Program-made: the position numbers and the translations under genes
Assembly: GCA_008632985.1 (NCBI GenBank)
Contig: QPGO01000036.1
Location: 302,122-322,121 of the forward strand
Length of the DNA stretch: 20,000 nt
From: Psammoneis japonica
Taxonomy: Eukaryota
Reading direction: 5' to 3'
In this document: piece by piece, positions 1 to 20,000 of the stretch
Layout of the letters: each line of letters opens with the position of its first letter
How positions within the stretch are numbered: position 1 is the first letter of the stretch
The notes under the pieces: model-generated
Database searches by the model: none
What the model was told of the DNA's origin: nothing
Seen by the model: the letters and a program-made list of their open reading frames with translations, nothing else

Positions 1-840
1 GACCAGGACAGAGAGTGGATTGCGACAGGAGTGTGCCATTGTCATTGGCAGATGTTGGATTGGAGAACAGGTTGTGAAGGACAGATGTGACAGAAACAGA
101 GCAAAACAAAGGGAGAGAGCTGACAAATGGAAGCAAAAGGGAGCAAATGGAGCTGTTCTCAATGAGGTGAACATGTGAACAAAACAAGCCACACAGGTGA
201 CTTCAAACGAGCAAAAAATCTTTCAATTGTTCATGAGTTAAAAGCTGTGAAGGGACAAAATCATCATCCATGTAAATTGAACAGATGTGGAAACAATCAG
301 CACAAACATGAAAATTTTGACAATTGATGAGTGCCACTCTGTCCAAGCATGGAAACATGTCACAGATGGTTGCAGCCCAGTGCACTTGCAATGTGGCATG
401 TCTTTTGTTGGGCACTGAGTCATGTGTGCAGTTGACAGGACTCAAGCCCTTCAACCTGCAACAAGGGCAGAGCTTGAAAGTGTGCACAGAGGACAGGTGA
501 AACACTTGACAGGCTGAGGCAGGACAGCCATGTCACATGCTTGGGAGGTTTGCAGATGAACCACAGAGTCCAGAGGGCATGTGTGCAGAGTGTGGGTGCT
601 TGGGAGTCATTCTTGTTGGGAGCATGTGCAAAAGTGACACCCCTGTGTTCTCTTCAGGACATCAGAGAAAACCCAAGTTTGATTGCCTGCATGCACTGCA
701 ACTGGTTGCTGGCTCTGCTTCAACTGTTGTGCACTCACCAAGCGCCATGGATCATGAAACACCACAGGGCCCCAAAGAGAAAAATGGAAAGCACGCTGTT
801 CACTCATCACGTGTGTGGAGAAGGAACTGCATCACAAATT
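1..840. other. TpA/CpG-depleted hypermutated island 1 (relic sequence, open at the window start)
   Basis: Hand count for 1-720: 2 CG and 2 TA, with none of either in 301-720. The minus-strand ORF 203..505 is Cys/His-rich with a single Tyr. Composition returns to normal over ~850-950. Confidence 0.85.
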
Positions 841-1067
841 CACAAATGGCAAACGGGAAGCAAATTAAGACTGTAGCGACTGTGCTCCGCTCAAGAATCA
901 AGAGTGGAGTGACTTTCTGCGAATGCTTGGGTTAGCAACTGCCAGTGGATTCAACAATCGCTGCAGTCGGTGCGACGAAGAACTAGCGCTTGGATTCATT
1001 GCGGGCTAGATGACAGGCTGTTCTAATCCTTAGATAGATTTTACTAACTTCTCTACAATCAGCTTGA

Positions 1068-2281
1068 TTATTTGTTCATGACTGCTTTGACAAAGGCATC
1101 GATTTCTTTCTCTAATTGCGCCTTTTCGTGCAGTCCGTTGATCAGTTGCGGCGGCAGTTTGTCTTGCCCGGCCCTGCCCCCAAGATAGCGCCAAGAATAG
1201 AGCCTCGGTGAACATTCTCACCACCAACATTAGCATTGGCAACTATGCCCGTCCAAACATCTCCAAACGGTAAGTACTTGCATATCATGTCTAGGGTGGG
1301 GGCCAAGCTACTTGACAAGTAGCACGCTGTCATTTGGTCTTGCCTCCTTGACGACGGCATGGTCCGAAGGCCAAACTTTATCGCTGTTTCTCGTAGAGAC
1401 GTTGACATGTCATCCCCTTTCTCACTGGGCTCATGCACGGAATCATAAACGAAGGCACCCCAAGAATGCCCAATACGTTCCAGTTGCTTCGATCGTCTAG
1501 TGACAGATGCTGTCTCAGCAGCGACCGCTGCTGCCTTGTCCTTGTTACCGCCACTCGCACTTGCGGCTAGCGCAGCAATCGTAGGGAGAACGAGGCCGTC
1601 AATGGTATCTACATTATGCTGGTCGTTGTCGGGGCACTGCTCTGGTGGCAACTTTTTGAAGACTAGGTTGGCGAAAAACATTCGATGGCAGGTCGATGCG
1701 TATGTGTCGTTGTGGCTGCCTGGTGTCATCATGAAATCCAGGTATGCCTTACGAAAATGGTTCGAATCAAAGACACCATTATTGGCAACGATACTTTTCA
1801 TCAGCACCCTTCCCAACTGGGCCTCCAAAGTGTTCTCTCCTCTGGCGAGTGTGGCGTGGTAATGAATTGATTTTTTCGGGTCCCACAATTCGCGCTTTCC
1901 GTGATTAATGACATCGCCGATAATGGAAATGCCGCCATTTTTCTTCGAAAACGAGCCACGTCCGCCGCCGTTGACGTTGCTTTTATTAAGAATGGAGCCC
2001 GCAAGATTCAGTTTGGGCCTTGTGTAGTCTACGATGCCTTCCGCACCATAATCTGCCCGTATTTGACGTGGTCCCCCGTAGTACCAGTGAGTCGGCGCCG
2101 CCAATGCATCACCCGCAAAGAAACCCCACAGCGCTCCCCTTATCCTCGATTCCACAAGTGCCGCAGTATTACCACCTGCACAGGTGGCGCTCGAAGACAT
2201 TATTGAATGGGAAGACGATGGACAGAGAAGTAGGAACAACGCAATTGAAAGCGCCTGAGATGATTTACCCAGCGGCTTCAT
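1068..2281 (-). CDS. ADP-ribosylglycohydrolase (DraG/ARH family) protein with an apparent 1-nt deletion near 1172-1181
   Basis: Family-like motifs RIRGALWGFFAGDALA, NTLEAQL and ANANVGGENVHRGSILGAILGA. The ORF ends at 1142, but a shifted frame continues AGQDKLPPQLINGLHEKAQLEKEIDAFVKAVMNK to TAA at 1068-1070. The span is 1214 nt, one short of a multiple of 3. Hydrophobic N-terminus (ALSIALFLLLCPSSSHS). Confidence 0.85.
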
Positions 2282-2830
2282 GCAACTTCAATCATCCAGA
2301 ATTTGAATGGCAATTTGTAGTAATTTTTCCCACTCTGATCGCCACGATCAGCGTCACTCCGACGCCATTGCCCTGGCGCCAGATCGAGGGATTGACTGAC
2401 TCATCGGAGTGGCTCAATCGCAGTGCGGACAGCAGTGATACCGGTAACCATCCACGACCACGACATGCTCCGTCAGCCGTCAGGCCTCGCACGACTCGCG
2501 GAAACTTCCCGCGCAACCCCAGTCGTATACGTGACTAACAATTCTTCGCGCGACTTCGTAGAAATGTACACAGAGCTCAGTAACAAGCTTTTTCAGTGAT
2601 GGAGGGTTGTGGTCGCGTTTCTGCAGCGAGAACGCGAAGCGATGAAACTGCGGTGAATCAACGAATTCAACGCTTTGTACTGCTCCATCAGTTCCCAAAA
2701 ACAATCAAGAAGTGACTGGTGACTGGAGAGCAACAAGACGTACTACTACAATATCAAGTCGTCCCACTCTTTGCATAGAAGCACCAAGTGTGACACGGGC
2801 AGCTTGTCAATCGACACCTCACAATACACT

Positions 2831-3745
2831 ATGACGACTACGGTTGTTGCCCAACCCCTCTATGGTGAACACAGCTTTCTTTCTCGACTCCTTTTCAGTG
2901 CGACCGACGCAAGTCCTGTCATGATTTCTAGCGATTCTTCATTTGATGCAATGTTGGTACACGATGCACCTTGTATTCCATCCATGGATGACCTTCGACC
3001 TTCACGCACAAGGGTCAAAGACGAAAAGATGCCGTCCCCGGATGAGAAAGCTGAAGCAAATACCGAACACCGTAAATCCGCTTGCAGTGGCGTACTCCAC
3101 AAAGACGCTGGGTTTGCACTAGTTGAAGCAGCTAATATACAGTTCAACTGCAACAACAGGGAAAGAGCATTTGCATTGTGGGACGAAGCGCTGCAACTGC
3201 AAAGAAAGCTACTAGGTCTGCGCCATTTAGCTGTTAGCCGCACCCTCGTAAAGAGAGGCATTGCTTATTGTAAAATTGGCTCATACTACGAAGCAATATT
3301 GGATTTGGAAAGTGCATTCCACATTCAACAACGAGAATCGCAAAAAATGGTAAACGAAAACAATCGAGTCGACGGCGAAGACCCGCTACTTTTATTGGAA
3401 ATGGCAGACACCCTTTTAAACCTCGGTAAAGCTCAACAGAGATACGGTTCCCTGGAAGAGGCCATACATAGTCTTTCGCAGTGTTCTGCTCTGACGAAGC
3501 AATACTACGGAGAAGTACACCCGAGAGTAGCAAAAGTGGAGTGCCTTATTGGAAAGTTTCACCAGCAGCAAAGGCATTTTACAAAGGCTCTGTCATCGTA
3601 CCGAAGAGGATTAGAGTTGTACAAGCAATGCGGGGTCCAAAAGCGCCATCCAGACGTAAGATGGGTGCACAAATGTCTGTCAGATCGAAGCATGGGAGCC
3701 GACCGATTGTTTTGGTCTCGGAATTGCTTAGATAATACCATATGA
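2831..3745 (+). CDS. Tetratricopeptide-repeat (TPR, kinesin-light-chain-like) protein
   Basis: First ATG at 2831. Helical repeats such as AFALWDEALQLQRKLLGLRHLAVSRTLVKRGIAY, MADTLLNLGKAQQRYGSLEEAIHSL and YGEVHPRVAKVECLIGKFHQQQRHFTKALSSYRRGL. Confidence 0.8.
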   Translation: MTTTVVAQPLYGEHSFLSRLLFSATDASPVMISSDSSFDAMLVHDAPCIPSMDDLRPSRTRVKDEKMPSPDEKAEANTEHRKSACSGVLHKDAGFALVEAANIQFNCNNRERAFALWDEALQLQRKLLGLRHLAVSRTLVKRGIAYCKIGSYYEAILDLESAFHIQQRESQKMVNENNRVDGEDPLLLLEMADTLLNLGKAQQRYGSLEEAIHSLSQCSALTKQYYGEVHPRVAKVECLIGKFHQQQRHFTKALSSYRRGLELYKQCGVQKRHPDVRWVHKCLSDRSMGADRLFWSRNCLDNTI

Positions 3746-3875
3746 CTCTGTGTGCTACGCGCTACAGTGACACGACGATAGAGAGCGACAGTTACATGCT
3801 AACTTTACAACAATAGAGCACTGCTTTACGAGAATAGCGAACTCCCCACATGTCTACTCGGTCGCGGAGAAATGC

Positions 3876-4040
3876 AACGAAATAATAGGTGTGACTTGTT
3901 GCTTGAGCTTAGAATTGAGATTAATGGATTTTAATTTGTGCTCGAACGCTCTCAACAACGACTAATAGGTGTGACTTGTTGCTTGAGTTAGAATTGAGCT
4001 TAATGGGTTAAGGTGTGTTCAAACGCTCTCAACAACGACT
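3876..4040 (+). repeat. Tandem direct repeat, two diverged ~80-bp copies
   Basis: taataggtgtgacttgttgcttgag...aacgctctcaacaacgac begins at 3883 and again at 3963. Confidence 0.9.
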
Positions 4041-4547
4041 TTAGATCTCGCGTCGGAGATGCGAGGAAGCAAGAATCCCCTCCTGCGTGAAAGCATCATT
4101 CGTCGCCACGATTACGTTGCACCGATTGATGAGTGGTGCACGCGTACACTATTCCCCGGTAAAATTGAGGATGCATACGCACTCTTTGGTAGTTTTCTCC
4201 CCACCTAGTGTACGAACAATTCTTGTTGATACACGATGCTTGTGAAGACTTGGCAGAATCGTTTGAAGCCTCGGATCGAGCAATCATCAGTAGTAGTGAG
4301 GACCTGGATGAGTACGTGGACGAGCCGAACTGACGTGACAGCACTGCAACATACCGGTAGGCAAAGATGAATGCTGATGTGGAGGAGCGTAGCATTCTTA
4401 GCATATCTTTTGACGAAAAGTGAGTGGGTTTATGCATCAGAAGATGAAGATGATTCCGATTCCACGGAACTGATCGGGCTCGGGGCTGCAGCATGTGCGG
4501 GCTTTCCTATTTGATGAACGAACGCAGACCCGACAATGTCGTCGCGT

Positions 4548-5714
4548 TCATTGCATTTCTTTCAGAAATTCAAGAGCCGTTTCGAAGGACATCTTGTCTC
4601 TGGGTATGTCGGAACGGGTTTCCAAAAAAGCATTCCAGTCCTCCATAAAGTGCTCAAAAGTCAAATGTTCGCGTTCAGCATCTGTAAACAACACGTTGTA
4701 GCACCTCATCATATCCAACAGCCCCTGCTTGCTAGAGCAAGCATAACCCTCGTCTTCTTGCATCCAGTCGATCTTCAAACGTGCTTCTCGTATCGGAGTC
4801 AACATGGGATTTGATGACTGAAACCAGTGATTGTTGCAGCTTTGGATGTGCTGATGCACTAGATCCCGGTCCAAAGCACTTGCGGCAGTTTGCTTTTCAC
4901 AAATCAAAACACTCACATGTTTTCTATAGTTTGAACTCGGGTCGAAAGTACCAGAGGACCATACGGAAGGCATGGTAGCTGGAGCGTCTATATGATCCTG
5001 ACTATCATTTGAAGGTGACGAAGCTTCCAGTGCTGGGGCGAGATTTTGATGAACACCTGTTGCTTTTTCGTTTTCACTTTCGGGGTCCAAGTCACCGCCA
5101 GACGAAACTGAAGCTTCCACTATTCTTGGCATGGCGTAATACCCGACTGTCCATGTAGCCCCTGGGCAGTCTTTGAGTATTCGAGAAATGAAGTTGTAAT
5201 CATGAAACGATACTACAACATAGATACCACCCACCTTCAGACTGTCATGGGCCAAGCACAACAGCCCGGCCGCGGCATCATCGTTGGAACACATGACAAA
5301 ATCTAAGGTCGATTTGTCCACCGCCAAATCAAAGTACTCGCTTGGTATCTGCTCTACTACTATGCTTTCGCTGAAATCCATCCTCACAAACTCCATCTTG
5401 CGGCTCGCTTCTTTATCTCCGTTGAGTCTTCTTCCCCATCGATTCTCTATTCTGTCAAGGGCGTCAGCATCTCGATCCACATTGACAACATGACTGAAAC
5501 CCAATTCCTGAATTAAAACTTCTCCCAAGACTGAGTCGCCGCATCCAAGGTGCAGTGCCGATCTCTCCATATCACACGCATTCTCCGGCCGAGACAACCC
5601 ACAGATTCTCGGCTTCAGCAGGGCTCCTAAACTTTCTGCGCTTGTAAGCCATTCAAAAGGGCATTCGGTATCTTTTGACGTCCGGCTTGTATTTGTGGCT
5701 GATTTCCTAGCCAT
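4548..5714 (-). CDS. Class I SAM-dependent methyltransferase, EEF1AKMT4/METTL13-like
   Basis: 388-aa ORF with FEWL, motif I LHLGCGDSVLG, post-I VNVD, motif II FDLAVDKSTLDFVMC, and LKVGGIYVVVSFH. Confidence 0.8.
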   Translation of the reverse strand: MARKSATNTSRTSKDTECPFEWLTSAESLGALLKPRICGLSRPENACDMERSALHLGCGDSVLGEVLIQELGFSHVVNVDRDADALDRIENRWGRRLNGDKEASRKMEFVRMDFSESIVVEQIPSEYFDLAVDKSTLDFVMCSNDDAAAGLLCLAHDSLKVGGIYVVVSFHDYNFISRILKDCPGATWTVGYYAMPRIVEASVSSGGDLDPESENEKATGVHQNLAPALEASSPSNDSQDHIDAPATMPSVWSSGTFDPSSNYRKHVSVLICEKQTAASALDRDLVHQHIQSCNNHWFQSSNPMLTPIREARLKIDWMQEDEGYACSSKQGLLDMMRCYNVLFTDAEREHLTFEHFMEDWNAFLETRSDIPRDKMSFETALEFLKEMQ

Positions 5715-6033
5715 GATACTTATCCATGGGGGACTGAGGAAACATCATCAAAAGTACGGAGAAGTTCGTGAAAGCATCATGGCGAACGAACCCAGAACGC
5801 TGAACGCTCGCCGTTATCATATTTGGTTTGAGTTGCCGCCGACACGTGGCGCGTGCGCATGGCTTTCGCTCGTACGTCGCTCGTCGCCCATTTTTCATGG
5901 TATTTTGTCTGTCCACCCACCCGGCAGAACAGCATATTACAGTACAAGTATGCCCGATGCACGATGACGAAGGCACTAACTGCCGACGCTCAATAAGCGC
6001 TATCTTCGACTTTCTTTCCAAAGCGACACGACA
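5715..6033. promoter_or_regulatory. Probable bidirectional promoter containing a G-box
   Basis: 319-bp gap between divergent ATGs (5714 on minus, 6034 on plus). GACACGTGGC at 5841-5850. Function is inferred only. Confidence 0.4.
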
Positions 6034-6792
6034 ATGGCCACAGTCTCATCTACGAGTCCAGACTTACCAGTCATTATAATTGGCGTTGCAGGCGGCTCGG
6101 GTTCAGGAAAAACGACCTTGACGAAGCGAATCCAACAAGAGCTAGGCGATGAAAATGTGGCGTACTTGCTCCATGACAGTTATTACAAAGGTGGGCGCAA
6201 AGAAGCGACGAAACAAGCTATAGAATTTCACAAATAGCTCTTATGCACTGCCTTACCCTTGTTCTGTGTCGTATCTTTACTTGTAGACATCACACACCTG
6301 CCGATTGAGGAAAGAGCAAAAACAAACTTCGATCATCCTGATTCACTAGATACGGAATTGTTGGTTACGCATATTTGCGCCTTGAAGCGAGGACTATCTG
6401 TAGACGTCCCACAATACGACTTTACAACGCACAGTCGAACCCCAGTTACCACACCGATTGCCCCCAAGAAGATAATTTTGGTCGAGGGCATACTTATATT
6501 TTCAAACCCAGATCTGGTCAAAAATATAGATTTGAAAGTCTTTGTTAATACCCAGGCCGACGTTCGATTCATGCGTCGGCTAAAGAGAGACATGGAGTCA
6601 CGTGGTCGAACATTTGATGAAGTCGTAAGACAGTATAATGAAACTGTTCGACCCATGCACGACCAATATGTTGAACCGTCGAAACACAACGCGGATGTGA
6701 CTGTGAACAACTCCGATGGGAACTACGCAAGCATGAAGATGACTGTGAGAATGATTACGAATCACTTGCGTGTCGAAGCAGGCTTACTCTAG
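6034..6792 (+). CDS. udk: Uridine/cytidine kinase; exons 6034-6190 and 6287-6792
   Basis: P-loop [14 protein letters not shown], then HDSYYK^DITH across a GT...TAG intron (6191-6286, phase 1), [31 protein letters not shown] and [13 protein letters not shown]. Confidence 0.93.
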
Positions 6793-6919
6793 AGGCTGTT
6801 GAAAAGCCTAAGGTATTCCACTGGGACTACCTGAACCTGTACAGCAATGTTGGATTTACTTTTTGTTCGTCCATGCGATGACAGTCACTTAGTTTTGCAC
6901 AGATTACTAATTCAGCCCT

Positions 6920-7972
6920 TTAAAAGCATTCAAAGATGTCATCTGGAGGTTGAATATCAGAACTTGAAGGGTCGGGGAACCAGCAGAAATCAATTTTTCG
7001 CAAGGCCTGTAGTCTTTCGTCGTTAATTCCGGAAACGGTAATGTTGTGGGTGGTGCCGTGATGATGAACTGAATGTACATATTCACGACACGTATGCCTC
7101 TGATGCCGCACCCAGGATCCTAGCTCGGGGTTCGCATCGTATTGCTGGGGGACGTTACAATGCCCATACTTCTTGTTGAATACAACCAATTCTCCAAACA
7201 TCCTCCACCATTTGTCACGTTTAGGTGCCCAAGAAAATCCCACAACATTCAACAGCTCTATTTGCTCACTCGTTAAAGGCTTGTGAGGTGCTTTTGATGT
7301 CGGACTGTTCGATTCCCTATATCTGCGCCGTTGTTCAGACACCCATCTCCCTAACGCAGGGTTCTTACTGTACGTCGACGGAACTAGCGCATGGCCGTGT
7401 TGTTCTCGGAACTCTACAAGTTGGTGAAAGCGGATTTGCCAGTTGGCACGATGCATGTTCCATTCAAAACCCAACGATCTCAATTTCTCAATCCGTTCTT
7501 GGGTCAAGTAGGGCAATCCACGTGAGTACTGTGCACGCTGATTTCTAACCCAATCGGCGAGCTCCTTGTACTCTGTACAACCAAAGGTCGGCTGAGGCAC
7601 ATGGCAGTGTCCATGCTTTTCCTTGTACGCGCGTAACTCTTCAAACCTCTCATTCCACCGTTGTGTAGCATAATTGGTCACGTCTTGCCGTTTTTTTTCT
7701 TCTTTTGGAATGACGCTCGTCCACGGCGTTGTGTCTGCTCTCGAACGACTAGAAGCAAACCCAACACTAGTGTCGTTTGAAACAGAAAAGGGTGGTATTG
7801 AATAGGATACCATTTGCAAACGAGAGTCTGTGTCTCTTCTATGGCGCTTGAAATTCCGACGACCCATGGCAATGGACGCATCCAAAGGCCTGCCTCCTCT
7901 AGACAACATCCAAGCGGTGCATGTTGTCAAAACGAGCGAGGTCACAGTGACTACAACCGGAAAGTTTACCAT
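6920..7972 (-). CDS. Helicase-associated (HA, PF03457-type) domain protein with three HA repeats
   Basis: Three repeats of W..RF.EL..F...HGH..VP...L..WV..QR...L..L.F.W, e.g. WNERFEELRAYKEKHGHCHVPQ...LTQERIEKLRSLGFEW. Hydrophobic N-terminus. Confidence 0.88.
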   Translation of the reverse strand: MVNFPVVVTVTSLVLTTCTAWMLSRGGRPLDASIAMGRRNFKRHRRDTDSRLQMVSYSIPPFSVSNDTSVGFASSRSRADTTPWTSVIPKEEKKRQDVTNYATQRWNERFEELRAYKEKHGHCHVPQPTFGCTEYKELADWVRNQRAQYSRGLPYLTQERIEKLRSLGFEWNMHRANWQIRFHQLVEFREQHGHALVPSTYSKNPALGRWVSEQRRRYRESNSPTSKAPHKPLTSEQIELLNVVGFSWAPKRDKWWRMFGELVVFNKKYGHCNVPQQYDANPELGSWVRHQRHTCREYVHSVHHHGTTHNITVSGINDERLQALRKIDFCWFPDPSSSDIQPPDDIFECF

Positions 7973-8519
7973 GGCTTGAGTCGATTTTCACACCTCTCGA
8001 ACGTGTAATCTTTTCGCCGTATCAAATACCATTTTCACTAGCTAGGACAAGAACATCAAGAAATGCAGTGGCATTCGTTTGCTCTGACTCACTGTCCCTC
8101 CATCATCGCATCCGCACAGTGATCCCCGATGTAGAACAAGAATTGGGTCATGCGTGACGTCGATCCGCCACCACAAAAAGACGTCACTGTTTTTTACCGG
8201 TATTTGGCGGGAAGAATAAAAACGGGGTGACGTGTTGATGTTGAGGTCGCGGATGCCGATACCGTAGATGTCAAAGACGATGGATACAGTGCCGTGTCTA
8301 TTGTGTATGATACGAACGACGAGCTGGAGGAGCTGGGCAGCTTTAACTCAAGGAGTTTGCTCCGACGTCGCCGCTGCATGACACCAATAAACGAGGTGCT
8401 TTTGGAATTGCGGGGCGCGACTTGGTTGGCATTGGCAACTTTGTTTGCGCTGTTTTAGGTGTGCTTGTGATTACGAGGAGATTGTCTGAATCTTGGATTG
8501 TAGTGTTTCTCTGCCGAAG

Positions 8520-9780
8520 ATGGGTTTTCTCCCACATCGACAGACGCTGTTCTTTTGGTTGATCTTGGTGCATGCTGCTACCGCTTTTGGAGATATCCCA
8601 TCAATAGCTCGTTTGCCACGAAAAGTTTTGGTTACTGGAGCAGGTAGGGGGGAAGGCATAGGCGCGAATGGCGGCGAAATGTCAGTGTTTCTTACACTCG
8701 AGAAACTTTTTTCATTCTTTTTTTAGCCGGGCGCACGGGTATGCTGGTTTTTAATTCGCTCACGGAAGACCCTCGCTATACACCAGTGGCCATGGTCAGA
8801 ACAGAATCAAGCGCAAAAAAGTTTATGAGAGTTTCCAAATGCGGATTAGATCAAGTAATGGTGGGCGACGTTACAAAAATGGAGATAGACCAGGAAGAGA
8901 CATTGCCGAGTGGATTGGATGGCACTTTCGCCATGATTATTTGTACTTCCAGTATGCCTTTCTTGAGCAAAAGATCTCTACTCAAAGCATTCTGCAAGGT
9001 ACCCTTCAATGTGTTGAGAAGAAAAAAAGCGCTGGACTTTCGAACATTACGTTTTAAATTCAGGAAGGGACAGTATCCCGAGAAGGTTGACTACGAAGGC
9101 CAAAAAGTACAAATCGATCTCGCGAAGAAGCTTGATATGAAGCATGTCGTACTCGTCAGGTAGAGAAGATATGCATTGTTGTGAATCACTCGCACAGCTC
9201 AATTGAAATGTAACTTGCTTGTTTCCTTTCCTTTTCGCTTGTGTCAATCAAACATTCCCTGTGCCACAGCTCAATGGGTGGTACAGATCCCAACAATTTT
9301 CTTAACTCGGTTGGAAAGAAAGCAGATGGCACTGGCAATGGGGACATCTTGCTGTGGAAACGAAAGGCGGAAAGGTATCTTGTAGAGGTACGTAAGATCC
9401 GTTTTCTGCAGTTGTGCCTTGTCATTCTCTCCTAATGTTCTGCCACTTGCGCTTTGTCTTTCTATCATGTTGCCCATCTTTAATATAAAAAGAGTGGACT
9501 TCATTATACAATAATTCACCCAGCTGGATTGGTCGATACACCACCCGGGAAGGAAGAGTATGTTTTAGACGTGAATGACAAGCTATTTGAAAGCTCCAAA
9601 CGAAGTATTGGGCGTGCCGACGTTGCCAACTTGTGTGTGGCATCTTTGGCCTTCGATCAAGATCTATCCTTTGACTGCATAACAAGAGTTCCGCTAGATT
9701 CCAAGCCATTACCAGATTCAGCAGAGAAGGCGATTGCTAGCTTCCTCAGAAGTGGCAAGACAACAGACTATTCCCGATGA
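8520..9780 (+). CDS. NAD(P)-binding Rossmann-fold protein (atypical SDR, NAD_binding_10 / At5g02240-like), probably plastid-directed; exons 8520-8643, 8727-9159, 9270-9387, 9493-9780
   Basis: Splicing at GT-AG sites yields VLVTGA^AGRTG (GxxGxxG), YPEKVDYEGQKVQIDLAK, VVLVS^SMGGTDPNNFLN, ILLWKRKAERYLVE^SGLHYTIIHPAGL and SIGRADVA. The signal peptide ends at AATA-F. Confidence 0.88.
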
Positions 9781-9980
9781 ATCCTCACTTACTCCAGTAG
9801 TCATTGAAGCCGTATCGGAATTCATCCATAATGTCACTATGCAATAGAGTTGACCTTAAGCCTAACCTGCCCAAGCCCATTGATAGGATTAGAGAAAGGC
9901 GACTGGCTTCCGGAATATCGGTAAAGATTTCATGCTCGTGGCTGGTTAACGACAAGCCCATAGCCCAATCTCTTTGTCTG

Positions 9981-10117
9981 ACTTCGAGCCAAAGTAAGCT
10001 AAATGGTTAGTGTAAATCGTTAAGTGTCATTTCCACTTCGACACAAAGAAAGCTAAATGGTTAGTGTAAATCGTTAAGTGTCATTTCCACTTCCATACAA
10101 AGACAGCTAAATGCTTA
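9981..10117 (+). repeat. 54-bp tandem repeat, ~2.5 copies
   Basis: aagctaaatggttagtgtaaatcgttaagtgtcatttccacttc at 9996 and 10050, with a partial copy cagctaaatg at 10104 and acttcg at both 9981 and 10035. Confidence 0.9.
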
Positions 10118-10330
10118 ACGGTAGTGGTCAGATTTCAAAATCTGAGCAATACAGAAATGTCAATGATGAATAAGGATTTTAGATTGCTTCTGCCGTAAAT
10201 ATCATTACGCCAATGCCACTAATGAATACACAAATGAATTTGTATTCCATCCTTTTCCTGAACTTTGATCTATCGGCATTTTCGATACGAGTGCTCGACG
10301 CGATGACAATGAGGCATGCTTGTATGTGTC

Positions 10331-10720
10331 ATGGCCATAAGCTGTGAGGCGTACCGTCACATTTGGATTGAACTCGGGGATCTTGATGTCGAAAGTAGCC
10401 ATTTGTTTGACATTCGTGATTTTTCATCGCCCACAAACTGGGATTTCAACTGAGTCGAGTTGATGTTGGACGTGTTTCAAAGCACTGCGTTTGATGAAAC
10501 AATTGAGGGCTCTGGAATTATGGCATTTTATGCCATGGAGACTTAAAACAGCAAATGGGTTGACAATCAAGCAGTGATCGGGTTTGCCAACATTTCCAAA
10601 AATGTGACAACAAAAGTTGCATCACTCAACAACCAACAACATCTCAAGAGATGGAAACAAGAAAAGTGACTCCTCTTTGCACTTGAATTAAAAGAGACAA
10701 CAATGCACAACAAACATTTG
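10331..10720 (+). pseudogene. Degenerate reading frame of unknown identity crossing into island 2
   Basis: One frame reads MAISCEAYRHIWIELGNLDVESSHLFDIRDFSSPTNWDFN*VELMLDVFQSTAFDETIEGSGIMAFYAMET*NSKWVDNQAVIGFANISKNVTTKVASLNNQQHLKRWKQEK*LLFALELK, with stops at 10451 (TGA), 10544 (TAA) and 10667 (TGA). Confidence 0.4.
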
Positions 10721-12480
10721 AGAAGGACAAGAAGCTCTTGAATGCATGGAACCAGAAGAGAGTCAATGAATCGCTCTTGTTTTGAACCTCTTGACCTGTT
10801 CTGTCCATGATGGTGGTTGGCTGAAAGGTTGGTGGTGGTTTTTTTGTGTGACTTGCAGCTTGAGGCATGTTGATGCATGAACACATGGCCCATGTGTGGT
10901 GTCACCTTTGGAAAGTGCCACTTGTGGAGCTTGGGTGGACAACTCTCTGTGCTCAAGCTTTGTCTGCCAAATGCTCCATCAAAGTCCAGATGCTGCCACA
11001 TCCCACCCGACCATTGACACAAAACAGTTCTTGCAAAATGTTGTTGCCTGTTTCCCTCTTCCTCTGCAGAGCAGCCCTCTTGGTGACAGTGCTGCCCACA
11101 TGCCAGAATGTGCTCAAGAATGCTTTCCATTTTGCCAGCAAAGATGCCCAACGCGGGGCTGTGTGGGCTCGAATCTCTCTCAAGACAAGCTGACATTTGT
11201 GCCTGGCACTGGCGGCAATGCTCAGCCCTCCTTCCTGTTTGACTTCCCAGGAGTGTGCCCAGATCTCCTGCGTGCTGAGTGGCTCAACCACAAGAGTCGC
11301 TGTCTTTGTCAGTTTTGTCAGCAGGATGTGCCAAGGCTGCTCTGGCCATGTGTGCGCAAGGACAGCTGCGACAGCGCTTTCTGCTGTCAGCAAAGAGTGT
11401 GAGCTGGCTGGACTGCCCAACCCCACACTTCACAGCTCCTTGGCAGTCACTCCAAATCAAGTGCCAACTTGGGGTCAACCGCACCTGGCTGGTTGCAATG
11501 CAAAGACAGCTGTGGCAGCACTTTGTGACAACAAAGAGAGTGCGAGCTGGCTGGGCTCCCAACCCCACACTTCACAGCCCCTCAGCACTGGCTCCCAATC
11601 AAATGCCAACTTGGGGCCAATGGCTGTGAAGCCATCATTGCAAATCCCTGTGCCTGCCCCCTCACACAGCTTTGCACAGGGTCAACATGTGTGGCCTTTG
11701 CAAGATGGGCCCTGGCTGGCTGCTGGCTCTTCAGCCACACGGCTTGCACAACAAGCCACCACAACACAGAGCACTGTGGGGTGAGTGCAGCACAGCCCAA
11801 ACAAGCACACCATGCTGAGATCACCCAGAGTTGGCTGCTGTCCTGGGGCTCCATTCAAAGCTGGGCTGGGCTGCTTGGCTCCTTGGTGTGCAGCACATGC
11901 TTGGCATCACATTCTTGTTGCCAAGCAGCCACATGGCATGTGCCCACCATTTGTGCCTGCAACAGCGACCCCAGCCACAAAGAAGCCAACAAAAAGTTGA
12001 ACCTGGTTTTGTGGTTGAAGAGTGAAGAAACTGTGAGTGAAGTTTGGTTCAAGATTTGTTGGCAATGCCAAGTGCGCAACCAAAGAGAGGCGCCAAAAAT
12101 GGCTGTTCTCGCTCATTTCTCAAGAGGAGCTTGCGCTCATGATGCAGGGTCTGAAGCAAGCACCAGCCAAGACAACAGTTTTTTCTCTCTGCCCCACTTA
12201 AAACACAGCCTTTGAGTCAATGTGGTGCTCCTTCAACAACTCACGCACACTGGGAAGAGCAGCTAGAGCCAGGGCAGCTGGCCTGGCAGGGCTTGGCTGA
12301 CACCCAAGCTGGGCTGCTCAGCCTGGTGGCACACACTCAGTGCCACATTGTCACCCTCCTGCAACTGCAATGTGCCCCACTCTTTGCACCTGCAGCAACC
12401 ACCCTGGATCAAAAGAAGCCAGTGCAACTCTGGCCATGGTTGCATGGTCAATTGTGTGTGTGTGTTCAACGGTTGATTCC
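10560..12480. other. TpA/CpG-depleted hypermutated island 2 with relic plus-strand coding sequence
   Basis: Hand count for 10561-12480: 3 TA and ~22 CG. No TA at all between 10691 and 12198. ORFs are Tyr-free and Cys/His-rich. Confidence 0.88.
11361..11620 (+). repeat. Diverged direct repeat with ~144-bp period inside island 2
   Basis: gacagctg...caaagag...gagctggctgg...cccaaccccacacttcacagc...tgccaacttgggg begins at 11361 and at 11505. Confidence 0.85.
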
Positions 12481-12762
12481 CCTCTTTTTTTTCTCTTTTC
12501 CTTTAACCGGCCACGGACATGAAAAAATTGCCGGAATATCGAGAAATATGCGTTTGTCTGTTCAATGACTTGAGTGCGAGTGACGTCCCGCCTTGTTTTT
12601 TCCGCTTTGCTACCGTGCGTCTGCGTTTTCACTGTGAAGCACGCAGCACGCAATGAGCACTGATTGTCTTCACTTGCGTCTCGCTCAGTCTCTCCCGCTG
12701 TTGTGTGCTGTTTGCCTTACTTGTGCATAAACTTATCAGTGTACGAGCTCCTCTGCGGGAGA

Positions 12763-13885
12763 ATGGAACGATCAGTACAAGCAGATGAGGTTGTGATATC
12801 GATAGAAAGCAATGGTGACGTTGATAGTAGGAAACTGCAGCAAAACGACCCTGAAGAGCAAGGCATTGCATTCACGTCACGAATCGAACACCGGATTACT
12901 GCTGAAGAAATTGGATTGTCTTTTCGTACGCTTCAACCGACTGATAGGCAAGTCATACAAGAACTCCATGAGGAATGGTTCCCTGTTTCTTACGAAGACG
13001 AGTTTTACGATGAGTTGGTCAAGAACCGTATGTTTAATTCTGGAGCGCCTCTGTTTTCATGCGTCGCTATTCACCACCCAAAGCCGCAACTAACGTCACG
13101 GCTTACAACGAGTGATGGAGTCATATTTCACTTTGAGAACTACAATCCCAAGGACATTCTTTGTCGAGAGATAAATCCTGTGTCAAGCACAACGAGCAAT
13201 TCATCGACTGTGGATTCCAGTGACAAGATTGTAGCATGCGTCGTGGGGTCATTTCTTGATGCCTCTCGTGTCTGCAAGCACACGCGGGATGTGTTGCTTG
13301 ATAGGGGAAGAGCTACAGACAACACCAGCAAGTTGTTTTACATTATGACCTTGGGCACTGTAGCAGAATTTCGGCATTTAGGTTTGGCCACCATGCTGGT
13401 TGAGAAATGCATCGACTTGGTGGAAAAAGATCCTTCGTGTGGAGCCCTCTATCTTCATGTCATTACCTTCAATCATGCAGCCATTCGATTTTATGAAAAG
13501 ATCGGATTCTACCGTGTAGAAGAAGTGGAAGGTACGTTTGTGCGTCGAGAACGATGCTCTTGCGCAAACGAACATGTAATGAATGGCTTCTAACGTTCTT
13601 CTGAGTAACGCATTGCATGCGTAGACTATTATACAATCAATGAAAAGCGCTACAATTGCTATCTATATGCAAAGTACTTCCATGGTGAGTTCGCGCAAAC
13701 GAGCAGTGTTTTGAAGCTGCACTAGAGTAGAGATTATGCTCGTTCCTTAGACTGCGATTCTCCTATTTTCCGCAGGAAATCGAGGACAGCGTGGCATTTT
13801 CAATTTCGTGTCGACAATAGTTTCTACTGTTTGGGATGGTGTCTTGGCACCAGTCTCATTGCTACAAGAGCTTGTGGTTGGTTGA
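12763..13885 (+). CDS. NAA60: N-alpha-acetyltransferase 60 (NatF, GNAT family); exons 12763-13531, 13625-13684, 13776-13885
   Basis: LHEEWFPVSYEDEFYDEL, YIMTLGTVAEFRHLGLATMLV and LYLHVITFNHAAIRFYEKIGF. The spliced continuation is ^DYYTINEKRYNCYLYAKYFH^GNRGQRGIFNFVSTIVSTVWDGVLAPVSLLQELVVG*, an amphipathic tail as in NAA60. Both introns are GT-AG, phase 1. Confidence 0.85.
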
Positions 13886-14939
13886 TGGCAGAATGCTGCA
13901 ACAAGAATGCCTTCCCAATGTAACGAGGACGAGTTCTGCGTAAAAAGTATCACGGATGTTAACATCTTGATTCAACCCGGCGAGAACAATGTGTTAATTT
14001 AATTCCCAAAATACGCTTGCGGTGAAGACCTTGTGCTGTTCCACTCCGACATTTTTCGGAGAAGACCATTAAAAAAGAATGTGGGTGTGAGGCCACTGAC
14101 AAGACAGAGATTCCTGCGGTGGGTTGATACCATTGTGGGCTGCTCAGGCGTTGATGGGACGGACACCCATCTTCTTCCTAAGACTTCCTAAGACCTGCTT
14201 TTTCGTTTCAAAGTGAGTGGTCGTCACGTCTGTACGGAGGGCGAAGCGAAAATTTCTTTTCGTGCGGATGTTTGACACTCCCGATGACTCTAGTGTCGAC
14301 TCCAAAGACTACGACAATCAGAGAAAGTCTATCGGGTGATAGCCGCGGTGATGGTGATTCACCACGAGATGCGAGGCATTTGTGGCAACGAGTATCTGGA
14401 TGTTCGTGTGGTTACGATGGACAGCAGGCGGCAGGGAACACTTATGGTGTGGATGTTGCAAACGAGCTTGAGCTTTTGGATTTCGGAAACGATGGGTAGA
14501 AACGGGCAATCGAGTTCAGATTCCTTGAGTATCTTTTTCCAAAGATGGCTTAAGTCCCGAGTAGAATCGCCATAATTCGGAAGGAAATGGCGTGGCGGGT
14601 TGTTTGAGTCGAACCTCTCTTTTCACAACGCGATCTAAATACATTAACATTGTGGCACTACATTAGGGGGTACAGCTGCGCTCGGCTGTTCGAGTTGCTC
14701 TATAAGATTGCTTCTACTTTACATGGGGAATTGTTGATGTACTGCTGTAACATGTCAGGTCGGCTATGCCATTGTGCCAAGTCTCTTTGCATTTTCAACC
14801 CAGATTGCAGTACATTCTTTGCTCAAAACTTCCGCGCAACTTTGGCTCCAGATTCCAAACGTTTGGACAGATTTTTCAGATGACAGTGGGCCGAGTCTCA
14901 TCACCCTGCACGCTTCTCACCAAATTTCTCTTACCAGCC

Positions 14940-16595
14940 TTTCTTGCCACAAACTTTCAACTCATGGATGATGTCACATGGTGTCCTGAAAAGTGGGGTC
15001 TTGTGATGCTCTCACAGTTGGGCACCTTGATGCATTGTTGGATGTGATGTTTTTTCCAACTTCCCCACTCTGTGCAATGAAGGTGATTTGTGTGCAGCAA
15101 GTCCACAGGTGCAGTGTGCTGCACACTGCACACTGTGCAACAACAATGCTGACAGTGGACAGTGGCTGGATGTGAGGAACTGCTGGACAGCTTTGCATTG
15201 ACATGTGATGCATGTGCTTTGTGAAAGTTCATCAACTGGTGGCATTGACCATTGATTGGCATTTTTCTGCCTGGTGTGGGCAGCAGGTTTTGACTGGTTT
15301 GACTTGAGCAAAGCAGAGTCAGCCCACAAAAACAATTTGGTGTCAAAGTGGGGAGAGCTGACAGCTGCACAAGCACCCATCTCCAACAAAGGCAGCTGCA
15401 CTCAAGGACAAGGAACAGCATGTGAAGCAAAGTGCAAAATGTGGACAAGGAGCTTGTGCAGAAACAGAATGTCCAGCCACTGCAAGAGGCTGAGCAAGAA
15501 GCAAGAAGCCAGAGGGGGGCAAGAGCCCACACAGAGAGAAGAGTGGTGTGCACTGTGCCTTAAAGAGCTGGGTAGAAGGGGCAAACAAAATGCCAAAAAG
15601 AGAAATTGTGAGACTGTTTTGGGCACCAAAAGCAAGCAGGGTCAGGGTTGGGGTTAGGGTGTGACCCAGCAAGAGAGCTCATTGCCACCCCCATCAGCTG
15701 GCTGGCCAAGAACCCTGCACAGGTTGTCCATGACCAAGCAGTGCCCCACAAAGTGTTGCTTTTCAATGCCACTTTGAGGTGTGCTCCAGTTGCAGCTAAG
15801 AGCTGCCTCACAAAAAACTGTTTTGACACTTGTCACAATCTCCCAGCATGCAAATGTGTGATTGGAGCCTGCAAAGGGCATCTCTCTGCAACCATGTGCT
15901 GCTTCTGTCAAATGAGAGCAAGCACACTTGCTCCATGTGAGTGGACCTCTCTGCAGAGCTGGACAGTCATCTTTGCAGCTTTGGTGCAGAGCTCCCAACC
16001 CAATGCTTCACAGAAACACCAAGAACAACAAGAGCAGAGACAATGGAAAGCACCTGTGTGCATTGGAGCAGCAAGCAGCTTGAGCAACAACAAAAAGAAA
16101 AAGGGAAAGAGGAACAAAAAGAAGAGCAAAATCCAGGCGTTTTGTGTTTGCAAAAAGCTTGGGAAGGTGCAGCATCTGAGGTGGCCAGAAATGATCTCTG
16201 AAGGTGCGGTTTTGTGATGATGACATGTGAGCAAAGTCAAGAAGCCACACAAAGACAAGCAAGTCAACTTGGCACAGCATTGGCCAGAGTGGCAGCTCAA
16301 GAATGCACACAATCACCTGCAGGGCACCACCAAGCAGCATGGCCACCCTGGCCAGCTCCCACAGCTCTCTGTCACAGAGCTCTGCCTCTTGCAGCCTCAA
16401 TTCAGGACACTTTGTGGCAAAGTTGAAAAAAAATGTGATTTGATCAACACGTGCCTGATGTGGAGGCAGGAAGAAAGTGGGCAGAACTGGCTTGTGAAAA
16501 AGTGCAAACTTCTGAGAGAGGTGAGCTGGAGTCACGTTCACCCCCAGCAACTGCTGACGACATCAAAGAGCCTTGCTCTGCTGCAGCGTGTGCGC
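14940..16595. other. TpA/CpG-depleted hypermutated island 3 with relic plus-strand coding sequence, ending at the assembly gap
   Basis: Hand count for 14941-16440: 4 TA and 2 CG, with none of either in 14941-15540. Long Tyr-free ORFs at 15256..15657, 15648..16217 and 16227..16595. Confidence 0.9.
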
Positions 16596-17131
16596 NNNNN
16601 NNNNNNNNNNNNNNNNNNNNNNNNNNNNNNNNNNNNNNNNNNNNNNNNNNNNNNNNNNNNNNNNNNNNNNNNNNNNNNNNNNNNNNNNNNNNNNNNNNNN
16701 NNNNNNNNNNNNNNNNNNNNNNNNNNNNNNNNNNNNNNNNNNNNNNNNNNNNNNNNNNNNNNNNNNNNNNNNNNNNNNNNNNNNNNNNNNNNNNNNNNNN
16801 NNNNNNNNNNNNNNNNNNNNNNNNNNNNNNNNNNNNNNNNNNNNNNNNNNNNNNNNNNNNNNNNNNNNNNNNNNNNNNNNNNNNNNNNNNNNNNNNNNNN
16901 NNNNNNNNNNNNNNNNNNNNNNNNNNNNNNNNNNNNNNNNNNNNNNNNNNNNNNNNNNNNNNNNNNNNNNNNNNNNNNNNNNNNNNNNNNNNNNNNNNNN
17001 NNNNNNNNNNNNNNNNNNNNNNNNNNNNNNNNNNNNNNNNNNNNNNNNNNNNNNNNNNNNNNNNNNNNNNNNNNNNNNNNNNNNNNNNNNNNNNNNNNNN
17101 NNNNNNNNNNNNNNNNNNNNNNNNNNNNNNN
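16596..17131. other. Assembly gap (536 N)
   Basis: Run of N. Confidence 1.
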
Positions 17132-17132
17132 T

Positions 17133-17666
17133 TTGCGTTTAGCCGCATTCTTTGGAAATGCTGAGGTCTGCCGGTTTCTTCTGCAGAATCACGCTGACGT
17201 AGAGGCGAGGACAACATACGGTTTGGGTTACACAGCTCTTCACCTTGCTTCAGGTCAAGGAATGGAAGACACTGTGAGATTTCTCTTGGATGAAGGAGGA
17301 GCTTCAGTCAATGCGACAAGCCATCATGATGGAAACACGCCATTGCATTGCGTTGCAATCCACTCGGGCAGCGAAAGCGTTGTCAGACTGCTGTTGCGCC
17401 ACGGAGCTAATCTGAACGCCGCCGAGAGTGGGGTCACACCCATGGACTGTTCCATCTATAACGGTCACCACGGCGCCACCTCTGCCTTGATGGATGCGCA
17501 TGTGCGGCAACTTTTGTCGAACGAAAATCTTCCGCCAGCGCTCTGGGCCCATGTGTTGGCGAAAGTGGGGAACAGGAGTACAGACATGTCCAGAGTGGGC
17601 CTTGTTTACTCTTTGAGTCGTGAGAAGCCGGATCTGTTTGAGTTACAGGAATGTGTGGAGGAATAG
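17133..17666 (+). CDS. Ankyrin-repeat protein, 3' part (5' end lost in the gap)
   Basis: LAAFFGNAEVCRFLLQNHADVEA, GYTALHLASGQGMEDTVRFLLDEGGASVNA and GNTPLHCVAIHSGSESVVRLLLRHGANLNA, followed by LPPALWAHVLAKVG...LVYSLSREKPDLF and TAG at 17664-17666. CG/TA content is normal. Confidence 0.85.
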   Translation: MRLAAFFGNAEVCRFLLQNHADVEARTTYGLGYTALHLASGQGMEDTVRFLLDEGGASVNATSHHDGNTPLHCVAIHSGSESVVRLLLRHGANLNAAESGVTPMDCSIYNGHHGATSALMDAHVRQLLSNENLPPALWAHVLAKVGNRSTDMSRVGLVYSLSREKPDLFELQECVEE

Positions 17667-18109
17667 AATCGCTTTGTTGTATTTGCTACTAGTCTTAGTA
17701 TTCTAAGAAAGCATGGGAGCAAACTTTCATTATCTAGTTCACTCTAGAAACTGTACATCTGCCATTGCCTCAGGCTGGGTCGTCATGCCGTAGTCTAGCT
17801 AGCATCTGTATTCGTCATGCAGTGTGGCATCTGTTGGGTCATATTTTTCCCCTCTGCCACCCCACCCAAAAAGAGCTCAGTAAAGCACCTCTATTAGTAG
17901 TACATAGTAAAAGCACCTCCTTGAACTTGTTCCAAAGCTCGTCCTTATTCAGCAAGTCGGTCCCGTCTGTGGCTGACGACCGACAGCGGCGGCGTTTTGA
18001 ACGTCTCTTACACTTGCTTTGTGAAAATGTGCGAAACCTCTGTATCGGGTGTCAGTGAAAGTTTATCTTGCGTGGCTCTTTATTTCGGTTGACGACTTAT
18101 TGGTATGAA

Positions 18110-18947
18110 AGACAAATATGTAGAAGCATGTGTCAATAGGACGATGAATACGCTCTTTGAAGGAACATGTCGCAACCCTTCATCCGAGTATCGTATACAC
18201 TCCGTCCGTTTTGCACCTACGTAGATTGCATCTGGTAATTTCCTCAAAAAATGAAGCTATGGAGGCTCGAAAGCATCTTGCCCTCGGTGTCCTTCAATTC
18301 GCAGGCGCATCCGCCGTCACGCCAAAAAACGGATGTGGCTCTTTGCCACTGCACGTGATTTTACGACGCAACATGAAAATGGACAATACCAATAAGGAGC
18401 GCTTTGCTTTTGCAATGATTGAAGCTTATCCAGAAGCTCTTCTGGTTGAAGGTAGTGTTACGAAATGCACGCCGCTCCACATTGCTTTCACGGACTATAC
18501 TTCAAAAGAGTTTGCAAAGTTCATTATTGAACGCGGTCGAGGAGCGGCAGCGACGAGGGCGCAATGATTGGCTACCGATTCATGTGGCGTAGTCGTCACG
18601 TGTCACTGGCCAAGTTGAAAGTTGAAGATGCTCCTCGAGGCGAATCCCGAGCTTGCGATGACCGATGATGGCGAATCCATCCTTCACCTTGCTGTCAGGA
18701 CAGCAACCATACTGCATCCAAATTTCTGGTTGATGCGAATATCAAGCCATTGATGAAAGAAGCGGGAGTCCACACGGAAGCAATGATGAATCAAATAATA
18801 GAAGCAAGATCCCGTGCTGTGAAAAAGGCACCACGAAAGAAACGCCGCGCCGGGCGCAAACGAAGACGTCAAGTCCAACCGGGCGGAGATGCAGCAAATG
18901 TGCTTTTACACTTTGACCAGAATGTATCCGTGGGATCTCCAAGTTAA
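18110..18947 (+). pseudogene. Ankyrin-like repeat pseudogene (several frameshifts and stops)
   Basis: GSLPLHVIL...MIEAYPEAL...CTPLHIAF (ORF 18157..18567). Shifted frames then give NDWLPIHVA*, SRHVSLAKLK and KLKMLLEANPELAMTDDGESILHLAVRTATILHPNF, followed by a basic tail KKRRAGRKRRR...AANVLLHF. There is a 7-bp duplication (aagttga x2) at 18612-18625. Confidence 0.7.
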
Positions 18948-20000
18948 AGTAGGATCGAAGAGGCGTAGTCAAGCAAATTGATGCGTGATTGTGGTAGGGC
19001 AGCAATATAATGGGATGGATTGAATTTACCAGCAAACGTATCAACATCTCGTATTATGTTCAAACTTCTAATCTCGCACGTCCATTTTATGGCCTCTCTG
19101 GTTTGGGTGGCCTGGGAAACGAGGCAAACAAACACGAATCCCACGGAGGATTAGAAATAAGCAGTGGAACGATGCAGTGTGAGTCGCCATAGTGTGCTTA
19201 CGGTCCACAAGGCTGAAGCATTTTCTGACGAAGAAAAGCAAAGACCGAGAACGGAGCAAATCGAAAAACACTTCGCAGCTTATCCCTCCAGCATCTGACT
19301 CCTTACTCAACCGACACTCTCATTCTGTGCTACGGTGTACGGTAGTAAGAAAGCTGGTCATAGTGTCCAACATGACTAGTCTAGCATACGAGTAGGTGTC
19401 GCGATTGTTGGTTGCGGTTGCTGTGAAAAAAATACTAGCGTGGCAGGAAAAACGCAGCGCAGCGACGAAAGCAAACAACTCGAAGAAAACGACTCAACAC
19501 AGTTCGGAGATTTCTGAACGCACTATATGATATCGTCATGTCGGCATGGACGGTCCCAACATGCTGCACCTCGCCTTGAGTTGCTCCGCTGAAATGGCGG
19601 CGCCGCCAGCGTTGCTCATCGTGAAGAGTCGTCACTCGTTACACAGCAGAAAAGTGCGGTGATTGAGCGGTGAGATGCAGTGTGCGTGCGTCGAGCGGCG
19701 GCCGGACGTTGAGAGTTTGAGATAGGTAGATACCGGGGTAGTCTAGGGCCCTAGATAGAGCAGAGAGCGAGCGAGAGGGAGCGATGGATGCTGCAAGGGA
19801 CAAGACACAGTGCATGTTGTGTTCTTGAAATTGGCGACAAATTTAAGAATGAGAAGGAGGCAGTGGTGGTGTGCACCATGTTGAAGGTGCTAGCAGCAAA
19901 AGGTTAAAGGTGCTGCTGGTCAAAAGAGTGGACGCAGCTCTCAGCAAAACAGCTGGTGGGCTGGGCGAGAACAGCTCGCCAAAAACAAAGAAGTCCACCC

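Follow-up and report, generated by a model that had tools for sequence, protein, structure and literature searches.

Fungal RIP converts CpA to TpA, so that TpA rises and CpA and TpG fall. The substrates of ADAR and APOBEC are RNA or single-stranded DNA, where their edits cluster in a strand-coordinated manner, ADAR preferring a 5′ U, and A>G changes at TA belong to the WA spectrum of polymerase eta. The closest described system is that of the chlorarachniophyte Bigelowiella natans (Rhizaria), in which integrated viral and foreign DNA undergoes TpA to TpG/CpA hypermutation (Mettrop et al., bioRxiv 10.64898/2026.01.13.699255, 2026). According to this preprint, A>G and T>C made up 230 of the 231 de novo mutations found across two regions of integrated viral DNA; the authors place these transitions on TpA at a rate about 1000 times background, and an ADAT2/TadA-like enzyme that deaminates adenine in DNA has been proposed there. 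The same source describes 124 TpA-poor, CpA+TpG-rich clusters and a TpA-poor class of coding sequences with a TpA frequency of 0.0018, enriched for DDE and RT domains. In diatoms, repeats are CpG-methylated (PMC5124317), and an active MULE of Phaeodactylum tricornutum carries TIRs of about 200 bp (bioRxiv 10.1101/2023.01.02.522487). No diatom report of TA/CG-free hypermutated DNA was found in the literature searched, and such dinucleotide-targeted hypermutation has been directly seen so far only in an unrelated alga.

The DNA considered here is a 20,000-nt stretch of contig QPGO01000036.1 (referred to as the window) from a diatom, i.e., a stramenopile. It contains three islands strongly depleted of both TA and CG, the refined borders of which are as follows.

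1 to 860, unstranded: island 1, TA/CG-free block with 2 TA and 6 CG, truncated by the window start
10545 to 12500, unstranded: island 2, TA/CG-free core of a TIR element, with 3 TA and 22 CG in 1956 bases
14933 to 16595, unstranded: island 3, TA/CG-free block with 4 TA and 7 CG, running into a gap of 536 N (16596 to 17131)

The preliminary description had reported about 2 TA and 2 CG in 720 bp, 3 TA and about 22 CG in 1920 bp, and 4 TA and 2 CG in 1500 bp, and a recount over 1–720, 10560–12480 (22 CG), and 14940–16440 reproduced these figures exactly. Its supposition of a diatom as the host is likewise supported. Over its three blocks (about 1–840, 10560–12480, and 14940–16595; 4417 bases), TA occurs 9 times and CG 34 times, with observed/expected ratios of 0.03 and 0.12, while TG (514; 2.0) and CA (517; 1.76) are abundant; outside the blocks, the window holds 638 TA (0.61), 829 CG (0.99), 1162 TG (1.21), and 1083 CA (1.18). 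Within the refined borders, and with frequencies in the rest of the window as expectation, 9 TA compare with 190 expected (binomial log10 p = −69) and 35 CG with 247 expected (binomial log10 p = −66). The total of pyrimidine-purine (YR) steps amounts to 0.242 in the islands and 0.247 elsewhere. An unchanged YR total together with doubled TG and CA is what a transition-driven collapse of TA and CG onto TG/CA would leave, and the earlier proposal that both palindromic YR steps had met this fate is thereby borne out. A simulated collapse of the window remainder yields TG at 0.126 and CA at 0.121, compared with 0.115 and 0.117 observed in the islands, but fails to produce the island depletion of ApT (obs/exp 0.66), the low GA/TC, and the high AG/CT and GC. 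Counts of TG and CA in the islands are symmetric (514 vs 517), and no strand-coordinated clustering of the two was found by a runs test (z −1.3 to +1.2). Rough equilibrium ratios in the islands are 57 for (TG+CA)/(2×TA) and 15 for (TG+CA)/(2×CG).

As in B. natans, TpG/CpA replaces TpA on both strands and in association with transposon or foreign DNA (marked by DDE and RT domains in that organism), and the island TpA frequency of 0.0020 stands beside the 0.0018 of its saturated class. Island values (TA 0.03, CA 1.76, TG 2.0) lie beyond the cut-offs given there (Rho_TpA at most 0.43, combined with Rho_CpA+TpG of at least 1.52); the cluster rule of the same preprint is at least three consecutive 1-kb windows, and island 2 measures 1.96 kb, with lower bounds of 1.66 kb for island 3 and 0.86 kb for island 1, both of which are truncated. 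Island 2, which forms the core of a TIR transposon flanked by a target-site duplication (TSD) and matched by an empty site, also belongs to the type of DNA targeted in B. natans (foreign, viral, or transposon). A TpA-directed A:T>G:C process, postulated earlier with the question whether it had already been described, has a direct experimental precedent (10.64898/2026.01.13.699255). The two cases differ in several respects: de novo mutations in culture lines constitute the evidence in B. natans, whereas only a fossil signature exists here, and hypermutation there falls mainly on a giant-virus insert present in single copy and on a virophage rather than on non-coding repeats and a TIR transposon core. 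CpG is lost along with TpA in the diatom, while the preprint reports no CpG effect, nor do its Results or Discussion describe the TG<->CA toggling detailed below. TpA hypermutation is already known; new here are the accompanying depletion of CpG, the occurrence in a diatom, and the toggling signature.

The islands share with fungal RIP dinucleotide-specific transitions that saturate repeat or transposon DNA, sharp compositional borders, and a genome-defence logic, but the direction is opposite: TpA is down to 0.03 and CpA/TpG are doubled, so that no CpA>TpA enrichment is seen (TA 0.03, CA 1.76, TG 2.0). The CpG deficit (obs/exp 0.12) with its compensating TpG/CpA excess in repeat DNA is of the kind left by 5-methylcytosine-driven CpG decay in vertebrate and plant transposons, a process that cannot remove TpA, whereas the islands are without it. 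Hyper-editing of animal retroelements and viruses by ADAR/APOBEC is similar in its deaminase-type transitions, neighbour preference, and defence role; unlike there, TG and CA are intermixed here with no runs by strand, and it is a DNA transposon that carries them.

Island borders are sharp, the limits of TA and CG depletion agreeing within about 60 bp in all three islands, and the adjoining stretches hold 13 TA and 13 CG (861–1141), 33 TA and 24 CG (9921–10544), and 14 TA and 15 CG (14576–14932). The blocks are not of low complexity, Tandem Repeats Finder detecting nothing in them, and no homology among the three islands is detectable. Pfam searches of 18 read-through frames of the islands gave no credible match (one at chance level, E = 0.23) and no viral or transposase domain; island ORFs are no longer than those of dinucleotide shuffles, coding potential does not exceed the null, and no homologue was found for a 238-aa ORF. 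Judged against a single-copy reference depth of 58.5 in public contigs, island 2 is repeated DNA, as are the greater part of island 3 and the initial ~150 bases of island 1. Depth in island 1 is 331 in the bin 1–554 and 74 in the bin 555–1108; 18 contigs cover position 113, and only the first ~150 bases are high-copy, 94–860 (2 TA, 5 CG) being present in a single-copy contig. Island 3 is single-copy from 14933 to about 15160, and its remainder is repeated (summed depth 497–852) with deletion-derivative relatives. Single-copy DNA at ≥85% identity thus makes up about 700 bp in island 1 and about 230 bp in island 3, and is TA/CG-free all the same. The three blocks probably represent non-coding, transposon-related diatom DNA.

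The anatomy of the element around island 2 is as follows.

9921 to 12531, unstranded: non-autonomous TIR transposon of ~2.6 kb, MULE-like by TSD length only
9910 to 9920, plus strand: left target-site duplication CCGGAATATCG, 10–11 bp, identical to 12531–12541
12531 to 12541, plus strand: right target-site duplication CCGGAATATCG, a perfect match to the left copy
9919 to 9949, plus strand: left terminal inverted repeat arm of 31 nt, with 77% complementarity to 12503–12533
12503 to 12533, minus strand: right terminal inverted repeat arm, pairing with 9919–9949
9921 to 10544, unstranded: left arm of ordinary composition, 33 TA and 24 CG
9981 to 10142, plus strand: subterminal array of three 54-bp tandem repeats within the left arm, normal in TA/CG content
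10205 to 10402, minus strand: 65-aa ORF in the left arm, for which no homologue was found

The TIRs form the longest inverted pair in the region, with 25 of 35 positions identical when counted from the element ends. One public contig (X2 record 6) covers 94–9909 and 12531–15191 and joins 9909 to 12531; it represents the empty site, lacking the element and being otherwise identical. Summed depth across the bins 9973–12188 is 6581–8479 as against 58.5 for single-copy DNA, i.e., on the order of 100 copy-equivalents. TSDs of 9–11 bp flanking TIRs are a MULE hallmark, and the superfamily appears to be MULE-like by this length only; no MULE/MuDR transposase domain was found by Pfam in any frame of the element core. 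The P. tricornutum MULE likewise has TIRs, a TSD of 9–11 bp, recent mobility, and deletion derivatives, but its TIRs measure ~200 bp instead of ~31 nt, and the element described here is without a transposase ORF.

A 211-nt contig on 10364–10574, mostly arm, matches the window without mismatch at a depth of 3043 (~52 copy-equivalents), and this stretch holds 4 TA and 7 CG. Since TA and CG are intact in ~52 copy-equivalents of the arm, these copies have not been burnt since amplification. The equally high-copy left arm retains its 33 TA and 24 CG; repetition is therefore insufficient and the process is not simply repeat-induced, duplication alone being no trigger here, unlike in RIP. At least parts of each island are repeated, and the arms, which belong to the same repeat as island 2, keep normal TA/CG. 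As the arms are of normal composition, the depletion of island 2 is older than this insertion. Moreover, the high-copy transposon whose core is island 2 was inserted recently, and other copies of it are also TA/CG-poor, so the depletion of island 2 was not made in place; the preliminary description, which had assumed such an origin, had itself named equally depleted copies as the finding that would speak against it.

The composition is best explained, and probably so, by transitions that drove YR steps to TG/CA through a combination of TpA hypermutation and 5-methylcytosine deamination. TpA would be converted to TpG/CpA by a TpA-specific A:T>G:C hypermutation like that of B. natans, and CpG to TpG/CpA by deamination of 5-methylcytosine. 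Since TA and CG are both palindromic, both strands would be struck and TG would equal CA. After saturation, any new TA or CG arising by an ordinary transition would soon be resolved, half reverting and half becoming the other dinucleotide, so that YR steps would toggle TG<->CA. Island 2 would be the burnt, dispensable core of a non-autonomous TIR transposon that was later amplified to ~100 copies and recently inserted here. Its arms may have been spared because only lineages with intact ends continue to transpose, or the core may have been burnt prior to joining these ends. Activity in B. natans looks episodic rather than constitutive in the preprint account, which would fit unburnt arms.

Toggling is seen in two internal duplications of island 2.

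11354 to 11621, plus strand: younger duplication, 11354–11479 vs 11498–11621
11828 to 12451, plus strand: old duplication, 11828–12018 vs 12271–12451, visible only in the purine/pyrimidine alphabet

The old duplication scores 99.6 and 142 bits, compared with at most 70 and 78 for shuffles. Under uniform scoring, 11844–12018 and 12287–12451 share 105 identical positions and differ by 35 transitions and 24 transversions. TG and CA have changed places at 11 of the 32 YR steps aligned, whereas unrelated island pairs give 1.7 ± 1.3 (maximum 5), and just 13 transitions lie outside such doublets. The swap fraction of 34% exceeds what a simple model predicts from the 13 non-doublet transitions. The evidence for toggling comes mainly from this one pair of segments. 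The younger copies (81.6% identity by blastn) show 13 transitions and 4 transversions, with a single TG/CA doublet and three differences of CG vs TG/CA; a global alignment gives 18 transitions, 7 transversions, and 2 doublets. Normal-composition repeats of the same window, which served as controls, contain no doublets and retain single-step TA/CA, TG/CG, and CG/CA differences. Such toggling fits hypermutable TA and CG.

Differences between element copies, which are unpolarised and of which 40 of 142 were listed, bear on the same point. Among the 34 listed differences inside islands are three TG->CA doublets. Of 18 single transitions among the listed differences, three create TA or CG where 8.1 are expected (p = 0.012) and five destroy one. 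Residual TA/CG bases are variable at 6 of 88 positions as against 28 of 4391 elsewhere, again among listed differences, an 11-fold excess (Fisher p = 4e-5). Together with toggling, this excess indicates that TA and CG behave as short-lived intermediates, a pattern that fits mutation better than selection.

Inheritance or lineage selection may nonetheless account for island 2, since other copies of its sequence are equally TA/CG-poor (as judged from the listed differences) and several differences are common to many contigs, i.e., at the subfamily level. In a general form, which is possible but unlikely, the composition would be intrinsic to, or selected in, successful transposon lineages, and the islands would be ‘stealth’ cargo instead of in-place damage. 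Copies with CG would be methylated and silenced, those with TA would be struck by a TA-directed defence or by insertions targeting TA/TTAA, and only masters with a TA/CG-free dispensable core would keep amplifying. The location of island 2 inside a high-copy element that moved recently, as its perfect TSD of 10–11 bp and its empty site show, agrees with this, as do arms of normal TA/CG in ~52 copy-equivalents and sharp borders that resemble those of insertion or capture. However, if TA and CG were deleterious, doublets should be much rarer than neutral transitions, whereas 11 are observed against 13. Nor can selection on lineages maintain the absence of TA/CG in immobile DNA such as the single-copy parts of islands 1 (~700 bp) and 3 (~230 bp), and the property is common to three unrelated sequences. 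To our knowledge, no function selects against TA in non-coding DNA down to an obs/exp of 0.03.

Removal of TA and CG by one YR-step-directed process, e.g., an ADAT2/TadA-like deaminase that edits TpA at its A and CpG at its C, or a single repair pathway, would dispense with separate methylation-driven decay. The coincidence of TA and CG borders within ~60 bp in three of three islands is in its favour, and the B. natans preprint cites ADAT2 enzymes with deaminase activity on A as well as on C in DNA; that preprint reports TpA alone, the word CpG being absent from it. Depletion is also unequal (TA 0.03, CG 0.12), the target base is 3′ in TpA but 5′ in CpG, and methylated CpG decay is already a sufficient and well-established cause, so that a single process seems improbable.

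A broader scenario, likewise improbable and speculative, holds that diatoms possess a RIP-like defence of opposite direction, in which YR-step DNA editing, possibly by one deaminase family for both the A of TpA and the C of CpG, strips transposons and foreign DNA of all TA and CG. It would be homologous to TpA hypermutation in Bigelowiella and hence ancient in SAR. If so, the burnt, TA/CG-free product, beyond further editing or CpG methylation, would be a ‘stealth’ filler carried by amplifying non-autonomous transposons.

Two mechanisms put forward earlier for the loss of TA, polymerase-eta-like error-prone repair and general GC-biased gene conversion, are very improbable. A>G at TA does lie within the WA spectrum, and repeats supply partners for conversion, but AA, the other WA dinucleotide, shows no depletion (obs/exp 1.23–1.24 in the islands and 1.13 outside), so that TA rather than WA is the target; conversion biased towards GC would favour CG instead of removing it, and G+C is only modestly raised, from 47.3% outside the islands to 50.3% within them. 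A sequencing, assembly, or contamination artefact, which the preliminary description had listed among possible refutations, is scarcely credible: although island 3 adjoins the N gap and the four matching public runs, all from one sample, may be the assembly's own data and hence not independent, the runs agree in their letters, the TSD, TIRs, and copy variants are typical of real transposons, and the contig with the empty site links island 1, across nine kb of ordinary diatom genes, to the beginning of island 3, differing from the window by 6 mismatches in total.

Three blocks of the window are nearly devoid of TA and CG. Their composition was measured with a 300-bp profile of the window and by listing each TA and CG, which reproduced exactly the TA and CG counts of the preliminary description.

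Dinucleotide counts, with observed/expected ratios in parentheses
Three blocks of the preliminary description, 4417 bases: TA 9 (0.03), CG 34 (0.12), TG 514 (2.0), CA 517 (1.76)
Remaining window: TA 638 (0.61), CG 829 (0.99), TG 1162 (1.21), CA 1083 (1.18)

Refined borders of the blocks, hereafter termed islands
1-860: island 1, truncated by the window start
10545-12500: island 2
14933-16595: island 3, truncated by a 536-N gap

Within these borders the islands hold 9 TA and 35 CG, compared with 190 and 247 to be expected at the frequencies of the remaining window (binomial log10 p = -69 and -66); the TA frequency in the islands is 0.0020. The edges are abrupt, those for TA and CG agree to ~60 bp, and the adjoining stretches have ordinary counts of both dinucleotides. 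A tandem-repeat check showed that the islands are not simple repeats. The earlier proposal that pyrimidine-purine (YR) steps collapsed onto TG/CA survives: TA, CG, TG and CA sum to 0.242 inside the islands versus 0.247 outside them, the sums of purine-pyrimidine steps are likewise equal, and when the TA and CG of the remaining window are collapsed in silico, TG reaches 0.126 and CA 0.121, close to the observed 0.115 and 0.117. Since transitions preserve the purine/pyrimidine skeleton, they explain the island pattern. TG and CA are equally numerous in the islands, and a runs test of TG versus CA was not significant, giving no strand-coordinated editing clusters there. This fits either palindromic targets on both strands or long toggling, i.e., TG<->CA double changes that proceed via a TA or CG intermediate.

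Toggling can be followed in sequences duplicated within island 2. An old duplication (11828-12018 versus 12271-12451) was recognized by a search in the purine/pyrimidine alphabet, with scores of 99.6 and 142 bits where shuffles reached no more than 70 and 78, and was missed by nucleotide blastn; such islands defeat nucleotide-level repeat detection, and standard repeat finders would miss the homology. Its better-matching part (11844-12018 versus 12287-12451), aligned with uniform scoring, comprises 105 identical columns, 35 transitions, and 24 transversions. TG<->CA doublets account for 11 of the 32 aligned YR steps, compared with 1.7 +/- 1.3 (maximum 5) between unrelated island pairs, and 13 transitions lie outside doublets. 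The fraction of TG<->CA swaps exceeds the prediction of the simple model. A younger duplication (11354-11479 versus 11498-11621) has three sites at which CG differs from TG/CA, in addition to one or two doublets. As a control, two tandem repeats of normal composition in the window contain no doublets and retain single-step TA/CA, TG/CG, and CG/CA differences.

These observations bear on the possibility that island composition has been selected along transposon lineages. Any change from TG to CA has TA or CG as its intermediate, and selection against these two steps should make doublets much scarcer than neutral single transitions. In the old duplication they are at least as frequent as other single transitions; neutral TA and CG that persist only very briefly as intermediates would give this result. 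Selection, the main rival reading, is considered unlikely. Such a toggling test separates hypermutable intermediates from selected composition without an outgroup and is applicable to any assembly. Differences between copies agree with short-lived TA/CG intermediates. The comparison covers 34 in-island differences, among 40 listed of 142. These include three TG->CA doublets; 3 of 18 single transitions create TA or CG where 8.1 are expected (p = 0.012), and 5 destroy one. Among the listed differences, variable bases occupy 6 of 88 positions in residual TA/CG and 28 of 4391 elsewhere (Fisher p = 4e-5). In the islands, (TG+CA)/(2*TA) equals 57 and (TG+CA)/(2*CG) equals 15; near equilibrium, these values would be rough lower bounds for the rate of TA/CG loss over gain.

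The nature of island 2 emerged from contigs of four public runs of a single sample, aligned to positions 1-16595. One 12.5-kb contig covers 94-9909 and continues directly at 12531-15191, so that 9910-12530 is absent from an otherwise identical haplotype, which thus represents an empty site. An 11-bp direct repeat, CCGGAATATCG, flanks the missing piece (9910-9920 and 12531-12541), whose ends are 31-nt terminal inverted repeats (TIRs; 9919-9949 and 12503-12533) with 77% complementarity; no inverted pair in the region is longer. Taken together, direct repeat, inverted ends, and empty site identify a non-autonomous TIR transposon of 2.6 kb, with island 2 as its core and a target-site duplication of 10-11 bp. 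Judged by its length, this duplication would be MULE-like; for an active Phaeodactylum MULE, a 9-bp target-site duplication is reported in a preprint (bioRxiv 10.1101/2023.01.02.522487).

Parts of the element outside the island
9921-10544: left arm of ordinary composition, 33 TA and 24 CG in 624 bases
9981-10142: three 54-bp tandem repeats of normal TA/CG content in the left arm, close to the inner edge of the left TIR; transposase may bind these subterminal repeats

The core (10545-12500) contains 3 TA and 22 CG in 1956 bases. The element (9910-12541) has been recently mobile and is present at about 100 copy-equivalents: single-copy depth is 58.5, and the summed depth over 9973-12188 reaches 6581-8479. 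Summed depth is 497-852 in island 3, and in island 1 it is high only in the first ~150 bases. Copy number and depletion are not simply linked. A 211-nt contig on 10364-10574, mostly arm, has 4 TA, 7 CG, and no mismatches to the window at a depth of 3043 (about 52 copy-equivalents), while a single-copy contig covers 94-860 of island 1 and 14933-~15160 of island 3, both still free of TA and CG. The arms of present copies are not being burnt, i.e., their TA and CG steps are not being converted to TG/CA. The three islands share no homology detectable by blastn or, above shuffles, in the purine/pyrimidine alphabet. Other copies were sought in metagenome_contigs and viral_contigs by exact matching of the TIR consensus and of an island 20-mer, with no loci found.

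Two further features were seen in the contigs. Head-to-tail joints (12532 -> 9920) with 5-7 nt fillers between the element ends occur in five different contigs, each with a depth 0.5-2 times that of single-copy sequence; they might represent joined-end forms, or else tandem dimers located at several loci. In island 3, many contigs omit 32-670 bases of 15386-16176 or swap 66 bases for other letters; the repeat family has deletion-derived members, and its A/G-rich stretch (16088-16130) varies. Island 3 also contains a near-perfect 34-nt palindrome (15104-15137) with exclusively CA/TG-type steps.

On balance, the islands are probably transposon-related DNA burnt by TpA hypermutation and methylated-CpG decay. 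In this mechanism, all YR steps would have been pushed to TG/CA by two processes, a TpA-specific A:T>G:C hypermutation and the decay of methylated CpG, acting for so long that toggling became the main source of divergence between internal duplicates. At island 2, burnt DNA would form the dispensable core of the TIR element, with amplification and insertion here coming afterwards; the depletion at this locus is accordingly inherited rather than acquired in place.

The preliminary description left open whether such a process had already been described; it now has been, in mutation-accumulation lines of Bigelowiella natans (Mettrop et al., bioRxiv 10.64898/2026.01.13.699255). According to that preprint, of 302 single-nucleotide mutations in the nuclear genome, 231 hit two regions, one with an integrated giant virus and one with a virophage, and 230 of these 231 were A>G or T>C, on TpA per the authors, at a rate of ~6e-7 per site per generation, ~1000x background and in some lines only. 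The same text describes 124 genomic clusters of TpA-poor, CpA+TpG-rich 1-kb windows and a class of coding sequences with a TpA frequency of 0.0018 that is enriched for DDE and reverse-transcriptase domains, and its authors suggest that an ADAT2-like enzyme deaminates adenine in DNA (bioRxiv 10.64898/2026.01.13.699255). The diatom islands fall within the composition thresholds given there, with a TA frequency of 0.0020 compared with 0.0018. CpG goes unmentioned in the text of the preprint, whereas in the diatom islands CG is lost together with TA. The loss of CG has its ordinary explanation in the methylation of diatom repeats, which is predominantly at CpG (PMC5124317). The boldest variant, a single YR-directed enzyme removing both TA and CG, would also account for the joint loss, and is regarded as improbable, more so than selection.

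AA is not depleted in the islands (observed/expected 1.24), so that the target is TA rather than WA; this counts against the signature of polymerase eta. Among the candidates put forward earlier, polymerase-eta-like resynthesis and biased repair or conversion do not fit, and DNA adenine deamination or modification survives. Fungal RIP is the nearest concept, although its direction is opposite to that in the diatom islands. A literature search, with subscription journals outside its scope, found no TpA-depleted or TA/CG-free islands in diatoms, and TpA-specific region-targeted hypermutation has so far been shown in one organism, in the 2026 preprint (bioRxiv 10.64898/2026.01.13.699255). If hypermutation accompanied by CpG loss were confirmed in a diatom, dinucleotide-directed editing of mobile DNA would not be a chlorarachniophyte oddity. 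Diatoms are a different, ecologically dominant lineage with genetically tractable model species.

The islands deviate from a simple collapse in several respects. ApT is low (observed/expected 0.66 versus 0.94), as are GA/TC, and AG/CT and GC are high; none of these shifts is reproduced by a simulation of TA/CG collapse. The TA that remain show a preference for TTAA (4 of 9 in the islands, 35 of 638 outside them; p = 0.001), and the remaining CG for GCGC (6 of 34 versus 50 of 828; p = 0.019). Small as the numbers are, TTAA and GCGC may be contexts poorly handled by the process.

Residual TTAA(A) sites
239, 10689, 12199, 15561: within islands
10544: at an island border

Separately, the 300-bp bin 18601-18900 is low in TA (4 versus 16.8 expected) at normal CG (20 versus 19.2); it may simply be coding sequence.

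Nearly without TAA/TAG stops, the islands yield ORFs of up to 238 aa, and a comparison of ORF lengths with shuffles is for this reason important: the lengths lie within those of dinucleotide-preserving shuffles (p = 0.19-0.59). Pfam matched no family in six long island ORFs and gave a single chance-level match (E = 0.23) in 18 read-through island frames, Rfam gave no matches, and neither the 238-aa island ORF nor a 65-aa arm ORF had homologues within the length limits of the search. A codon model allowing for TA/CG collapse, trained on window genes burnt in silico, placed no island window above the null, at low power. The period-3 signal is moderate, 2.5 and 3.0 in islands 2 and 3 (genes, 1.7-4.6).

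Between the islands, ORFs are mostly long and uninterrupted, with these products: an ADP-ribosylglycohydrolase, a TPR protein, a methyltransferase, a three-HA-domain protein, a uridine-kinase/PRK fragment, a GNAT acetyltransferase, and an ankyrin protein. At E <= 1e-10, 705 homologues of the ADP-ribosylglycohydrolase were retrieved (top identity 67%), and each organism named among the 120 homologues listed is a diatom; the window is hence diatom DNA and not Bigelowiella. The HA domain family is expanded in diatoms, in agreement with this assignment.

6920-7987, minus strand: gene with three HA (helicase-associated) domains

The intergenic stretch between the TPR and methyltransferase genes carries a 77-bp tandem repeat (3875-4040; 2.1 copies, 87% matches).

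Follow-up and report, generated by a model that had tools for sequence, protein, structure and literature searches.

TA loss and CpG decay as probably separate mutational processes on transposon DNA of the diatom Psammoneis japonica

The window and the transposon carrying island 2

The window analysed here is a stretch of 20,000 bp of Psammoneis japonica DNA, in which islands poor in TA and CG dinucleotides lie among host genes. Island 2 is the interior of a transposon inserted between a NAD(P)-binding protein gene, which ends at about 9780, and an acetyltransferase frame, which starts at about 12664 and has its likely promoter close by. Matches of the acetyltransferase include the diatoms Seminavis, Attheya and Cylindrotheca, and the remaining genes of the window are ordinary. 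Host DNA at 3883-4040 holds a local repeat of ~80 bp, and at the window end (19750-20000) TA and CG thin again ahead of N gaps, probably marking a fourth island. The features are listed below, with observed over expected frequencies as o/e.

1..870 (no strand): island 1, for comparison; terminal part of a TA/CG-poor domain of at least 10 kb
9912..9919 (+): left 8-bp target-site duplication, recurring at 12533-12540
9920..12532 (+): non-autonomous terminal-inverted-repeat DNA transposon of a young multicopy family; 2,613 bp, sharp alignment borders in 30 fetched loci
9920..9949 (+): left terminal inverted repeat of 30 bp; pairs with its right counterpart at 23 of 30 positions, starts with GG and is common to the autonomous-like elements
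9920..10490 (+): 5' segment retaining TA and CG; 31 TA (o/e 0.62) and 24 CG (o/e 1.01), with bursts of TA change visible here in other copies
9981..10142 (+): three 54-bp subterminal tandem repeats, from repeat analysis of the window
10561..12480 (no strand): island 2, the interior of the element; has 3 TA and 22 CG and gave no sign of coding
10689..10690 (no strand): TA that survives within TTAA, the context that resists change best; present in 51 of 51 covering copies
10691..12198 (no strand): stretch free of TA; 19 CG
11356..11620 (+): internal direct repeat, two copies ~142 bp apart and ~80% identical, from repeat analysis and alignment
12199..12200 (no strand): surviving TA in TTAA; TG or CA by editing in 9 of 52 copies
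12264..12265 (no strand): new TA private to the window copy; TG in the 50 other covering copies
12503..12532 (-): right terminal inverted repeat; 30 bp, imperfect
12533..12540 (+): right 8-bp target-site duplication; 2,621 bp, the element plus one duplication, are missing from a short-read contig
14912..16595 (no strand): island 3, for comparison; an old repeat relic with 5 TA and 7 CG, abutting the N gap at 16596-17131

A genome search with the element gave 130 candidates, and most of the 40 that were scored were 98-100% identical across the whole query. Perfect 8-bp target duplications flank 10 of 11 solitary full copies, and the end motif of the element occurs 48 + 49 times in the genome (control, 0). 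The window site itself is crossed without the element by a 12,489-bp short-read contig, which comes from the single listed sample and so is not independent material. This empty site shows that the insertion is polymorphic and very recent, and the element is still mobile; the existence of an empty allele also makes any effect of the element on expression of the acetyltransferase testable. Elsewhere, copies form head-to-tail arrays of 2-5 units (C87:16973-30067, C90:29314-42408, and on C23, C15, C84 and C56) with spacers of 6 bp, which in most cases match the final 6 bp of the target duplication. Junctions like these are known from copy-out/paste-in IS elements. The array junctions are found in short-read contigs too, and the C87 array is a mix of haplotypes and spacers.

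Autonomous-like partners share with the element its ends and first ~360 bp. Their ORF (L059, L071, L072) reaches 1,491 aa, has an internal 3'-5' exonuclease domain and resembles DUF6729+exonuclease proteins; PF01612 was the sole family in a Pfam scan of two partner ORFs. Merlin and hAT are TIR DNA transposons that likewise make 8-bp target duplications. An assignment to Merlin was dropped since its domain PF12762 (IS1595-type DDE transposase) had 0 matches in the genome, of which the assembly may be incomplete. Zisupton/Dileera TIR transposons, as far as the source text describes them, have in common with the element an 8-bp target duplication and short imperfect inverted repeats (PMC12730594). 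In contrast to Zisupton/Dileera, Merlin and hAT, the partner ORF here carries a 3'-5' exonuclease and is DUF6729-like, and we do not file the element as a KDZ member. DUF6729 transposons were not mentioned in the literature searched.

A preliminary description of the window had reported that TA is missing from 10691 to 12198 while some 20 CGs persist in island 2, and that island 3 has lost both almost completely. All three statements hold. Consecutive TAs start at 10689 and 12199, the longest TA gap of the window (1,510 bp); 22 CGs lie within 10561-12480, 19 of them inside the TA-free stretch; and the TAs and CGs left in island 3 amount to 7.8% and 6.8% of the host level, with 0 CG in the subregion 14912-16137. 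After correction for base composition, o/e in island 2 was 0.027 for TA (3/109.4) and 0.168 for CG (22/130.7), against 0.617 and 0.993 in host DNA of the window. Retention relative to host is thus 4.4% and 17% (binomial p = 0.019 over the interval of the preliminary description), and the correction weakens the difference without abolishing it. The same test on the TA-free stretch, with borders picked post hoc, gave p = 0.0008. Between islands 2 and 3 the CG content is different (p = 0.038), and for TA no difference appears (p = 0.50). Host stretches of the window have a TA o/e of 0.57-0.63 versus 0.03-0.05 in islands, and as far as the window and the fetched loci show, host genes are spared; TA is depleted, with CA and TG at ~2x expectation. 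The pattern is real, yet the gap between TA and CG is modest from the window alone, and the strong evidence comes from other copies.

The TA poverty of the interior extends to the whole family. All 54 of 54 aligned copies have a TA o/e of 0-0.09 and a CG o/e of 0.01-0.18, and relatives at 65% identity show the same anatomy: their first 600 bp contain 25 and 22 TA, the part after it 1 and 3 TA (16 and 17 CG). The uniform interior, together with the empty site in short reads, shows that the loss was inherited and not made at the window locus. The founder was already TA-poor, an outcome that the preliminary description had named as refuting its proposal, and the idea of TAs being lost within island 2 itself fails. 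Two of the three remaining TAs lie in TTAA and the third is the new private one. The interior matches only older non-autonomous relatives; a TA-rich ancestor was sought among autonomous-like elements and other fetched loci, and no match appeared. An erased gene in island 2 is also unsupported: five frames scanned with Pfam gave no family above cut-off, codon periodicity was absent from seven 300-bp bins (lowest p = 0.063), and one frame searched against 1.84 billion proteins had a single borderline match (E = 9.6e-4). TA and CG content is unable to date a repeat insertion unless the state of its founder is known.

Bursts of TA change in sister copies and the fate of CGs

The assembled copy C87:19586-16973 has 23 of 36 TAs changed (15 to CA, 8 to TG) and 1 of 46 CGs (Fisher p = 3e-10), and over 2,441 bases it shows just 2 transitions of other kinds; TA changes number 0 in the four tandem sisters, at >99% identity. 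Summed over seven burst copies, which leave C176 aside, 134 of 245 TAs were changed versus 23 of 292 CGs (p = 3e-34). In 51 copies the 5' segment is represented by 300 bp or more; 10 of these lost at least one third of its TAs and the rest are near intact. TA/CG counts in this segment are 28-34/22-26 in intact copies, 9/23, 9/26, 9/25, 6/23 and 11/25 in burst copies, and 1/11 and 4/5 in the old copies C176 and C13. The C307 interior is island-3-like, with 0 TA and 1 CG in 1,047 bp. Two short terminal fragments (C467:8310, C84:216240) are not part of the copy set, in which fuller projections stand for eight partial segments; C13 was pruned from parsimony.

Autonomous-like elements behave in the same manner. 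Within 2 kb, C420 changed at 27 of its 73 TA sites and at one of 95 CGs, and in their first 3.4 kb C115 and C361 share 148 CG but 12 TA, with 37 TG/CA-discordant sites. When a TA-intact transposase-like protein is aligned with two TA-poor relatives, 27 and 30 of its 40 Tyr face Cys or His, and the change must therefore have run from TA to TG/CA. We also scored 640 non-redundant 500-bp windows, drawn from loci fetched around transposons and so biased to transposon neighbourhoods rather than representing the whole genome: 55 were TA-poor with normal CG, 0 were TA-normal with low CG, and 156 of 321 TA-poor windows were also CG-poor. These data demonstrate the spectrum, direction and order of the changes and their episodic distribution among copies. 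They bear out the earlier proposals that TA removal does not arise as a side effect of CpG decay and that it is the faster of the two losses.

The bursts are mostly independent events, as indicated by TG/CA conflicts at shared sites. The exception is C91a and C91b, where 23 of 23 changes are identical; both lie in a ~10 kb segmental duplication on C91 (L057, L058), 16 kb apart, so that one burst copy is carried twice, and C91b was dropped as a duplicate. C54 shares 13 of 18 changes with C107 and 13 of 20 with C91, and some common descent of these bursts is possible. Apart from the segmental duplication, none of the 8 inferred bursts falls on internal branches, which make up half of the tree length. 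A TA-poor flank adjoins 5 of 8 burst units versus 6 of 24 others (p = 0.088, with one flank missing in two burst units), which is no more than suggestive of spreading from TA-poor neighbours.

Could the whole pattern be inherited or selected, through captured TA-free DNA, a frozen accident or avoidance of TA against TA-targeting transposons? Such a history would suit an interior that is TA-poor in every copy and in the 65%-identity relatives, the failure to find a TA-rich source, and a window difference of only p = 0.019. Selection is unable, however, to take 23 of 36 TAs from one copy with almost nothing else altered, and such a history is at odds with the re-editing of new interior TAs (see below) and with the destruction of Tyr codons in a needed protein. 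We regard it as very improbable overall: it is refuted for the whole family and true for the origin of the window locus. An artefact of assembly or consensus is scarcely credible. N gaps and mosaic tandem arrays do occur in the assembly, which derives from one sample, but short-read contigs cover 30 of 30 bins with the same alternative alleles and tandem junctions, places with T>C (55) and A>G (38) are in excess there, and the bursts vary by copy and obey a context rule.

Other elements show further patterns. In three autonomous-like copies, L071 1107-7360 (C115), L072 2602-8853 (C361) and L073 1425-7521 (C165), TA loss occupies the first ~3.4 kb and the last ~2.8 kb is spared, and the C420 changes fade by 1.9 kb. 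The flanks upstream of these copies are TA-poor, and those downstream of C115 and C361 are normal. The 3.4-kb border could reflect promoter distance or spreading from neighbours; a search with the spared part gave no explanation for it. The partner ORF (L059, L071, L072) remains open after TA erasure because TA>TG/CA creates no stop out of sense codons. A Gypsy-type retrotransposon (L117 4116-9300, C115) has TA-poor ends, a TA-normal pol middle and normal CG throughout, and a Helitron-like element (L118 1266-6922, C361) is TA-poor over 10 kb with moderate CG. Copia-type elements (L062 1891-7674, L066 2654-10000, L054 5283-9998) have long open frames with very few Tyr; their TA is close to zero and their CG fully retained, and they are early-stage targets.

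The preliminary description also raised the possibility that some residual CGs are new, formed by TA>TG/CA>CG. This route is mostly unsupported: at the 22 window CG sites TA is absent from all 53 copies, and direct TA>CG changes do not exceed background (see below). An older copy carries CG at 20 of the 22 sites, and at 14 of the 22 both TG and CA occur in other copies. Between an ancestral and a derived origin, the former thus fits most residual CGs and the latter a few, namely 11152 (from CT) and 12075 (from GG), both by transversion, and 11543 (from TG). Direction-free parsimony favoured CG alone as root state at 8 of the 22 and tied it with others at 7 more, so that the ancestral reading leans on known CpG decay. 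Some 7 further sites gained CG from TG/CA in the young clade, at a rate not obviously raised.

In that clade, counted with two burst copies excluded, 24 of 33 interior CG sites are polymorphic versus 1 of 24 in the 5' segment and 21 of 1,805 background columns. Flips of TG>TA>CA or CA>TA>TG at 11862, 12246 and 12301 indicate that new interior TAs were edited again. Direction-free parsimony over the interior gave 26 CG gains versus 29 losses, by which steady state and ongoing decay are poorly separable, and interior CG o/e falls weakly with terminal branch length (rho -0.24, p = 0.08). Ancestral states were taken from sister copies and parsimony, and recombination among copies inflates the event counts. 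On this comparison the residual CGs appear to be mostly ancestral and still decaying. For island 3, the best relatives over >600 bp are 65-74% identical and have CG where island 3 has TG/CA, against 98-100% identity and an empty site for island 2. The two islands thus differ in history, as had been supposed, and island 3 is an old immobile relic, in agreement with a longer time under CpG decay. Its frame at 15612-16217 encodes a Cys-rich motif with no match in Pfam, which we take to recall the piggyBac C-terminal domain with Tyr read as Cys.

Sequence rule and possible chemistry of TA change

Sorted by the preceding base, A>G changes affected 135 of 438 TA, 14 of 843 AA, 7 of 666 CA and 1 of 541 GA, so that TA is hit ~18x more often than AA. 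C420 alone gave 27 of 147 for TA versus 1/326, 1/294 and 1/285 in the other contexts (3/905), and 1/95 for CG. A context model of 418 site-by-copy observations, whose fit is optimistic, like the p values, because the same sites recur across copies, gave relative values of 1 (A), 4.3 (C), 1.6 (G) and 4.4 (T) for the base after A, and of 1 (A), 0.49 (C), 0.51 (G) and 0.34 (T) for the base before T. Surviving TAs mirror this rule: TTAA is enriched 4.7-fold, CTAA/TTAG are also enriched, and ATAT accounts for 0 of 648.

Both strands are edited, with TG and CA products mixed in 10 of 10 copies examined. A processive single-strand deaminase might give runs of one product; strand-coordinated runs were not seen overall (103 runs versus 103.7 expected, P = 0.48), a point against such an enzyme; for C420 alone, P = 0.03 (uncorrected). 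TA became CG at 3 of 166 edited sites, where 46.9 would be expected if both strands were fixed jointly and ~2.5 from background. These counts demonstrate the context dependence and the rarity of double changes.

Error-prone repair offers one account of this spectrum, in which TA is lost as a by-product when CpG is methylated: an error-prone Pol eta-like polymerase, drawn in as deaminated 5-methylcytosine is repaired, would cause A>G at WA nearby. Both losses do fall on the same repeat domains, as in the 156 of 321 TA-poor windows that are CG-poor as well; the interior combines raised TA change with raised CG change; and AA>G (14/843) exceeds GA>G (1/541). The mutagenesis signature of Pol eta is WA, with AA and TA both hit. 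The ~18-fold excess of TA over AA does not follow this signature, edited and unedited TAs are equally distant from the nearest CG (p = 0.72), and both facts argue against WA-type polymerase error at methylated CG repair. The bursts also bring almost no CG loss (1/46, 1/95) and almost no transversions, and the term CpG is absent from the text of the preprint that describes a comparable hypermutation in Bigelowiella natans (bioRxiv 10.64898/2026.01.13.699255). We consider such a by-product quite improbable.

We therefore favour, with good though not full confidence, two separate mutational processes on repeat DNA in this diatom, TA change first and CpG decay second. The first would be a fast, episodic, kilobase-scale mutator that turns TpA into TpG or CpA. 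It would strike either strand, but at any site only one at a time, and the first change to become fixed would thus destroy the target. Its preferred sites would have C or T following the A (TAY, ATAY above all), with TTAA and CTAG spared. The second would be a slower CpG to TpG/CpA decay that follows, as expected of 5-methylcytosine deamination, and methylation would then be the cause of the CG loss. Island 2, the interior of a still mobile transposon, would descend from an ancestor that underwent the first process long ago, with new TAs now re-edited and CGs, at ~0.15 of expectation, decaying; in island 3 the second process would be exhausted too. TA editing may have a role in defence.

As to the chemistry, deamination of A to inosine by a TadA/ADAT-type enzyme on transiently unpaired DNA is the leading candidate, in view of TadA-like preferences, and given the rest of the scheme we hold it about evenly balanced against all else. 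TadA-derived adenine base editors, in the source text, favour A>G after T, raise it before C and lower it before A (PMC8989541). They differ in being engineered and guided and in having a mild T preference, whereas the process here is near-absolute for TA, with TAT equal to TAC. A chemistry on the thymine side is unlikely but would give the same TA>CA/TG changes: the T of TpA, modified or oxidised (e.g. TET/JBP-like), would mispair with G. The attacked base of a palindrome is indistinguishable by sequence, the rule read on the T strand becomes a preference for RTA, and TET/JBP genes are tied to fungal transposons in the part of the source consulted (PMC12730594); the A-strand reading, in turn, fits the TadA-type preferences just given. 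The thymine-side alternative alters the chemistry only and leaves the conclusion of two processes unaffected.

The genome has 9 deaminase-family matches, none singled out as a candidate; the one examined, TadA-like with a hydrophobic N-terminal extension, is probably an ordinary organellar tRNA enzyme. PF00145 C5-methyltransferase matches number 27, several with stops, clustered on C297, C10 and C28, and none is linked to the process. They show only that such enzymes may exist, and some may be transposon-borne.

Known systems and significance for transposon silencing

TpA hypermutation of integrated NCLDV and virophage DNA is described in Bigelowiella natans, at ~6e-7 per site per generation in mutation-accumulation lines, with an ADAT2-like deaminase proposed as the cause and unproven there; in the text available, the signature extends to transposon-like genes (Mettrop et al., bioRxiv 10.64898/2026.01.13.699255). 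Judged from that text, the likeness is close: TpA>TpG/CpA on both strands, confined to foreign (there) or repeated (here) DNA, with long-term TA loss and gain of TG and CA, and non-constitutive in both cases, striking some cell lines there and some copies here. The targets differ, being single-copy viral inserts there and multicopy DNA transposons in a diatom here, and so does the extent, with a TA loss of at least 95% here versus a Rho of 0.45 in the NCLDV region. CpG decay trails TA loss here, and "CpG" and "diatom" have 0 occurrences in the preprint text. That text gives neither a flanking-base rule nor a single-hit test, and its Table S2 may hold flanking contexts; new in the present analysis are the copy-level bursts, the context rule and the single-hit test. 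The process here works like B. natans TpA hypermutation, in a different lineage and on a different target class. In the literature searched, which takes in few subscription journals, there was no report of TA erasure in diatoms, and a TA-directed A:T-to-G:C mutator was shown in one rhizarian alga only.

RIP of ascomycetes converts CpA/TpG to TpA and so enriches TA; it is premeiotic, homology-triggered and RID-dependent, and leaves strand-coordinated mutation tracts. RIP and the process here are both repeat-associated and burst-like, with dinucleotide-specific transitions that disable mobile DNA. The chemistry and direction are opposite, however, since RIP adds TA and the process here removes it, and here there are no strand-coordinated runs and tandem sisters >99% identical escaped. 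Deamination of 5-methylcytosine, the established route of CpG decay, cannot remove TA and would correspond to the slower second process. Diatom transposons are described as CG-methylated islands, dependent on DNMT5, and the CG>TG/CA loss seen here, confined to repeats in a genome otherwise CG-normal, resembles what the source text reports (PMC9998398).

The element family provides near-isogenic before-and-after pairs, in which the TA process is separate from CpG decay and faster. Any candidate enzyme must reproduce both the sequence rule and the single-hit constraint. We suggest tentatively, and with less than even confidence, that diatoms possess a natural DNA adenine editor for genome defence that would be independent of cytosine methylation and shared with a distant alga. 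It would act in short episodes on kilobase domains of single copies, striking TAY one strand at a time, destroying Tyr codons without creating stops and keeping struck copies from seeding new ones; the ratio of TA to CG would then be a two-clock record of silencing. If the activity is a true natural DNA adenosine deaminase, transposon defence would gain a new arm, and engineered adenine base editors would have a counterpart in nature.

Follow-up and report, generated by a model that had tools for sequence, protein, structure and literature searches.

In ascomycete fungi, repeated or mobile DNA is marked by RIP, which acts through transitions in a dinucleotide context and converts CpA/TpG to TpA. 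A different context is affected by the decay of CpG through deamination of 5-methylcytosine. In diatoms, transposons are reported to be controlled by DNA methylation, and the methylation is attributed to DNMT5a (PMC9998398). Within the searchable literature, TpA-specific hypermutation of invading DNA has so far been described in one 2026 preprint and for one chlorarachniophyte, Bigelowiella natans. According to the main text of this preprint by Mettrop et al. (bioRxiv 10.64898/2026.01.13.699255), the hypermutation hits integrated foreign DNA, and of the 231 de novo mutations found in two regions of integrated viral DNA, 230 are A>G or T>C, all of them at TpA. An ADAT-type adenine deaminase is suspected to be responsible, and the same text describes a subgroup of 324 CDS with a mean TpA frequency of 0.0018, in which DDE endonuclease and reverse transcriptase domains are over-represented (10.64898/2026.01.13.699255). 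A full-text literature search returned no report of TpA-specific hypermutation in diatoms or other stramenopiles.

We analyzed a stretch of 20,000 nt from Psammoneis japonica (contig QPGO01000036.1, positions 302,122 to 322,121), referred to below as the window. Judged by its sequence, the window is diatom DNA. The best relatives named for a flanking ADP-ribosylglycohydrolase are all diatom proteins (at most 67% identical), and an HA-domain gene is also present in the window.

Dinucleotide composition of the three islands

The window contains three unstranded islands that are almost free of TA and strongly depleted in CG. Island 2 (10545-12469; 1,925 nt) has 3 TA where approximately 83 are expected from the background rates of the window (P = 3e-32), and 21 CG where approximately 110 are expected (P = 8e-26). 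Its TA frequency is 0.0016 (3 of 1,924 dinucleotides). TG (225 occurrences) and CA (223 occurrences) together account for 23.3% of the dinucleotides of island 2 compared to 14.8 ± 1.1% in 25 background windows of 500 nt and are thus approximately doubled, while the total of pyrimidine-purine (YR) dinucleotides is unchanged (24.5% compared to 24.7 ± 1.0% in the background). The span that had been singled out in the initial annotation (10896-12445) contains 2 TA (P = 9e-27) and 19 CG (P = 1e-19) when evaluated against the same background rates, and the TA/CG-free feature reaches past this span, out to 10545 and 12469. No 3-mer deviates from a Markov-1 expectation, and no sequence constraint beyond dinucleotides is seen.

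The same composition is found in island 1 (1-742; 2 TA and 2 CG), which is truncated by the start of the window, and in island 3 (14933-16594; 4 TA and 7 CG), which abuts an N gap (16596-17131). Observed/expected ratios over the three islands are 0.03-0.04 for TA, 0.05-0.16 for CpG and 1.7-2.0 for TG and CA. TG+CA amounts to 23.3-24.0% (background 14.8 ± 1.1%) and the YR total to 24.0-24.6% (background 24.7%), and TG equals CA in each of the islands (225/223 in island 2, 90/88 and 191/196 in the other two). A blastn comparison among the three islands returned internal duplications only, with islands 1 and 3 unalignable to island 2. Because three mutually unalignable sequences share the TA/CG-free state, we consider that a process is at work and not one odd sequence. 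The summed contig depth is 366 for island 1 and 557-1,064 for island 3, compared to 58.5 in the flanks of the element described below, a depth that marks both islands as repeated DNA.

No unmutated source of the islands was detected elsewhere in the window with a purine/pyrimidine-coded seed search, in which the three seeds shared by the islands and the rest of the window (26-27 nt) had a base identity of 37-62%, which is at chance level. The searches yielded no unmutated relative. TG and CA did not form strand-coordinated clusters in a runs test (z -1.3 to +1.4, the same as the background).

Anatomy and copies of the element carrying island 2

Island 2 lies in an inserted element of 2,613 bp (9920-12532, plus strand), which was delimited by an empty-site contig, read depth, joints and repeats. 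The empty site is represented by a read-derived contig of 12,489 nt (depth 58.5) that joins 9909 to 12531 and skips the element, and five head-to-tail joints place the ends of the element at 12532/12533 and at 9919-9922. Junction alignment identified an 8-bp target site duplication, GGAATATC, with its left copy at 9912-9919 and its right copy at 12533-12540 (no strand assigned). The left copy is contained in an 11-bp direct repeat, CCGGAATATCG (9910-9920), and taking the complete repeat as the target duplication is a less likely alternative to 8 bp. The element is bordered by terminal inverted repeats of 30 nt, located at 9920-9949 on the plus strand and, within the right arm, at 12503-12532 on the minus strand. 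When the left repeat is compared to the reverse complement of 12503-12532, 23 of the 30 terminal positions are identical. A 22-nt core of these repeats occurs exactly twice in the window, with 0 occurrences expected. The termini of the element read GGTAAAG... and GGCAATT...

The left arm (9920-10544, plus strand) has an ordinary dinucleotide content (33 TA and 24 CG in 625 nt), and TA and CG are also present in the right arm (12470-12532, plus strand), which includes the right inverted repeat. A 54-bp tandem repeat of approximately 2.5-3 copies is located in the left arm (9981-10142, plus strand) and is possibly a transposase-binding array. Within island 2 there is an internal duplication of approximately 142 nt (11394-11620, plus strand; 11394-11478 compared to 11537-11620) of which the copies are approximately 81% alike. 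They differ by CG<->TG, CG<->CA and one TG<->CA exchange amid many other changes, and the duplication is small and old.

With its terminal inverted repeats, target duplication, empty site and multiple copies, the element is a TIR (class II) DNA transposon. The inverted repeats, the target duplication, the empty site and the high depth bear out the initial suggestion of a mobile element. An encoded transposase was looked for, but none of the ORFs of at least 45 aa in 9921-12530 has a Pfam domain that scores above the cut-off, and we therefore take the element to be non-autonomous. Target duplications of 8 bp are known for hAT-type elements, and the element resembles non-autonomous members of this type in having terminal inverted repeats, an 8-bp duplication, an empty site and many copies without a transposase ORF. 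Its termini are presumably unlike the hAT end motif, and no hAT transposase or dimerisation domain was matched by Pfam in the ORFs of the islands and the element. The 8-bp duplication fits the hAT superfamily, but the assignment of the element to this superfamily is not established.

The summed contig depth over the element is 4,024-8,516 compared to 58.5 in the flanks, a difference of approximately 100-fold, and is equal for the arms and the interior. Although summed contig depth is not a copy number, the element is a dispersed high-copy element with roughly a hundred similar copies. Because the empty allele still exists, the insertion at this position is recent. The public reads used for these analyses comprise four runs of one sample from one study and are possibly the source of the assembly itself, so they are not an independent confirmation. 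Neither the core of the inverted repeats nor a 24-nt segment of the 54-bp repeat matched any locus in metagenome scans (0 loci each).

The extreme composition could in principle be demanded by a function of the DNA itself, such as a gene for a functional non-coding RNA or a structural role in chromatin or at a centromere, and it is indeed common to three unrelated sequences. However, no Rfam family was found at gathering score and no tRNA in a tRNA scan, the island sits within a mobile element for which an empty allele exists, and there is no repeat structure apart from the one old duplication. We regard a functional RNA or structural DNA as very unlikely.

Differences between copies were compared for 35 listed island differences, among 40 of 255 differences. 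Six of these 35 remove a TA or CG that is present in the window copy alone, and the TAs at 12264, 15561 and 15573 are TG in other copies. Six more form three adjacent TG<->CA doublets, the sole adjacent pairs among those listed, a pattern that would be expected from a single ancestral TA or CG that was resolved differently between copies. Only 2 of the 35 create a TA or CG. When the listed single transitions are read as changes of the window copy, with their direction assumed, 5 of 19 create a TA or CG compared to approximately 47% expected.

These comparisons also bear on a technical explanation, in which the interior would be heavily modified DNA and sequencing would systematically have reported its modified CG and TA as TG/CA. 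No platform is recorded for either the assembly or the runs, and an alignment of the window with a long X2 contig contains 14 gaps in 9.8 kb, which hints that this run and the assembly were made with different chemistries. The TA/CG-free sequence is nevertheless repeated in contigs of all four runs (for X1, 3 differences in 909 nt, 4 in 641 nt and 3 in 627 nt), which derive from one sample and are not fully independent. In addition, the arms of the same element are read normally, and TA or CG is introduced by as few of the listed island differences as given above. We regard a misreading of modified bases as a very unlikely cause of the composition.

Open reading frames of island 2

According to the initial annotation, 10896-12445 holds an erased intronless gene that becomes readable when Cys and His are restored to Tyr. 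The three peptides put forward for this gene exist on the plus strand and none of them contains Tyr: AAHMPECAQECF...WPCVRK in frame 10881-11399, SHKEANKK...CQVR in frame 11529-12212, and TTHAHWEEQLEPGQLAWQGL in a separate frame at 12155-12529. The lack of Tyr and the excess of Cys and His had been presented as a trait of plus-strand ORFs, but both are shared by all six frames of island 2. Tyr is 0 in every frame, Cys ranges from 5.3 to 8.0% and His from 3.9 to 6.9%, compared to 1.8-3.9% Cys and 3.1-4.8% His in four flanking genes. The mean Cys+His fraction of the six frames (0.114) is matched by 500 dinucleotide-preserving shuffles (0.113 ± 0.003), and the excess is therefore accounted for by composition alone. 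A sequence without TA has no TAY, TAA or TAG, and when TGY, CAY, CAR and TGG are doubled at the same time, open frames result that are free of Tyr and rich in Cys, His, Gln and Trp. The Tyr-free, Cys/His-rich frames are thus an automatic by-product of the dinucleotide composition.

The length of the frames was compared to shuffled sequence as well. TAA occurs twice and TAG once on the plus strand of island 2, and long ORFs are present only because these two codons are almost absent. The longest ORF has 238 aa compared to 202 ± 42 aa in the shuffles, 18% of which reach 238 aa. The six longest ORFs add up to 1109 compared to 878 ± 107, a sum that is reached by 2.2% of the shuffles. The RY-codon score, which transitions cannot alter, stays below zero in each of the six island 2 frames, the highest value being -0.55 per 100 codons, whereas five of the six real genes in the window score +2.0 to +5.2 in a leave-one-out analysis. 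A period-3 purine signal over island 2 is weak (chi-square p = 0.0067, uncorrected for three islands).

When 73 island and element ORFs of 45 aa or longer were searched against Pfam, 6 matches with E values of 0.018-0.094 resulted, all far below the cut-offs, where approximately 7 are expected by chance. No match was obtained in a phmmer search of 1.84 billion representatives with the first ORF of the initial annotation, nor in two word-indexed sequence searches with the unaltered island frames. As only approximately 10% of the bases would have changed, the unaltered frames should still find a known family. Scans of viral contigs with two island ORFs gave 0 loci and no relative, and thus no support for the endogenous-virus origin considered initially. 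Turning all Cys and His to Tyr in the annotated frame results in approximately 13% Tyr, compared to 2.1-3.1% in the flanking genes.

The frames of island 2 show no sign of a former gene. A former intronless gene from a virus or an unknown mobile element, with Tyr codons changed to Cys and His codons and recoverable by reversion, would be in line with the long Tyr-free open frames, with the somewhat elevated sum of the six longest ORFs and with the weak purine periodicity. A decayed transposase gene is also conceivable, as non-autonomous transposons often stem from autonomous ones. The composition, however, is common to six frames and reproduced by shuffles, the longest ORF is unexceptional, the RY-codon scores are negative throughout, the number of Pfam matches is that of chance, and no protein or viral relatives were found for a sequence in which, with a tenth of its bases altered, a known domain ought to stay recognisable. 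We consider an erased gene to be quite improbable. From the initial view that TA had turned into TG/CA in DNA that was coding, the change of TA, and likewise of CG, agrees with the unchanged YR total and the doubled TG+CA, while the former coding state lacks a frame-specific signal.

Proposed origin of the TA/CG-free interior

We think it moderately probable that island 2 represents dispensable internal sequence of a non-autonomous diatom TIR transposon, and that two transitions, TpA>TpG/CpA and CpG>TpG/CpA, have gone to saturation there. The first transition (A>G on either strand) would strip TpA from the interior of the transposon, and the second would be the decay that methylated CpG ordinarily undergoes in silenced transposons of diatoms. 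Together they would leave hardly any TpA in the interior and only a small amount of CpG. The arms, with the inverted repeats and the tandem repeat, would keep their TA and CG, probably as copies that lose such cis-acting sequence are no longer mobilised. We infer the direction of the mutations, their enzymology and the selection on the arms, and it is from the composition that an ancestral state with TA and CG is deduced.

To compare this with the observed composition, every TA and CG in background DNA was converted in a simulation, which gave 12.6% TG and 12.2% CA compared to 11.7% and 11.7% observed. The simulation misfits at AT (4.0% observed, 6.8% predicted) and GC (8.4% observed, 6.0% predicted), and TT, TC and AG are also off; therefore, either the ancestor was unlike the background or another bias acts. 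Evidence against the proposed saturation comes from the arms, which are as deep as the interior yet have normal TA and CG. A mutator triggered by repeats would not spare the arms unless selection or targeting does, and such sparing is assumed here.

Loss of TA and CG by selection is an alternative that we consider unlikely. In this case, a TA/CG-free interior would hide from, or be immune to, a host defence that reads CpG methylation and edits or cleaves TpA, and would thereby aid mobility. The element is a high-copy element with a polymorphic insertion and has thus thrived in the TA/CG-free state, the consensus of the family contains no more TA than the window copy (the three positions at which other copies have TG), and the arms show that TA and CG can persist within the same element. 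On the other hand, the conserved YR total and the equal gains of TG and CA are already predicted by mutation alone, an unsilenced interior is of little use to a non-autonomous element, and nothing here tells selection from mutation pressure.

The proposed saturation by transitions shares several features with the hypermutation of B. natans as described in the main text of the preprint. In both, TpA is lost and TpG and CpA are gained reciprocally on both strands, and the target is foreign or mobile DNA, which in the window is a transposon for island 2 and repeated DNA for islands 1 and 3. The low-TpA class of B. natans (approximately 0.002) is rich in transposon domains, and the TpA frequency of island 2 falls in the same range. 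The systems differ in their hosts, a chlorarachniophyte (rhizarian) compared to a diatom (stramenopile), and in their targets, here a non-autonomous TIR element that has many copies, is still mobile and has spared arms. De novo mutations are described for B. natans, whereas what is seen here is a footprint, with the three TG<->CA doublets as the sole indirect hint. This footprint is a saturated end state and includes near-complete loss of CpG. For the loss of CpG, a mechanism of its own is assumed, because the main text of the preprint (10.64898/2026.01.13.699255) makes no mention of CpG. The low CpG ratios and the TpG/CpA excess in repeated DNA resemble decay by deamination of 5-methylcytosine, which acting alone never removes TpA.

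Fungal RIP was also considered as a candidate, being based on context-specific transitions in repeated or mobile DNA. It was rejected since it runs in the opposite direction: the islands are without TpA, their CpA/TpG is doubled, and the arms of the repeat are spared.

More tentatively, and as an idea that we find plausible yet somewhat less than probable, diatoms may run an ongoing, locally targeted TpA>TpG/CpA DNA-editing defence similar to that of the rhizarian, which would hence be widespread in the SAR supergroup. Together with the decay of methylated CpG it would produce TA/CG-free interiors in which the surviving TA and CG mark sequence needed in cis, and the islands would provide a genome-wide read-out of DNA that is treated as foreign. 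If diatom repeats indeed carry the saturated footprint of such a mechanism, it would be older or more widespread than one lineage, and the element would present a case of a target that has stayed mobile because scrubbing was confined to its dispensable interior. The signature (TA and CG close to 0, TG and CA doubled, YR total unchanged) could then serve to find targets in any genome. For annotation, caution is needed with TA/CG-free islands, as they yield long spurious Cys/His-rich ORFs in six frames.

Composition of the islands and its effect on open reading frames

Island 2 (10545-12469) contains 3 TA and 21 CG dinucleotides in 1,925 nt. At the rates of the rest of the window (TA 4.3 ± 0.9% and CG 5.7 ± 1.1% of all dinucleotides, from 25 background segments of 500 nt), the probability of such a shortage is 3e-32 for TA and 8e-26 for CG. 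Both TG (o/e 2.03) and CA (o/e 1.72) are about doubled. Two further stretches have a composition like that of island 2: island 1 (1-742; 2 TA, 2 CG) and island 3 (14933-16594; 4 TA, 7 CG), which ends in a 536-nt run of N (16596-17131). No blastn alignment was found between islands 1, 2, and 3 in pairwise comparisons. Two island borders (743-865 and 14812-14931) each have a stretch of about 120 nt that holds several CG (743, 794, 810, and 854; 14833-14911) and zero TA, indicating that the TA-free domain is wider than the CG-free domain. Directly past the N run, an ankyrin-repeat open frame (17133-17399; Ank, E = 9.5e-23) lies in DNA of normal composition.

The initial annotation pointed to plus-strand ORFs in island 2 without Tyr and with many Cys and His residues, and the three peptides it quoted are indeed present in the window, all without Tyr. 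However, no frame of island 2, on either strand, contains Tyr, and all six are rich in Cys and His. Without TA there can be no TAY (Tyr), TAA or TAG codons, and the doubling of TG and CA gives a surplus of TGY (Cys), CAY (His), CAR (Gln), and TGG (Trp). The Cys+His fraction of 0.114 equals that of 500 dinucleotide-preserving shuffles (0.113 ± 0.003). The longest ORF (238 aa, compared to 202 ± 42 aa in shuffles) was reached by 18% of the shuffles, and the summed length of the six longest ORFs was mildly high, being matched by 2.2%. The Tyr-less ORFs are a by-product of composition.

Tests for a former gene in island 2

It had further been proposed that an intronless gene in 10896-12445, possibly of viral origin, was erased and becomes readable when Cys and His are reverted to Tyr. 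Reverting all of these residues gives about 13% Tyr in the proposed frame, compared to 2.1-3.1% in the flanking genes. As transitions never swap purines and pyrimidines, an erased gene should retain its purine/pyrimidine (RY) codon pattern. An RY-codon score was trained on the genes of the window itself and evaluated by leave-one-out testing on six genes. Five of these reached +2.0 to +5.2 per 100 codons in the true frame, and one, the HA-domain gene, failed. Over its full length, island 2 had no positive frame (best, -0.55 per 100 codons), and the top 650-nt block reached +1.1. A plain phase test on the three islands showed a weak period-3 pattern of purines in island 2 (chi-square p = 0.0067; purine fractions by phase 0.498/0.537/0.449), which spans the whole island and is not backed by the RY-codon score. 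The same test on real genes of the window gave p-values from 2e-5 to 0.6.

With about one tenth of the bases changed, a known domain should still be detectable. The islands and the surrounding element contain 73 stop-to-stop ORFs of 45 aa or longer, and a Pfam search with these identified nothing above the cut-offs of 25-29 bits; the six weak matches (E 0.018-0.094, 12.8-15.5 bits) compare to about seven expected by chance. A separate Pfam scan of four island ORFs returned only the weak DUF5134 match that is also among these six. The first frame of the initial annotation (10881-11399) had no phmmer match at E ≤ 0.001 among 1.84 billion representatives, and word-indexed searches with 11529-12212 (+) and 10570-11283 (-) gave no matches. 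Given the negative RY-codon scores, the chance-level Pfam matches and the lack of homologues in these searches, the readable gene is not supported, nor is a viral origin, as two scans of viral contigs identified no relative.

The transposon enclosing island 2

The genes flanking the islands are ordinary and encode an ADP-ribosylglycohydrolase, a TPR protein, a methyltransferase, an HA-domain protein, a uridine-kinase-like fragment and a GNAT protein. All named best relatives of the ADP-ribosylglycohydrolase are diatom proteins (at most 67% identity), showing that the window is diatom DNA. The DNA that separates the TPR gene from the next ORF is of normal composition and holds a 77-bp tandem repeat (3875-4040; 2.1 copies, 87% matches).

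Contigs of four public sequencing runs (one sample, one study) were matched to 1-16594 at 80% likeness. A 12,489-nt contig (depth 58.5) matches 94-9909 and resumes at 12531-15191; lacking 9910-12530, it represents an empty site. In the 9.8 kb of the first segment it shows 6 changed letters and 14 gaps relative to the window, which may reflect indel errors of the assembly or differences between alleles; the second segment has none. Contig depths summed across 9910-12530 amount to 4,024-8,516, two orders of magnitude over the flank, which is not to be read as a copy number. A 30-nt inverted repeat, with identity at 23 of 30 positions, bounds the element; its 22-nt core has exactly two occurrences in the window (0 expected), and the 11-nt direct repeat CCGGAATATCG is found at both junctions. 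Five distinct head-to-tail read joints place the ends at 12532/12533 and 9919-9922, and because they agree, the element is read as 9920-12532 (2,613 bp) with the 8-bp target-site duplication GGAATATC. Inverted repeats, target-site duplication, empty site and high depth thus bear out the suggestion of a mobile element. Lacking coding sequence recognizable by Pfam, it is classified as a non-autonomous terminal inverted repeat transposon.

In the joints, 5-7 unrelated letters separate the element end from its start. Their depths (118.9, 30.1, 29.1, 31.9, and 29.1) are about two times or about half the single-copy depth of 58.5, so that they resemble tandem pairs fixed in the genome and not rare circles, which suggests insertion beside an existing copy or dimer formation. 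Absent from the empty allele, the element lies upstream of the GNAT acetyltransferase ORF (12664-13593, +), about 130 nt away and likely in the promoter region of this gene.

The scrubbing is confined to the 1,925 nt between the arms. The left arm (9920-10544), which carries a 54-bp tandem repeat, has 33 TA and 24 CG, and the right arm (12470-12532) has 1 TA and 3 CG. Contigs cross the border between arm and interior nearly unchanged (10064-10972 with 3 differences, 10364-10574 with 0). The arms are as repeated as the interior, yet they are spared, probably through selection for mobilisation. Island 2 is read as the scrubbed inner part of a non-autonomous transposon that is still mobile.

Probable transitions at TA and CG

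The four pyrimidine-purine steps together make up 24.0-24.6% of dinucleotides in the islands, against a background of 24.7 ± 1.0%; this sum is exactly what transitions conserve, and its constancy fits transitions at TA and CG. TG and CA counts are equal within each island (225/223 in island 2, 90/88 and 191/196 in the others), and simulated random conversion of every background TA and CG to TG or CA yielded 12.6% TG and 12.2% CA (islands, 11.7% each). The proposed change of TA to TG or CA is supported. The model fits other steps less well: AT is 4.0% (6.8% predicted), GC is 8.4% (6.0% predicted), and TT, TC, and AG are also off. The islands are AT-poor (o/e 0.61-0.77) and GC-rich (o/e 1.11-1.39), neither of which is predicted by simple erasure, and TGCA occurs at four times its zero-order expectation. 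No constraint on words longer than two letters was seen in the islands, and no unmutated relative of them was found within the window.

Among 35 listed island differences that set other copies apart from the window (215 further differences were not listed), six delete window-only TA/CG and two create TA/CG; the six include loss of the TA at 12264, 15561, and 15573. Another six form three TG<->CA doublets (15442/3, 15549/50, and 15582/3), the sole adjacent pairs among those listed. These doublets would fit independent resolution of a single ancestral TA or CG, which is suggestive and not decisive, since 80% likeness lets in divergent paralogues. When the 19 listed single transitions are taken as changes of the window copy, five create TA/CG, against about 47% expected without purging.

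Methylated CpG decays to TpG/CpA. The natural target of ADAT2/3 is A34 of tRNA, which always follows U33 and thus lies in a UpA context. Island 2 is likely a diatom footprint of TpA-directed hypermutation, of the type described for one rhizarian, the chlorarachniophyte Bigelowiella natans, combined with CpG decay. No account of TpA erasure in diatoms came up in a full-text literature search. Young transposons of the diatom Phaeodactylum are under methylation-dependent control (PMC9998398). Of 302 nuclear point mutations in mutation-accumulation lines of B. natans, 231 hit two integrated viral regions; 230 of these were A>G or T>C changes, each at a TpA, and an ADAT2-type deaminase was proposed (10.64898/2026.01.13.699255). 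The main text of this preprint mentions neither CpG nor diatoms. The B. natans genome has 124 clusters of TpA-poor, CpA+TpG-rich windows, and its 324 TpA-poor CDS, enriched for DDE endonuclease and reverse transcriptase domains, have a mean TpA frequency of 0.0018 (10.64898/2026.01.13.699255), close to the 0.0016 of island 2.
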